From NCBI GenBank assembly GCA_013416795.1, contig RQSC01000002.1, positions 158,351 to 222,350 of the forward strand: a stretch of 64,000 nt of DNA, in the 5' to 3' direction. Below, piece by piece: positions 1 to 64,000 of the stretch. Source of the DNA: Prasinococcaceae sp. CCMP 1430. Its lineage: Eukaryota > Plantae > Prasinodermophyta. Made by a program: the position numbers and the translations under genes. The notes under the pieces are model-generated. The model did no database searches. It was given only the letters and a program-made list of their open reading frames with translations, and was not told where the DNA came from. How positions within the stretch are numbered: position 1 is the first letter of the stretch; every line of letters begins with the position of its first letter.

Positions 1-915
1 ACCTGCTCAAGGTGCGCGTCGCGCGAACGCGGCACGCAGGCGCACGACGCTCGCGCATCGGGCGCGTCGCGCCGCGCAGCGGTTGTGCGCCGCAGCCTGC
101 CGCCTGGTGCAGGCGGCGAGGTCTCTGGGGACCTGAGAGGCTCGGGGACAGCGCTCGATGGTCGCTGACCCTCGCGCGTGGGCGCGCCCGCGCATACGCG
201 CCCAACAGGACCCGCGCGACGTGACTGAGGTGACCATGCAGCCCGTCCGCCGCTACGACATCGACGCGGCCATCCTGTTTTCGGACATCCTCGTGGTCGC
301 GGAGGCCCTCGGCACGCGCGTCGAGATGCCCGGCGGCGTGGGCATCCAGGTGCCCGAGCCGCTGCTCTCGCCAGCCGACATGTCTAAGATTGCCATGGAC
401 GGCGTGGACGTGCGGGACAAGCTGGGCTATGTGGTCGAGTCCGTCGAGAGCATCGTGGGCGCCATCGCCGCCGAGGGGCGCGGCGTGCCGCTCATCGGCT
501 TCAGCGCGGCGCCCTGGACGCTCTTCTACTACATGGTGGGCGGATACGGCGCGCGCAACACGGACGCGGGGATGCGCTGGCTGCGCGAGTACCCGGCGGA
601 CGCGAAGATGCTCATGGAGGTGCTCACCGTCACCGTCATTGAGTACCTCGACGAGCAGGCCAAGGCCGGCGCCGAGATGCTGCAGGTGTTCGAGGCGATG
701 GGCAAGCACATCACGCCCGAGGCCTTTGACGACTTCGCGCTCCCCTACCTGCAGCGCATCGCCGCGGAGATGAAGGAGCGCCACCCGGACGTGCCGCTGC
801 TCGTGTTCACACGCGACGCCATGTACGCCAACACGCGCATGCAGGAGGCCGGCTACGACGTCGTCACGCTGGACCTCTTTGCGGGGCGCGAGGAGACCCG
901 CGCGGCGCTCGCCGC
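1..915 (+). CDS. UROD: Uroporphyrinogen decarboxylase, partial (5' end outside the window; C-terminal part missing)
   Basis: Motifs [41 protein letters not shown] and GYDVVTLD. Exon 1..11 (xLLK), GT-AG intron 12..208 with a GCTGAC branch point, exon from 209. Similarity stops near 915, before the expected LQGNxDP region, and the ORF runs into SRP72. The end coordinate is approximate. Confidence 0.85.
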
Positions 916-2869
916 CGAGGCGCTTGCGGGCGGTGGCGAAGATGGCGGCGCGCTCGCCGAGGCGGCGGCGGCGGTGAGGGTGACGTCGCTGATCCTGCAG
1001 GAGAAGTACGACGCCGCGCTCGCGTGCGACCCGCCGCCGAACGCGTTCCAGCGCGCGTACTGCCTCTACCGAAAGGGCGAGCAGGAGGCCGCGCTTGCCG
1101 TGCTCGAGGACGCCGGCACTGAAGACGCGGACGTGTGCCGGCTGCGTGCTCAGACGCTCTACCGGCTCGGGCGCGCGTCCGAGGCGCTCGCCGAGCTGCA
1201 GCCGCAGGTCACCACCGCACGCGGCGCACCGGACGCCGCCGAGATCGTCACGAACGCGCTGGCGTGCGCCGCCGCCGCCGCCGCCGCTGCGGATGGCTCG
1301 AAGGCTGCCGACACGGGGAGTGAGGGCGCAATCGAGGCGATGCTCGATGCGACCGGAGTGGAACCGCGCGACAGCTTCGAGGTGGCGTACAACGTGGCGT
1401 GCGCCGCCCTCGCCTGCGGCGACGTCGCGCGCGCCGAAGAAATGCTCAACCTCGCGCTCAAGGTGGGGCGCGCCGCGCTGGAACTCGACGACGCCGGCGA
1501 AGATGAGATCTCTGAGGAGTTGGCGCCGGCCGAAGTCCAGCTGGCGTACATCGCACAGCTCGGGGGGGGCGCGGAGGAAGCAGCCAAGGCGTACACAAGC
1601 GTCCTTGACGGCGGCGCTGACGCCGTGACTACTGCGGTCGCGGCCAACAACTTGGCTGCCGCGCGCGGCAAGCACGAGGTCTTCGACAGCCTCAAGCGTT
1701 TCGCAGGGCTGTTCGGCCCGAAGAAAAGCGCGTCCGAGGCGAACGCGATCGTGGCCTCGCTGGACACCCGGCTGGGCCCGGCCCAGCGACGCGCGCTCAT
1801 GCGCACGCGCGCGCTGCTGCTGCTGCACGCGGGCAAGAGCGAGCTCGCGGGGCGCGCCGCGGACGCGTACGGCAGCGCGTTTCCCGACGATGCTGCCGCA
1901 GCCATCCTGGCGGCGTCGCGGCCAGGTGTTTCCCCGGGCGTCGCCGATGATATGCTCAGCAGCTACGCCGGTGGCCAGCGTGGGCCCGCCGCCGCTGCTG
2001 CCGCCCACTGCGCGCGCGCCGAGCTTGCCGCGCGCGCCGGGCTGCTGGAGGAAGCAGCCGCGGCGCTCGAGGCGGTCGCGGAACTGATCAAGTTGACCCC
2101 GCCTGTTGTGGCAACCCTCCTCGACGTGTACGGCAGGCTGGACGATGCAGAGCGCTCCGCGGCGACGCTGGAGCGCGCGCTCTCCCCGGGCGGTGGCGGC
2201 GGGGACATGGCCCTCCCCGCCGAGCTGCTGCGCGGCGCTGCCGAGCGGCGACAGGTGGAGGGGAGGCATGCGGAGGCGGCGGAGCTTTGGCAACGCTGCG
2301 AGGCGCGCGCGGCGCGCGGCGACGAGGGTGATGACACGCTCGCGCGGCTCGCGCGGGCGGGCGCGGTGGAGTGCCTCGCGAGCTCTGGGCAGGTGGGCGC
2401 CGCCGAGGAGCTCGCTTCCGGCCTCGCGCCCGTGCCAGGCGCCGAAAAGCTCAACCCCGAGGCGCTGCTCTCAGCGCCAGTGCGTGAGAGGGCAGATGCG
2501 GGCAAGGTCGGGTCGACGGCCCTTGAGGGGGGCGAGAGCGCCGGGTGTAGCGGCGAGGCGGAGCAGCCCCGCAAGCGCAGGGTCATGTCAGAGCGGCGGA
2601 AGGAGCGCAAGCGCCTGCGCCGCCTGCCCAAAGGCTTCGATCCGGCCAACCCGGGGCCGCCGCCCGATCCGGAGCGCTGGCTCCCGAAGCGCGAGCGCTC
2701 AACATTCCGCCGCAAGCGCAACAAGAAGGTCACGGGAGGGCAGGGAGCAGTCAATGTGGAATCCATGGGCAAGCTCGACGCCGCCACGCAGGAGGCCGCC
2801 AAGACACAACAGGCGCCCTCGCGCGGCAGCGGAAAGAAAGGCCGCAAGCAAAAGGGGGGCAGGCGGTGA
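916..2869 (+). CDS. SRP72: Signal recognition particle subunit SRP72 (extreme N-terminus missing or fused to UROD)
   Basis: TPR region ([26 protein letters not shown]) and the C-terminal SRP RNA-binding signature [27 protein letters not shown], followed by a basic tail. The start coordinate is an approximate junction. Confidence 0.9.
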
Positions 2870-3671
2870 AGTCCGAGCGGGTGTCAGACGAGGTGGCGTA
2901 CGCCGCGTGCGGTGTGTGCGCTTGTTGCGTCGGACGCGTCGACTGCGCCGCTCGGTGCTGGTGTAGCACGTTTCGAGGGCCCATGGCGCGCACACAAAGT
3001 ACAGTAAGAGTCCACTCGCCCGCCCACGCCTCAGAGAAGACGCGGCCGCTCATTTGGCACTTGCGCTGGCGGCAGCGCGCCCGCGGACGCGAGGTCCCCC
3101 AGCGCGTCTGCGTGCATGCGCGCGGCGCGATCCATGGCGCGCCGGAGGTGACACTCGGTAGCAACTACGCCGCGGAAACGGCATCGAGGTCTGTTTGGTG
3201 AGATTTGATGAAAAAATCGGAGGGGATGTTGCGCCACCCCGCAGCCAGACCTGGCGCATCGCGCGCCCCTCTCCACCCCCACAAAACACGCGCACCACAC
3301 ACGCTGACGCGTGCCACCGCGCTGGGGCGTGCTGCGCGCTGCGCGATCCTGCGCGCCTCGAGCAGGTCGCGCGCGCGCTGGGCTGCGCGCCTTGCGGACC
3401 GTGCAGCGCGACTACGGCGGGCACAGAAGTGCCGGCGCTGAGGTGCGCAGCGTATCTGTGCGAGCTGCCAGAATGGTGCAGATCGGCCGATCGAGTGGCA
3501 TGCGCGCGCGTGTGGCGCGCACGATGCCTCACGCGCGCATGGTGAGCGCGTCTCCGCCGCAGGCGCGAGCAAGGCGGCGATGTGGGTGCGCTGTGGACGC
3601 GAGCGCCAGGGGCGCGCGGCGGGGCGCGCGGCTCGGCGGGGCACGGAAGCGCAGCCTGCTCAATCATGCAG

Positions 3672-4671
3672 TTGGGGAGGGGCCCGCTGGGACATCGGAC
3701 GCTCCCGACGCTGCCGCGCTGCAGAGGGAGATCGTTGCGTTGCGGGAGGAGCTCTCCGCACTGCGTGGCCGCGGGGACGGGGAGGCTCGTGGGTTGGGCG
3801 ACGGCGACAGCGGGGGCGATGTGAGCGTTCCGGCGAGCACGACGATAATGACCGAGGCGTTCGTCCGCGGACGCTGGCTGTGCGCACTTTTGATTTTGCA
3901 GAGCTCCTCGGGGGCCGTCCTGCAGGGCTTCGAGAGTCTTATTGAGGACCACATCGTCATCACATTCGTAAGTGGGACGGGGGCGGACTGGGGATATAGT
4001 CGAGTGCGGTGTGAAGAATGGCGCGTGAAGAGGTGTTGAGAGGCGCCGACTTGTGCGTGTGCCCGCGCGCCCCATGGCATGCTTGTGGAGCGCTGACAGG
4101 AGCGACCAATAGTTTTTGACGATGCTCGTCGGTGCAGGCGGCAACTGCGGCAACCAGAGCGCGATAAGGTGAGTGGAGAGTGCAGCTGCGCATGCACCCG
4201 GGGGTGGGCGCGGGCGTGGAGAGGCGATCCCACGCGATGCCGCGCGGTGCGATGTGATTTCACGTGAGCGGCGCGCCCGAGCGCTGCGCTTGGTCCTTCG
4301 CTGACGCGCACACACGTCGCAGCGTAATCCGCTCGCTCGCCGTCGGCGACCTCGACCTCAGCGGCGATGCGTTTCGGCGCACGATGTCGCGGCAGGCGCG
4401 CGTTGGCGTGCTGCTCGCGCTCGCCACGACGAGCGTGGGCGTCGCGAGGGTGCTCGTGACTGACGGCGAGCTGCAAAACGTGCTGGGCATCTCGGCGTCG
4501 CTGTTCGCCATCGTCTTCACCAGCACGCTGCTCGGGGCTGCGCTGCCATTTGGCTTGGGCAGGTTTGGAGTGGACCCCGCCAACGCTGGCACCACCATTC
4601 AGGTCGTGATGGACGTGCTCGGCGTCGCAACCACGTGCGCGGTGTGCTCCCTCGTGTACAGCTACACGTAG
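3672..4671 (+). CDS. mgtE: MgtE-family (SLC41-like) magnesium transporter, membrane domain
   Basis: Splicing exons ...3967, 4113..4168 and 4323..4671 gives RGRWLCALLILQSSSGAVL...ITF|FLTMLVGAGGNCGNQSAI|SVIRSLA...DPANAGTTIQVVMDVLG, matching MgtE motifs. Both introns are GT-AG with CTGAC. The 5' end is unresolved. Confidence 0.85.
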
Positions 4672-5110
4672 AGGGTGGCGGGATGTACTGTACTGTACAT
4701 ATTGTAGTAATACACAGCCACACGGCGCTCGCGCTCGTGTCTATGCCAAGCACGCGTGCGCCCGACGCCACGCGCCTATGCTCGGTAGATACGATGCCTC
4801 GGCGCACCACGGCTACGCCGTCTGTCGAGGGAAGAGGGTCCACTGTCTCCCCGATTCTCTGCCTATTTCAAAACCCTTTTGTGTGAACCCGAACGTTGGC
4901 GCACAGCTCGGGAGATCCACCGCTCGAGGTCGTAGCGGGGTGTGGTGCAGGTGGGGGGGCTGTGGAGGGGTCGCGCCACACCTGTGAGGTGGCGGCAGCG
5001 GGCGGGACGCCGGCTGGGGCGAACGACCGAGGCCGGAGGCGGCAGGCACGTGGTGCGCATCGCGCGGTGGCGGTGGGCTTGTGGACGGCGGGAGCCGCGC
5101 GCGGCGATCG

Positions 5111-5924
5111 ATGGCCGCGCGCGCGTCGGCCGTCGCCGGGAGGCATGGGGCCCGGCGAGTGAGGCCCCGCGAGGCGCGCGCCGCGCGCCGTGCTGCCGCA
5201 GTGGCCGTTCGGCCCGCCACCTGGCGCGCCGCCCGACCTCTCAGGCGCTGTGGTTGCGCGCGCGGCCGAGGCCATTCTGCGGGCAGGGCTCGTCGAGTGC
5301 GGCAGTGTAGACGTCGAGTGCGACGCCTCCGCGCTCGGCCTGCTCGCGGGCAGCGTCGACTCGGTGCAGCTCTCCGGTACGCGCTGGCGATCACCGAAGG
5401 GGCTCACAGCGCGGCGCTTAGCGGTGCGCGTCGGTGCTGGGCAGCTCGACACATCCGCGCTACTGAGCCGAGGCGCAATCGAGCTGGCGGAGCCGAAGCC
5501 CCGCGGCAGTGCGACCATCGCCTTCGACGTGGCCGACTTCGGGAACTTGCTGAGGCACCCGCTCATGCTGGCGGCGAGCGCCGGCGTGGCAGATCTGACG
5601 GGCGATGGTGTGAGGCTCGCGCGCACTGCCGGGCAGGGGGACGCGATCGAATTCCAAGCGCGGCCCATCGGCAGCAGCGGCACGTACGCGCCGTACGCGC
5701 TGCGCGCCGCCTCCGATGCCGACGGCGGAGTGAGGGTGACTGCACTGGCAGGTGCGGACGGCGCCCTGGCGCAGGGGCTGCAGTCAATGTTTGCATCCCT
5801 CACCCTCGACCTGCAAGGCTCGCAGTTCACTTTCAAGCAACTGGCGGTGGATGCCACGGGCGAGGTCACGCTCGAGCTGCGCGTGCTTGTGGAGACCTTC
5901 CCGTCGCCGGTGCCGCAATTCTGA
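5111..5924 (+). CDS. Putative plastid-targeted DUF2993/LmeA-like protein
   Basis: An Arg/Ala-rich leader from ATG 5111 is followed by a domain (GSVDVECDASALGLLAGSVDSVQLSGTRWRSPKGL...) resembling DUF2993. The leader and domain are out of frame unless a 43-nt intron 5159..5201 is spliced or the assembly carries a 2-nt error. Confidence 0.5.
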
Positions 5925-6234
5925 GGCGCGCCCCGGGTGGGTGCGCCGACCGCGCGTGCGCGCGCGCACCCAGCTGTGACTGTATTCTCCCATTTGTACA
6001 TGTACCCGGTGGTGACCGCCCATTGGCTTTACCACGACGCCCGCACCCCACTATCCGTCTGATCTCGGGTGCGAGCGCCGGCCAGAGCCGTGAGCTCTCG
6101 CACTCGCGCCGATGGAGGTGGCGGCCGCGCGCTGCGCCTGCGAAGGAGTATAGAAGTGGGCGTTTACTAGCGGCAACCTGTGCGCGTGCGTGTGCGCGGT
6201 GGTGTGCGAGCGAGCGCGTGGCGGTGCGCTCAGT

Positions 6235-7131
6235 TTACGCGGACTTGGACTTGGACATCCTCTTGGGCACCACCCACCGCTGGACGTAGAAGTGGCCGAA
6301 GAGACCGAGCAGCGAAACCATGTACCAGAAGAGGAACGTATTGATCCAGCGCGGGTACGGGCCGTCCGTCACCAGGTTGTACGTCGCTTGGAAGAGGTTG
6401 AGCGAGAACTGCAGCATCTGCATCTGCGTGAGGTACTTGCCCCACCAGAGGTACTTCTTGCGCGAGTCCTTGCCGACGAGCGACGAGCACAGGTAGTAGA
6501 AGTACATGACCACGTGCACCCACGAGTTCATGGCCGCGCTGAAGTAGGCGTCGCCGCCCGGCGCGTGGTAGGTGATCGCCCACCAGATGGCAGCGATCGA
6601 GCCGTGGTGGTACACGTGCAGCACGCTCACCTGGCGGTACGAGCCCTTGGCGATCATGATGAACGTGTCGAAGAACTCGTACATCTTCGACACGTAGAAC
6701 AGCCAGAGGACGTTGGCCATGCCCACCTCGGTCGGCGAGTACGGATTGCCCCACAGCGAGTAGTTGTTTGCGATGGCCTCCTTGATGCACGTCAGGCACA
6801 TGTAGAGCGAGAGCGCGCTCAGGAAGGCGTTGTGAAAGATCATGAAGGCGCGGAAGGGCGCCGACGGCTTGGCCGGCTCGCCAACTGCGGGCGCGACGGC
6901 GTTCTTGAGCACGGCGAGGCCGACGACGGCGAGGTAGGCGCCGATCGCCGTGACGACGGGCGTGGGCGATCGCACGAGCGGGAGGTCCACCGTGAGCGGC
7001 GACGCCGGGTCGAGCGCGCAGCCGAGCTTTCCCTCCATCACGCCAAAGACGCCGTCCCTCACGGCCGCGTCGTACGCGCCGACGGCCGGGTGCGCGAGCA
7101 GCTCGCGCGCCGCCGCCATCGCCGCCACCAT
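6235..7131 (-). CDS. ELO-family fatty acid elongase (PUFA/delta-6-elongase-like), 298 aa
   Basis: KxxEFxDT motif (SKMYEFFDT), His box LHVYHH, NSWVHVVMYFYY and TQMQMLQF. Ends in a KxKxx ER-retrieval signal (KSKSA). Intronless. Confidence 0.95.
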   Translation of the reverse strand: MVAAMAAARELLAHPAVGAYDAAVRDGVFGVMEGKLGCALDPASPLTVDLPLVRSPTPVVTAIGAYLAVVGLAVLKNAVAPAVGEPAKPSAPFRAFMIFHNAFLSALSLYMCLTCIKEAIANNYSLWGNPYSPTEVGMANVLWLFYVSKMYEFFDTFIMIAKGSYRQVSVLHVYHHGSIAAIWWAITYHAPGGDAYFSAAMNSWVHVVMYFYYLCSSLVGKDSRKKYLWWGKYLTQMQMLQFSLNLFQATYNLVTDGPYPRWINTFLFWYMVSLLGLFGHFYVQRWVVPKRMSKSKSA

Positions 7132-8003
7132 CGCGCGTTTCCGCGCGCGGCGAGCGCGTCTCGCGTCGCCGCGCCCGCGCCCGCGCGGAGCAGAGCCGCG
7201 GAGAGAGGGGTGGCTGAGGCGCGCCGGCCGCCGGTGAGGCGGTGCGCTGCGCTGCGCACCGACCGACCCACCGCCCAATGCATCCATCGATTGATCCTCT
7301 GATCGTCTTTCCCCGACCGACCGGCCAGACCGGCCAGACCGGAGGATCGATCGAGGACGGGAACGGGAACGAACAAAAGGCCACGGACTCGGAAATTCGC
7401 GGAGGAGAATCGATAGGGAACTGCCGCGCGCCTCGTCGGTCGGTGGTCGGCTGGCTGGCAGGCCTGGGGCAGGCTGGTGGCCCTGCCCGCTTCGGTCGGG
7501 CTCCCGGCCGGCGGCGGTGTGGGGCCGCGGCCGCGACGGCCGTGTCTGTCCTCTGCGCGGTCGGTCGGTCGTGCGCGCGCGAGAGAGAGAGGGAGGGAGC
7601 GAGAGCGGGTGCGTGTCCCGGTCCGGCCGAGATGCTCGGCGCCGGCGTCGGCGTGCGGCGCGCCGACGGCCGCACGTTTCGGGTCGGATCGCCCGCGCGC
7701 GGCCGCAAACCCACACACAGTCTGTAGACTAGGACTACAAAACGAAAACTAAAAATAAATAAAAATAAGATAAAAATGCGTCCGCGTTCCCGTAAAAGCG
7801 CGGCAATGCGCGCGCGGCGCCGCCGTCGACGCGCGCGGCGGAAGGCGTTTCGACACGGCGATGCGCGTTTCCGGAAGGCAATTTCGGACGGGTGCGACGT
7901 TGTCGAGCGCCGCGCGCGCGCGAGCGAGCGGCGCGGGCGGCGCGAGGTGGGGTGGGGGGGAGGCGGCGAGCAGGCCACGGACAGGCAAGGACGCGGGCGC
8001 GTC

Positions 8004-8188
8004 GCGCGCATCGAGGACGTCCGGCAGGCCGCCGCTGTGGCTAAGGGCCGCAAGGTGGCTGACGGCGTGTACGCGATGGTCGTTCCCGGCTCGGGCCTCG
8101 TCAAGGAGCAGGCCGAGGCCGAGGGTCTGGACAAGGTGCTCGTCGAGGCTGGCTTCGACTGGCGCGAGCCCGGCTGCTCAATGTGCCT
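8004..8188 (+). pseudogene. leuC: Orphan fragment of 3-isopropylmalate dehydratase large subunit (LeuC type 1), cut by a single N at 8189
   Basis: [61 protein letters not shown] contains the CxxC Fe-S ligand motif. There is no AG acceptor before it, so it is more likely a misplaced contig piece than a true pseudogene. Confidence 0.85.
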
Positions 8189-8679
8189 NCGCCGCTCCGC
8201 GGGCACGCGCGCGCGCGTGCGTTCGCAACAGAGCTACAGGACAGCGGAGTGGGGTGCACCCTCGCGCGCGAACGTGTCCACGTGCCAGCACGAAGCGCAC
8301 AGCGGCGCGCTGCTCGCGTCGCCCGGCGCGCGCCGCGGGCCGTGTCGCGCGCAGCGCAGAGTGGCGCGGCGCACGCAGGGCTCTGGTCCACGGGAGGCAA
8401 GGCTTTGCCACCCCTCCTGGGTTTCCCACGCCCGCGCCCGCACGCGCGCAGGTTGGCGCCCCGCCCGGTGCGCTGTGTGGCGCGGGTCGCCCTCGTCGCG
8501 TCCGAAAGGGTGGTAAAATGCACCGCCTGCACATCAGACAGCATTTCAGTCATGTGGCGTCGTGGCAACTGGCTAGCTAACTCTAGAGAGGTGGCGCGAG
8601 AGCTTCGATGTTGGCCATCTTGTCGAGTCGAGAGCTCGCGCCCGCGGCCGGGCGTCCATAGGCATGCGCGGGTCTGGTC

Positions 8680-10707
8680 TTGTCAGTAGTCGCCCGCGCC
8701 ATCGCGCTCCGCGGCTCTCGGCAGGAGCAAGTCGGCATGCCACAGCTCCCAGTCCCACAGCGCCTCCCAGTTCGCATCCGCGGTGGCGCCGACACGAACG
8801 ACCGCGCCGGAGTCGGGCCGCTGCGCGTACAACGCCAGCACTTGGACTGGCTGGTGATTGAGACGATGGGCCAGGTCGAGCCGAACCATCCCGCCGCCGA
8901 GCGAGAGTTCCACGGACGGCGTGAAGGACAGGTTGTTGTTGTACACATCAAATCCGCCCCTGTCGTCCCTGTCGCCCCGGCCCCGGCCGTACCTGTCGCA
9001 GCGGCAGCGGCGCCGCCCGCGCCTGTTGAGGCGGCGCCCGTGGCGGCGTCGGACGCATCGGCGGCCGGCGCAGCGGCCGCCCTCGCGACGATCATTGCCG
9101 ACGAGGTTGCGACCGAGGAGGCGGCGAGCGCCGCAATCGTCCACGAGGTCGAGCAGGCGGCGACGGCTCGCAACATCGTGTTCGTGGCGTCCGAGGCGGC
9201 GCCGTACTCCAAGACGGGCGGGCTTGGCGACGTGTGTGGTTCGCTGCCGCCCGAGCTCTCCAAGCGCGGCCACCGCGTGATGGTAGTCGTCCCCCGCTAC
9301 TACAACGACGAGGCGAAGCAGAAGGGCACGTACGCCAACGCGACTGACACGGGCGTGCGCGCGAACATCTGGGCGTACGGAGCCAACCACGAGGTCGGCT
9401 TCTTCCATGAGTACAGGGACGGCGTGGACTGGGTGTTCGTCGACAACCCGGTCTACCAGAGGGAGGGCAACCCGTACGGAAACAGCTACGGCGCCTTTGA
9501 TGACAACCAGTTCCGCTACGTGCTCTTCACCATGGCCGCATGCGAGGCCCCCCTCATCGTGCCGTGTGGCGGTATGCCCTACGGCGAGGACGTGGTCTTC
9601 CTCGCCAACGACTGGCACGCGGCCTTCACGCCCGTGCTGGTAGCCGCCAAGTATCGCCCGCACGGTGTCTACACCCGCGCTCGCACGCTCCTCGCCATTC
9701 ACAACCTTTCCCACCAGGGAGTGGAGCCCTCGACGACCTTCGACGGCCTCGGGATCGACGGCGAGTGGTACAAGGCGCTCGAGTGGCAGTTCCCGGAGTG
9801 GGCGAGGGCGCACGAGCTCGACGAGGGCCTCGCGGTAAACCTCCTCAAGGGCGCCATCGTCACATCGGATAGGATCATCACCGTCTCGAAGGGGTACGCG
9901 TGGGAGATCACGACAGTCGAGGGCGGTTGGGGGCTTCAGCACGTCATCCAGAGTCGGGAGTTCGTCCTTGACGGCATCACCAACGGCATCGACGTCGAGG
10001 ACTGGAACCCGGCGAATGACGAGCACACTGCCGCTCCGTACACGGCCGATGACCTATCCGGCAAGGCGGAGTGCAAGCTGGCGCTGCAGCGCGAGCTTGG
10101 GCTGCCCGAGCGCGCGGATGTCCCGCTCATCGGCTTCATCGGGCGCCTCGACTATCAGAAGGGCCCCGATGTGATCCTGGACGTGTGCGAGCGCATCCTC
10201 CGACACAACGACGTGCAGCTGGTCATGCTCGGAAGCGGCGACAAGGACATGGAGGCGCAGATGCAGACCACCGAGAATGAGTTCCGTGAGAGGTTCCGTG
10301 GCTGGGTCGGCTTCTCTGTGCCCGTGTCTCACCGCATCACGGCAGGCTGCGACATTCTGCTCATGCCGTCGCGCTTCGAGCCTTGCGGCCTGAACCAGCT
10401 GTACGCGATGAGGTACGGTGCCGTGCCGGTCGTTCACGCGACAGGCGGGCTGCGCGACACCGTGCTTCAGTACAACTCGTTCGCCCATGACGGCGAGGGC
10501 GACGGCACCGGCTTCTCCTTCCAGCCTCTGAGCGAGGAGGGGATGCTCAACTCGCTGTTTGAGGCCGTGGAAGTCTACAGGCATGACAAGGCGGCGTGGG
10601 AGCGCATCATGAAGCGCGGCATGACACAGGATCTGACATGGGGGCGCGTTGCGAAGGACTACGAGCAGGTTTTCGAATGGGCACTCGCTGATCCCCCCTT
10701 TTGCTAG
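8680..10707 (+). CDS. SS1: Soluble starch synthase I (GT5)
   Basis: KTGGLGDV ADP-glucose motif, FLANDWH, HNLSHQG, the SSI-type segment EWARAHELDEGLAVNLLKGAIVTSDRIITVSKGYAWEITTVEGGWGL, and PSRFEPCGLNQLYAMRYG. Coding is confident from about 8950; the 5' structure is uncertain. Confidence 0.95.
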   Translation: MSVVARAIALRGSRQEQVGMPQLPVPQRLPVRIRGGADTNDRAGVGPLRVQRQHLDWLVIETMGQVEPNHPAAEREFHGRREGQVVVVHIKSAPVVPVAPAPAVPVAAAAAPPAPVEAAPVAASDASAAGAAAALATIIADEVATEEAASAAIVHEVEQAATARNIVFVASEAAPYSKTGGLGDVCGSLPPELSKRGHRVMVVVPRYYNDEAKQKGTYANATDTGVRANIWAYGANHEVGFFHEYRDGVDWVFVDNPVYQREGNPYGNSYGAFDDNQFRYVLFTMAACEAPLIVPCGGMPYGEDVVFLANDWHAAFTPVLVAAKYRPHGVYTRARTLLAIHNLSHQGVEPSTTFDGLGIDGEWYKALEWQFPEWARAHELDEGLAVNLLKGAIVTSDRIITVSKGYAWEITTVEGGWGLQHVIQSREFVLDGITNGIDVEDWNPANDEHTAAPYTADDLSGKAECKLALQRELGLPERADVPLIGFIGRLDYQKGPDVILDVCERILRHNDVQLVMLGSGDKDMEAQMQTTENEFRERFRGWVGFSVPVSHRITAGCDILLMPSRFEPCGLNQLYAMRYGAVPVVHATGGLRDTVLQYNSFAHDGEGDGTGFSFQPLSEEGMLNSLFEAVEVYRHDKAAWERIMKRGMTQDLTWGRVAKDYEQVFEWALADPPFC

Positions 10708-10877
10708 CTCAAGCTGAAGTGCAGTAGCGAGACTCTGGTGAGGAACACGCCCGCATGTGCGCACGTAAGTTGTTTGAGAGATACACGAGGCGAAGGAGTC
10801 CTGCGCTAGAAGCAAAGTAGCGACCGAAGAGTGCAGTATGCGCTCTACCGCAGGCGCGCGCGGCCGAGCCATCGAGG

Positions 10878-12596
10878 TCAGCCCGCGCGCTTGCCGGCCG
10901 AGCGTCCTCGCCTGTGGCCCTCCAAGCGAGCGCGCTCCTGGTACTCCGCCTCAGCCTCGTCCGCGCTGTCTGCGATGTCAGTGTCCGACTCGGAGTCTGA
11001 ACGCCGCGCTGAGAATTCTGCCGCATAATCCTCATCTGCAGAATCGTCAATGCCACTGTCGCTTTGCGTCTATTGCCGCGCATCGCCAGCATGCCGCTGT
11101 GTTAGGGTAAATCTTGCAGACTGCAGCAAGCGAGGGCGGTGACGAGCGAGGGGCGATTTGCGACACCAGCGAGGGACGGGGTTGCGTACCTCAATCTCGC
11201 CCCCTTCCATGTCCTCAGACTCCGACTGACTTGTATTCGTCTCCTCCTGGATCTGCGCATCGCGTGAGCGCTTGCGTCCTCGCTCGTCATCGCTGGTGGT
11301 CCGAGCGCCCTCCCCCTCGGATTCACTGACCTCAGTCGTCGCCTCGCCGTCGTCGCTGCCATCTCCAGCGTCGTTGCCGTCGCTCGTCGGCTCGTGACTG
11401 CCGTTCTCCGCATCCGCGCTGGGAACGTCAATCCCCTTCGCAGAGCGCCCACGCCGCAAACCGCACCTGAGCGCTTCGGTCGGTAGCATGTGTCGCGCTT
11501 CGTCGGCAGTATCGGCTCGCGCGCTGGCGCGCCTGCTCCGCTTCCCACCGCCCTCCTCAGCGTCTTCAAACAGGGCGTCGTACGCGTCCGTCGTGTACGA
11601 CACAATTTTGCGCGCGCGCCGGCTGCGCCCAGTTTCTGAGGCAATCACGAGCGCGAGTTGCTCGTGCGTCCTCGCCTCCCGTCGGCGCGCGTCCCGCCGG
11701 CGCCGCTTTTCGTCGTTCTCGTGGTCCTCCAGCGCCTCTTGCAAAATGTCTGAGAGCTCACCGTCACAGCGTTTGAGGCGTCGAGCAAACTCGGCCGTTT
11801 CCTCGACGCCCGTGGCCAGCACCTCGAGCTCACCACCGAGAGGAGGAGGCACGAGATCATCGCGCATCCGGCGCGCCTGCCACTTGCACGGGCTCACGCC
11901 GTACAGGCGGACGCCAAGCGGCGAAGCCTCGTAAAAGTACTCGCGCCCGGACGCATCGACGTACACCGGCTCATCCCTGAGTTCCGGCGGCGGGCGTTGG
12001 CCGCGCGGCAGCTCCCCCCTCTCATAGGCGGCGTGATGCTTCGCCCAGTTCGCGATTTCATCCGCGACGTCACCTCCGGTGTGCAGCACAAAGTGGCATA
12101 AGGCCGACAGGACGTCCGCGCGGGAATCCGCGGGCAGCGCCGCGTACGCCTCCCATGCCGCATCCACGCCGCGCTCCTGGGGCGCGAGTGGGCAGTCCCC
12201 CGCGCTGTAGTGGCCCCAGTACTCTGCACACGCCCACGCGAGCTCGGCAACGAAGGAAACGTCGCAAAAGCTCTCGAACGCACCAACAAGCTCGCCCCAG
12301 TCCGCCAGCGTGTCGGCAGCGCTCGCTCCCAGCCCCGATGGCACAATCGGCGGCTCGGGGAGCCTCCTGGCCCTGTTCTGCGGCAGCACCGCCTTGAGGA
12401 GCGGCAGGTGCACCGCCGCAAGCACTGCCGCCGCCGCGCCACGCCTGCTGGGATCGCGAAGCGCGTGCTCGATCGTCGCGTGGCCGAGCCTCGCGGCGAC
12501 TAGGGCCTCGAGCGCCGGATTTGCGTCCTCGAAGACGACCACGAAGGAGAAATACTGCGCGGTGAGCTCCTCGAACGTCGCCGCTTTGGCCGCCAT
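10878..12596 (-). CDS. DDT/WHIM-WSD chromatin-remodelling accessory protein (DDR4/RSF1-like), about 532 aa
   Basis: Exons 12596..11190 and 11069..10878 with a phase-0 GT-AG intron. WHIM1-like SRADVLSALCHFVL, WSD-like LRDEPVYVDASGREYFY, GRSRRARKIVSY..YD, and an acidic tail. Confidence 0.6.
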
Positions 12597-12779
12597 CGCC
12601 GCCCCCCGCGCGCACGCACCCGGCGGACGCCCAGCGCCGGCCTCCGCGCGCGCAGTGCGATCAGGATGTCGACTTCGTCGCCGCGCGCGGGGGCAAAGCG
12701 CACGCCAGGGTGGCGCCCCGCGCCGCGGGACGTGCCGTGTGGCGGGCGCGCACCGCGCCAGCGCCTCGCCCGCACTGCT

Positions 12780-13210
12780 CCCCCCCGCCGCCATTTCCCG
12801 CCATTTTTTCCACCCGAACTTTTGATGGCATTTTCGTGCAAAAAATCCGTCGCTTCCGAGCGATGCACTGCTGCGAAAAGTCCAGCGGGGGAAAAACGCG
12901 CGGATTGCGTAATCATCCCCTTCAGTGCATTCCACCGAATGCGGTGCAGCTCAAGATTCAAACACGCGGGCGGGGCGGAAAAAAATGCGCATGCGCGCCG
13001 CGGCCGAACAGCCGCGCGGATTCTAAATCTAAATCAAAATCAAAATCTAAACTCGATCACGATTTACTGTACATGCGCGATGCACCGGACTCGCCGCCAT
13101 TTTTATCAAGGAAAATAGAGCGGAAATCATCGCGGAAAAAAGAGCCGTTGCGCCCGTTGGGTGGGGACAGGGTGACGGTGGAGGGCGCGGGTGAGGTGGG
13201 CGAACGGTAG
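12780..13210. promoter_or_regulatory. AT-enriched divergent promoter between the DDT-like and Zwint-like genes
   Basis: E2F-type TTTCCCGC at 12794..12801. AACGG (MSA-core) copies near 13145-13157 (minus strand) and 13204. A (TCTAAA/TCAAAA)x5 tract at about 13022-13051. Confidence 0.45.
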
Positions 13211-13458
13211 GGGGTGGGGGGTGGGGAAGAGGGGGGTGGGTAGGCGCGGAGGGGCCCAGGGGCGCCATAGCGCATCATCGGGGCGGGAGGAGACTACCGG
13301 GCGCGTGGGAGGGTCCGGGAAAGTCGGGCAGGCAAGCGCGCGCCGGCGCGACAGCGCGCGCCGCCGCGCACCCGCGCGGCAGCAGCCTCTGCGCCGCGCC
13401 CGCGGGGTGCGCGGGAGGGAGGGAAGCGGGGCGGGCGCCCTCCTCGCGCTGAGCGGAG

Positions 13459-14788
13459 ATGGCGACGATGGAAGACCTCGCCAAGCGTCTGAGCTTTGGC
13501 GACGCAACCGTCCACACGCCCGACGGTGGGCTGGCGCGCGCGCGCGACGTGCTCGCCGCTGTCACGGCCGGCACGCCGCCGCTCAGCGCGGCAGCGGACC
13601 AGGACGCCGCGCAGGAGGACCCCGAGGAGCGCGACGCAGCGGCCCTGAGGAGGGCACTGCGCGAGCGCTACGATCGCCCCCGTGCGCGCGTTTCGGAGAT
13701 GGTCGCGCGCTGCGCGGCGGCGCACGCCGCAGGGGAGCTCGTCGCGGACAGCTTCGCGGCGCATGAGCTCGAGTCGTCGCGCGCCGCGCTGAAGCGCGAC
13801 TTCATCGAGCTCAGCACGCAGCAGGAGGTGCTCTCGCTGCTCCTGGGGGCCAAAGGTGGCATGCCGTCTGTGGTGGCGGACGTGCAGCTTGGCAGCGTAG
13901 AGGACCTGGAAGCTGCACTTGCCGAGCACAAGGCGGCGAAGAAGGAGGCCAAGTCGGCCGCGCGCGCTGCGCTCGAGCGCGCACAGGGGCTCGTTGACGA
14001 GGTTGCGTCTGCTCACGAGGAGTACGAGGAGGAGCGGTCTGCCCTCATGCAGGCGATCGACGCCCTTGAGGCAGCTCAGCGGGAGCGCGAGGCAGCAGAG
14101 GCCGCCATGCCCTCGCCGCAGCCCGCCGAGGTGGTCGCGTCCGTCGAGCGCATCGCTGCGGACGCATCGGAGGCCGAGGCCGAGGCGCGCGCGCTCGCCG
14201 CCGCCATTTCCGCCGATGAGGAGGAGATTGCGTCACTTGAGGCCGATCTCCTCCCGCTGGAGGAGGAGCTCGGGGATCTTCGCGCCACCATTGACGCCGA
14301 AGAGGCGGCTGCCGCCACGGAGGAGCAGCTCGGGGCCAAGAAGGCGCGCTCGAGGGAAATGCACGCGTGGTATTCGCAGATGGCGCAGCTCGTGGCCAAT
14401 CTGGTGCGTGTGTGCGCTTGCCGCAGCTTACTCTCGCCGCGCGCTCGCACACGCGGGCTGCGCTCGTTGCCTATCCAACGCCGCGTTTCGCTGACGCGTG
14501 GCAATTCCGCTGTCTGCGCAGGGCGGTGCGACTCTCGTGAGAGACGAAGGAGACGAGGAAACGTCCGACGTGCTGCGCCTTCAGATCACAACATACGTGA
14601 AAGACGGGCAGGTGCCCCTCAATCACGAGCTCACGCTCGCATTCGCGCCTGGCACCACTGAGCTCGCCGGCGCCTCGCTCAGTCCCGCGGACACGCCCAT
14701 AGACGACCTTGTCGAGGCCGCCAAGACAGACGCTCACCCACTGGCTTTCATTCTGCGCGAAGTGAAGGCAAAGCTCGCAGGCTGCTAG
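13459..14788 (+). CDS. Kinetochore Zwint-1/Sos7-like coiled-coil + RWD-type protein
   Basis: Exons 13459..14403 and 14522..14788 (intron with GCTGAC). A long coiled coil is followed by HELTLAFAPGTTELAGASLSPADTPIDDLVEAAK...LAFILREVKAKL, resembling the C-terminal RWD-like fold of plant Zwint homologues. Confidence 0.55.
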
Positions 14789-15010
14789 AGAGTGAGCCGA
14801 GCGTAGCCGCCACTTGTACTTAGGCCACACAGTCTTAAGACCACAGAGACGTATCGGACACGCTCGAGACACGTGTAGCCAAGCCATTAGCCAGTGGCGC
14901 TGCGTGGAACAGAACATCTTCGCAGCGGGCAGCGCGTCCCATCACCCGCCGCCGCCTTTACCGCCAAGGTGAAATGCACAAGATCGGGAAGCGCGTACAC
15001 ATCTGATGAA

Positions 15011-16756
15011 TTACTCGGTCCCCGACTCCCACTTCTCGAGCATGAATCTGTCCCAGTCGTTGGCGCACCAGATTTGCCCGCTGCCGAATGCGCGTTGCGC
15101 CTGCTTCTTGAGTAGCCCGACGTGCCGCTTGTCCTCTTGCATACCGTCTCGCCCTTCGCTCTCGAGGTCAGCGGCAGATTCGGGCGGGGCCTCGAAGCGG
15201 GCAGAAAAGTGAGTGAGCACCAGGTGGCGCGCGCTGCAATCACGCGCGAAGCGGCCGGCCATGCCCGCGGTCGAGTGGCCCTTGCGCGTAGCATCGGCGA
15301 TTGCCCGTCGCATCTCGGACGGGTCGTTCTCTGGGCCGTCCGCGAACGTCGCCTCGTGCACGAGCAGGTCCGCGTTGCGCGCCAGCCGAAGTATGCCACG
15401 CGGCTCGTACGTATCGCCAAGAACCACGACCTTGCGGCCGCGCCTGGGCTTGCTCAAGACGTCTTCGGGTTGGATCACCTTGCCCTCGTACTCGACGCTC
15501 TCGCCGCGTGTAAGGGCCTTGAAGAGCGGCCCTGGTGGCAGACCCAGCGCGCGCGCGGCGTCGGGATTGAAACGCCCGCGGCGAGACGCTTCGACGAAGG
15601 CGTAGCCGATGCACGGCACCGCGTGCTTCAGCGGCGCGGCGTGCACCGAGATGCCCAGCTCGTCGTCGGCGCAGACGTCCCATTCGAGGCCATGCTCGAA
15701 TGGCACGCGCCACTCCTGCCCGCTGCGCGTGGGACGCGCCGACGGCATCAGCGCCGCAGCGTCCGGGTTCACCTTCCCGACCAGCTCCCGCACCACGATG
15801 GTGCCGTCCTTGTTCCCGCTGCGCCCCTTCTCGCCGAGTCCCTGCGCCTGCTCCTCGTCGACGAGCTCGGTGATTATCACCGGCATCGACAAGCGCGTGT
15901 ACGAAGTAGCGAGCGCGGCGCGCACATACGTTGCCAAGCCCTTGGGGCCGTACAGCCGCAAGGGCGTGCGCTTCTCCGGCGCCTCCTGCTTCTGGACCGC
16001 GCTCAGCCCGCAGATGAGGCCTGGCAGGCCAAAGATGTGGTCGCCGTGCAGGTGTGTGATGAAGACGCGGTCAATTTTGTTGAGCTTGACGCTCGCGCTC
16101 TGCATGATGCGCATCTGAGAGCCCTCGCCGCAGTCGACCATCCACGAGGTCGTTGGGGTGTTGAGCGCGATGCAGCTCACGCTGCGGCGCAGCGTCGGCG
16201 CACCGCCACTCGTGCCCAAGAAACACAACTCGAGCCCGGTGGGGATGCCCAGGTGCGCCCCACGCTCGAGGCGAACCACCTGGCCCGAACGATGGCGGTA
16301 TCGCTCCGTCACTTCGCTGTTCGACGGCTGCCAACGCCCGTCGCTCCGCTCGCCCTGCGCGCCGCCTCCCGACGCATGCCGCTGCTCCTGCTGCGCCTGC
16401 CCCTCTGCACGCGGCTCAAGTTCGAGCTGTTCGCCCGCGTGCCCGCCACCGCCGTTGGGCGAGTCGCTCTCCTCACCCATGGAGCGCGTGGCCGAGACAG
16501 CAGCGGCGCTCGCCTCGCCCTCTGCCCGTAGCGCCCCCGCGAGCAGCTCGACGAGCTGTGCTTTCCTCGCGCCTGCATGGCGCACGCCTCGCCTGTCGAG
16601 CTCCTTGCGCAGCTCGGCCACGCGCATCTTCGCGAGCGCGGCCGGCGCAGCCGGCGGGGTGTCGCGCGTGTCCGCCGCAAGCTCGACGCTCGAGCCAGCA
16701 GCCGCGACGAGCGCCGGTCGCCTCCTCGCCAGCCCAGCCCACGGCGCGCCGCGCGC
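15011..16756 (-). CDS. rnz: Short-form bacterial-type RNase Z with an N-terminal SAP domain (5' end in gap)
   Basis: LGTSGGAP, DCGEG, metallo-beta-lactamase THLHGDH, exosite LGLPPGP, GDT, HEAT, HST and LTHFSARF. SAP-like helix pair KMRVAELRKELDRRGVRHAGARKAQLVELL. Confidence 0.92.
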   Translation of the reverse strand, partial: ARGAPWAGLARRRPALVAAAGSSVELAADTRDTPPAAPAALAKMRVAELRKELDRRGVRHAGARKAQLVELLAGALRAEGEASAAAVSATRSMGEESDSPNGGGGHAGEQLELEPRAEGQAQQEQRHASGGGAQGERSDGRWQPSNSEVTERYRHRSGQVVRLERGAHLGIPTGLELCFLGTSGGAPTLRRSVSCIALNTPTTSWMVDCGEGSQMRIMQSASVKLNKIDRVFITHLHGDHIFGLPGLICGLSAVQKQEAPEKRTPLRLYGPKGLATYVRAALATSYTRLSMPVIITELVDEEQAQGLGEKGRSGNKDGTIVVRELVGKVNPDAAALMPSARPTRSGQEWRVPFEHGLEWDVCADDELGISVHAAPLKHAVPCIGYAFVEASRRGRFNPDAARALGLPPGPLFKALTRGESVEYEGKVIQPEDVLSKPRRGRKVVVLGDTYEPRGILRLARNADLLVHEATFADGPENDPSEMRRAIADATRKGHSTAGMAGRFARDCSARHLVLTHFSARFEAPPESAADLESEGRDGMQEDKRHVGLLKKQAQRAFGSGQIWCANDWDRFMLEKWESGTE

Positions 16757-16949
16757 NNNNNNNNNNNNNNNNNNNNNNNNNNNNNNNNNNNNNNNNNNNN
16801 NNNNNNNNNNNNNNNNNNNNNNNNNNNNNNNNNNNNNNNNNNNNNNNNNNNNNNNNNNNNNNNNNNNNNNNNNNNNNNNNNNNNNNNNNNNNNNNNNNNN
16901 NNNNNNNNNNNNNNNNNNNNNNNNNNNNNNNNNNNNNNNNNNNNNNNNN
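16757..16949. other. Assembly gap (N run)
   Basis: 193 consecutive N. Confidence 1.
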
Positions 16950-17143
16950 CGCTCGCGAGCGCACGCGCACGCGCGGCGGGAGCGGGAGCGGGAGCGGCGG
17001 CAGGAACGGCCGTGGCGGCGGCAGCAGTGGCGCTGCAGGCGGGGCTGCGCAGCGCACGCAGGGTGTGGCGCACACGGATAGCGCACGCAGCTTCGTAGCC
17101 GGTGCCCTCGCGCAGGGATTAGGCCGTGAGGTGGCGAGCGGCG

Positions 17144-17620
17144 ATGTTCGGCTACCCGAGCGGCGGCGGCGGCGGCGGGGCGATGGCGCCGCCGCCTGCG
17201 CCTGGAGGCAGGCGCCTCGCCGAGCACTTCAGCCAAGTGCAGCTGCGTGACGGCAAGGGGCAGGGCGAGAATGGAGGCTTCATGTACGATTTGCCCGATG
17301 ACGCGGAGGACATGGCCGCCGACGGAAGTGGCGACGGGATGCAATGTGGCTCAGACGGCGGTGCGCAAGGGGGCGGGTCCAAAAAGGGAGGGGGAGGCAT
17401 TATTGGCGAGTTCAATTGGGAGGGGAGGGGGCCTCAGCCTGTGTGCATGCATGCAGCGCAATGGGTTCCCGCACGAGGCTTGTGCGCCGAGGCGGGCGGG
17501 GGAGGGGGCTGTGGCAGGGGCGCTCAGGGTGTGGGGGGGGAGGGGGAATGGGGGGGATGGGAGCGGCGACAGGCCCGTGGTGTGGAGGCAATGGCTGGCA
17601 TCGTGCCAGCAACCTGGTGA
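17144..17620 (+). CDS. Unassigned Gly-rich ORF or exon
   Basis: ATG-initiated with coding-like codon use in the first half (MFGYPSGGG...RRLAEHFSQVQLRDG...FMYDLPDDAEDM), degrading into G-runs. No family recognised. Confidence 0.3.
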   Translation: MFGYPSGGGGGGAMAPPPAPGGRRLAEHFSQVQLRDGKGQGENGGFMYDLPDDAEDMAADGSGDGMQCGSDGGAQGGGSKKGGGGIIGEFNWEGRGPQPVCMHAAQWVPARGLCAEAGGGGGCGRGAQGVGGEGEWGGWERRQARGVEAMAGIVPATW

Positions 17621-17841
17621 AGAACAATACAGGGGGCAAAAATTACAAGCATAGCAGGGAGAGTCGGCGGAGGCGGTGCGCTGCGCTGGCTCGCGCAGAC
17701 CCGACGAGACCGCGGCGGGATATTGCACCGCATGCGACGGTGGACGCGCCATCTCGCCGGGCTCGATCGTGGTCGCGTCGTCCTGTGGATCCCCCGGCCT
17801 CGCGGGCGGAAGTATAGCCGCCGCGCTGGCCACGGACGAGC

Positions 17842-18640
17842 TCAAGCGCACAGCTCCATCGCATCCTGGGGGTGCGAACCAGCGGTGTCCGCCCTCTGCC
17901 GCGCGCGCCGCCCGTTTCCAGGTCTCCCCTGCGCTGCTCTCGCTGCCACAGGCTCCCCTGTCGCCTCTGCCATCCCGACCCCGTGCATGTCGGCGAGTTT
18001 TTCACGGCCGCCCTGTATAAGTGTCCTGTTGAAGACGCCGCCAAGGCCGTACGCAGGCAGCATGCGAATGGACCGCGCGGCGCACGCCGATGCCGTGGAT
18101 CCCCTCAGGCTTCGTAGCCTCTTCAGCATTGGCGTCTTGGGCGACGAGGCGTACGAGAGCGCCAGCACGTGCAACGGCGTGCACAACAACTGCATTGCGG
18201 ACGGCGTTGTGAGCTGTGCGACATTGGCCGCCGAATCGGTATCCAGACCCGCCGCGCGCTCGAGCGCCGCTGCAAACACGGCAGGCACAATGAAGGCGCC
18301 GCCGATGGTCAAGATATCGCGCCCCGCAAAGAGCGCGTACGATATGGGCGGCACGGCGGTGACGCAGCCGCCGTACATGCGCGCGAAGGCGGCGTCCTTG
18401 GCGACACTGGCGCCCATGTTCACCGCCGTCGTGGTGGCGAACTTTGCCGAGGTGGCGACAGCGGCCGAGCAGCGGGTGCGCTCCGCGACGACGTCCATCA
18501 GGTTCGCTGCGATGTACGTTGAACCGTACACGCCGGCGACCATGCGAGTCGACGGGGCCAGCATGGCAGTCACCGGGTTTTTGAGGGTTGCAGAGCCGAT
18601 GCGAATCGCGGCCTTGAAGACACCCTCGGCGCCGCCCTTC
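17842..18640 (-). CDS. Membrane protein of a sideroflexin/carrier-like protist-fungal family (5' end unresolved)
   Basis: Motifs VYGSTYIAAN, TTTAVNM..SVAKDAAFARMYG, SYALFAGRDILTI, QLTTPSAMQLLCTPLHVLAL and RSIRMLPAYGLGGVFN, recalled from an uncharacterised family in fungi, stramenopiles and kinetoplastids. Confidence 0.55.
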
Positions 18641-19176
18641 GCAATTCATGTGATGCGCACAGTCGAGAGCGACCGCGTCAGAGCGAGCGAGCGAGCGAGC
18701 GCCCCGCGGGACGCGCTCCCTGCTGTGTGGCGCGGCAGCGCTTGGCGGGCGCCGCGCCGCACCACCGCGCCCCAGCGGCGCACGCTATCGCGGGCAGGCC
18801 GCACTGCCACGCGCGACACCCGCCCCGCGCGCCGCGCTCTCTGCGGGACGGATGAGGGGAGTATCGGGAGCGCTGTGCGTGCGTGTTCATTTTTTCCCGC
18901 GGGCGGCTTTTTGGCAGTTTTTTGCGCGAAAACAAAAACGGCAGGTGCGATTCGGCAATTTCGGATGGCGCTGTGCGCAGGGAAAAAAAAAAAAAGGACG
19001 CGAAACGCCCGTGCGCGACCTTCCCCACATAAACATGCCAAGAAACGCCGGCTGGGGCGCGCGTGTGCGCGCGGGGCCCCAGCCGGCGTGTGGCGTGCCT
19101 CCCCCCCCCCCTCCTCCCTGCCGAGCCTCGCCTCGCCTCCGAGCGGCGCGGCCTGCGCGGCCGCGGCGCGCGCGNG

Positions 19177-19743
19177 CCAGACTTCGAGGGCGACACGCCT
19201 GCGCATTTCGCAGCTTCGTGGTGTGAGGACAGCTGCCTTCAGCTGCTCCTCGAGGCAGGCGCAGACAAGGACAGGCCAAGCGACGACGGCAGCACGCCTC
19301 TGCATCTTGCAGCCGCGCCTATGTATCACGAAGGCGATGCAGGCCGGGCAGGCCGCACAGGTGAGCGTGTCTCTGCCAATCACAGATGCCTTCAGCTACT
19401 GCTCGAGGCAGGCGCCAATATAGACAAGGCAGATCAGTGGGGCAGTACGCCCCTGCATCTCGCAGCTGAGCTGGGCCATAAACGCTGCCTTCAGCTGCTC
19501 CTCGAGGCGGGGGCGAGCATCGAGGAAGTAGACGGCGACGGCTGCACGCCTCTGCATCTCGCAGCTGTGCGAGGCTCACATCGCTGCCTTCAGCTGCTGC
19601 TCGAGGCGGGGGCGAACATCGAGGGAGTAGATGGCAACGGCAGAACGCCTCTGCATGTCGCAGCTGAGCGGGACCAGAAACGCTGCCTTGAGCTGCTGCT
19701 CGAGGCGGGCGCGAAAGAAGATAAGGTAGACGATAACGGCAGG
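19177..19743 (+). CDS. Ankyrin-repeat protein fragment (about 5 repeats) starting at the single N at 19175
   Basis: Repeated G.TPLHLAA...RCLQLLLEAGA.I...D units with a 99-bp period. No start codon and an abrupt 3' end. Confidence 0.85.
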
Positions 19744-20066
19744 GGGTCCGATGTCTGGCCAGGCCAGGCCTGGCGTGCCCTGCCCGGTGGTTGGCAGGGC
19801 GCGCGCCCCTCGGGGCGGTTCGCGCGCGCGCCGCCGCGAGCCGTTTGATGGGTGAGAGGATCCGAGTCGTGGGGCGGCGCGCGAACGCGCTTCCCGACGC
19901 CGAATGCACGAATGATCCAGGAAACGGCATCCGCGGCGGTGGTGCTGAGAGCCCCCTCCTTGCTGCATTATCCGTACCGGCGCCCGCAGGCGTTGCTGGC
20001 GCGTGGCGGGCGCGCCACAGCGCGCGCGTGCGGGCGCAGGCGCGCCTCGGTCCGCCCCGTCCGACC

Positions 20067-20797
20067 ATGGCAACGGCGGCGCGCCTGACGAGCGCGCGCT
20101 GGCCGCGGCCGCGCTCTCGGCGACGCTGTGCGCGGCGCCGGTCGTGCCGCAGGCGCTGGCGATCCCGCAGACTGCGAACGAGGACTACTCATACAGGTGC
20201 GACCAAAGCGTGTGCGCCACATGCACGCCCGCCCTCGCCGCCGTGCGCGAGCGCCCCGGCTGCGCGAGCGGCGGGCGCTCCGCGCTCGCGACGGACCGCC
20301 GTGCGAGCAGACGTGGTGCGCGCCCACTGCGAAGCGTCCGCGCGCTGACGCCGTGCTCGCTTCCTCTCGCCGCCGGCGTACGCTCGTGCAGGGACTTTTC
20401 CGGGCAGGACTTGAGCGAGGAGGCTGCCGCCGCGATGCGCACGACCGCGGTGCAGTTCGCGAAGGGGCAGATGCAGGGCGCCGACTTCACGGACGCCAAG
20501 TGTCGCGGCGTGTCGTTCTTCGGCGCGATGATGAAGGAGGCCAAGCTCATCAACACTGACCTGAGCTACGCCAACCTCGGCCAAGCCAACCTGACGGGCG
20601 CCGACCTGTCGGGCGCGGTGCTTGAGGGCGCCATCTTCTCGTCTGCCGTCCTCGACGGGACGAACATCGAGAACTCGGACTGGTCCGAGGTGCTGCTGCG
20701 CGCGGACGTCAATGCGAAGCTGTGCGCCTCGCCAACTGCAAAGGGCGTCAACCCAGTCACCGGCGTGGCCACGCGCGACTCGCTCTTCTGCGACTGA
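20067..20797 (+). CDS. Thylakoid-lumen pentapeptide-repeat protein (TL17-like)
   Basis: Hydrophobic leader ending in ALA|IPQ (AxA site), intron 20197..20391, A(D/N)(L/F)xx pentapeptide repeats, and C-terminal LCASPTAKGVNPVTGVATRDSLFC. ATG 20067 is out of frame at the (GC)n run 20092-20099. Confidence 0.85.
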
Positions 20798-21107
20798 GAA
20801 GCTCACGCGTGGGTGGCGCCAGGGCCGCCCGGTGCCCCACGCACCCCGCCCCACCTCGCTCTCCCCGCGCGCACGCGCGATGGGAGGTTTGTTGTTATGT
20901 ACCAGCGTCTCCTGTGACCACAAGGCTCGCGAGCCTCGAGCACCCGTCATGTGCGGCTGACGGTCCGCCGCTGTTGTTCTGCGCGCACATGCCTGCGTCC
21001 CACAGCTCGTACAATCTAGCTAGCCAGTCGCGCGAGGAGTGACACAAGACCGGTCTGTTCTTATCCGATTTGGTAGGGGGCGGAGGTGCCTGGGTGGGCC
21101 CTCGTCT

Positions 21108-24100
21108 CTACGGAGTGCCGCCCTCCTCGGCCGTCGCCGTCTTAGCCTCCTCCGCCTCCCACGTCTTCGCAATGGCGTACTGCAGAGTCACGGCGAAGGC
21201 CCACCTGCGCAGCAGGCCGAGAGGCTTGGAGGCTTCGAGAGCCTCCGAGTGGCTGACCGTCTCGAGGATCTTCGTGCACATGGTGAGGCGCTTGGCGCGC
21301 TTGGGCAAGAGCAGCTCCCGGATGTCGCGATGCAGCGCGGCCTTCATGTCGTTGAGGAGGCTGGTCTTGCTGCGCAGGTTGAGTTCCATGCCAAGCCTGC
21401 ACAAGTGCCACAGTTCGTCACGCTCCGCGGGATCGACCGGAATTAAAGTTTTCGAGTCGAGCGCCCTTTTGATGCCTGGCTTACCAACAACCAGCAGCGA
21501 TGCAGCCACCACCCTGAGGACGTCCTCCGGCGGGTCTCTGTACGATCTGATCTCCTCCAAATCCCTCATCATGGTCTTGAGCACGCGTGTGACGTGGACG
21601 GCGATGCCCTGCAGCGCAAAGGACGCCTCATCGAGCGGCATGAGCTTGCCAGATGCCACGATCGCCTCCACGCTCTCGTCTGACTCGAGCACGCCGGTGA
21701 TCCACGCCCATCTTTTGCGCCAAACTTTACGCGCGACTGACATCGCTTCGTTCATGACCTCCATCGCCTGCTGTACATGTGCAGACGTTGCGTGTGGCGC
21801 ACTCCGAAGGTCCCAGGAGAACACGCCCCAGCTCACGCGTTCGTCGCTCATGGGCAGCAAGAGAATCTTCCCGACGTGGCGTGCCTCTCCGTGCTTGTAG
21901 CACTTCTGCTGCCCGATCACAATGCGCGCGGCGAGGCGCTCTTTCCCGTCGGCCAGCCCGTGCAACACGTCGCAGCCGCCCACGGGCTCCAGCTCTTCGT
22001 CTTCCTCCACCATCGAGCCCATGTCCGCCCGCACACGCACAGCTGTGCGGTTCGGCAGCGTCTCGGCGTACTCGCGGACGTATGAGCATAACTCGTCTTC
22101 GTCGTGGGCCTCACGCATCTTCGCAGCCGCCTCGCGCGCCAAGGTGACGATCATGTGCTCGTCGACGTCGTGGGCCGTGCCCGTCTGCTGGCCGCCGACG
22201 TTCGCGGCCGTCTTCCTATACAGATGCGCCGCGTCCGCCATGAGGCCCAGGATCGTGGCGGCGCGTTCGTACCCTCGTGCTGATGTATCCGCGTGGTGCT
22301 GCAGCGCACCGGCGGCGAGCAGGGCGGGCTGCGCCGACAGGATTGCCGCAGCAACGCGCGGGTCGGCGCTTTCGAGCGCGGCCGAAGCTGACGCAGGATC
22401 ATCGTCTGCGTCATCGAGGGATTCGAAGAGTGCTCGCGCGGCCCCCTCGGTCCCTGCGCTGGCGTCCACGTGGTTCGAGTTGAGCTGTTCCCTCAGCGCT
22501 GCAACTTCCGCCGCGTCGGCGAAGTCCGCTGACAAGGAGAGCGCCTCCTCGCGTTCGTGCTCGACCTTATCGGCCGCCTTGACCATGGCATCGACCTCGA
22601 CGTTGCCGCTCTTCCGCAACAGATAGCAAACCGCGCCCGCCATGGGCTGCGAGGTGCGTGCCAGCGCCTCGAACATGACGCCACGGTGGTCCGGGGCGAC
22701 GGCCTCGAGCGCTCTCGCCGCTGTCTCCGGCAGCATGTGCGCCGCCATTTCGCCCAGATCCTCTGGATCCTGCAGCGCGAGACACTCCGTAATGGGCCCT
22801 TCCACCGCCGCAGGCAACGACGACAGCGCGGTGGCCGCTTCCGAGCGGAGCATCCTGAGGATCATTTGCGCCGCCTCGGTGGTGCTCTTTTCTGCCGCAG
22901 CCGCCAGCCGGCCGGTGATCGAGTTCGGGTCGGGCGACTGAATTGACGGATCGAAAGCAAAGCGGGCGAAAGGCACGTCCAGGACCGCCGCCATGCGCCT
23001 CTTTGTACTCTGAACCTTTTGCAGCTGCGCGGCCTTGAGCGTCTCGGCTTGCGCTTTGGCATCCTCGATCGCCCTGGCGGCATCCCTAGTCGCGATGGCC
23101 TCGGCCTCCAGCGCGCGGGCTTGGGCGGCGCTCAGCGCCTCCTTCAGGACAGCGCGCTCGTCCCTCTCAGCTCTGAGCGCCGCCTTGGCGACGCTCAGGT
23201 CAGTCTCGCAGCGCTGGAAATCAGCCTTTGCCTGGTCGAGTGCCATCTCGAGCTCCTGGATGCGCTTGGTCGCTACGTCGAGCTCCGCCTGCTGCCTCTT
23301 GATTTGCTTTTCGTCCTCGGCATCATCATACGTCGCGATGGCGGCGATCGACTGACCGAGCGCCGCCTTCAGCTTCGCACGGACGGCCGCTTTCTTGGCG
23401 TCTCCCTCTACTTTGGCACGCTCCGCCTCAATGGCTGCTTTTAGCCAGCTGTCGAAGCCGACGTGGGCCGCCTTGAGCTCTGCGCGTGTCGCCGCGAGCT
23501 CGCGGCAGTAGTAGCTGAGATCGCCCGCGAGCATGTCTTGGAGCAGCGCCTGCAGGAGCGCGTTAAGCGGTTTGAGATCGCCGGGGCCTCGCGGCGCGAC
23601 CGTGCGCAGCCAGCGCGCGAGCTCGAGGATGTCGGCCTTGCCAAGCGGCGTCGTCCCCTTGCTGCCAACGGGAGGCGCCCCGCCAGGCTGCGCTGCCGCG
23701 GGCACCGTTTGCGCGGACAGGGGCGCACCCGCGCTCAGAATCTCCCACGCCACGCTCGCCGCGAGGCGCTCATCATCTGTGCCGCCCGTTGACGCATCCT
23801 CCACCGGCGGCCGCTCGAAGCCGAGCGCCCCGACGTCGAACGCGCCCGTCTGGTCTACGTTCACGCGCGCGACGGCTCCGTAGCTCAGGCGCTGGTACTG
23901 CGAGCGCCCGCAGCGAGGCAGCGCGGAGCGTTCGCTTACGATTAGCACGCGCACCCGCGTGCGCGCAGTGACGACACTCGTCAAACGCCCTCTGCCTCAC
24001 GACCCAACAGGTGCGCGCGGCCGAGGTCCGCTCTCGCTCCCTCGCTCCGGGCCGCCGCGCTACGTACCTCGTTGGTCCACTGCGTTCCGTCGGCGTCGTG

Positions 24101-24307
24101 ATGGAAGGCTGGCACCACGTCGTAGTGCCGCACTGCCGCGCTCGTCCAGCCGCCGCGTCCTCTGCCGTCGCCGAGGTCTCCAGCGGCGTTGAAGTAGTAG
24201 CGTCGCAGCAAGCCCGACTCGGACACCTCGGACTCGGTGCGCGACGTGCGCGAGAGGAGCGACGAGCGCGACGTTTGTCGGTGCAACGCTGGGGGCGGGA
24301 GCGCCAT
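21108..24307 (-). CDS. 1009-aa coiled-coil protein with a GAF-like segment and a C-terminal dynein-MTBD-like domain
   Basis: Exons 24307..24068 and 23897..21108 (phase-0 GT-AG intron). Long heptad region, then DLEEIRSYRDPPEDVLRVVAASLLVVG...ASKPLGLLRRWAFAVTLQY. The gene model is solid; the domain calls are by eye. Confidence 0.6.
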
Positions 24308-25567
24308 CTCGCGCCGTTCGGCCGCGGCGCCGGCGCCGGCCCTCGCTCGCCGCCCCGCCCGCGCGCGAGCCCGAGCTGTCTCGTTTTGCGGCGCGCTTTT
24401 TTTTTTTTCTGAGGCGCCGATCGGCGCGCGCGCACGCGCGCCTGCGGCAGGACGGGACCCGCCTTCACGCGGCGAGGGCTCCTGCTGCCAACCTCCCGTC
24501 CTCGCTCGCCGCCCCGCCCGCGCGCCCGCGCGCCGGCGCCCGCGGCGCGAGCAAGGACGGAGGGAAAGAGCCTCGCGACGGGGTGGGGGTGGGGGGGGAG
24601 CACCGCGCGTGAGCGGGCCGCTCTGGCAAGGGCGGGGGGGGGGGGTCCCGACACCCCACTACCTCGCCACTCCGCAGCTCCCGTGAGTGAGTGCGCTCGC
24701 GCTCGCGCGTGGAACCCTTACTACGTAACCACCTCCCCGGCGCCACGCGCGCGTTACCGGATCCGTCGCGTGCTCGCGCGCGCGCGCGCGCGGGTTGAGG
24801 CGCGCCCGCGGGGGAACCGCTGCGACGCGGGGCGGGCGCGCCCGCGGCCCACACGCGGCAAGGTCAAAGTCCATGGGGCGGAGGTACGGGTACATCATAC
24901 ATATGTAGGGTTTGCATACATCGCAAATGCAATGTCGGGTTTGGTGTCCCGAGGTCGGGAGGGGAGGTCGAGGGCGCGCACTCATCAGTCGGCGCCGGCG
25001 CGCCGTTCCCCGGCTGCGTGCCCCCGCTGCGTGCGCGGATCGCAGCGCAGACCGACCGACCGACCGACCGAGGGCGGCCGTGTGTGCACATCGCGCGAGC
25101 GACGCTGGCGAGTGGCGAGTGGCGTGAGGCGAGAATCTTCTTGGTGGGTGGGCGTGGGGGCACCATCAGTCAGGGTGAGTCGGTTCGGGGCTCGGCCAGG
25201 GCGGAACCCGGCCGGGCCCCGCCCGGCCAGCGGCCGTTGCCACGTGCGGGGGCCTGGCCGGTTGACGGACGGGTCGGGCTGGCTGGCCGGCGGGCAGATT
25301 TGACGGCGGCCGGATGGCGTGGCCGCTGGCCTCTGCAACGGCCACGGCCGCCGGGATCGGCAGCGGCACGCGTGGAGAGCCTCAAGGGGAGGCGGAAGAG
25401 GGGCGCACCATTCCCCGCGCGCTGCGCGCGTTTTGAATGGAGGAGCGTGCGTGAGCCGCGCGAGCCGCGCCTGTGCTGAGGTAGGCGCCCCGCGCGCGCG
25501 CGCGCGCACGCGCGCGCGTGCGCGCGCGCTCGCGTGCGCGTAGGGCGCCCTCGCCGGCGCGGGCGGC

Positions 25568-28030
25568 ATGGCGGTGGATGCTGAGGCCGGCAACGGCGGT
25601 CTGGAGAGGGCCAATCGTGGCGACGCCGGCGCCAGCGGAAGGTGCGCGGAGCAAGCGCACACGCACTCGCGGCATCGTGCGCGCGCGCGCGCCACGGCGA
25701 GGTTGCGGCCCCGCACGCATGCACCGAGCGGCCCTGCGCGCGCAGGCATAGGTGTGCGCCAGCGGGCACTGACGTCCGCGCTCCCTCGTGCGCTTGCGCG
25801 CAGCGGCGGCAGCCCCAATGCGGCGCTGTCGCGTTCGGACACGATGGCCGAGCGCATGCGCTCGCGAGGCGCTTTTCCGATGCCAACGCGCGACGAGATG
25901 CGCAAGCGGGTGCGCAGCCTGCTGCCCGTGCTCGAGTGGGGGAAAGACGTCTCCCGCGAGTCCTTGAAGAACGACGTCATCGCCGGTCTGACCGTCGGCT
26001 GCATGCTGGTTCCCCAGTCAATGGCCTACGCGCTCCTCGCCGGGATGCCCATGATCTACGGCCTCTACAGCTCGTTTGTGCCGCTCGTCGTGTATGGATG
26101 CTTGAACACCAGCCGCGTGCAGGCCGTTGGCCCCGTGGCTATGGATGCCATGATGACGGCGTCGGTGGCCACCAACATCCTCGGAACCGAGCGCGCGGCG
26201 CAGTGCGATCCGTTGGTTCCCTCGACGTGCGGAGAGTACATCGCGCTGGCGCTGTTGCTCGCATTCTTCACCGGTCTGTTGCAGATGTGCTTCGGCGTGT
26301 TCCACCTGGGCATCATAGTCAACTTCCTGTCGCACAGCGTCATGTCAGGCTTCACCTCTGCTGCCGCGCTCGTCATCGGCCTCTCGCAGTGCAAGTACCT
26401 GCTTGGCGTGGATGTGCCGCGCCAGACGTACGCCTGGCAGACTGTGTACAAGCTCGCGAAGGCCATACCTGACCTTGACCTGAACAACTTGCCGGTGGCC
26501 ATCATGTGCTGCGCAATCATCTATGGGCTCAAGTGGTGGAAGAAGACGCGGTACAAGAAGTCAAACCCGAGCAAGGCGCATCAATACTTCAAAATCGTGT
26601 GCGACCTGTCGGCGTTGATTAATACCGTCGTGGCTGCTGTGGTCACGTTCGTGATGTACAAGTCGGGGGTGGAGATTCCCATCGTCGGCGATGTACCCTC
26701 CGGGTTGCCCGCGCCAGAGTTGCCGGCATTCAATGACTTCACCGACTACGGGCAGGTGATATCGGGCGCGTTGATCATTGGTCTCATCGGCTTTCTAGAG
26801 CTCATTGCTATCGCCCAGACGTACGCCAGCGAGCGCGGCTACGAGGTGGACACGAATCAGGAGTTTCTGGCGCTGGGTGCGGGCAACATGCTGGGTAGCT
26901 TGTTCAGCTCGTTTCCCATTGGAGGGTCGTTCTCGCGCACGGCCGTCAACGGGTCATCAGGCGCGGAGACGCCATTGTCGGGCTTGATCACAGCCGCGGT
27001 CATCCTCCTCGCCGTGACAGCGCTGTCAAGCACATTCTTCTACATTCCCATGTGCTCGCTGGCGGCCATCGTTGTGGTGGCCGTGAAGGATCTCGTGAAG
27101 GTGAGCGACTTCAAGGAGGCGTGGCGCGTGTCCAAGGCGGATTTCGCGGTGATGTTGGCGTCTTTCGGCTTCACCTTTGGCCTCGGCGTGTGGCAGGGCA
27201 TCGCCGTGGGCGTGATCATTTCGCTGGCAATCACCGTGAAGCATTCGGCGTACCCAAACATCGCGTCGCTCGGGCAGGTGCCCGGTACACTCGTGTTTCG
27301 CGACATGCGCCAGCGCAAGGGCAAGTCGCGCCTCCTGACCTTCGATGGCGTGGTGCTGCTGCGCGTTGATTCTGAGCTCTACTTCGCCAACTGCGGGTAC
27401 GTCAAGAACCAAATCATGGAGCGCGTTAAGGAGGAGGATGCGCATGCAGTGATCCTCGACGCCGGCGGTGTCAACACCATCGACCTCAGCGGGCTCCACA
27501 TGCTCAGGGGCCTCGTCGAGGATCTCGAGCACAAGGGCGTGACGTTGCTGCTCGCGCATCTTAAGGAGCCCGTGCGCTTCAGCATGAAGAAGGCGGGCTT
27601 CTTTGAGCCGCTCTCCGACGGCGGGGTCATATCCAAGAGCCACTGCTTCTCGCACGTGAGCGACGCGGTCACCCAGGTGATGGGTGCCAAGGACATGAAC
27701 CTGCGCCACGCGCCCTCGCACAGAGAGCTCATGGCAATGTGGGAGGACAAGGAGCGCACTGACAACCTCGCCTCAAGCGCCGACGAGCTGGAGAGCGTCG
27801 CCGAGCAGACGAGTGCGCTCAACGCCGAGCAAAGGGCGCTCACAAAGAAGAAGCTCGACGTCAGCAGCGAGATGTCCGCAGAGCAGAAGGCGTACATCGA
27901 GCGGGAGCTCCAGCGCGGCTCGCTCAGCCAGAACCAGGGCAACGTCCTCGGCGCCGACAGCGTGGCTGTGTCCATCGACGAGGACAACAACAGCAGCGAA
28001 AAGGGCAAGGACATCAAGCGGCGAAAGTGA
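25568..28030 (+). CDS. SULTR: SLC26/SulP (SULTR) sulfate/anion transporter with a STAS domain
   Basis: DVIAGLTVGCMLVPQSMAYALLAGMP..YGLYSS, GFTSAAA, NQEFLALG, GSFSRTAVN, and STAS residues LYFAN and VILDAGGVNTIDLSG. Exons 25568..25641 and 25804..28030. Confidence 0.95.
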   Translation: MAVDAEAGNGGLERANRGDAGASGRCAEQAHTHSRHRARARATARLRPRTHAPSGPARAGIGVRQRALTSALPRALARSGGSPNAALSRSDTMAERMRSRGAFPMPTRDEMRKRVRSLLPVLEWGKDVSRESLKNDVIAGLTVGCMLVPQSMAYALLAGMPMIYGLYSSFVPLVVYGCLNTSRVQAVGPVAMDAMMTASVATNILGTERAAQCDPLVPSTCGEYIALALLLAFFTGLLQMCFGVFHLGIIVNFLSHSVMSGFTSAAALVIGLSQCKYLLGVDVPRQTYAWQTVYKLAKAIPDLDLNNLPVAIMCCAIIYGLKWWKKTRYKKSNPSKAHQYFKIVCDLSALINTVVAAVVTFVMYKSGVEIPIVGDVPSGLPAPELPAFNDFTDYGQVISGALIIGLIGFLELIAIAQTYASERGYEVDTNQEFLALGAGNMLGSLFSSFPIGGSFSRTAVNGSSGAETPLSGLITAAVILLAVTALSSTFFYIPMCSLAAIVVVAVKDLVKVSDFKEAWRVSKADFAVMLASFGFTFGLGVWQGIAVGVIISLAITVKHSAYPNIASLGQVPGTLVFRDMRQRKGKSRLLTFDGVVLLRVDSELYFANCGYVKNQIMERVKEEDAHAVILDAGGVNTIDLSGLHMLRGLVEDLEHKGVTLLLAHLKEPVRFSMKKAGFFEPLSDGGVISKSHCFSHVSDAVTQVMGAKDMNLRHAPSHRELMAMWEDKERTDNLASSADELESVAEQTSALNAEQRALTKKKLDVSSEMSAEQKAYIERELQRGSLSQNQGNVLGADSVAVSIDEDNNSSEKGKDIKRRK

Positions 28031-28237
28031 CGTGGGCGCACGCGCCGCACCCCGCGCTGCGCGACGAGCGCACGCGCGCCCCCGGGCCGCCGCCGCTGAA
28101 GCTAATACCTCGACCAGTCGCGTCCAGCCAGAGGGCCGCGCGCTCGAGCGAGCACGCGCCGCGCAACCCAGCCCCGATCGCACAGCGCCCGTCACATAGA
28201 CCAGGCGCCAGGTGACAGGGTGATCGGGGCGCGGAAG

Positions 28238-28240
<3 letters not shown>

Positions 28241-28281
<41 letters not shown>
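28241..28281. repeat. Poly(dT) tract, 41 nt
   Basis: Uninterrupted T run ending 42 nt before ATG 28323. Confidence 0.95.
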
Positions 28282-28322
28282 CGGGCGGGCGCCGCCCCGC
28301 GGCGAGGCCGCTCTGCGGCGCG

Positions 28323-31300
28323 ATGGCCGCTAGGCCGGCAACGGGAGGCGCGCCGGCGGGCGCACCCACGCACGACGGCACCTTCAGCAGCGAGATGGCG
28401 GAGCACCTGCCGCACGGGACCGCACTGGTGTCGCCTATGGCGGCCGCCGCTGCAGCAGGCCCCCTCGCTGCCGCTTTTCAGCGCTACGCGCGCCCCGACG
28501 GCACCGTCTCGAGAGCAGAGCTGCTCTTCGCGCTCACGGATCTCGACGCGGGCAGCCATCTTGGCGGTGCGGCGCGATCGGCTCGCGCCTTCGACGCCGC
28601 CCTATCGGGCGTCGCGCCGGCTGGGGTCGCGGATGCCGTTGACCGCAGGTACACTTTCGAGGAGTTTTGCTCGATGTATGCGAGCGTCCAGTACAAGGCG
28701 ATTGCTGGCGCGAGCTCGCCGCGCACAGATGCTACCACGACGCAGATGCGCGCGCTCCAGCGTAAGGTGCGCGACGTCTTCCGCGCCGTTGCCATCGCAG
28801 CGGATGATGCCGCCGAGGCGATCACGCCAATGAGTGCCCTTCGGCTACCCTTCGAGGCGTTCGAGCGTCTGTGTGTCTCCAGCAGCCTCGTCGATCGCAG
28901 GCTCTCAGAGACGGGCCTCGCGGTGCTCTTCGCGTCGGCGAAGAGCGAGCGCGACGAGCTCACCTTCGACCAGTTCTTAGGCGTGCTGTCGAGGATTGCA
29001 GAGATGAAGGGCATGCACCTGGAAGACCTCGCGCACCAGCTGCGATCCGCGGCGCGAGCGACCATCAACACCTACAAGGCCAAGCGTGATACCGGGAGAG
29101 CCGGCGGCGCCGAGAAACCTTCGACGGGGGCCCAAGCCGTAGCAGCAGCGATGGCGCACGCCGAGCACGGCGCACAGGCTGGAATCGTCGCCGAGAATGA
29201 CCGCCTGCATGAGGAGGAGATGCGCAGGCGCCGCGAGGCGCGCTGGGCGGCCCCGGTGTGGAACCAGAGCCCGGCCGCGCTCGGCAGGGGCGAGAGCAAG
29301 GATGTGCCCTCGCACATTGCCAGTGGCGGCAGGCCGTTCACAGCGCCGGCCGGCGGACGCTCGGGGGCGCTCACGCCCGCAGACGTCTTTCGCGCGCTGG
29401 ATGCGAAGGACACAGGCTTGCTCACGCGGGACGAGGCGGTCATGTTGCTCGCACAAATTCGAGTCTTCGACAATGCAGCATGCCAGGTTGCGGCTGACTC
29501 GGCCGCGCATGAACTCGCGAGGTCGCTGAGCGTGCGAGCTGGCCCCGGTACGCGTTGCGTCGGGTTCGACCAGATTTCTCAGCTGATCAAGGCCACCAGG
29601 CGCAAGTTGGCCCGCGAGAGCAAGGGTGCGCCCTCACCGCCAAAGCCGATGCAAGTGCCCGAGACAGTGCCGGAGGGCCTCCATGCTGCCTTCGTCAGCT
29701 TCGCGGTCAAGGCCAAGGCAGCCCAGGTCGTTGCGGCTGCCAATAGTGGTGTGCGCACGCCCGAGAGCAAGAGGTCTGCACGTTCTGCCCCCCCGCGCAT
29801 TACGATTGCGCAATTCCTGGACTGTTGCGCGTCCGCGCGGCTCGGGCTCGAGCCAGCCAGTGGTCGCGCAGACCCGCGCATCGTTGCGTTTGCGCGGTGT
29901 GCGGCGCCAGGCCGACGCACCCTTGATTTCCCCGCTTTCTGCGAGGCGAGTGCGCTGGTTGCGACTGAGGGTGGGAACGTTGCCGGCGGATTCGAGGAGG
30001 TGGCTGTGCGGATCATAGCGGCGAGCAAAGGCGTCGAGGCGGACATCGCCGCGTCTCCGGTGAAGGCAGCCGCTGCGAGCGGCACTGGCGGCGCAGCCGT
30101 CACCATCTCGCTGATCTTCGAGCGCTTTGCGCGCGACGGCCTGCTCAGCACAGCCGATGTGCCCTTTGCAATCGGCGATCTCGGACTCCTCGCCAACACG
30201 GAGAGCTCTGCGATTGGTGCATTCCTCTGCAGGGAAGTTTCGAAGCGCGCTGGAGCGAGCGCGCATGCCGCGTTGTCGCTGGACGACTTTGCAGCCCTGG
30301 TGGGCTCCGTGACGTCTGCGAGGGCATTGCCTCAATTCAGGCAGCCTGGGAGCGGTGCGGGCGATGCGGGCGCCCCGATGGTCCCACCGAGCACCTACAA
30401 GGGCCACGGACGCCTGAAGGCGGTATTTGACACCGCGGCGGCGGCGCAAGTCGCTTCGACGCCCGGCCTTGGGAGCCCTCTGTCGCCTGCCGACAAGGCG
30501 CGCGCGCTCTCCTTGGCGCAGTTCGTTCGCCTCTGCACAGACGCCGGCCTCTGTGGCGGCGAGGGCAAGACCTGCAGCCTCCCGACCTACGATGGGCTCA
30601 CGATTATCCACGCGCGCAGCCGCAAGGCCGCGCTTGAGACTAGCAGGGCGGAGGCGATGCCGTCCACCGATGGGCCTCTGTCGCCACGAACGCCACGCCA
30701 GCGCGGGGCGACACGCCGCCTCGGGTGGGCTGGATTCCTTGTTGCGCTATCGGATATCGCTCAAGCGCGGGATGTTGCAATGCTTCGCGTGGTTGATGCG
30801 GTGCTCAATCTTGCGCCTGCCACGCCCTCGCCGGTGCCTTCGAGCGCCCGAGCTAAGGCCAAGGCGAGCCCAAAGGGTACTCCCGCTGAGGCCCGCCTCG
30901 CGGCTCAGCGCAAATCTCCGTTTGCTACAAAGCCATCCAAACTCAGGCAGCCATCGCCTGGTGTCAAGTCACCCGAAAGCAGGACGCTCTCAGAGAGCAA
31001 AGCCGCGCGCGGGGCGGAGCAGCCGCAGCGGGCGAAACAGCAGAAGCAGCGGGCTGAGAAGGAGCGCGAGGCCGAGCATGACTTGGCCGAGCAAGCGCGC
31101 AGTGCGCTCGAAAATGCAGTAGAGAAGGCATTCGCGAAGCGAGCAGGCGCCTCGCCCGTCCTTGGCGCTGACGACATTGGACTCGTCCTGGTCGAGGCGG
31201 GCGCCCTCAGCCGTCAGGTTGGCCTGGGTTGTGCCGGCGAGGTTGCCAGCGTGCTCGCGCAGAGCAATGCGGCGATGGAACCGGTCGATGTTGCGACGGC

Positions 31301-32432
31301 AAAATCGCAGGCCCTCGCTGTGGCGGAGCTCGAGAGCGCGCGCGGGCAGGAGGCGGCTGCGATGGCCCCCACTCCCGAGTTGCGAGCATCCGACGCCGTG
31401 CGCAGGGCCTTTGACGCGACCGGTAGTGGCGAGCCATGCGTCGTGACTCCCGGGGGCTTCGCGCTCGTGTGCGAAGCGTGTGGCTGGGTGGAGGCGGGCA
31501 CACCGGGTGCGGGGGCGGCGGCGATCGCGATGGCGGCGGCGGCAGAGCCTGGCGCTGACGGTGGCGATTTGGAGGCATTCGCCACGGCGCTGGCTGCCAT
31601 CGGCCCTGCGGTCGGGTTTGCTACACCGGATGCTGTGCTGGGTGCCATTGAGGTACACTTCGCCGATTCCGACGAGCAGGCGGCGCCACTGGAGGCATCG
31701 GCCCCTGACGCTGCCGATGCGGTGCACGCATCCCCTCAAGTATCGCTCGAGGTGGACGACCTCGCTGTTGCCAACGCCTTCGCCGAGCACGGCACTGTGG
31801 GTGGCGCTGCGGGCGTCACCGCACGCGGGCTCTATCTTACGCTGGGCGACGCAGGCGTATTCGATGGCATCGATGCATCATTCGCCGGTGGCTTCTTGTA
31901 TGAGGTCATTACGAGCAACCCACCAGGACCGACAGGCATCCACCTCGACAACGCGCTCGTTCTCGCAATGGAGCTGCGACAGGCTGCCCAGGACGCTGGG
32001 GCGGGCGCGCCCCTGCCCCCCGAGATGCCTGCCAAGCTGCCCTTCGAGCGTATTCTGCGCAACACATTCATGCATTCGGTCAGCGCGCAGACTGGGGCGG
32101 TTAAGGATGCCATGACCAGCGGCACGATGATGCGACTTCTGAAGGGTTCGGGTCTGCTTGAAGATGGGAAGCCCTCCATGCGCGGCCTCGACGTCATCTA
32201 TTGCGTCGCGAGGAGGTCCGACGGTGCAAATCTCGGGTACGGTCGCTTCAGGCTCGTGCTCGCCCACGTCGCGCAGATCAAGGAGATGGAGTTCGGTGAC
32301 GTGGTCAAACGCGTCGCAGAGCGCTACGAGGCCTCGGTCGGTGGGCCGCTCGTGGCACAAGAGCAGGCTCGGCCGCTCGCCCTGCCGCCCGACAGCGGGT
32401 CGAAGGGGGGGTGTCGGTGCGCGATCATGTAG
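28323..32432 (+). CDS. 1369-aa multi-module EF-hand/p25alpha(TPPP)-like protein with a C-terminal CaaX motif
   Basis: Intronless ORF with recurrent p25alpha-like units (e.g. LFASAKSERDELTFDQFLGVLSRIAEMKG; LDVIYCVARRSDGANLGYGRFRLVLAHVAQIK) and EF-hand-like units (FRALDAKDTGLLTRDEA). Ends in GGCRCAIM-stop. Confidence 0.7.
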   Translation: MAARPATGGAPAGAPTHDGTFSSEMAEHLPHGTALVSPMAAAAAAGPLAAAFQRYARPDGTVSRAELLFALTDLDAGSHLGGAARSARAFDAALSGVAPAGVADAVDRRYTFEEFCSMYASVQYKAIAGASSPRTDATTTQMRALQRKVRDVFRAVAIAADDAAEAITPMSALRLPFEAFERLCVSSSLVDRRLSETGLAVLFASAKSERDELTFDQFLGVLSRIAEMKGMHLEDLAHQLRSAARATINTYKAKRDTGRAGGAEKPSTGAQAVAAAMAHAEHGAQAGIVAENDRLHEEEMRRRREARWAAPVWNQSPAALGRGESKDVPSHIASGGRPFTAPAGGRSGALTPADVFRALDAKDTGLLTRDEAVMLLAQIRVFDNAACQVAADSAAHELARSLSVRAGPGTRCVGFDQISQLIKATRRKLARESKGAPSPPKPMQVPETVPEGLHAAFVSFAVKAKAAQVVAAANSGVRTPESKRSARSAPPRITIAQFLDCCASARLGLEPASGRADPRIVAFARCAAPGRRTLDFPAFCEASALVATEGGNVAGGFEEVAVRIIAASKGVEADIAASPVKAAAASGTGGAAVTISLIFERFARDGLLSTADVPFAIGDLGLLANTESSAIGAFLCREVSKRAGASAHAALSLDDFAALVGSVTSARALPQFRQPGSGAGDAGAPMVPPSTYKGHGRLKAVFDTAAAAQVASTPGLGSPLSPADKARALSLAQFVRLCTDAGLCGGEGKTCSLPTYDGLTIIHARSRKAALETSRAEAMPSTDGPLSPRTPRQRGATRRLGWAGFLVALSDIAQARDVAMLRVVDAVLNLAPATPSPVPSSARAKAKASPKGTPAEARLAAQRKSPFATKPSKLRQPSPGVKSPESRTLSESKAARGAEQPQRAKQQKQRAEKEREAEHDLAEQARSALENAVEKAFAKRAGASPVLGADDIGLVLVEAGALSRQVGLGCAGEVASVLAQSNAAMEPVDVATAKSQALAVAELESARGQEAAAMAPTPELRASDAVRRAFDATGSGEPCVVTPGGFALVCEACGWVEAGTPGAGAAAIAMAAAAEPGADGGDLEAFATALAAIGPAVGFATPDAVLGAIEVHFADSDEQAAPLEASAPDAADAVHASPQVSLEVDDLAVANAFAEHGTVGGAAGVTARGLYLTLGDAGVFDGIDASFAGGFLYEVITSNPPGPTGIHLDNALVLAMELRQAAQDAGAGAPLPPEMPAKLPFERILRNTFMHSVSAQTGAVKDAMTSGTMMRLLKGSGLLEDGKPSMRGLDVIYCVARRSDGANLGYGRFRLVLAHVAQIKEMEFGDVVKRVAERYEASVGGPLVAQEQARPLALPPDSGSKGGCRCAIM

Positions 32433-32582
32433 GGGCTGTCGCAGGCTCTGGGTGGGGCAAGCGAGGCGGCGCGCCTGGGTGCACGCAAGCGTGACGCGCC
32501 GTCTGCCCATTGAACGCATTTGCCTTTCATTAATCCACACAAGAGGGCGCCTCAGTCAGTCGGCGCGCACGCGAGCTCCGTG

Positions 32583-34373
32583 TCAGGGTGCGAGCGTCAG
32601 CGTCGCCACGCACTCGGCATGGTGGCTGTGTGGGAAAAGGTCCAGCACGGTGATACCCTCCAGGTCGTACTGGAACTGCGGCTTTGAAGATCTGTACGCG
32701 CCGTGTTTCTTCTTCTTTGCGCTCGCCTCGGCCGCCTCGGCGTTCGACTGGTCGGCGCCGGCCTCGGGTGGGGTGTCGCCCTCACCTGGGCGCACGGGCG
32801 GGGCGCACAGAACCTGGAGATCGCGCGCCATGGTGCTCGGATTGCAGCTCACGTACACGATGCGACGTGCACCGCAGCGCCGCAACCAGCGCAACAGCTT
32901 GCCACTCATGCCCGGGCGGTTGGGATCGGTGATCACCACGTCGGGATTCGGCAGCGCGTTGTCGAGATCCTTCATGGCAGACCCGAGATCGCCGAGGTGG
33001 AAGGTGGCGTTGGTGATGCCGTTGTCAGCAGCGTTTTTGTTGGCGTCCTCGACAGCGCTCGCGGACAGCTCAAAGCCGTGGACCTCCTTAGCTCCTCGGG
33101 CCATCGACAGGCCGATGGTCCCCGTGCCACAAAAGAGGTCCAGGAGGGTCTCATCAGGCCGCAGGTCGGCAGCCTCAGCGGCCAGCTCGTACAGGCGCTC
33201 TGCCTGCTCGGTATTGGTTTGGAAGAAGGAATTCGCGCTGATGCGAAAACGCAGGCCGCGCAGCTCCTCGACAATGTAGCCAGCGCCCTCGAGCGTTCTC
33301 TCACCGACCGACGGCTGCGCGCCGCCGCCACCGCGCCCGCCCCCTCGCGGCGGCGTGACGTTGTGCACGACTGTGCACACTTCGGGCACCGTCTCGACGA
33401 GCTCGCGTGCAAGGACGTCGAGCTCAGCGTGGCGCTCATCCGTTGCCGTGATGATGTTCACCATCACGCCCGCCCGCGATGGGTCCGCCGGGTCCTTGCC
33501 CGAGCGCACCATGAGATGCCGTAGGAAGCCTGTGTGATCCACAGGGTCGTACGCCTGGAGGCCGAGCTCCTGCGCACGTGCGGCGACCAACTTTAGCACG
33601 GCATTGCCGGGCTCGCTCTGAATCTCGCAGCGGCGGATGGGCACCACCTTGTCGAAGCGCCCCGGCGCGTGCAGCCCCATGAAGAAGGGGCGCTGCTCCT
33701 CCTCGGCGCCCGCAGCGCCTCCTGCATGGATGGAGCCTGTTTCGCCGTCGCCCTCGACGCCGCCCCCGGAGGCACCATCGCTGCCGGCCACATCCTCCGC
33801 CTTATCCTTGGCGGCCTTGACGCGCTTGGTGGGCTTGGCGGCCGTCCACTGGCGCGTCGAGAGGGAGAACTCCATTTTGTTGCGATAGCCGTACTCACTG
33901 GCAGCGCCTACGGTGGGCTCATGTACGAGCGTCTCGGCGGCGGCGCGCTCCCACCTGCCGACGCGCTGCATCAGGTCGACCACCTGTGCGCGCTTGTGGC
34001 GCAGCTGCGCGTCGTAGTCGAGGTTCTGCAGTTTGCAGCCGCCGCACGTGCCAAAGTGCTCGCACCGCGCCTCCGCTGCGTCAGCGTGCGGTGACAGTGT
34101 CTGCAGCTTGAACGCCTCGAGGTAGCCGCGGCGGCGCTTGGAGACGCGCGCGACAAGCCTCTCGCCCGGAAGCGCGCGCTCGCAGAAGACCACGACGCCC
34201 TCGTCCGTGCGGCACACGCCGAGACCGCCATACGCGAGCGAGTCGCACGTGAGGTTTATCTCCGCGTTCTTCTTGGGCAGCGGGGCGCGCTCCCGCTGCT
34301 TCTGCTGCTGCTTCTCCTCCCCCCCGCCCCCGCGCTCCCCGGGGGCAACAGCGGCAGCCGCCGCGTGCGCGCG
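32583..34373 (-). CDS. rlmD: TRAM-domain RNA (uracil-5)-methyltransferase, RlmD/RumA/TrmA family
   Basis: TRAM (CDSLAYGGLGV), Fe-S motif CEHFGTCGGC, YRNKMEF, SFFQTN, LDLFCGTGTIG, DPNRPG, YVSCNP and DLFPHSHHAEC. The 5' exon is unresolved (possible TAG acceptor at 34374). Confidence 0.92.
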   Translation of the reverse strand, partial: RAHAAAAAVAPGERGGGGEEKQQQKQRERAPLPKKNAEINLTCDSLAYGGLGVCRTDEGVVVFCERALPGERLVARVSKRRRGYLEAFKLQTLSPHADAAEARCEHFGTCGGCKLQNLDYDAQLRHKRAQVVDLMQRVGRWERAAAETLVHEPTVGAASEYGYRNKMEFSLSTRQWTAAKPTKRVKAAKDKAEDVAGSDGASGGGVEGDGETGSIHAGGAAGAEEEQRPFFMGLHAPGRFDKVVPIRRCEIQSEPGNAVLKLVAARAQELGLQAYDPVDHTGFLRHLMVRSGKDPADPSRAGVMVNIITATDERHAELDVLARELVETVPEVCTVVHNVTPPRGGGRGGGGAQPSVGERTLEGAGYIVEELRGLRFRISANSFFQTNTEQAERLYELAAEAADLRPDETLLDLFCGTGTIGLSMARGAKEVHGFELSASAVEDANKNAADNGITNATFHLGDLGSAMKDLDNALPNPDVVITDPNRPGMSGKLLRWLRRCGARRIVYVSCNPSTMARDLQVLCAPPVRPGEGDTPPEAGADQSNAEAAEASAKKKKHGAYRSSKPQFQYDLEGITVLDLFPHSHHAECVATLTLAP

Positions 34374-34523
34374 CTAACTCAAAGCATCACGAAGTGTGCA
34401 TATTTATGGCCCTCCCCTCGGGCGCGCACCGCGCTCGCTGTGGCGGCGCCCACCTCCCCGCAACCCTCCGCGCGCGCGCGCGGACGTGGCGCCGCCTGCG
34501 GCGACGCGCAACGAGGGTCTGCG

Positions 34524-34573
34524 TTTTGGGGTTTAGGGTTAGGGTTCGGGTCCAATGTTTAGGGTTAGGTTTT
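34524..34573. repeat. Short degenerate interstitial telomere-like repeats / telo-boxes
   Basis: TTTTGGGG TTTAGGG TTAGGG TTCGGG ... TTTAGGG TTAGGTTTT. The reverse complement contains AAACCCTA-like units. Confidence 0.7.
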
Positions 34574-34786
34574 GCACTGTACTGCAGTCGACTGCAGTCA
34601 CTACTGTGTGTTCGTTCCACCGACCAACGTCGTCTGATGGCCTGGAGCCGGGCGTCGGTCGTGCGATGGCGTGCGTGCGGCGTATCAACTAGTCTGATCC
34701 TTATCGCATGCGAGGCGCGTGCGTTGGCGCCCCTCGTTGGCGCCAAAGCGCGCGTGGCGAGCGTGCGCCTGCATCCTCATTGTCTC

Positions 34787-37700
34787 TCAGTCCGAGGATG
34801 CCCCCGCGTGCTGCCCCCTGCCGCCGAAGAGCTGGAAGCGGCGCCTTCCGCCGCTGCTCGCCCTGTTGCCGCTCGAGGATGCGCTGTCAACAGCGTCGCC
34901 GCGCTGCCCCTCCTCAGAGAGCGCGCCGCTGGTAGGGCCCGTCGATTCGACCAAGCCGTGCCTGGCCCTCCTGTTTTCTCCGGAGCAGCACAAGCCGCAG
35001 GTGAGCCAACGAGGCAGCGCGAGGCACGGTGCTCGCGCGCCCGGCGCATCGCCACCACGCGAGTAGGTGCAGCATCGACCGCAGCGCTTGGCAACGGAAG
35101 CCCCAAAGACGATGGCCAGCACAAAGCCGCCGCTGACGGCCCAGACGATAAAGACGGACGGCGTGCCCAGCACGATGACAACGATGCTCACCACCAGCTG
35201 CCACAGCTGCATTGGCCCACCAAAGCGGATGAAGTCCCAAAATCTATAGCCGCCGGCACCGTACACCATGAGGTTGGTCTGATAGCCGAAGGGGCTCGCG
35301 AAGCTTGCAGAGGCGGCAAGCATGACGTTGAAGGACATGTTAAGAACGTCAGTGCCGGCATTGGTGGCGGCGTCTGCCGCGACGGGAAACATGAGGGCCG
35401 CGGCGGCATTGTTGCCGACGATGTTCGCGAGGACGATAGTGCCCACGTAGATAGCAACAAGCAGGCCTGTTTCTCCCGTGCCAGTGGCATCCGCGGCATC
35501 CACCAGCCATTTCGCGAGGTTGCCAGCGACGCCTGAATTCTCCAAGGCGTTCGACAAGCCGAAGGCCGACGCGATGGTGACGATCACCTGCCAGTTGACG
35601 CTATCGCGCGCCTGCTGCTGGGTGAGGCATCCCGTGATGATCATAAAGCCAGCTGCGAGAAGTGCGGACGTGAAGAGCGGCAGCACGTTGGCCACGGCCA
35701 GCGCGATCATGGTGATAGCCGCCGCACTCGCGACGTACAGCAGGTGGAAGCGCGGCGGCATCGAGTTGCGGATCTCAGACACGAGCGCGAAGGCCGGGTC
35801 TTTGCCGTGCGAGCGCATGAAACTCGGCCCCGTGTCCAGCAGCAGCACGTCGCCCGGCCGAAAGCGAATGGCGCCGATCTGCTCGTGCACTCGCTCGCCT
35901 GCGCGATGCACGGCAATGATGACAGCGTCGTAGCGCGTGCGGAAGCGCGCGTCCTTGGCGGTGTGCCCCACCAGCTCACTGTGCTGTGCCAGCACTGCCT
36001 GCACCAGCCGGCGCTCGGCCTTGGCCATTTTGAGCTTCGAGGTCTGGTCGTCCTCCAAGGGTACCAGCCCGGGCACACGCCTTAGGGCCGCCACACTCGC
36101 TAACTCGCCCGAGAACCACAGAATGTCGCCCACGCGCAGCTTGTCGTCGCGATCCGCCACCACGATGGACGGTTCCGAGGTTGTTGGCGCGACGCCGCCT
36201 TCATCCACCAGAGGGACACTCACGGACGGCGATGGGGGCGGCGCCTCCACATCCACACCGTGACCGTTCGTCGCGGCATCGGCGGGAGGAGGATCGCCGC
36301 CTGTCGTCTCAGTACCATTCACGCCGCCGTCATTTGCCTCGCCCTCAGCCTCGGCCTCGGCCTCTGGATGACGCTCGATGGAGGCGAGGAACAGGCCGGG
36401 CAGGCCACGCAGTCCAGCCTCCTGCACAGTCTTGCCGACGATGGGCGAGCCGCGCGCCACGCGCATCGCAATCATGAACTCGATTTCGGAGCTGCGCGAG
36501 CCCTGCACGATCTCGAGGTCGCGGTGGCACTCTCGCAGACTGGCCGGCTCATCCACGTTTGCTGCCAATGTAGCGGTGGAGGGCGCCGAGCCATCACCGC
36601 TGGCGGCGTCCTGGGAGCCTTGCGCCGCCTGCGTCGCAGCGGCCGAGTCATCCGTTTGTGAATCAGCGGGGGCATCGATGGTCACCGACGAGAGTTCAAC
36701 CCCAGACGCGCCCCCATTTTGCGCCTGCCGAGTTCCGTCCACGGCGTCGCTGCTAGTGCTCGCGTCGCTTGTCACAGCAGGTGCAGCAGGAGTCACAAAA
36801 CTGCTCGCGATGCGGCTGAACGCCCAGCGCGACGGCAAAGCCACCGACGAGGCTGCATCGCTGGCGGCGGCATCGTCTTCGGGCACATTGCCGGCGATGA
36901 GCTCCAGGAGCGCAGAGTTCGCTGACACTTGCATGATGATGATGTCACCCCGTTCGAGCTCCGTCTGCCCAATTTGGCCGTGCAGCTGCTCTCCTCGGCG
37001 CGCAATGGCGATGATCGCGGCGCCGTAGCGCCTTCGGAAGCCAACCTCTCGAGGCGTGCGCCCAATCAGGTGCGAATCAGGGCGCACGGCCGCCCGCGCC
37101 ATGCGCAATCCCGGCGGGGGAAGGCTCGGATGGGGAGCAACGGCTGGCGTGCCCGCGTATTCCCCGCCTGCTGCGATCGGCGCTGTGAGCGCTCGCTCCT
37201 CCTCTTCCTCAGAGAGCACGCTGTAGCCATCGGGGGCACGCGTGAAGCTCATCCCTCCCTCGCTGCGGGCGTAGCGACCTGACGGCAGCGCGAAGGACGC
37301 CTGCCTCGCACCGAACAGGCGTTCCTCGAGCGCCCGCTCTTGCGTGTCGGAGCCCTCCAAACCAACCACTCCGATGTCGGACGACGCGCGGAGCGCAGTA
37401 AGATCGGTGGGCCCCTGCGCGTCTCTGAGGAGAGGCTGCCCCGGGCGTAGCTGGATGCGGTCGAACAAGTTTTTCTTGATGCGCAGCTCCTGCGGTAGCT
37501 CATTTGGTAGATGCTCGGGCAGTTTTGGCAGGTGCAGATCCAGGTCGTTCGCTGCGCCTCGAATGAAGCCGCTCCGGCCGCCGAAGCGCATCGCGCTCGC
37601 CGTCGCGGCACCGCTCGTGGAGGCGCCCCCTTCAGCGTCGGCGCCCCCATCAGCGTCGGCGCCCTCGACGGCGGCTGACGGGTCCTCGCTAACATCGTGG

Positions 37701-38689
37701 TCGTGCTCGTGGTGCAAGGGTTCCAGGCCATACGCAGCGGCCACCTCGCCGAGTTTTTCGGCCATGCCGGTGAAGTGCAGCACGTCGCCCTCGTTGACCA
37801 CGAACTCGGGCCCGAGAGCGCGCACCAGCATGTCGCCGCGCCGCGCGGATACCAGGTAGAGGCCCGGCAGTCCACGCAGGCCGCCCTCAGCCACCGTGCG
37901 CCCCACGGCGGGGCTGCTCGGGCGCACGCGTGCGGCGACCACCAGCTCGCCCGTGGCACCTCTCGGCCCAGCCGCCGCTTGAGCTGCTTCGTCGTGCTTG
38001 CGACGCGCGCCGCCGGCCAGCAGCCACGGCGACACCAACAGTATGTACGCGAGCCCCGAGAACATCACGGGCACGCCGAATGGGCTCAGGTCGAAGATGC
38101 CGATCGCGGGTTGGTCGGGAAAGCGCTCCTCGTAGAGTCCGGACACCACCAGGTTGGTCGACGTCCCGATGAGTGTGCACGTGCCGCCCAGGATGGACGC
38201 GAAGCTCAGCGGGATGAAGAGCTGCCCCGGTGCGAGCTTGATGCGCGCTGCCCACTGCTGGACGATGGGGATCAGAATCGCCACGACCGGCGTGTTGTTG
38301 AGAAATGCGGACACCACCGCAACGGGCGCCATCAGCCTGAACTGCGCCGCGGCTGCCGTCTTGGGCGCCCCGAGGATGCGCTGCATGTAGTAGTCCAAGC
38401 CTCCGGTGTTGTTGATGCCCGCCGCCACCGCGAAGAGCACGCCCACCGTCAGCAGCCCCTGGTTGCTGAAGCCCTCGAGTCCCTCCGCCACGGTTATGAT
38501 CTTTGTCGTGGCAAGTATGAGCGCCAGCGCGCCCAGGAGCGCCATGTCGGGCTTGGCGTAGTCGAAGAGCATCAGCACGAACGCGATGACGACGCACACG
38601 GTGGTGTACCACGCCTCCCATCCCCACGAGGGGGTGTCATCGCCCGGCGGCGGCGGCGGCGGCGGCACGGCCGCCTCGTTCGACGCCAT
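34787..38689 (-). CDS. SLT: SLC13-family Na+/sulfate cotransporter (SAC1-like transporter, SLT) with four TrkA-C modules
   Basis: GFSNQGLLTVGVLFAVAAGI, SAFLNNTPVVAILIP, LSFASILGGTCTLIGTSTNLVV, four TrkA-C-like units in an A-B-A-B pattern, and SASFASPFGYQTNLMVYGAGGYRFWDF. Confidence 0.95.
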   Translation of the reverse strand: MASNEAAVPPPPPPPGDDTPSWGWEAWYTTVCVVIAFVLMLFDYAKPDMALLGALALILATTKIITVAEGLEGFSNQGLLTVGVLFAVAAGINNTGGLDYYMQRILGAPKTAAAAQFRLMAPVAVVSAFLNNTPVVAILIPIVQQWAARIKLAPGQLFIPLSFASILGGTCTLIGTSTNLVVSGLYEERFPDQPAIGIFDLSPFGVPVMFSGLAYILLVSPWLLAGGARRKHDEAAQAAAGPRGATGELVVAARVRPSSPAVGRTVAEGGLRGLPGLYLVSARRGDMLVRALGPEFVVNEGDVLHFTGMAEKLGEVAAAYGLEPLHHEHDHDVSEDPSAAVEGADADGGADAEGGASTSGAATASAMRFGGRSGFIRGAANDLDLHLPKLPEHLPNELPQELRIKKNLFDRIQLRPGQPLLRDAQGPTDLTALRASSDIGVVGLEGSDTQERALEERLFGARQASFALPSGRYARSEGGMSFTRAPDGYSVLSEEEEERALTAPIAAGGEYAGTPAVAPHPSLPPPGLRMARAAVRPDSHLIGRTPREVGFRRRYGAAIIAIARRGEQLHGQIGQTELERGDIIIMQVSANSALLELIAGNVPEDDAAASDAASSVALPSRWAFSRIASSFVTPAAPAVTSDASTSSDAVDGTRQAQNGGASGVELSSVTIDAPADSQTDDSAAATQAAQGSQDAASGDGSAPSTATLAANVDEPASLRECHRDLEIVQGSRSSEIEFMIAMRVARGSPIVGKTVQEAGLRGLPGLFLASIERHPEAEAEAEGEANDGGVNGTETTGGDPPPADAATNGHGVDVEAPPPSPSVSVPLVDEGGVAPTTSEPSIVVADRDDKLRVGDILWFSGELASVAALRRVPGLVPLEDDQTSKLKMAKAERRLVQAVLAQHSELVGHTAKDARFRTRYDAVIIAVHRAGERVHEQIGAIRFRPGDVLLLDTGPSFMRSHGKDPAFALVSEIRNSMPPRFHLLYVASAAAITMIALAVANVLPLFTSALLAAGFMIITGCLTQQQARDSVNWQVIVTIASAFGLSNALENSGVAGNLAKWLVDAADATGTGETGLLVAIYVGTIVLANIVGNNAAAALMFPVAADAATNAGTDVLNMSFNVMLAASASFASPFGYQTNLMVYGAGGYRFWDFIRFGGPMQLWQLVVSIVVIVLGTPSVFIVWAVSGGFVLAIVFGASVAKRCGRCCTYSRGGDAPGARAPCLALPRWLTCGLCCSGENRRARHGLVESTGPTSGALSEEGQRGDAVDSASSSGNRASSGGRRRFQLFGGRGQHAGASSD

Positions 38690-38981
38690 CGCCTCGCCCT
38701 TCCCTCCGCCCCGCTTCGCCCCCCGCGGGGCGGCCGCGCCCGCGTCGGTCCGTCCGCGCACCATCATCATCATCCCCCACACACCCACCTCCCCGTGGGC
38801 CCGCCGCGCCGCACGCGCGCACGCTGCTACCACCCACGCGCAGCACTTTTCGGCGCCGTCGTCGCCGCGTCTTTGGGTTACACCCAAACCTCAACGCAGG
38901 TCAATTTCAAGGCCAATCTCAACGCCAATTTCAGCGCCAACGCCGACGCCAAGCGACCAGACGAGAGCCAGGGAGAATGAG

Positions 38982-39003
38982 ATGTACCATCCGGATGGTA
39001 CAT
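38982..39003. promoter_or_regulatory. Perfect 22-bp palindrome ATGTACCATCCGGATGGTACAT
   Basis: Exact self-complementarity checked by hand. It lies about 290 bp upstream of the SLT start. A regulatory role is inferred. Confidence 0.6.
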
Positions 39004-39509
39004 GTGCTGCAATGTCACTCATCATGCATCAAATGCAAATGCCGCATTTGTAGACCCTTTTTACACTCCGTTCGACATCGAGCTGACGTGTGGTGAGGCG
39101 CACGAGGTGTTTTTTCCCCTCTTTTTTCCGTCTTCGGATGGACTCGCGGCGTTCGTTTTGATGGGGGGGGCGCGCGTTCGGGATTCGGGCCGGCGCGGCG
39201 GCTCGCACCGATGCGCTGTGCGCGCGCGCGCGCTGTGTGCGTACGTGCGTGCGCGCGGGCGCTGCGTGCGTGAGTGCGTGCGTGCATGCGTGTCCGCGCG
39301 CGTGCGAGCGCGGGCGCGTGTGCGGACCTGGGCGTGGATGTGTGGCGTGCGTGCGTGCGTGTGCGATCCTGCTCGCGATCGCGATCGCGATGATGGCAAC
39401 CGCCGCGGTCGTGCCGTGAGCGCGATCGCGGTCGATCGCGGTGCGGGGCGCCGCCGCGAGCGGTGGTGCTCGCACGCCTGCTCACCCGGGCGTGCGCCAC
39501 ATCGCGAGG

Positions 39510-40367
39510 CGGAGCGCGCCGCCAAGAAGGCGGCGGCGGCAGACGAGGCCGAGCCGGCGGCCGCGGACGTGGCGGCAGAGGGTGTCGCTGCGCTGTCGGT
39601 GGAGGGCGCCGTCGAGGCCGCGGATGGCGACGCGGGCGCCGCCAAGCCCGAGAAGAAGAAGCGCGAGTCGCGCTTCGGCAAGAAGGGCAAGAAGGCCAAG
39701 GAGGATGCCGCGCGCGCCGAGGCGGAGCGCGCGGCGGCCGAGGCGGCGGCCAAGGCCAACGCCAAGGGCGACCGCGGCGGACGCGAGCACCTGGGCTTCT
39801 TCGAGCGAACGGGGCCCAACGCGCCGCGCCGCCGCAACCTGAACATGGACATCCACATCGAGAACATCACGCTGGCGGCGGGCAACGCCGAGCTGATCTC
39901 GAACGGCGTGCTGCGGCTGGTGTACGGCGTGCACTACGGCCTGGTGGGGCGCAACGGCGTGGGCAAGAGCACGCTGCTGCGCGCCATCACCAGCGGCGAG
40001 GTGCAGATGCCCGATTTCCTGTTCACCATCCACGTCGAGCAGGAGATCCAGGGCGACGACCGCACGGTGCTGCAGACCATTCTTCAGGTGGACAAGGAGC
40101 GCGAGTGGCTCCTCGCCAAGGAGGAGGAGCTGTGCGCGATGGACGACGAGGAGGCCGAGCGCTACGTCGCGGACGGCGGCGTCGACCTCAACGAGGTCTA
40201 CGAGCGCCTGGACGAGCTCGACAGCGACTCGGCCGAGAGCCGCGCGGCTGCCATCCTCGCTGGCCTGGGCTTCGACCACGAGGCGCAGAACAGGCCCACG
40301 CGCGAGTTCTCCGGCGGCTGGCGCATGCGCATCGCGCTCGCGCAGGCGCTCTTCCTCAAGCCCGATC

Positions 40368-40398
<31 letters not shown>

Positions 40399-41962
40399 GG
40401 ATGTCTTCGCGCTCACCTGGCTGGAGGAGTTCCTGAGCACGTGGGAGCGCACCATCGTCATCGTGTCGCACGACCGCGGCTTCCTCAACACGGTCACCAA
40501 CGCCACCGCGCACCTGCACCGCAAGCGTCTGTGGTACTACGGCGGCAACTACGACACCTTCATCAAGGTGCGCGCGGAGCACAGGGCGAACCAGATGTCG
40601 ACGCACAAGGACCAGACCGCGCGCGCCGACCAGCTGAAGCGCTTCATCGCCAAGTTCGGCCAGGGCCACAAGAAGATGGTCAAGCAAGCGCAGTGCCGCA
40701 TGAAGAAGCTCGACAAGCTCAAGGAGGAGATGGTGACGGTCGACTGGGACGACGCGTCCCTCAAGATCAACTTCCCGGCGGCCACGCCGCTGCCGCCGCC
40801 GTGCGTGTCGGTGGTCGACACGGCGTTCGGCTACGAGCCGGGCAAGACGCTGTACGAGAACCTCAACTTCGGGCTCGACTGCGACAGCCGCGTGGCCATC
40901 GTGGGGCCCAACGGCGCGGGCAAGTCCACCTTCCTCAAGCTGGTCATGGGCGAGATCATCCCCACGGAGGGCTGGGTGAACCGCCACTGCAAGCTGCGCC
41001 TGGCGATGTTCTCGCAGCACTCGGTGGAGAAGATGGACGTCGAGGCCGACGCGGTGACGCACATGCGCCGCCTGGACGAGGACATGCCGCTCGAGGAGGC
41101 GCGCGCCTTCCTGGGGCGCTTCGGCCTGAGCGGGCAGCTGGCGACCAACCCCATCAAGAACCTCTCGGGCGGGCAGAAGAGCAGGCTGGCCTTCGCCGAG
41201 CTCGCGTGGAGGCTCCCGCACATCCTGCTCTTGGACGAGCCCACCAACCACCTCGACCTCGAGACCATCGAGTCGCTCGCGATGGCCATCAACGCCTTCG
41301 AGGGCGGCGTGGTGCTCGTATCGCACGACGAGCGCCTCATCTCGCTCACGTGCGACGAGCTGTGGTGCGTGCACAAGGGGCAGGGCGGCAAGCCGGGGTC
41401 TGTGTTCGTGTATGACGGCGACTTCGACTCGTACCGCGAGATGCTCAAGAACGACTTCAAGGAGCAGGCGCTGCTCAAGTCGGGGAAGTCCAAGAAGAAA
41501 GGCGGGAAGGAGGCCGAGGTCGCCAAGGCGGGCAAGCAGCCCGAAGTCACCAAGGCCGCGCCGGGCGCCAAGCCGGTCATGGTGCCGCCCAGACCCGGCG
41601 CTGCGCGGCCAGCGGCGCCCGCGCCCGCGCCCGCCGCGTCGGTGGCGGGCGGCGGCGGCGGCGGCTCGTGGAGCGCGGCGCGCGGCGACGGGGGCGGAAG
41701 TGGCGGCAGCAACGGGTGGCGGGGCGGCGGTGATTCGCGGGGCGCGCCCAGCAGACCCGCGGCAGAGCCCGCGAGGCCCAACAATGGCTACGTGGCACTT
41801 GGCCGCGGCACCAGCAAGGGCGGCGGCGGTGGCTGGGGCGGCGGCGGTGGCGGTGGCGCGGGCGCGGCGGACGACGCCTGGGACGACGAGCCTGCTGCGC
41901 TGGCGCCAGCGCCAGCGCCGCGCGGCAGCTACGTGCCGCCGCACCTGCGGAATCGCCAGTAG
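39510..41962 (+). CDS. ABCF: ABC-F family translation-associated ATPase (GCN20/ARB1/ABCF-like), 5' end unresolved
   Basis: Two NBDs (GRNGVGKS, FSGGWRMR, LLLDEPTNHLD; GPNGAGKS, LSGGQKSR, LLLDEPTNHLD), no transmembrane helices, and a Gly/Arg-rich tail ending in YVPPHLRNRQ. Confidence 0.95.
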
Positions 41963-42078
41963 GAGGCACGGCGGCGGCGCGCGCGCGAGCAATGTATCAT
42001 AAGACCGGGTGTGTCTACAACCGCCCTGGCGCGTTGCTGCGCACGCGCCTATGGCGAGCGGCATCCCCGGCGTGGGGC

Positions 42079-43892
42079 TCACCCCGAGTCGCTGTCGTCG
42101 TCGACCGTCTTGAGCACGCCGGCATCGACGAGCGCCTGCAGCGAGGCGAGCACGTCCTCCTCCGCCGCGTGCTCCGCGCACGCCTCCGCGGCCTCGCGCA
42201 CGCCCAGCAAAGCGCCGTGGGTGGCGCCCAGCGCCGCCTCCAGCGCGGGCGCCACCTCCAGCGGAAAGCACAGCGCGCCCTCCACCTCGGCGCCAGGCTC
42301 GTCGCCCTCCATGTGCAGCTCGCGCGGGTTGGCGAAGGGGTGGTACACCACCGCCTCACCCCCCTCGATCACCAGCCGCCCCGCGCCCGCGAAGGCGGCG
42401 CGCACGGCGCCGCCCGTGCGCACGGTGGCGTCGGCGCCGCCGGGGCCGCCTGCGCCCGCCGGAGGCACCATGCGCTGCGCCATGAAGCGCGCGCACATCT
42501 GGTCGGCCGCGGAGTCCACCGGCATGGCCGACACCACTTTGCGCACCATGCGCTCGATTTGGGAGAGCAGCGCGCCGCGCCGCGAGCCCCCGTCACCGCC
42601 CTTGCTCGCGCCCTTGCCGCCGCCGTCCGCACCCTCCCGCTCGCCGCCGCCGTCTTCGGCGTGCACGACGCCCAGGTGGTCGAAGACGTCCCGCGGCACG
42701 CACCTGCGCAGCGCCTCGTTCTCCTCGGCGGCGGTGGCCAGCGCGCCCTGCAGCGCCAGTTGCATGAAGTCCGCCCACGTGACGCGGTGGCCGCTCGACA
42801 CGGTGACGTGCAAGGAGTGTTCGTCCGTGTCCGCCACCGCCGCCTCGTGGATGGTGCCGCGTGGCATGTAAAGCACGTCGCCCGGATGCAGCGTGACCAC
42901 CGCCGGCGGTGGCAGGTCCTCCGGCACGAAGTCCGCCGAGCTCTCGCGCGGCCAGCGCTCCTGGCCCGCCGCCTGGCGCGGGTACACGTGCCAGCGCTTG
43001 GTGCCCTCCAGCTGCAGCACGAAGGCGTCGATGTCGTCCCAGTGGGGCGCGAAGCCCTGCGAGCGCGGCGGGGTGAGGTACGCGTTGCAGCCCACAGCGC
43101 AGCCGAAGTGGCGCTCGAGGCCCGCCAGGAGCGACTGCAGCGCGTCGCTCCAGCGCTGGGGGTGCAGCACGCGCAGCGAGCACCCGCGCGACTCGAAGAG
43201 CTCCCACACGCGGTCGGGATCGGCGCGCTCGCCCGGCGCGCCGTTGTGCACCACCTTCTCGCGCAGCGACTCGTCGAAGCGCACGGCGTCCACGTTGTAC
43301 CGCCACACGAGCCCCCGCTCGCGGCGCAGCAGCGCATCGACGTCGGCCTTGCAGAAGAAGCCGCGCAGGTGGCCGCGGCCGCGGCCCTTGCACAGCAGCG
43401 GCCGCCGCTCGAAGTAGCGCTCCCAGAACGCCGCGGGCGGCACCGGCGCGAGGAGCCAGCCGAGCAGCGACTCGGGCGCGTCGGTCGCGTCGGCGGCGGC
43501 GCACGCGAGCGGGCCGGGGGGCGGGTTCTCGCGAGTGAGCAGCGACTCGGGCGCGTCGGCGGAGGCGGTGGCGGCGTCGGCGACGTCGAGCACCTTGGCG
43601 ATGGCCGCCTTTGCCGCCGCGTCGGTGGGCGGGAGGGGGGGACGCTTCTTCGAGGAATCAGGCCGCCTCCTGCCCTCCCCCTGCAGCACCTTGGCGGCGA
43701 CCGCGTGTGAGGGGGTGGTATGTTGTGTGTGTGACCGCTGCTGCTGCGTATCTCTCTGCGCCTGCGCCTGCGCCTGCCTGCGCTGTTTCTTGCCGCTCGG
43801 CCCGCTCACGGACCGGGGTTGGGCGGTGGGAGCCGGCACAGGCGCGGGCCGCGGCGCCGCCTCGCCGCCGCCAAACGCCGCGCCGGCCGTGC
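42079..43892 (-). CDS. RIOX1: JmjC ribosomal oxygenase RIOX1/NO66-like (5' end in gap)
   Basis: FWERYFERRPL, GCSLRVLHPQRW, NAYLTPPRSQGFAPHWDDIDAFVLQLEGTKRW (HxD), LHPGDVLYMPRGTIHEA and SLHVTVS. Confidence 0.92.
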
Positions 43893-44738
43893 NNNNNNNN
43901 NNNNNNNNNNNNNNNNNNNNNNNNNNNNNNNNNNNNNNNNNNNNNNNNNNNNNNNNNNNNNNNNNNNNNNNNNNNNNNNNNNNNNNNNNNNNNNNNNNNN
44001 NNNNNNNNNNNNNNNNNNNNNNNNNNNNNNNNNNNNNNNNNNNNNNNNNNNNNNNNNNNNNNNNNNNNNNNNNNNNNNNNNNNNNNNNNNNNNNNNNNNN
44101 NNNNNNNNNNNNNNNNNNNNNNNNNNNNNNNNNNNNNNNNNNNNNNNNNNNNNNNNNNNNNNNNNNNNNNNNNNNNNNNNNNNNNNNNNNNNNNNNNNNN
44201 NNNNNNNNNNNNNNNNNNNNNNNNNNNNNNNNNNNNNNNNNNNNNNNNNNNNNNNNNNNNNNNNNNNNNNNNNNNNNNNNNNNNNNNNNNNNNNNNNNNN
44301 NNNNNNNNNNNNNNNNNNNNNNNNNNNNNNNNNNNNNNNNNNNNNNNNNNNNNNNNNNNNNNNNNNNNNNNNNNNNNNNNNNNNNNNNNNNNNNNNNNNN
44401 NNNNNNNNNNNNNNNNNNNNNNNNNNNNNNNNNNNNNNNNNNNNNNNNNNNNNNNNNNNNNNNNNNNNNNNNNNNNNNNNNNNNNNNNNNNNNNNNNNNN
44501 NNNNNNNNNNNNNNNNNNNNNNNNNNNNNNNNNNNNNNNNNNNNNNNNNNNNNNNNNNNNNNNNNNNNNNNNNNNNNNNNNNNNNNNNNNNNNNNNNNNN
44601 NNNNNNNNNNNNNNNNNNNNNNNNNNNNNNNNNNNNNNNNNNNNNNNNNNNNNNNNNNNNNNNNNNNNNNNNNNNNNNNNNNNNNNNNNNNNNNNNNNNN
44701 NNNNNNNNNNNNNNNNNNNNNNNNNNNNNNNNNNNNNN
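43893..44738. other. Assembly gap (N run)
   Basis: 846 consecutive N. Confidence 1.
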
Positions 44739-45300
44739 GCGGCCGGGGAACGCGCGCGGGCGAGCGGCCGCGCGCGCGCCGAAAAGGCCATACTTCGTGC
44801 GCACGTTCATCTGCATCTCCACCGAGCTCCCTCCCCGCCTGCGCCCGCGCGTACGCGCCTGCGCCCGCCGGCGCGCGTCGCGTGCGCACCTTCGGGGAAC
44901 GGAACGCGCCGCATCGAAACGGCGGAAATGTGTTTGGTATCAGAGTTTGACGCCGCGGATACATCGCGAGGGTTTCGGGAGGACCGGCGGGCGCGGCGAC
45001 TGGCATGCCCTTCCTGAAGAGCTATGAAAACGAAAGGGCGGGCCGCGGGCCCGAGACCACTCGCTCGGCGGCGCGCGCTGCGCACTGCTCCTGCGCGCCG
45101 CGTGCGGAGAGGCGCTCCCCCCCCCCCCCATTCGAAAATCGCCGACGTTTACGCGCGCAAGCGAGCAAGTCATCGCAAGTCATCGCAAGCCATCGCCTCG
45201 TCGGCCTCGCGTTTGATGATGTATACTGGCGGTCTGGCCGAGCTCCTCTGAGCACCAAACCCCTCTCGTAAGCAAGCAAGCAAAGCACTTCCCTCACAGC

Positions 45301-46366
45301 TCACAGCCCCGCCTCCTTGCCGTCGGCCTGGCGCAGCTCGCCGAGGTTGGTGGGCGCCTGCGCGGCGCAGATCTTGGAGTTGGCGAAGCGCGCGGCGTCG
45401 CCGCCGGCCTCCTTGACCTTGGAGTTGATCCAGTCGTACGTGATCTTGAGGCCCTCCTTGAGCGGGGTGTCGGGCTCCCAGCCGAGCTTCTCCTTGATGA
45501 GGGTGTTCTCGGAGTTGCGGCCGCGCACGCCCTCGGGGCCCGGGATGTGCTTGATGGGCAGCGACTTGCTCTCGAAGCCGATGACCATCTCGGCCATCTC
45601 GTTCATCGACACCATCTCGGTGGAGCCGAGGTTGAGCGGCTCGCAGAAGTCCGACTTGGTGATGCGCAGGATGCCCTCGACGCAGTCCTCGATGAAGGTG
45701 AAGGAGCGCGTCTGCTTGCCGTCGCCCCACATCTCGAACTCCTCCGTCGAGGTGATGGCCTTGCGGCAGAAGGCGGCGGGCGCCTTCTCGCGGCCGCCCT
45801 GCCAGGTGCCGTACGGCCCGTAGATGTTGTGGAAGCGGGCGATGCGCGTCTGGATGCCGAAGTCGGTCTGGTAGTGCTTGTAGATCTCCTCCGACGCCAG
45901 CTTCTCCAGGCCGTAGGCGTCCTGCGGCTCCGCGGGCCACGCGTACTCCTCCTTGAGGCCCGGGTTGGAGGGGTCCAGCTGCTTGTTCTCCGGGTAGATG
46001 CACGCCGAGGACGCGTAGAACATGCGCTCCACCTTGTTGATGCGCGCGGCCTCCAGCATGTTGAACGAGATCATGGTGTTGTTGTACATGATCACCGAGT
46101 GGTTGGACTGGATGAAGCCCATGCCGCCCATGTCCGCCGCGAGGTTGAAGACGTGCGTGCAGTCCTTGGTGACCTTGAGGCAGTTGTCGTACACGCGCAG
46201 GTCCGCCAGGATGAACTCGTCGCAGAACATGTCCTCGGTCATGTGCTCATTCTTCTTCCAGTCGACGGCGCGCACATAGTGGCCCTCGCCCTTGAGGCGA
46301 CGCGCGAGGTGCGACGCGATGAAGCCGCCCGCGCCGGTGATGCAGATCTTGAGCTTGCCAGCGGGC
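45301..46366 (-). CDS. GME: GDP-D-mannose 3',5'-epimerase (last exon; first exon in gap)
   Basis: ITGAGGFIASH, FNLAADMGGMGFIQSNHSVIMYNN, YASSACIYPE, QDAYGLEKL, GGREKAPAAFCRK and GPEGVRGRNS. CAG acceptor at 46367 with a CTGAC branch point. Confidence 0.97.
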
Positions 46367-46452
46367 CTGCGTCGCGCGATCGCGTCAGCGCGCGCGACCG
46401 CCACCCGCCCACCGCGCGCGCACGGCGCCGCGCACGACGCCTCCGCCAAACA

Positions 46453-46934
46453 NNNNNNNNNNNNNNNNNNNNNNNNNNNNNNNNNNNNNNNNNNNNNNNN
46501 NNNNNNNNNNNNNNNNNNNNNNNNNNNNNNNNNNNNNNNNNNNNNNNNNNNNNNNNNNNNNNNNNNNNNNNNNNNNNNNNNNNNNNNNNNNNNNNNNNNN
46601 NNNNNNNNNNNNNNNNNNNNNNNNNNNNNNNNNNNNNNNNNNNNNNNNNNNNNNNNNNNNNNNNNNNNNNNNNNNNNNNNNNNNNNNNNNNNNNNNNNNN
46701 NNNNNNNNNNNNNNNNNNNNNNNNNNNNNNNNNNNNNNNNNNNNNNNNNNNNNNNNNNNNNNNNNNNNNNNNNNNNNNNNNNNNNNNNNNNNNNNNNNNN
46801 NNNNNNNNNNNNNNNNNNNNNNNNNNNNNNNNNNNNNNNNNNNNNNNNNNNNNNNNNNNNNNNNNNNNNNNNNNNNNNNNNNNNNNNNNNNNNNNNNNNN
46901 NNNNNNNNNNNNNNNNNNNNNNNNNNNNNNNNNN
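46453..46934. other. Assembly gap (N run)
   Basis: 482 consecutive N. Confidence 1.
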
Positions 46935-47975
46935 GCCAGCCCGGGTCCGTGCCGCCGGCGCGTCTCACTCGGCCGCCACCCCGACCGCCTCCGCGCCGCC
47001 CGACGCCGCGGGCTTGCCCGACGCCGCGGCCAAGCCCGCGTCCGAGTGGGACGCGAAGGGCCTCGTGCAGGAGGCCGCGCGGCAGGTGTATCGCGCCGAG
47101 AAGGTACGGACGGCGCCACGACTGGCGAATGCGCTCTCGCTGCCAGCCGCTGACGCCTCGAACGCGCCCCGGCGCCCCCCTCGCCACCCCACCCCACACA
47201 CAAAAACGCCGCCACCACCACCACGTGCAACAACCAACCAACCACAACAAAGCGGCTCTTCAAGGCAGCGGCTTCGAAGCGCCAGGCCGACGAGCGGTAC
47301 GCGGCGGTCGAGGCGCTGGGCGACGCGGCGACGCTCAAGCAGCTCGAGAGCGTCCCGGATGTGGACGCCGCAGCCGCGCGCGTCTCGGACGCGCGCCAGA
47401 AGCTCGAGGCGCTGCGGGACCTCGAGGCTGCCGCGCGCGCGTGCGCCGGGGAAGGGGTGAGCGACGAGGTGGCGGCTGCCGCGCTCGCGCTGGGCGTGGG
47501 CGACGCTCCGCCGCCCAAGCAGCCGCGTGGCCCCAAGCGCAAGAAGGGCCCGCCCGCATCTTCGGTGGCGCCGCGCAAGCCCTACTGGCGCTACACGTCA
47601 GCCGACGGCGTCGAGATCCGTGTGGGGCGGCGCGCCGCCGACAACGACGAGCTCAGTTGCGACCCCGCGCACCGCGACGCCGCCGACTGGTGGCTGCACG
47701 CCGCGGGGTGCCCGGGCAGCCACGTGGTCATACGCACGCACGCAGACGACGTGCCCAAGGAGACGCTCGCGGACGCGGCGGCGCTCGCCGCCAAGAATTC
47801 CAAGGCACGGCAGCGCGGCAAGGCGCCGGTGACGCTCTGCCGCTGCCGGCAGGTGTCCAAGCCGCGCGGGGCGAAGGCTGGCCTCGTCCAGCTCTCGGGC
47901 GACGTGCGCACGGTGAAGAGCGACGTGTCGGCCGAGGGAGCGCGGCTCGAGCGCCTCGAGGCGACCAAACAATAA
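46935..47975 (+). CDS. Stand-alone NFACT-R (DUF814) RNA-binding domain protein (5' end in gap)
   Basis: EIRVGRRAADNDEL, DWWLHAAGCPGSHVVIR, LADAAALAAKNS and VSKPRGAKAGLV. Probable intron 47104..47252. Confidence 0.85.
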
Positions 47976-48024
47976 CAGCCACGCATGCAACTCCCAAACA
48001 ATAACAGCCACGCATGCAACTCCC
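47965..48024 (+). repeat. 29-bp perfect tandem duplication spanning the NFACT-R stop codon
   Basis: CCAAACAATAACAGCCACGCATGCAACTC x2 (47965..47993 and 47994..48022) plus CC. Confidence 0.95.
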
Positions 48025-48139
48025 GCCGACGCGCCCTCCACTCTCCCGCGGGCGCCGTCGGGCGACGCGCACCGGAAGGCGCGCCGCCCCAGCGCGACCG
48101 CGAGGGGACGACACGCGGACTGTTACATGGCGCCCGCGG

Positions 48140-48190
48140 CGCGCGGCGCACCGCGCGCGAGATGGCCTTCACGGCGTCCTCCTGGCCAAT
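48140..48190 (-). pseudogene. clpC: Orphan ClpC/ClpB AAA+ fragment beside the single N at 48192
   Basis: IGQEDAVKAISRAVRRA matches the start of the ClpC second NBD. Only 17 codons, ending at a GCGC run. Confidence 0.7.
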
Positions 48191-48290
48191 CNTGAGCGCA
48201 GGGGCCGCGCGGGCGAGCGCGCCCGTCGATAAGGCCTGTCGATGTTCAGTTCTTGTTCTTGCTCTGGCACTCTTGCCACAGCCGGCCAGG

Positions 48291-50109
48291 TCAAATCAGC
48301 TGCGGCTCACCAGCGCCCGCGCCGGCCGCGCCGCCGCCGCCGCCGTACGACTCGTCCCACGCGGTCGCGCCGTGCCCCTCGGCGCTGCTGATGCTGGCAT
48401 CCTCGCCGTCCTCGTCGAGGGAGAGGCGCACGTACTCTGCGCGCGCGAAGCGGTCCCACTCGGTGAGCGTGGGGTCCTCCCTCTCCTGGCGGATGAGGAA
48501 CGGGTCGCGCGTCTCGAAGGCGATGAACTTGTTGAGGTTGCTCAGCACGTTGAAGAAGTTGCCAGACAGCGAGCAGCGCTTGAGGTCGCGCAGCGTGAAG
48601 ACGCCCTCGGAGCCGGGCTTGATCATGTCCGACATCTGGCACGAAATGTCCTCGAAGAGCACCGGCTCCTGCTGCAGGCACTCCATGCGGTGGAGCTGCT
48701 CGTCGTAGAAGTGGCGCAGCTCGTGCGGCAGCAGCAGGCCGTCGCCGTCGAGGTCGATGCAGCGGAACCAGTACTCGAGCGACTGCGCGGTGGTCTTGTC
48801 CTCCTCCGACAGGATGAACCAGCAAAAGTCTTCGTACCCCATCTTGCCCGGGTGCCCCGACACGAAGCGCCTCGGCGCCTCGGCGAAAATGCGGTCGACG
48901 ATGCGGTACGTCAGCGCGTGGTTGCCGTAGCGCATGAGGTCCTCGCGGTCCAGCAGGAAGTCGTGGTCCTGGTCGAGCTCCCAGAAGCGGCAGTAGATCA
49001 CTGCGCGGCCGGCACGACCGCGAGGGGGTCAGCGGAAACGCGAGCAGCGCGCCGGCATGGACGCGCGCGGCGGCGACAAGGCGCTCCGCGCGCGCGCGCG
49101 CGCGCGCGCACGGAGGATCCCGCCGCAGCGCGGGCACACGCCGCACGCACGCACCGTAGAAGTGCTCGTAGCTGAAGTACTTGACCACGCGGTTGATGTC
49201 CTCTTCGTCGTCCGCCATCGCCATCGCCTCGAGCAGGTCGGACTTGCCCAGCTCGCGCAGCGTCATCTTGCCCGTGTCGGAACGGTTGACGCCGTAGAAA
49301 ATGCGGTGGATGACGGTCTCGGCGTAGCGCTCCTGGAACTCGGGCGTCTCCGAGAGGAACTCAAGCCCCGGGTGGCGCGCGACGAGGTCGTTCAGCACGG
49401 GCAGGAAGTCCTGATTGCACACGTGGGGCTTGCCTCGCCGCAGGAGCTCGAACGCGCGGGCGTGCACGTCCAGGTGCGCCATCTTCGCCTCGAAGCAGTC
49501 TAGAAGCGCCCGCATGTCGACAGTCTGCCCGGCCGCGTCCCGCAGTTGCTGCGGCGAGCCGTCGCCCACGCTCTTGCCCGTCACGTACTCGAAGAGCAGC
49601 GGGCCGAGGAAGGACGGCAGCCCGCAGAGCTCGCGCGCGACGCGCGCGAAGTCCGCCACGGCCAGCCCCCCGTCCCCCACCGCGGCGAACAGCGCCCTCG
49701 CGCGCTCCCTTCCCTCGGCGCGCTGCTCGTCCGTGACCTTCCTGCCGCCGGGGAAGTAGAACTGCGGGATCTCCTGCTCGGGCGCCGGCGCGCGCGCCCC
49801 CGGCGCCCCGCCCGCGCCCGCGCTGGCGCGCCCGGAGTGGCGCCTGTGCGGCGACGGCGAGCGAGGGGGGCTCGTGCACTTGGCAGGCGAGAGCGGTGGC
49901 ATGGCCAGCGAGAGCAGCGCCTGCGCGCTCGTGGGGCTGAGCGGAGAGCCCGCTCCGCCGCCGCTGGGGCTGGCACCGCCGGCCGCCGCGCCGCGGCTCT
50001 CCGGGCCGAGCAGCGGCCTCCCCTCGCGCGCGTCGTCCAGCAACTTCATGACCAGCGCTTGTGAGTCGGGCAGGCTCAGCCAGTGCAGGAAGAGCTCATC
50101 GAGCTTCAT
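48291..50109 (-). CDS. Protein phosphatase 2A regulatory subunit B'' (EF-hand)
   Basis: [42 protein letters not shown]|[22 protein letters not shown] and [15 protein letters not shown]. Intron 49001..49154. The N-terminus may extend past 50109. Confidence 0.95.
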
Positions 50110-50149
50110 CTTGCTGCTCGGCGTGCGCACCTTCGGCGCATCCGCGCCG

Positions 50150-50377
50150 CCCCCCTACGCGCCGGTGGACTGCCTGGTGCCGGGGCTGCCGCGCACGCTG
50201 CCCGCCGAGACGTACGAGGCCTTCCACGCGCGCCGCCTCTCGGGCTTTTACGGGCCGGGCGCGAGCGCGCTCGAGGCGTGGCGAACGTACAACGCCGACA
50301 TCCTCGCCTTCGACGCCGACGGCCGCCTCGACGCGGCCGTGCGCGGCGAGCTGCGCGGCGAGGCGCCCGCGGCGTGA
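50150..50377 (+). other. Orphan 3' coding fragment abutting the PP2A B'' 5' end head-to-head
   Basis: Strong GC3-biased reading [34 protein letters not shown]...[15 protein letters not shown]...stop 50377. No start codon or acceptor is evident and the family was not recognised. Confidence 0.5.
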
Positions 50378-50564
50378 CTCGACCGGGCGGCTCGGGAGCG
50401 TGCCGAGTGCCCCGAGAGGCCCGTCGCGCGCGGACGCGGGCGCCTGCGCCTGCGCTGTGTGCGTCCTCCCCTGCGCCCACGCGCCCGCCTGCGCACACAC
50501 ACACAGCTGTGTGATAATAATGCATGTATAGTACTACTGTACAGTGGACCAGGCCCCAGTACCA

Positions 50565-50708
50565 CACGCGCAGCGCACGCTCCACCTCCACGGTGAAGTC
50601 GACGTGGCCCGGCGCGTCGGTAACGTCGATCGCGGTGTCTCCCCACGAGCAGTAGTTCGCGACAGCGGACCCGATGGCGACGCCCCTCTCGCGCTCGAGG
50701 TCCATCGA
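50565..50708 (-). pseudogene. Degenerate elongation factor G (mitochondrial EF-G1-like) G-domain fragment
   Basis: [15 protein letters not shown]...[30 protein letters not shown] against the family consensus MDLERE(R/K)GITI.SAAT.C.W...[21 protein letters not shown]. The catalytic RGIT and DTPG motifs are mutated. Confidence 0.85.
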
Positions 50709-50741
50709 GCCTGGAACGACTGTCAGTACGCACTCGTACTA

Positions 50742-50888
50742 CTCCTCGAACTCCGCCGGCGAGAGGTGGTGCGCCCACGAGTCGAAGAGCTGCACGGTCT
50801 GCGCGCCGCCCCTGACCTGGCACTCGCAGCAGGCGATGGGCGCCTCGGTCAGGTGGTCCAGGAAGGCGTGCAACGCCTCGGGGGTGTG
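50742..50888 (-). pseudogene. Degenerate plastid-type UROD fragment, in frame with the EF-G fragment but separated by a TAG
   Basis: PEALHAFLDHLTEA...CQVRGGAQTVQLFDSWAHHLSPAEFEE* resembles green-algal UROD (GAQxVQLFDSWA). Stop at 50739..50741. Confidence 0.75.
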
Positions 50889-50924
50889 CACCTCCTGTAT
50901 CTAGTGTGCACCGTACTACAACAG

Positions 50925-51060
50925 TTCTTCTGCACCATGCTCACCTCCATGTTCCCGCCGATGCTGCTGCTGACCGCCTCCAAGCGGACGGGCCAGGAGC
51001 TCAACACCGTCACCGGGGTCGCGTGCTACGCCACCATGGCGCTCGCCGCCGCACTCGAAG
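50925..51060 (+). pseudogene. Third coding-like fragment (hydrophobic, unassigned) in the patchwork locus
   Basis: FFCTMLTSMFPPMLLLTASKRTGQELNTVTGVACYATMALAAAL with GC3 bias, flanked by GTAC-rich linkers. Confidence 0.4.
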
Positions 51061-51099
51061 CTGCTGCAACGACTGTAACGGCCGACCACCCTGCGGTGA

Positions 51100-51600
51100 G
51101 GTTTGGGTTCAATACACAGTGTACTGTACACATATATTTAGGTATACACTTCTATCAGGGTTACTAAAACTGCCGGAGGGTGGGGGGGCGCAGGGGCACG
51201 CCAGGATGATAACATGTCAGCTCGGCGGGGCGGATATATCATAACTCATTTATGTCATAACATGCATATTACTTTGCATCTAACATTCTGTAGGTCACGG
51301 TGCATCTGATCGTTTGCGAATAGGTTCGAATGCATCCTTTGGGAATGCGTGTCAAAAAATGTCTCAGATTTGCTCTCTGGCGCTGACGTCAGAGGATGGT
51401 ACACCCGTCAGCTCGGCGGGGTTATTTCATCAAAATACACCAAATTTAGAACCTGTATATTTCTCTGCATCGAGCAATGCGTAGGTTATAATGAATCTGA
51501 GCGTTAGCGAAATACGTTTATATGCATCCATTCGGATTGTATATGAATTGTGATGTAAAATGTGCTCTGGCTCTGAGGTCAGAACGCATGCGATGCGATC
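51100..51600. other. AT-rich island with a 15-bp direct repeat
   Basis: Hand counts give 33% GC for 51241-51300 and 37% GC for 51481-51540. GTCAGCTCGGCGGGG occurs at 51216..51230 and 51407..51421. Confidence 0.85.
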
Positions 51601-51816
51601 GATGCACGCGCGGCGCGCGCCACAGCGCTCGCGCGGCGCGGGTGGCGTGGGCGCGGGAGGACGGGGATCTGACGCAGCGAGGGAGGGGGTGAGGTCGCGA
51701 GCGCGCGCTCGCATCGCGCGTGCGAGGGAGTGGGGGAGGGGGAGTGAGGGGAGCCTCCGCCGGCCGCGCCCCCCTGCCGCTCGCGCGCGAGTTTGCGCGC
51801 CGCCTTTTTTTTTTTT

Positions 51817-52174
51817 NNNNNNNNNNNNNNNNNNNNNNNNNNNNNNNNNNNNNNNNNNNNNNNNNNNNNNNNNNNNNNNNNNNNNNNNNNNNNNNNNNNN
51901 NNNNNNNNNNNNNNNNNNNNNNNNNNNNNNNNNNNNNNNNNNNNNNNNNNNNNNNNNNNNNNNNNNNNNNNNNNNNNNNNNNNNNNNNNNNNNNNNNNNN
52001 NNNNNNNNNNNNNNNNNNNNNNNNNNNNNNNNNNNNNNNNNNNNNNNNNNNNNNNNNNNNNNNNNNNNNNNNNNNNNNNNNNNNNNNNNNNNNNNNNNNN
52101 NNNNNNNNNNNNNNNNNNNNNNNNNNNNNNNNNNNNNNNNNNNNNNNNNNNNNNNNNNNNNNNNNNNNNNNNNN
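51817..52174. other. Assembly gap (N run)
   Basis: 358 consecutive N, flanked by a T run and a C run. Confidence 1.
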
Positions 52175-52284
52175 CCCCCCCCCCCCCCCCCCGTCCCCCC
52201 CGTCCCCCCGTCCCCCCGTTCCCCCTTCCCATCCCCTGCGCACTACTCACACCACACGAGCGCGCGCGGGCTCGCGGGCAAGCC

Positions 52285-52938
52285 ATGATGCTGCGCGACA
52301 CGCCCGTGGGGCGCGTCGGGTCGCATGCGGGTGACTACAAGCTGGGGGAGACGTTGATGCCGGATCCCCCTGCCGCTGCGGCCGCCGCCGCGGCCGAGGC
52401 TCGCCTCGAGAAGCGTGGCCTGGGGCCCCGCCGCTGGAACAGCTGCACGTCGACCGGGCGCCCCGGGCGCCACGCCGACGCGAGCCCGCTGTTGATCACC
52501 ACGACAGACGCCGCGGGTAAGCGGGTGGACAGGATGGCCAGCCGCGCGAGCACCATCACCTTCTCCAAGCCCGCCGTGTCGCTCGAGTGGGACTGCCGCG
52601 CCAGCGTTGATCGAAAGGACCTCGCCGACTCGTTCGCACAAACACTGCGCGCCGACCGCGAGCACTCGACGCGTGCGTCCCATTCGGGCCTGCTGCCGGA
52701 CGACTACCAGAGCCCGCAGGCGCGGGAGGCCACGTGGATGGCGACCATGCGCAGGGAGAAGACCGAGCGCAGAAAGGAAATGGCTGAGCTCAGGACAGTC
52801 TACGACGATGTCTCCGCCACGCAAATCATGCATGCAAGGGGTGGCACCGCGGCCGGTGGAGGGGGCTCCAGGCCCAAGGCGCGACGCCCGCGCGCCACCA
52901 AGGACGACGTTGCAGCCGTGCGCGCGTTGCCCGACTAG
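52285..52938 (+). CDS. Hypothetical basic protein, about 217 aa
   Basis: ATG-initiated ORF with coding-type codon bias, ending in KDDVAAVRALPD. No family recognised with confidence. Confidence 0.6.
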   Translation: MMLRDTPVGRVGSHAGDYKLGETLMPDPPAAAAAAAAEARLEKRGLGPRRWNSCTSTGRPGRHADASPLLITTTDAAGKRVDRMASRASTITFSKPAVSLEWDCRASVDRKDLADSFAQTLRADREHSTRASHSGLLPDDYQSPQAREATWMATMRREKTERRKEMAELRTVYDDVSATQIMHARGGTAAGGGGSRPKARRPRATKDDVAAVRALPD

Positions 52939-53058
52939 GACTCGCATGAGGACACGATGTGAAATGTACTGTACACGATTACTATAACAACAGGCAGGGG
53001 CTGCCGCTCGCCGCAGCGCCGCGTGTGCTGAGTGTGTGCTGCGAGCAGTGTGCTCGCC

Positions 53059-54020
53059 TCACCGCCAACCGACGAGCGCGCGCAGCCAAGGGAGCACGCT
53101 CACGACCAGCCGGCGCAACGTCGCGCCGTCGCTCCCCGCGGCGCGGGCGCCGAGGCCAAACGCCGAGGTGGCGGCGCCTGCGCGCCGCTCGACGGGGACG
53201 AGCGCTGTGCGCCCATCGTCGGACGCGTCGCCATTGATGTAGTCGTACTCGGGCGCAGGTTTGCGGGCGAGATCGAGTCCAACCTCAGGCTCGGCGGTCG
53301 CAAGATTCTCGCGCACGCTGGCCATGCCTCCACGCGTGCGCGGCTGAGCCTGCGCGCCGTTATCTTCCGACTCGCCGACGCGCTGCAGTGAGACATCGAC
53401 TTCGAAGGACGGGCGCTCGCGCCCCCCTTGGTCGCGCCGCTGTTGCCTTTGCTGATACTCCCGTTGCCGGCGCGGCTGCTGCTGCCGCTGCCGCTGCCGT
53501 GCGCGTCCGCCGCCCCCGGCTTCGGGAGCGGCGCTGTAAGGGCCCCCGCTGCCATCCGCTCGCCCCGAACCCCACTCGCTTGCGCCCTCTCGCGTGCCCG
53601 TCTGAGGGCCTGCGCCCCTCGAGGCTGCAGCACTCCCACTGCTGCTGCGCGTGACCGCCGACGCGACAACCGCTGCCAGGGCACCTCCGGCCTCGGAGGC
53701 GACTGCAAACGCCCACCTAGCGTCGCGCCAAGAGGTCAGTGGCAGGCAGGGGTGAGAACTCGGGCGGGCGAGGCGCGGCGTCCGATGGGAGGAGGCGCAG
53801 GCACACTGGGGCGCACGCAGACACGGGCGTGTACCGCAGCACTGGCGCACCTCCTCGTCGCGGGGCTCACGGTGAGCACGGCGGGGACCAGCAGGAGCTG
53901 CGGGTTGTTGCACACCACAGGCCCGGCGATGACAATCGCTGGGAAGCCCAGGACACACACCGCCGTCCAGAGCTCGGTGTCGCCGTACTGCGTGCCGCCG
54001 CGCCGCACCCGCGCTTCGCG
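53059..54020 (-). CDS. Hypothetical membrane protein, 5'-truncated
   Basis: Hydrophobic exon ([42 protein letters not shown]|GTGAGC donor) and a downstream exon ending at 53059. The exon linkage is uncertain. Confidence 0.4.
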
Positions 54021-54032
54021 CTGCACCCGCGC

Positions 54033-54144
54033 TTCGCGCTGCCGATGCTCGAGTACATCATGCGCATGCCGCCGATGAACACGGAGGCAATCGAAGCGGA
54101 AGGGCCGTACTCGCTGGTGATGGCGCCCACGCGCGAGCTCGCGC
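54033..54144 (+). pseudogene. PRP28: Orphan PRP28/DDX23 DEAD-box helicase fragment ending at the single N at 54145
   Basis: [37 protein letters not shown] (motif Ia PTRELA with PRP28-type context). It is preceded by an 18-bp tandem duplication at 54005..54040. Confidence 0.75.
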
Positions 54145-54145
54145 N

Positions 54146-54838
54146 GCGCGCAGCAGCGGCGGCGGCGGGCGGGGGCGCCGCCGAGGGGGATGAGCCGGCG
54201 CAGGCGGCGCCCGCCGGAAAGAGCGAGGGCAAGGGCGAGGGCAAGAGCATCGGCGCGCGCGTGCGCGACTTTTTCATCGGCGGCGAGAAGCTGAACAAGG
54301 AGCGCCTCGCCAAACTAGGGACGTCAGCGCTGCTCAGCTACGGCGCTGTGTCAAACCTGAACGCCATCACGCTCGTTATCGTCGCGTGGTGCGGCTTCGC
54401 TTCGAACACGGGCCTGTCCCCGCTCGCCCCCGGCCAGTGGAAGGCCTTCCTCGCCGCTTACACGGCCCTCTATGCTGTGGTTGGCAACCTCGGCCGGCCG
54501 CTGCGCTTCACGCTCTCGGTCGCCGCTGCGCCCTTCTTCGACCGCATCGTGAAGTTCTTCCAAGGTGAGGCCGCGCGCGCCCCAACATGCACGCGACACG
54601 TATCGTGCGCGGTCCTTGAGCAGCTCGCTTCCCCCCACCCATCTACCCTCCCCACCCCAATCGCTGGCCGCTGACGCGACTGCTGTGCGCCTGGTCGCTC
54701 GCAGGTCGCTTCAACCTCAAACCGGCGCTTGCGTTCGGCCTGACGGTGTTCTGCGTTAACGTATGCGGCTCCTTCACCTACTTGTTCGTGGGCTTGAGGG
54801 TGGCGACACTCGTCGCGGGCGTACCACTGCTGCCTTGA
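54146..54838 (+). CDS. Conserved algal/plant membrane protein (FAM210/DUF1279-like), 5'-truncated
   Basis: LAKLGTSALLSYG...TGLSPLAPGQWKAFLAAY...RPLRFTLSV...FQ|GRFNLKPALAFGLTVFCVNV...AGVPLLP. Intron 54565..54704. Confidence 0.6.
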
Positions 54839-54935
54839 CCACCTCCTCACCACCGCCCGCCCGCCTGGTCCAGCTGCTCACCGTGGTGGCGCGGCTATAG
54901 AACACACCCAGCGCTCCCTCACCGCGAGCGTGCAC

Positions 54936-54949
54936 CTGTAACGTTACAG
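54936..54949. terminator. Palindromic CTGTAACGTTACAG giving TGTAA on both strands between convergent genes
   Basis: Perfect 14-bp palindrome between the stops at 54838 (+) and 55097 (-). UGUAA is the known chlorophyte poly(A) signal. Confidence 0.65.
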
Positions 54950-55096
54950 CTCGTCTCGAAATGCGTGCATATTACGACCGGCAGCGCGCGCCGGCACGCA
55001 CGCCCGAGTGCGAGACTTAGCGCCCTACCACCACCACCACCACGACGTACGACACACACACACACACCACCCGCAGTATGCGCGCGCGGCCGCATC

Positions 55097-56670
55097 TCAC
55101 TTGGGTGAGGGCAGCGCAATGGTGGCGCCGACAGGGCAGTGGTCGCCGTTGGTGTTGTATTCAGGCCCCACCCATGAGTCTATCACCCGCGGGAGCGCCT
55201 GCGACGGTGCGCCTTCGCCGTCGACGGGTGCCATATTGGCGCTGGCGAGCACGTAGTCCAGCCGGAGGCCCCGGTTCCACGGGCGGTTGCGGGCGCGCAC
55301 GCTCCAGAACGTGTACGCGTGCCGAGCGTCTGGATGCAGCGCACGGAAAGTGTCAACGTATCCCGCGTCGAGCAATGCGCCAAAGGCCTCGCGCTCGCGC
55401 GGAGTCGTTCCAGCGCTCTTCTCCAGGTGTTTAGCTCCAACGTTCCAGATGTCGAGATCGAGATGCTGCGGGTGCGCGCGAGCGCCGCACACACCGGACG
55501 TGCACACCGGCGGCGACCGTGTCAGCATGAGCGAGAGCAGGCGCGCGCGGACGCGCTCGCACAAGGGCAGACGCACCGCCACATTGAGGTCACCCATGTA
55601 CACGACCGGCTTGCCCAGCGCCGCCATGTGCGCCTTGATATCTTCCTCCCACACATCGATGCGGTAGTCCAGGCGCACGAGGTCGGCGCCCGAGTTCGGC
55701 ACGTATGCACACACTAGGGCGAAGCTCCCCATGTCGAGCGTCAACGTTCGCCCCTCGGCGTTGTACTCGCGTTCGAAGGGCTCGAAGGTACCGCCACTGC
55801 TGCGCGCGCCCAGCCCTTCTACCACCGACGCGAGGCCGACCGGTCCGCCACCTTCGCCCGCTTCTGCCGCCTCGCGCGTGGCCTTCGTCTGCTTGCCGCC
55901 CGCCTTGGCGAACATGGCGCTGATGGACTGCTGCTTCGTCCCATCCTTCTTCGCATTTTCCCCGCCGCCACCGCTGCCGCCGCTGGCGGCCCCGCCCGCG
56001 CCAGCACGCTCTCTCGCGTCCGCGGTGAGGCCGCCGCTGCATCCACCCGGCAGTTGAGCGTGCAGGCTGTCCTCCACAAGCGCGACGAGACCGCTGTAGC
56101 CCTTTTTGGCCGGCGGCACAGACACTGCCCAGTGCGCGGTGTGGCCCGGCAAGAGCTCGCGCAGCTGCACCTCCACATCACGCAGGTGAGACTCCTGCAG
56201 CTTCGTCTCGCCGATGCACAGCACGTGGGGGCGCTCCTTCTCCAGAAAGGCGAGCAGGGCCGACCTGCAGCATACACATGAACCAAGCACGAGCACACAG
56301 AAGAGGCGACGCGCGTCAGCGGCGTCAAGCGCTCGCTCGCGTTTGCCCCTGTCGCCCAAGCGCGCACGAGCATGCGTGTGCGCCATGCGATGCGCCCGCA
56401 AAGTGCGCACCTGCGCTCCTCAGACTTGAGCAGAGCGCGCAGCCCACCAACGTTGTGGTAGGCGACGCGCAGCTCAAACGACGTGGCGTCGCCTGCTGGG
56501 GCGGCGCGTGGTGTGGCGTCACCCTCGAGGACCACCTTGTCGGCCGAGGCGGCCGACTTCTTGGGCTTCTTCGGCGAGGGTGTGGCGCTGTACATGAGCG
56601 CGCGGGCGAGCGCAGTGTCGGGGGAGCACACGTCAGCGACAGCAGCACTGAGCGCGCGCGCGCGGGTCAT
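55097..56670 (-). CDS. Exonuclease III-family AP endonuclease (APE/ARP-like)
   Basis: Exons 56670..56411, 56264..55577 and 55465..55097. Motifs HNVGGLRA, LCIGETK, KGYSG, EGR, AYVPNSG, GDLNVA|H, DTFRALHP, YTFWS, GLRLDY and GDHCP. Confidence 0.95.
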
Positions 56671-57085
56671 GGCTTTGCGGCTCGAGCGCTAACTTCGATC
56701 GCCGAGGCTAGGCCATATCCCATGCTCGAGGGTGCGCGGCCCCCACGCACGAGTGCACGTGCGCGCGCCACGCACCCCCCCGCGGTGCCTCGCTTCACCG
56801 CCGCCATCGCCACGGCCGTGCGTGGCGCCCTCGCCGCCCGGCGCGCGGCCTAGCGCGTAGGGCCGCAATCTCCCTCGCCGCCGCAGCGCTGTTCCCACCG
56901 CTGCCAGCCGCACGCGCAGCCGCGCGCGCGGCTAGTGTCGCCGCGGCCAGCTTGGCGGCGGTGTCCCCCGGCCCTGCCCTTGCCTTGTGCCTAACGCACA
57001 CGCCGCGTGCGCGCTCTGTGGAAACCGAACGGATGGACGTCAACCCGCGCGCGTGCGGGCTGGGCCACACCGTGCGCGGCTGAGG

Positions 57086-58799
57086 ATGGGGTCGAATGCG
57101 CGAAGAGCGCGCTCCCGCGCCCGCACCCGCGACGATGGCGACAAAAGTAGAGGCAGTGCGGCCAGCAGGGACAATGCCGCCGTGGACGGCAGCGACGGCG
57201 ACGACAGCGAATGCGCGGGTAACCACTTGAGCTGGCGCTGGCACGCGGTGCTGGGCCTGTTCGTGGCGTTGAGCGCGGGCTTGGCGCTGCGAGACTTAGG
57301 CGAGCGACGGTCCGGTGCGCTGCGTGATGCGACGACCGACCTCGAGGCCAAGATTCCGCCCGCAGCGCTCGATGCACTGCGAGCGCGCCTCGGTACGTGC
57401 GCCGCGCAGGCGCAGCGCGTGACGCACGCGCACACGCAACGCACTCGCACCGTGCGCTGCTGACCCATACGAGTACACTCATGCGGCCCGGCGCGCACAT
57501 CTGTGGCACACATGTATGCACAGGCCCGTCCCAGCCGCTTGATGGGTTCCTCGCTGACGTGGTGCGTGGTAACGATAGCGCCAAGGGCTTGCTCGAAGAG
57601 GTGCTGAGTGCCGGGCCCAGTGGGGCAGCACGCTCGCGCTCGCGATGGGGGGCGAACCGAGAAGGTAACGGTGGCGAGCTTGGCATGGTTGCTTATGCAG
57701 TGCGCAAGCGCATGTGCGCTTGTTCGCAAGTCCGCGTGTGGGCCGCACAGCCGCACGGACAGCTGACCTGTGGCGCTCGTCGCGCCCCCACACATCGCGT
57801 GAGCAGACGGGAGTGCCGCCTCCGCAGCAGCGGCGGGCGCCCTCGAGACGCTTCTGCGAAAGCTCCCTGGCGCAGCTGTCCAGGAGTTTCGTGATTCACT
57901 CGAACGTGCGCGCGGCCTTGATGCAGGCGAGCTCGACTCGGCGCCCACGGACGCTCTCATAGGTCACCTGCGCGCGCTCACACAGTCGGAGCGGTCTGCG
58001 GTCGAAGCCATCCTCAGGCGTCCCGGTCGCGTTGGCGGAGTCGAAACGACCTCTTCCGAGAAGGATACCGAGGCCGCGACGGCGGCTGCGGACGCCGCAT
58101 CGCGAGGCTGGGCGCGCGAGAATCCCGAAGAGGCGCGCGAGCGCGTGCGCGAGTGGGAGGCCTCCGTGCGCGCTTGGAGCGACCGCATTGACACGGCGAA
58201 GCGAACGCTGGGATCCGCTGCCGTGGACGTCGTGCGCGCCTTCCTCGTGTCTGCACACGTGGATGCGCACGCGGCGGAGCGGACGCACCGGCAGCTGGCG
58301 GAGCGCTGCGCTCTACTGCGCGACGAGAAGCTTGCGGTGCTCAGCGCGCTCGTCGATAGGATGGTGGCGGCTGAGGCGGCGCCGCCCGCGGAGAGGATCG
58401 CACTGGCGACGCAGCTTCTTGTGGAGAGCAGGCGTGAAGGGGGCAGGTGCGGGCGCGTGCCTGCAGCCCGCCTGTGGGAGCTTGCGTCCCTCGCCCTTGC
58501 CTTCTCACACACTGACACGCGCGCGTTCGCGCGCATGCAGCCTTGCCTTCGAAGTACCGATGGACTGGAAGGGCGTCGACCCTGCCAGCGCCGGCTGGCA
58601 GCCGGTGTCGCCTTGGACGCGGTACGAGCTCATGCATGGCGAGGAGCCCCCGCCGGAATGGGCACCACCACAGGTCGAGCTCGACGAGTGGGAGGAGCAA
58701 AAGGCCAGGAAGGCGCTCGAAACGCTGGCGGCCACGGGGGTAGACGCCCGGGCGTCTGATCCCGATGTCGGGGCAGCTGGACAATCGAACGAAGTATGA
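57086..58799 (+). CDS. Hypothetical four-exon single-pass membrane protein
   Basis: Phase-consistent exons at about 57086..57392, 57524..57663, 57807..58446 and 58541..58799, with CTGAC in each intron. N-terminal transmembrane segment WRWHAVLGLFVALSAGLAL and a Trp/Pro-rich C-terminus. Confidence 0.6.
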
Positions 58800-58878
58800 A
58801 TGAATTTTGTATAGAACACATCATGTACAGGACCCCCCACACACACACACCTCCACCCCGTGCCGCGTGCGCCCGCGC

Positions 58879-59273
58879 CTATTGCTGCTTGTGCGCGTTC
58901 TTCGCGAAGGCCTCCTTCATGCCGCTGATGGCTTCGTCGGCGAGCTTTTGTAGCGAGCCCCGGACGAACGGCGTGCCTAACTTCCACGGCCACTTCAAAA
59001 CTATGTCGGCCGTGTAGGTGATCTCAGTACCTCCTTTCTCGCTGGGCGCGAACTCAATTTTGTCCGTCGCCCGCGCAGTGCCACCCTCTCCTTTCAGCAC
59101 CACCCTTTGCGGCGGCATGAAGTCCGTAGTCTCGTAGGTCATGTCACTCTCCTCGCCTTGAAACAGCGTCACAAGCGAGTACTTTGTGCCGACGCCGTAA
59201 GGGGCGAGGCTGTCCTCTGCGACCTTGGCGGATCGCACGGCCGGGTCAAACTTCTCAAAGTTCTCGAAGTGAG
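58879..59273 (-). CDS. SRPBCC/polyketide-cyclase (START-like) protein, last exon
   Basis: HFENFEKFDPAVRSA...GVGTKYSLV...YETTDF.PPQRVVLKGEG...D.IEF...GGTEITYTADI. CAG acceptor at 59274; the upstream exon could not be resolved. Confidence 0.75.
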
Positions 59274-59944
59274 CTGCGCGCACGCGGCAATCAGCGCACA
59301 GGACAGCCCCACGCGCGACGTGCGTGCGCGTGTGCGCGTGCGCGCGCGCGCGCGCGCGCGGGCTCCGCAGCAGCGGCCGTCGCGGCCCCTCAGCTTGAGC
59401 GCAGGAGCGCGCGTGGCCTTCAGGACGTCGTCCACCGGCGGCGCGCGCATGCGATTCGACCTCGCACTCAACCCGCCAGACCCTCTCGAACCGAAGTGCG
59501 CCCAAACGCCCTTATCCAAACGAAACCCAAACCCAAAAAGGGGGGCGGCCAGCATGGGCCGGATGTTAGGGTTTCATGTTAAGGGTACAAAATACACCAC
59601 GTAGGGTCCCATTCAAAACTAACAACGGAGCGGCGCGTCCGCGCGGCTGCGCGGAAGAGACTCGCCCGTGGGTATATGTAATGTGTTTTGGAGGGTCTGA
59701 TGGGGTCAATTCGTGCGCGCGCGTCCGTTCCCCGAGGCGCCGTGACGGTTGCCGGGACGGTTGCTTGCCGGGAAGCGCGGGCCAGTGCGCGCCCGCGCGC
59801 CAGTGCGCGCGGCCCCGGCGGCCGGCGGGCTCGATGCCGGACCGAGGCCACGGCCGGCGGGCTCGAGGGCGCGCGCGCGCGCGTGCGAGCGAGGGGACCC
59901 AGGGGACAGCGTGGGATCCGACCAGGTCGTTTGCAGCGGCGGCC

Positions 59945-62662
59945 ATGGGCGGCGGCGCCGAAGGCGGCCACGATGCCTCGCCGCCGCCGCGCGAACGCGA
60001 CTGGGTGTGCGGTTATCTGCCGCGCGCCCCGTCCGAGGCTGAGGTGCTCGCAAAGCTCGAGCGTGTGGTTGCCGTCGAGCGTGGCGAGCGGCATGCGGCC
60101 GTGCGGGCGGTGGCCGATGCGTTCGGCACGGTATGCGATGGGCAGCTGGCGGCTGCGCGCAGCGAGGCGGCCGCGGCGCGCGTCGAATACTCGGAGCGCG
60201 GCGACGCGTTGCGCAAGGCACACCTCGCGCGCGCGAACGACATGCTCAAGACCTTGAGCACCTGCAAGTCCGCCGTGCGCTCTCAGAAGCTGCGCGCTGA
60301 GGCGGCGTGCGCGCAAGCAGAACAGATCTCAGAGAATCTGACCGCCCAGCTCGAGCGTGCGGTACGCGAGCGCGCGGAGGGCCTGCGTGCTGCCGACGCC
60401 GCCGCCGAGGCTGCAGCGCGGGAGGCGCGCGAGCAGACTGTTCGCGCCGTCGCGGCCGAGCGCAAGAAATCCCAGCAGCGTGTCGAGCAGGCGCGCAATG
60501 AGGAGCGCGCCGCAGCGGAGGGCCGCACGGCCGACGCAGTGAGTGCCGCATTGACGGACGCCGAGCGCCGATTTGCTGGCGTGGTCGATGTCACGCGCAG
60601 AGCGCTCGAGGCTCAGGCAGAGCTCGCACAAGAGGCGAGGAGGGAGCTCGCGGCTCGCCGCCACCACGCGCGCGCGGCAACACGCGCAGTGGCGCCCGCC
60701 GCAACCTCCAACGCAGGGGCGCGTGACCTCTATCGTGCGCGAGCCCACCTACCTATCGACAGCGATGATGAGGAAGAAGCAGAGCGCCATGCCGTTGCTG
60801 CGGAGCTCTTGGCGGCCGCGCGCTGTGCACCGAGATCGTTGGCCGAAGCAGCCGCGGCCGAGGCCCAGAGTTCACAGCTGGCGGCGGGACAGCGGCCCCG
60901 CGTTGCGTCAACAGCCACGGTGGTGGGCACCTCCGCTCTGCGGGCGCTACGAAGCCTCGCTACCGATGCGGATCAGGCTCTTGTCGACGCAGACGAAGCG
61001 GGCGGCATAGGCGTTGGTGGGGAGACACGACCGGACTCAGAAGGCTCGAGTGTCGTGACGGACTCAAGCGCTGCGCCAGCCACACAGATGGCTCGCACGC
61101 AGAACGTCGCGTCGCTGTGGTTTCCGATCTGCCCTGTGCCTGCACCGCGTCGGCTGATGGCATCGGCTGCGCTGTCTGCGTGGCGGCTTGCAGCGCGCAT
61201 GTCGCGCGACGCCGAGGCTGCCGAGGCCGTCGGTGCGCTTCGCAGCCGCTTGGAGGTCGCAGAAGGCGCCTTGGACCGCGAGCAGACCGCAGCCTTGCTC
61301 AAAACGGTGCGCATGAGCGGCGACCACGCGCGCGCTCAGGCGGCCGCCGCGCGCGAGTTCGCATCCGTGGCCGCAGCGCTCGCTGCGTCGCGCGACGCGG
61401 CTGTGGCGAAGTGTGAGGCGCTGGGGACGCACACGCACGAGCTTGCCGCAGAGCTCGCGCGTCAGACAGCACAGCGGCGGTCAGCCGAGGCCCGCGTGGC
61501 GGCGCGCAACGCGTTGCGCGAGGCCCGCGTGGGCGACCTCGAAGCGTTAGTGGCAACGCTTTCCAAGGCTCTCGGTGCCTTCGAGACCAAGGTCTTTGAG
61601 CTGTCTGGGAGCAAGGCAAGCGAGGGAGAGGGAGATTCTGAGGAGGAGAGCCGCCGCGCGCGCGCGCGTGCCTTCCGCGGCGGTGTCAGTGCCTCAGTGG
61701 CGGCTGGACGCTCCGACGTGCGCGCCCTGCGCAGCGAAGTCGCCGCTATGCAGTCGGACAACGACGCGATGATGGGGGCGCTATCAACCCTCATCTCTGA
61801 CGCGAACTCGAAGATCAGTGCGGCCTTTCAGGCGGGGCGCTCGCAGCGCGGCTGGTGGAAGGACGCATTGGCTGCCAGGGCGGCCGCAGAGGCAGCGGCG
61901 GGAGTCGCCGCCGCCGCGGCAGCCGCGCTCGCTGCGGCGTCTGCCGCAGTACCAGCGGACACCGCTGGCTTTGATCTCTTTGACTTGGACTCCCAAAGCA
62001 CTCCGCACGCGACAGGGACGGATGCAATGACACCTCCATGGTCCCGCATGCTGGATGAGGACACGAGCGCCGGACCCGTGGCACCTCCGAGCGACGCGTA
62101 CGCTGCTCCCGAGCAGCGTCCGCGTGACGGCACTCCTGCGCCCCCGGTCAACCTTCGCGCCACGCGCGCGCCGTCCGACGCCCATGACGCGGGGTCGACC
62201 CCTCCCACGCGCGACAGCGATGCGCAAGAGGGTGCGGGGGAGCATGCGGCGGTGTTGCCGACCACTGCGCGGCCTTCGCCGTTGCAGCGCGTGTACGAGA
62301 GTGCTGAGAAGAGACGCCGCGTCCGCCATGCTCTATTCGACGACACCGACGGCGCCGATACGAACGCCACCGAACACCCGCTCATCGCGACGCCACTTGG
62401 CGCAAGTGAGGCGAGCGCGCAAACACTGGCCGCAGCGGCGGTGCTCTCCAAGGACGACGAGAGTGACAATATCGGCACAGACTACACGCACAGGCACGAT
62501 CTTAACCTGGATCAGCTCGCGCACCTGCGCCTGGACGCTGATGCCCTCTTCTACAAGCGTGCTGCGGACATAGGTTACTTCAAGGGGCTGCTGGCGGCAG
62601 CGACGACGGCGAACAAAGAGGCGACGGAGCGAATGGAACGCGTCCGTCGCAACTGGTTCTGA
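59945..62662 (+). CDS. Hypothetical 905-aa Ala-rich coiled-coil protein
   Basis: Long uninterrupted ORF with several heptad segments and a distinct C-terminal helix (DALFYKRAADIGYFKGLL...RVRRNWF). Confidence 0.7.
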   Translation: MGGGAEGGHDASPPPRERDWVCGYLPRAPSEAEVLAKLERVVAVERGERHAAVRAVADAFGTVCDGQLAAARSEAAAARVEYSERGDALRKAHLARANDMLKTLSTCKSAVRSQKLRAEAACAQAEQISENLTAQLERAVRERAEGLRAADAAAEAAAREAREQTVRAVAAERKKSQQRVEQARNEERAAAEGRTADAVSAALTDAERRFAGVVDVTRRALEAQAELAQEARRELAARRHHARAATRAVAPAATSNAGARDLYRARAHLPIDSDDEEEAERHAVAAELLAAARCAPRSLAEAAAAEAQSSQLAAGQRPRVASTATVVGTSALRALRSLATDADQALVDADEAGGIGVGGETRPDSEGSSVVTDSSAAPATQMARTQNVASLWFPICPVPAPRRLMASAALSAWRLAARMSRDAEAAEAVGALRSRLEVAEGALDREQTAALLKTVRMSGDHARAQAAAAREFASVAAALAASRDAAVAKCEALGTHTHELAAELARQTAQRRSAEARVAARNALREARVGDLEALVATLSKALGAFETKVFELSGSKASEGEGDSEEESRRARARAFRGGVSASVAAGRSDVRALRSEVAAMQSDNDAMMGALSTLISDANSKISAAFQAGRSQRGWWKDALAARAAAEAAAGVAAAAAAALAAASAAVPADTAGFDLFDLDSQSTPHATGTDAMTPPWSRMLDEDTSAGPVAPPSDAYAAPEQRPRDGTPAPPVNLRATRAPSDAHDAGSTPPTRDSDAQEGAGEHAAVLPTTARPSPLQRVYESAEKRRRVRHALFDDTDGADTNATEHPLIATPLGASEASAQTLAAAAVLSKDDESDNIGTDYTHRHDLNLDQLAHLRLDADALFYKRAADIGYFKGLLAAATTANKEATERMERVRRNWF

Positions 62663-62771
62663 GCGCAAGAAGCTTCTTTCTCTAGTTAGAGAGTAGTCTT
62701 AGAAAAATGACAAATGTTACAACAACTTTGCGAAAGGTGCCAGCGCGTGCGGCCTTTCTTCGGCTCGCTGA

Positions 62772-63998
62772 TCATGGGCTGCGCAGCCTCAGCTCGAGCT
62801 CCTCGTCTGTGTCGGCGTCGGGCGGAGTAGTGCACTCCTCGCGCGCGCTCGCAGTTGCGAACGTCGTAATGAGCCCAAAATGGTCTGATATGAAGAGTGG
62901 CCTGGCGACGTCCGTCGCATTCTTGCCGCCTGCCATGCGCACACAGTACTCGCCAGGCACGGCAGAGTCACCAACGAGGTCGATGGCCGACGCACGCAGC
63001 ACGTCGCCGTCGAGGCGCGCGACGCATCGGTCGAGCCGGAGCCCCCCTTCCGCGCCGAGCCAGTCCGCGAGCATCTTGTTGCGCCGCGTGTCGTAAGTAA
63101 AGCCGCGCTCGCCGCTCGAAGCTTTCAGCACTGGCCATGCGTCGAACCAGCCGCGCGTTAGGGGCATGGCGCCGTCTTTCGTGCTGAAATCACCGTCCTC
63201 GAAGCGCGCGTCGCCCCAATTCATATCGCCGCACAAGATCAGGCCCGCGCACGCTTCGGCATCCTCGGTCCACAGCGAATCGAGCGCGCAAAGTGCTTGT
63301 GTCAGCTGAGAGCACCTTTCCTCCTTGAACCATCGGCCCCCACGCACGTCGGGCGATTCGAGGTGGGTGGCCCCGACCCAGACGTGCATGCCAGCCCCGA
63401 TGTCGAGCTTCGCCACGAGGGCCGCCCTGCCGGAGCGCGTGTTGAAGAAAGGCACGGTATCCACATCGAGGATGCGGAGGCGCTTGCGCACGAGCATGAC
63501 ATTGCCGCCGTCGCGCGCAAATCGCGTGTGGACCTTGGGGTGTGCGAGCGCGTAGCCCTCGTACCATGCGGCCTCTCCGATGGCGTGAAGGAGGGCAGGG
63601 TAAGGCTCCTGCATGCATATGACGTCCGGGCACAGCTCGCCCAAAAGCGCGACCGCGGCCGCGGCCCGGCGCAGCTGCGTGCCGGCACCGCGCGCGTCAC
63701 CCCACATGTTGAACGTGAGCACCTTGAGGCGGCGAATGAGCGGCGGCTTGTGCGCCGCCGCCGGCGGGCCGGCCCGCGCGGAGCACGGCCCGACAGCCGC
63801 GCGCCCCTTCTCTGGCGACGCCTCAAGCAGCACACCGGCCGATGACGCGTCGCCGTCATCGATGTACGGCCGAGGCCGCACGCGCCGCCGCCGCTTCGCC
63901 GTCGACGGCGCCGCGCCGCCGCTGCCTGCGGTGCCCGAGGCGCCCGCGCCGTGCTTCTGGCTGTCGGCCTCGAGCACGAGCGCCCCGCCGCCGGCCAT
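62772..63998 (-). CDS. TDP2: TDP2-like EEP-family phosphodiesterase (may extend beyond the window)
   Basis: LTFNMW, DVICMQE, ATHLES, ERCSQL, CGDMNW, GWFDAW, GFTYDTRRNKM, LRLDR and SDHFGL. Confidence 0.85.
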   Translation of the reverse strand: MAGGGALVLEADSQKHGAGASGTAGSGGAAPSTAKRRRRVRPRPYIDDGDASSAGVLLEASPEKGRAAVGPCSARAGPPAAAHKPPLIRRLKVLTFNMWGDARGAGTQLRRAAAAVALLGELCPDVICMQEPYPALLHAIGEAAWYEGYALAHPKVHTRFARDGGNVMLVRKRLRILDVDTVPFFNTRSGRAALVAKLDIGAGMHVWVGATHLESPDVRGGRWFKEERCSQLTQALCALDSLWTEDAEACAGLILCGDMNWGDARFEDGDFSTKDGAMPLTRGWFDAWPVLKASSGERGFTYDTRRNKMLADWLGAEGGLRLDRCVARLDGDVLRASAIDLVGDSAVPGEYCVRMAGGKNATDVARPLFISDHFGLITTFATASAREECTTPPDADTDEELELRLRSP

Positions 63999-64000
63999 CC

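Follow-up and report, generated by a model that had tools for sequence, protein, structure and literature searches.

A divergent five-module EF-hand/p25alpha protein of Prasinoderma coloniale with degenerate calcium loops and a putative lipidation motif

p25alpha/TPPP-like domains serve as markers of flagellates, and the multi-domain forms found in algae have, to our knowledge, so far been catalogued but never studied. The closest described proteins are those listed by Orosz (2012), long green-algal polypeptides in which two to three p25alpha domains, short or truncated, accompany EF-hand regions; examples are Micromonas pusilla XP_003058058 and Chlamydomonas XP_001691800 (PMC3498115). Animal TPPP/p25 and TPPP3 (PDB 2JRF, 1WLM and 9J4E) share the helical p25alpha core (PF05517); they are of the long type, with one domain, tails that are disordered and a GxGxGxxGR segment at the C-terminus. 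Deletion analysis of human TPPP assigns its microtubule-binding sites to the disordered regions at both ends of the protein (PMC4542545). At the ciliary tip of Tetrahymena, globular TPPP-like domains dock between protofilaments, and TLP2, a large protein (1694 aa), contains more than one of them (PDB 9NW3; PMC11642885).

Within the 64,000-nucleotide window of Prasinoderma coloniale DNA that we analysed, positions 28323..32432 of the forward strand (stop included; all features below are on this strand) form a single unspliced ORF encoding a 1369-aa protein that is 20% alanine. Metagenome contigs contain a population variant of the same length that is 97-99% identical and differs from the reference gene by 20 synonymous and 18 non-synonymous codons, third positions being changed most. 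Three studies supplied metatranscriptome contigs that align collinearly with the ORF without joints and end at the gene borders; they run to position 32428 without splicing, which upholds the unspliced C-terminus. In the intergenic or promoter region, 41 nt before the start codon, a 41-nt poly-T run (28241..28281) was skipped as a repeat when these contigs were placed. The contigs stem from open-ocean metatranscriptomes, libraries in which DNA carry-over is possible, and their coverage is consistent with the gene being expressed in ordinary vegetative populations. Seven matches came out of an exhaustive HMMER search covering 1.84 billion proteins: the near-identical population variant, a syntenic ortholog of about 50% identity (P0002), four p25alpha proteins with several modules, of which three have EF-hands, and one spurious repeat protein. 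The ortholog is collinear over about 1300 residues (46-52% identity), shares with the P. coloniale gene a tRNA U5-methyltransferase as its downstream neighbour and scores 35.9 bits against PF05517; two metagenome scans returned no additional orthologs. Judged from these sequences, the 1369-aa protein is the product of a genuine P. coloniale gene under purifying selection.

The protein consists of five collinear modules in a 3+2 arrangement divided by a basic Ser/Pro-rich linker. In every module a degenerate EF-hand pair precedes a short p25alpha core. Because similarity is so low, Pfam detects a single p25-alpha domain (PF05517) above threshold (24.9 bits at residues 179-254; cut-off 22.6), which places the protein in the p25alpha/TPPP-like superfamily; scanning the protein in pieces gave no further Pfam matches, and a blastp self-comparison gave no internal repeats. 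An external profile that draws solely on the modules of distant relatives (P0018, P0020 and P0021) matches full modules at residues 47-242 (58 bits), 354-567 (31 bits) and, with an insertion, 595-769 plus 797-828 (34 + 5.8 bits), as well as a p25alpha lobe at residues 1229-1333, and the scores of modules 1, 2, 3 and 5 were reached by none of 1000 shuffles. With hhalign the same four modules scored 98.2, 97.7, 98.1 and 97.1% against the external profile, collinear over about 160-185 columns that cover both lobes, and the protein thereby groups with the green-algal multi-module proteins made of EF-hands and short p25alpha domains. Conversely, a profile made from the modules of the protein and its ortholog alone retrieved TPPP structures from the PDB (9J4E, E 2e-4; 1WLM, 1PUL and 2JRF) and nothing else significant.

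Module 1 (28461..29087, residues 47-255), a degenerate EF-hand pair with a short p25alpha core, is supported by Pfam, profile, hhalign and shuffles. Downstream of it lies an inter-module segment (29208..29357, residues 296-345; W-A-A-P-V-W ... G-R-P-x-T-A-P-A-G-G-R) that is strongly conserved in the ortholog; neither there nor elsewhere in the 1369-aa protein did an HMM of the short-type TPPP C-terminal extension find a match. Module 2 (29358..30038, residues 346-572; module profile 31 bits, hhalign 97.7%) harbours the EF loop that has degenerated least (D-A-K-D-T-G-L-L-T-R-D-E, in which ligand position 3 is Lys) and a subthreshold Pfam EF-hand_6 match (E 0.025), while module 3 (30078..30827, residues 586-835; two-piece profile match, hhalign 98.1%) has an insertion within its p25alpha core. 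The linker (30828..31097, residues 836-925; pI 10.6, with 20 K+R and 24 S/P/T in 90 residues), leads into a long helix predicted at residues 906-941 (pLDDT ~62-74); the ortholog has a canonical EF-hand pair at the linker position, whereas the 1369-aa protein lacks that pair. Module 4 (31098..31667, residues 926-1115) is a decayed copy whose p25alpha-like core (1031-1115) contains 11 D+E and not a single K or R; with hhalign it scored 2.8% against the external profile and 79.5% (E 1.5e-5, 175 collinear columns) against a combined profile that includes the protein's other modules, and in the shuffle control 13 of 1000 shuffles reached its score. Module 5 (31743..32342, residues 1141-1340; hhalign 97.1%, AF2 model) pairs an EF-hand-pair-like lobe with a p25alpha lobe. 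The p25alpha cores of modules 1, 2, 3 and 5 carry 12-15 K+R each. The p25alpha units are all cut down to a core (Pfam positions 24-104 of 153) that lacks the Rossmann-like motif, and the protein falls outside the long-type TPPPs, which have the full 160-aa domain and the GxGxGxxGR segment. Four modules are thus solid, and the fourth in order is decayed and moderately supported. The first-pass annotation had seen about five p25alpha-like units, each after a degenerate EF-hand-like unit, and a central basic linker, all of which our analysis bears out; of the HMM scan that it proposed, the p25-alpha part came out above threshold once and the EF-hand part stayed below threshold throughout.

The AF2 model of module 5 (pLDDT 86.3, pTM 0.80) shows the helical p25alpha core fold as in TPPP3, and Foldseek ranked the TPPP3 structures 1WLM and 2JRF at the top (probability 1.0); the alignment used for folding included true p25alpha modules, so the fold is not independent evidence. 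The whole model matched a chlorophyte EF-hand/p25alpha cluster in Atlas (TM 0.62 over 187 residues). With VIA, model residues 106-208 matched 2JRF at Z 8.9 (TPPP3 matches 8.4-8.9 over about 100 residues) and residues 11-97 matched calmodulin and centrin lobes at Z 6-7, and module 4 in an ortholog-only model had 7n6g_5Z as its top structural match at Z 7.8, the chain that also ranked first for module 5, all structural Z values (7.8-10.1) being of a size that chance similarity between helical domains can produce. That ortholog-only AF2 model was poor (pLDDT 49.8, with 65-83 in the module 4 part). Modules 4 and 5 also had PDB 9NW3 among their structural matches. The expectation that each module adopts the p25alpha fold is hence borne out for module 5, with the dependence of its alignment noted above, and for module 4 goes as far as the Z of 7.8.

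The first-pass annotation did not recognise this architecture as described. It is not new, since the catalogue of Orosz and multi-module relatives exist: EF-hand proteins with several short p25alpha domains were listed in 2012 (PMC3498115), and seven-module and five-module proteins are present in public data. P0018 comprises three modules and the metagenomic P0023 (1668 aa) five, every one of them with a canonical EF-hand pair and a p25alpha core; P0023 and the seven-module Cymbomonas tetramitiformis protein KAK3261347.1 (P0027; 1538 aa, 'EF-hand domain-containing protein') are longer members of the clusters to which the HMMER matches belong. P0027 and P0023 repeat the same unit in seven and five copies, and many EF units of P0027 are degenerate as in the P. 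coloniale protein; on the other hand, identity to the latter is about 30% and confined to short stretches, P0023 has an extra coiled coil at its N-terminus, and a canonical CaaX box is missing from both. The proteins of Orosz have at most three p25alpha domains, compared to five modules with all EF loops degenerate here, and a CxCaaX terminus is not a topic of that work (PMC3498115). TLP2 differs in its ARM domain and in having two TPPP-like domains only, with neither preceding EF-hand pairs nor a lipidation motif, and the ciliary-tip central-pair proteins TLP1 and TLP2 have no detectable sequence relation to the P. coloniale protein beyond the fold. The disordered tails and GxGxGxxGR of animal TPPPs are likewise missing from it. 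As placed by these comparisons, the 1369-aa protein is a divergent, alanine-rich member of the green-algal TPPP-like tandem-module family.

With a canonical EF loop defined by a 12-residue PROSITE-type pattern, none of the ten loops of the 1369-aa protein is canonical, whereas the ortholog has two (the inserted pair), P0018 five, P0023 seven and Cymbomonas P0027 two. No Pfam EF-hand match exceeded threshold in the protein or its pieces (best 14.8 bits, cut-off 25), so that neither a canonical loop nor a Pfam match marks a functional EF-hand Ca2+ sensor; the loop at residues 360-371 retains five of six key positions. Because none of the ten loops is canonical, calcium sensing by the protein's own EF-hands appears unlikely, and the suggestion in the first-pass annotation that it is possibly Ca2+-sensitive is not sustained.

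The protein ends in SKGGCRCAIM directly before the stop, as had been read earlier, and its last six residues, C-R-C-A-I-M (32412..32429), comprise Cys1366 of a CaaX box and Cys1364 two residues upstream. C-A-I-M has the Cys at -4, aliphatic residues at a1 and a2 and a prenyltransferase-selecting X at the true C-terminus, and this C-terminus is identical in all full-length strain variants. A CaaX box with Met at X directs modification by farnesyltransferase, and the Ras hypervariable region is another case of a dually lipidated CxCaaX tail. In the plant G-gamma subunit AGG2, a putatively S-acylated Cys precedes the prenylated Cys by two residues (PMC3927097), the same spacing as in the P. coloniale protein, and the comparison with plant G-gamma drawn earlier is thus a fair one; AGG1 and AGG2 have CaaL boxes (geranylgeranylation), whereas Met at X predicts farnesylation here. 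The CaaX box of this sequence-predicted lipidation site is missing in the one ortholog known, P0002, which ends in GCLCFRRPA, keeps G-C-x-C alone and has no CaaX in an alternative frame or nearby. Conservation of the CaaX box, on which the earlier proposal depended, therefore fails in part, but the terminal Cys-x-Cys is retained across about 50% divergence while the rest of the tail is poorly conserved. P0027 ends in a polybasic run (four lysines) followed by SCCFGG, with one Cys at -4, and P0023 has no terminal cysteine. From these cysteines we infer lipid anchoring of the C-terminus.

The best explanation, to which we give about an even chance, is a genuine five-module TPPP-like protein that would act as a multivalent microtubule binder with one lipid-tied end. 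The four basic p25alpha cores would dock in the grooves between microtubule protofilaments like the globular domains of TLP1 and TLP2, as the 9NW3 match of modules 4 and 5 and the 12-15 K+R of these cores suggest, and by this analogy a microtubule-binding role is reasonable. The protein would stabilise or link microtubules, be they cortical or part of a cryptic flagellar stage, and its basic linker would contribute electrostatic affinity and a likely site of phosphoregulation. Cys1366 would be farnesylated and Cys1364 S-acylated, tying one end to the membrane, and the fact that both the ortholog and the Cymbomonas protein likewise have a terminal cysteine pair points in this direction; any calcium control would be supplied by partner proteins rather than by the protein's own EF-hands. 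The truncation of the p25alpha cores, their missing C-terminal extension and the position of the human TPPP binding sites in disordered termini run counter to this explanation, as do the CaaX-less sole ortholog and P0023. A bolder version, in which C-terminal cysteine lipidation is a shared, unrecognised trait of giant green-algal EF-hand/p25alpha proteins and the P. coloniale protein is a lipid-anchored, multivalent membrane-microtubule tether of the cortex, non-flagellar in function, is tentative and on the unlikely side.

It is somewhat unlikely that the protein is instead a soluble structural part of the spindle, basal body or axoneme whose production is confined to a rare gamete or flagellate stage, its p25alpha and EF-hand-like lobes binding microtubules or axonemal partners and CAIM being an unmodified or location-neutral, species-specific accident. 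The p25alpha domain co-occurs with flagella across eukaryotes (PMC10057920 and PMC9698843), P. coloniale has no observed flagella yet encodes 217 flagellar proteins (PMC7455551), the top structural matches (7n6g_5Z and 9nw3) are central-pair chains, and the ortholog does without CaaX; but retention of Cys-x-Cys in an otherwise poorly conserved tail, and a cysteine pair after the polybasic run of Cymbomonas, speak against this reading, and the open-ocean RNA-library contigs, DNA carry-over being possible, fit vegetative expression. The modules could also be calcium-free, calmodulin- or S100-like peptide clamps of a non-microtubule scaffold that resemble p25alpha through a shared EF-hand-type fold only. 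The short, truncated cores, model matches to S100, calmodulin, centrin and troponin C (Z 5-7), the degeneracy of every Ca2+ loop and the core of module 4 devoid of basic residues are in line with such clamps, which we nevertheless hold to be improbable: the second-lobe sequence profiles pick TPPP structures over generic EF-hand proteins, direct binding to the microtubule lattice is seen for globular TPPP-like domains (PMC11642885), and basic residues are retained in four cores.

Still less probable, and very much so, is the version of the first-pass annotation, a membrane-anchored microtubule cross-linker switched by Ca2+ through its own EF-hands. The module plan derives from relatives with canonical EF-hands (P0018 and P0023) and the loop at residues 360-371 comes close to canonical; however, the lack of canonical loops and the subthreshold Pfam scores stand against a switch, and the sole canonical EF-hand pair of the ortholog is a linker insertion missing from the P. 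coloniale protein. A spurious ORF or decaying pseudogene might be suspected in a genome of 68-70% GC, where long ORFs are frequent on both strands, all the more given the alanine content and the decayed module 4. We rejected this reading as having a negligible chance, on the basis of a collinear ortholog with exclusively in-frame indels and maintained synteny, a Pfam match and profile scores far exceeding shuffles, the excess of third-position changes among variants, and the RNA-library contigs covering the gene.

At present the protein is a well-supported annotation with a putative mechanism. Prasinodermophyta split off before the divergence of chlorophytes and streptophytes, and the EF-hand/p25alpha module array thus occurs in the deepest-branching green lineage besides chlorophytes, can lose all of its calcium sites and yet persist, and bears terminal cysteines that could link microtubules to membrane. 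If both the anchor and microtubule binding hold true, the protein would represent a simple type of membrane-to-microtubule linker, and if the lipid-tether reading is correct, the p25alpha domain, supposedly tied to flagella, would serve the cortex of a coccoid alga in a non-flagellar role.

The protein under study is encoded by a single ORF (window 28323-32432, + strand; 1369 residues) that is read without any spliced model and ends in S-K-G-G-C-R-C-A-I-M followed by a stop codon. The window has a GC content of 64-74% apart from low-GC islands (0.42-0.58, at window 44001-48000 and 50001-52000), and the published value for the Prasinoderma coloniale genome is 69.8% (PMC7455551). The ORFs flanking the gene are ordinary eukaryotic housekeeping genes: on the upstream side lies a SulP transporter, and the downstream side holds a convergent tRNA U5-methyltransferase, a CitMHS/TrkA_C transporter (34790-38887, - strand; 1366 residues) and an ABCF ATPase. 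The ABCF ORF matches EukProt PRCOL_00006585, from Prasinoderma coloniale, at 100% identity, and on this match a pelagophyte origin considered at first was rejected; together with the GC content, it leads us to assign the window to P. coloniale. In the 1366-residue ORF, three TrkA_C domains split the CitMHS transporter match. Elsewhere in the window, a 903-residue ORF (158-2869, + strand) matches uroporphyrinogen decarboxylase (residues 15-257) and then SRP72/TPR-like proteins (residues 272-851); the ORF is a fusion or else joins two genes by in-frame read-through.

A word-indexed search with the window protein returned two clusters: a population variant (P0001), 99% identical and of equal length, from marine metagenome contigs (Tara and others), and an ortholog (P0002) of 1669 residues and 46% identity that is collinear with the window protein across all modules and whose gene is adjoined by the convergent tRNA methyltransferase, as in the window. 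Between the window gene and the population variant, 38 of 4110 bases are changed; because these changes affect 20 synonymous and 18 non-synonymous codons and 21 of the 38 fall on third codon positions, they indicate purifying selection. Four metatranscriptome runs (three studies) supplied contigs that could be placed on the ORF without joint or gap, one of them reaching window 32428, two bases short of the stop codon; none covered the 5' intergenic region or extended across the 3' intergenic gap into the following gene. Since these contigs come from RNA libraries they suggest, but do not prove, transcription of the gene, and they bear no sign of the differently spliced C-terminus that the first-pass annotation had raised as a threat to its reading of the tail. 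A run of 41 T lies at window 28241-28281, 41 nt upstream of the start codon, and was skipped as a repeat when reads were aligned.

Scanning the protein with Pfam, the HMM check proposed earlier, gave one p25-alpha match above the cut-off (residues 179-254; 24.9 versus 22.6 bits) and left every EF-hand match below threshold. When ten separate pieces of the protein were scanned, Pfam recovered module 1 alone (modules 1-5 denote the five units of an EF-hand pair and a short p25alpha core); phmmer with the whole protein found no match among PDB sequences, and a blastp self-comparison revealed no internal repeats, a blank result attributable to modules too diverged for such a comparison, and profiles were therefore required. 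We built a module profile of 190 positions solely from modules of three distant relatives (P0018, P0020 and P0021), which matched the window protein at residues 47-242 (65 bits for the whole segment), 354-567 (40 bits), 595-769 together with 797-828 (50 bits) and 1229-1333 (32 bits), versus a top score of about 8 bits among 1000 composition-matched shuffles. Profile-profile comparison gave 98.2, 97.7, 98.1 and 97.1% for modules 1, 2, 3 and 5, respectively, covering both lobes in modules 1-3 and beginning partway into the EF lobe in module 5. Module 4 (about residues 926-1115) was the weak one, with 2.8% against the external profile and a score attained by 13 of the 1000 shuffles; against a profile that also contained the other modules of the window protein it reached 79.5% (E 1.5e-5) over 175 collinear columns. 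A profile from the ten modules of the window protein and its ortholog, compared with the PDB, found 9J4E (E 2e-4) and then 9J4D, 9J4F, 1WLM, 1PUL and 2JRF, with nothing of note beyond TPPP structures. The five units originally described are thus confirmed, the module-profile, shuffle and profile-profile results being robust for modules 1, 2, 3 and 5 and weak for module 4. The p25alpha cores of these four modules carry 12-15 K+R each, and the core of module 4 has no K or R and 11 D+E. The linker (residues 836-925) has a pI of 10.6 and several S-P-x-K-type sites and continues into a long predicted helix. The C-terminal extension that short-type or long-type TPPPs carry is missing after every core of the window protein.

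Residues 170-1369 were used in an exhaustive HMMER search of 1.84 billion representatives, which at E <= 0.001 returned seven matches: the population variant, the ortholog, P0018, P0019, P0020, P0021 and P0022. One of these, P0019 (2067 residues, E 8.5e-8), was rejected as spurious, being an unrelated tandem-repeat protein without p25alpha. According to Pfam, P0018 comprises three modules in tandem, with a canonical EF-hand pair and p25alpha in each; P0020, an incomplete protein from Cymbomonas tetramitiformis, alternates EF-like and p25alpha units, and a word search seeded with the Cymbomonas protein found only itself; P0021 has an EF-hand pair and three p25alpha domains, and P0022 five p25alpha domains. 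Longer members of two of these clusters are P0023 (P0018 cluster; 1668 residues), with five modules and an N-terminal region that by eye is apparently coiled-coil, and P0027 (P0020 cluster; Cymbomonas KAK3261347.1, 1538 residues), with seven modules. 'Multidomain' TPPP-like proteins that combine EF-hands with two or three short p25alpha domains have been reported from Chlorophyta, among them one from Micromonas pusilla that has three, and within-species multiplication of the domain was remarked on (Orosz 2012, PMC3498115). Chromerids and dinoflagellates have comparable two-domain proteins that also carry EF-hands (PMC10304595), and a 2025 paper termed a 'triple long' TPPP of Cymbomonas a surprise (PMC12731214). 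Neither these three papers nor a search on p25alpha and palmitoylation yielded a description of a lipidation motif or of a five-to-seven-module protein. Within this catalogued but unstudied multi-module EF-hand/p25alpha family, the window protein is a divergent representative from Prasinodermophyta.

An AF2 model of residues 905-1369 from an orthologs-only alignment was poor overall (pLDDT 49.8), its sole usable part being the p25alpha-like lobe of module 4 (pLDDT 65-83), and Foldseek found no meaningful match for the model. With low-confidence stretches trimmed, a second structural aligner independent of Foldseek placed, for this lobe, 7N6G chain 5Z (Chlamydomonas central-pair C1; Z 7.8, 117 residues) first and 9NW3 chain 5A residues 865-1071 (Z 5.8) next, with EF-hand domains also among the matches, all at Z values attainable by chance for helical domains. 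In Tetrahymena TLP2, TPPP-like domain 1 spans residues 889-1064 (PMC11642885) and so coincides with the 9NW3 segment. Module 5 with the tail was modelled from a 24-row module alignment at pLDDT 86.3 and pTM 0.80, values to be read with caution given that the alignment included true p25alpha modules. Foldseek ranked mouse and human TPPP3 (1WLM and 2JRF) top for this model, at probability 1.0 and E 0.008 and 0.027. The second aligner, again with Z values within chance range for helical domains, matched model residues 106-210 to 7n6g_5Z (Z 10.1), 2JRF (8.9), 1WLM (8.4) and 9nw3_2A (7.8), and model residues 11-97 to lobes of calmodulin, centrin and troponin C (5.7-7.0). Searched as a whole against the ESM Atlas, the two-lobe model of module 5 matched a 149-member chlorophyte cluster annotated as EF-hand and p25-alpha (TM 0.62, 187 residues), which a language-model search with the full window protein also ranked first. 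The top structural match for modules 4 and 5, 7n6g chain 5Z, has 2-8% identity to them and no sequence match, and may be unassigned density with a p25alpha-like fold.

Canonical EF loops, counted with a PROSITE-type pattern, numbered none in the window protein or its population variant, two in the ortholog, five in P0018, seven in P0023 and two in P0027. In the best loop of the window protein (residues 360-371), ligand position 3 is occupied by Lys; this lysine and the lack of canonical loops make intrinsic calcium sensing unlikely, and the protein's own EF-hands almost certainly no longer bind calcium. Both canonical loops of the ortholog (L005:6561-11570) are perfect and belong to a canonical EF-hand pair within its linker (residues 934-1010; Pfam 41.6 bits), which has no counterpart in the window protein, where basic Ser/Pro-rich sequence is found instead.

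The terminal C-A-I-M is a canonical CaaX box, and with Met as its last residue farnesylation is predicted. Cys1364 precedes the CaaX cysteine by two residues, the position that in Arabidopsis AGG2 is occupied by a putative S-acylated cysteine required for plasma-membrane targeting (PMC3927097). Although the tail is retained in all full-length strain variants, the conservation of the CaaX box in homologs that the first-pass annotation had proposed to check did not extend to the ortholog, which ends in G-C-L-C-F-R-R-P-A and has no CaaX near its C-terminus in any frame; G-C-x-C is the sole invariant part of the tail alignment, the rest being loose. Two scans of JGI metagenome contigs added no further orthologs, so that tail conservation rests on one ortholog. 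At the end of P0027, four lysines precede S-I-F-S-C-C-F-G-G, whose two cysteines include one at -4 and which with the lysines makes a possible polybasic-plus-cysteine membrane anchor; P0023, P0021 and P0022 are without a terminal cysteine. Terminal cysteines recur among relatives, but the CaaX box itself is, as far as these data go, species-specific. Lipid anchoring of the window protein through its terminal cysteines is putative, reasonable but unproven, and a literature search on p25alpha and palmitoylation found no paper tying p25alpha proteins to their own lipidation.

The membrane-anchored, possibly Ca2+-sensitive microtubule cross-linker proposed initially is partly supported: the EF-hand/p25alpha architecture and the CaaX terminus stand, and the case is weakened for calcium sensing by the protein itself and for CaaX conservation. 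The most relevant mechanistic comparison is the Tetrahymena ciliary-tip structure, in which TLP1 and TLP2 contribute density between protofilaments and TLP2, a protein of 1694 residues, spans eight protofilaments (PMC11642885). In older deletion work, microtubule-binding sites of human TPPP are assigned to the disordered termini (PMC4542545), which makes microtubule binding by truncated cores plausible, not assured. Multivalent microtubule binding is the best-supported candidate function of the window protein, and we give it about an even chance of being correct. Since no flagella have been observed in P. coloniale, yet many flagellar genes are kept (PMC7455551), candidate roles lie both at the cortex and in a cryptic flagellate stage.
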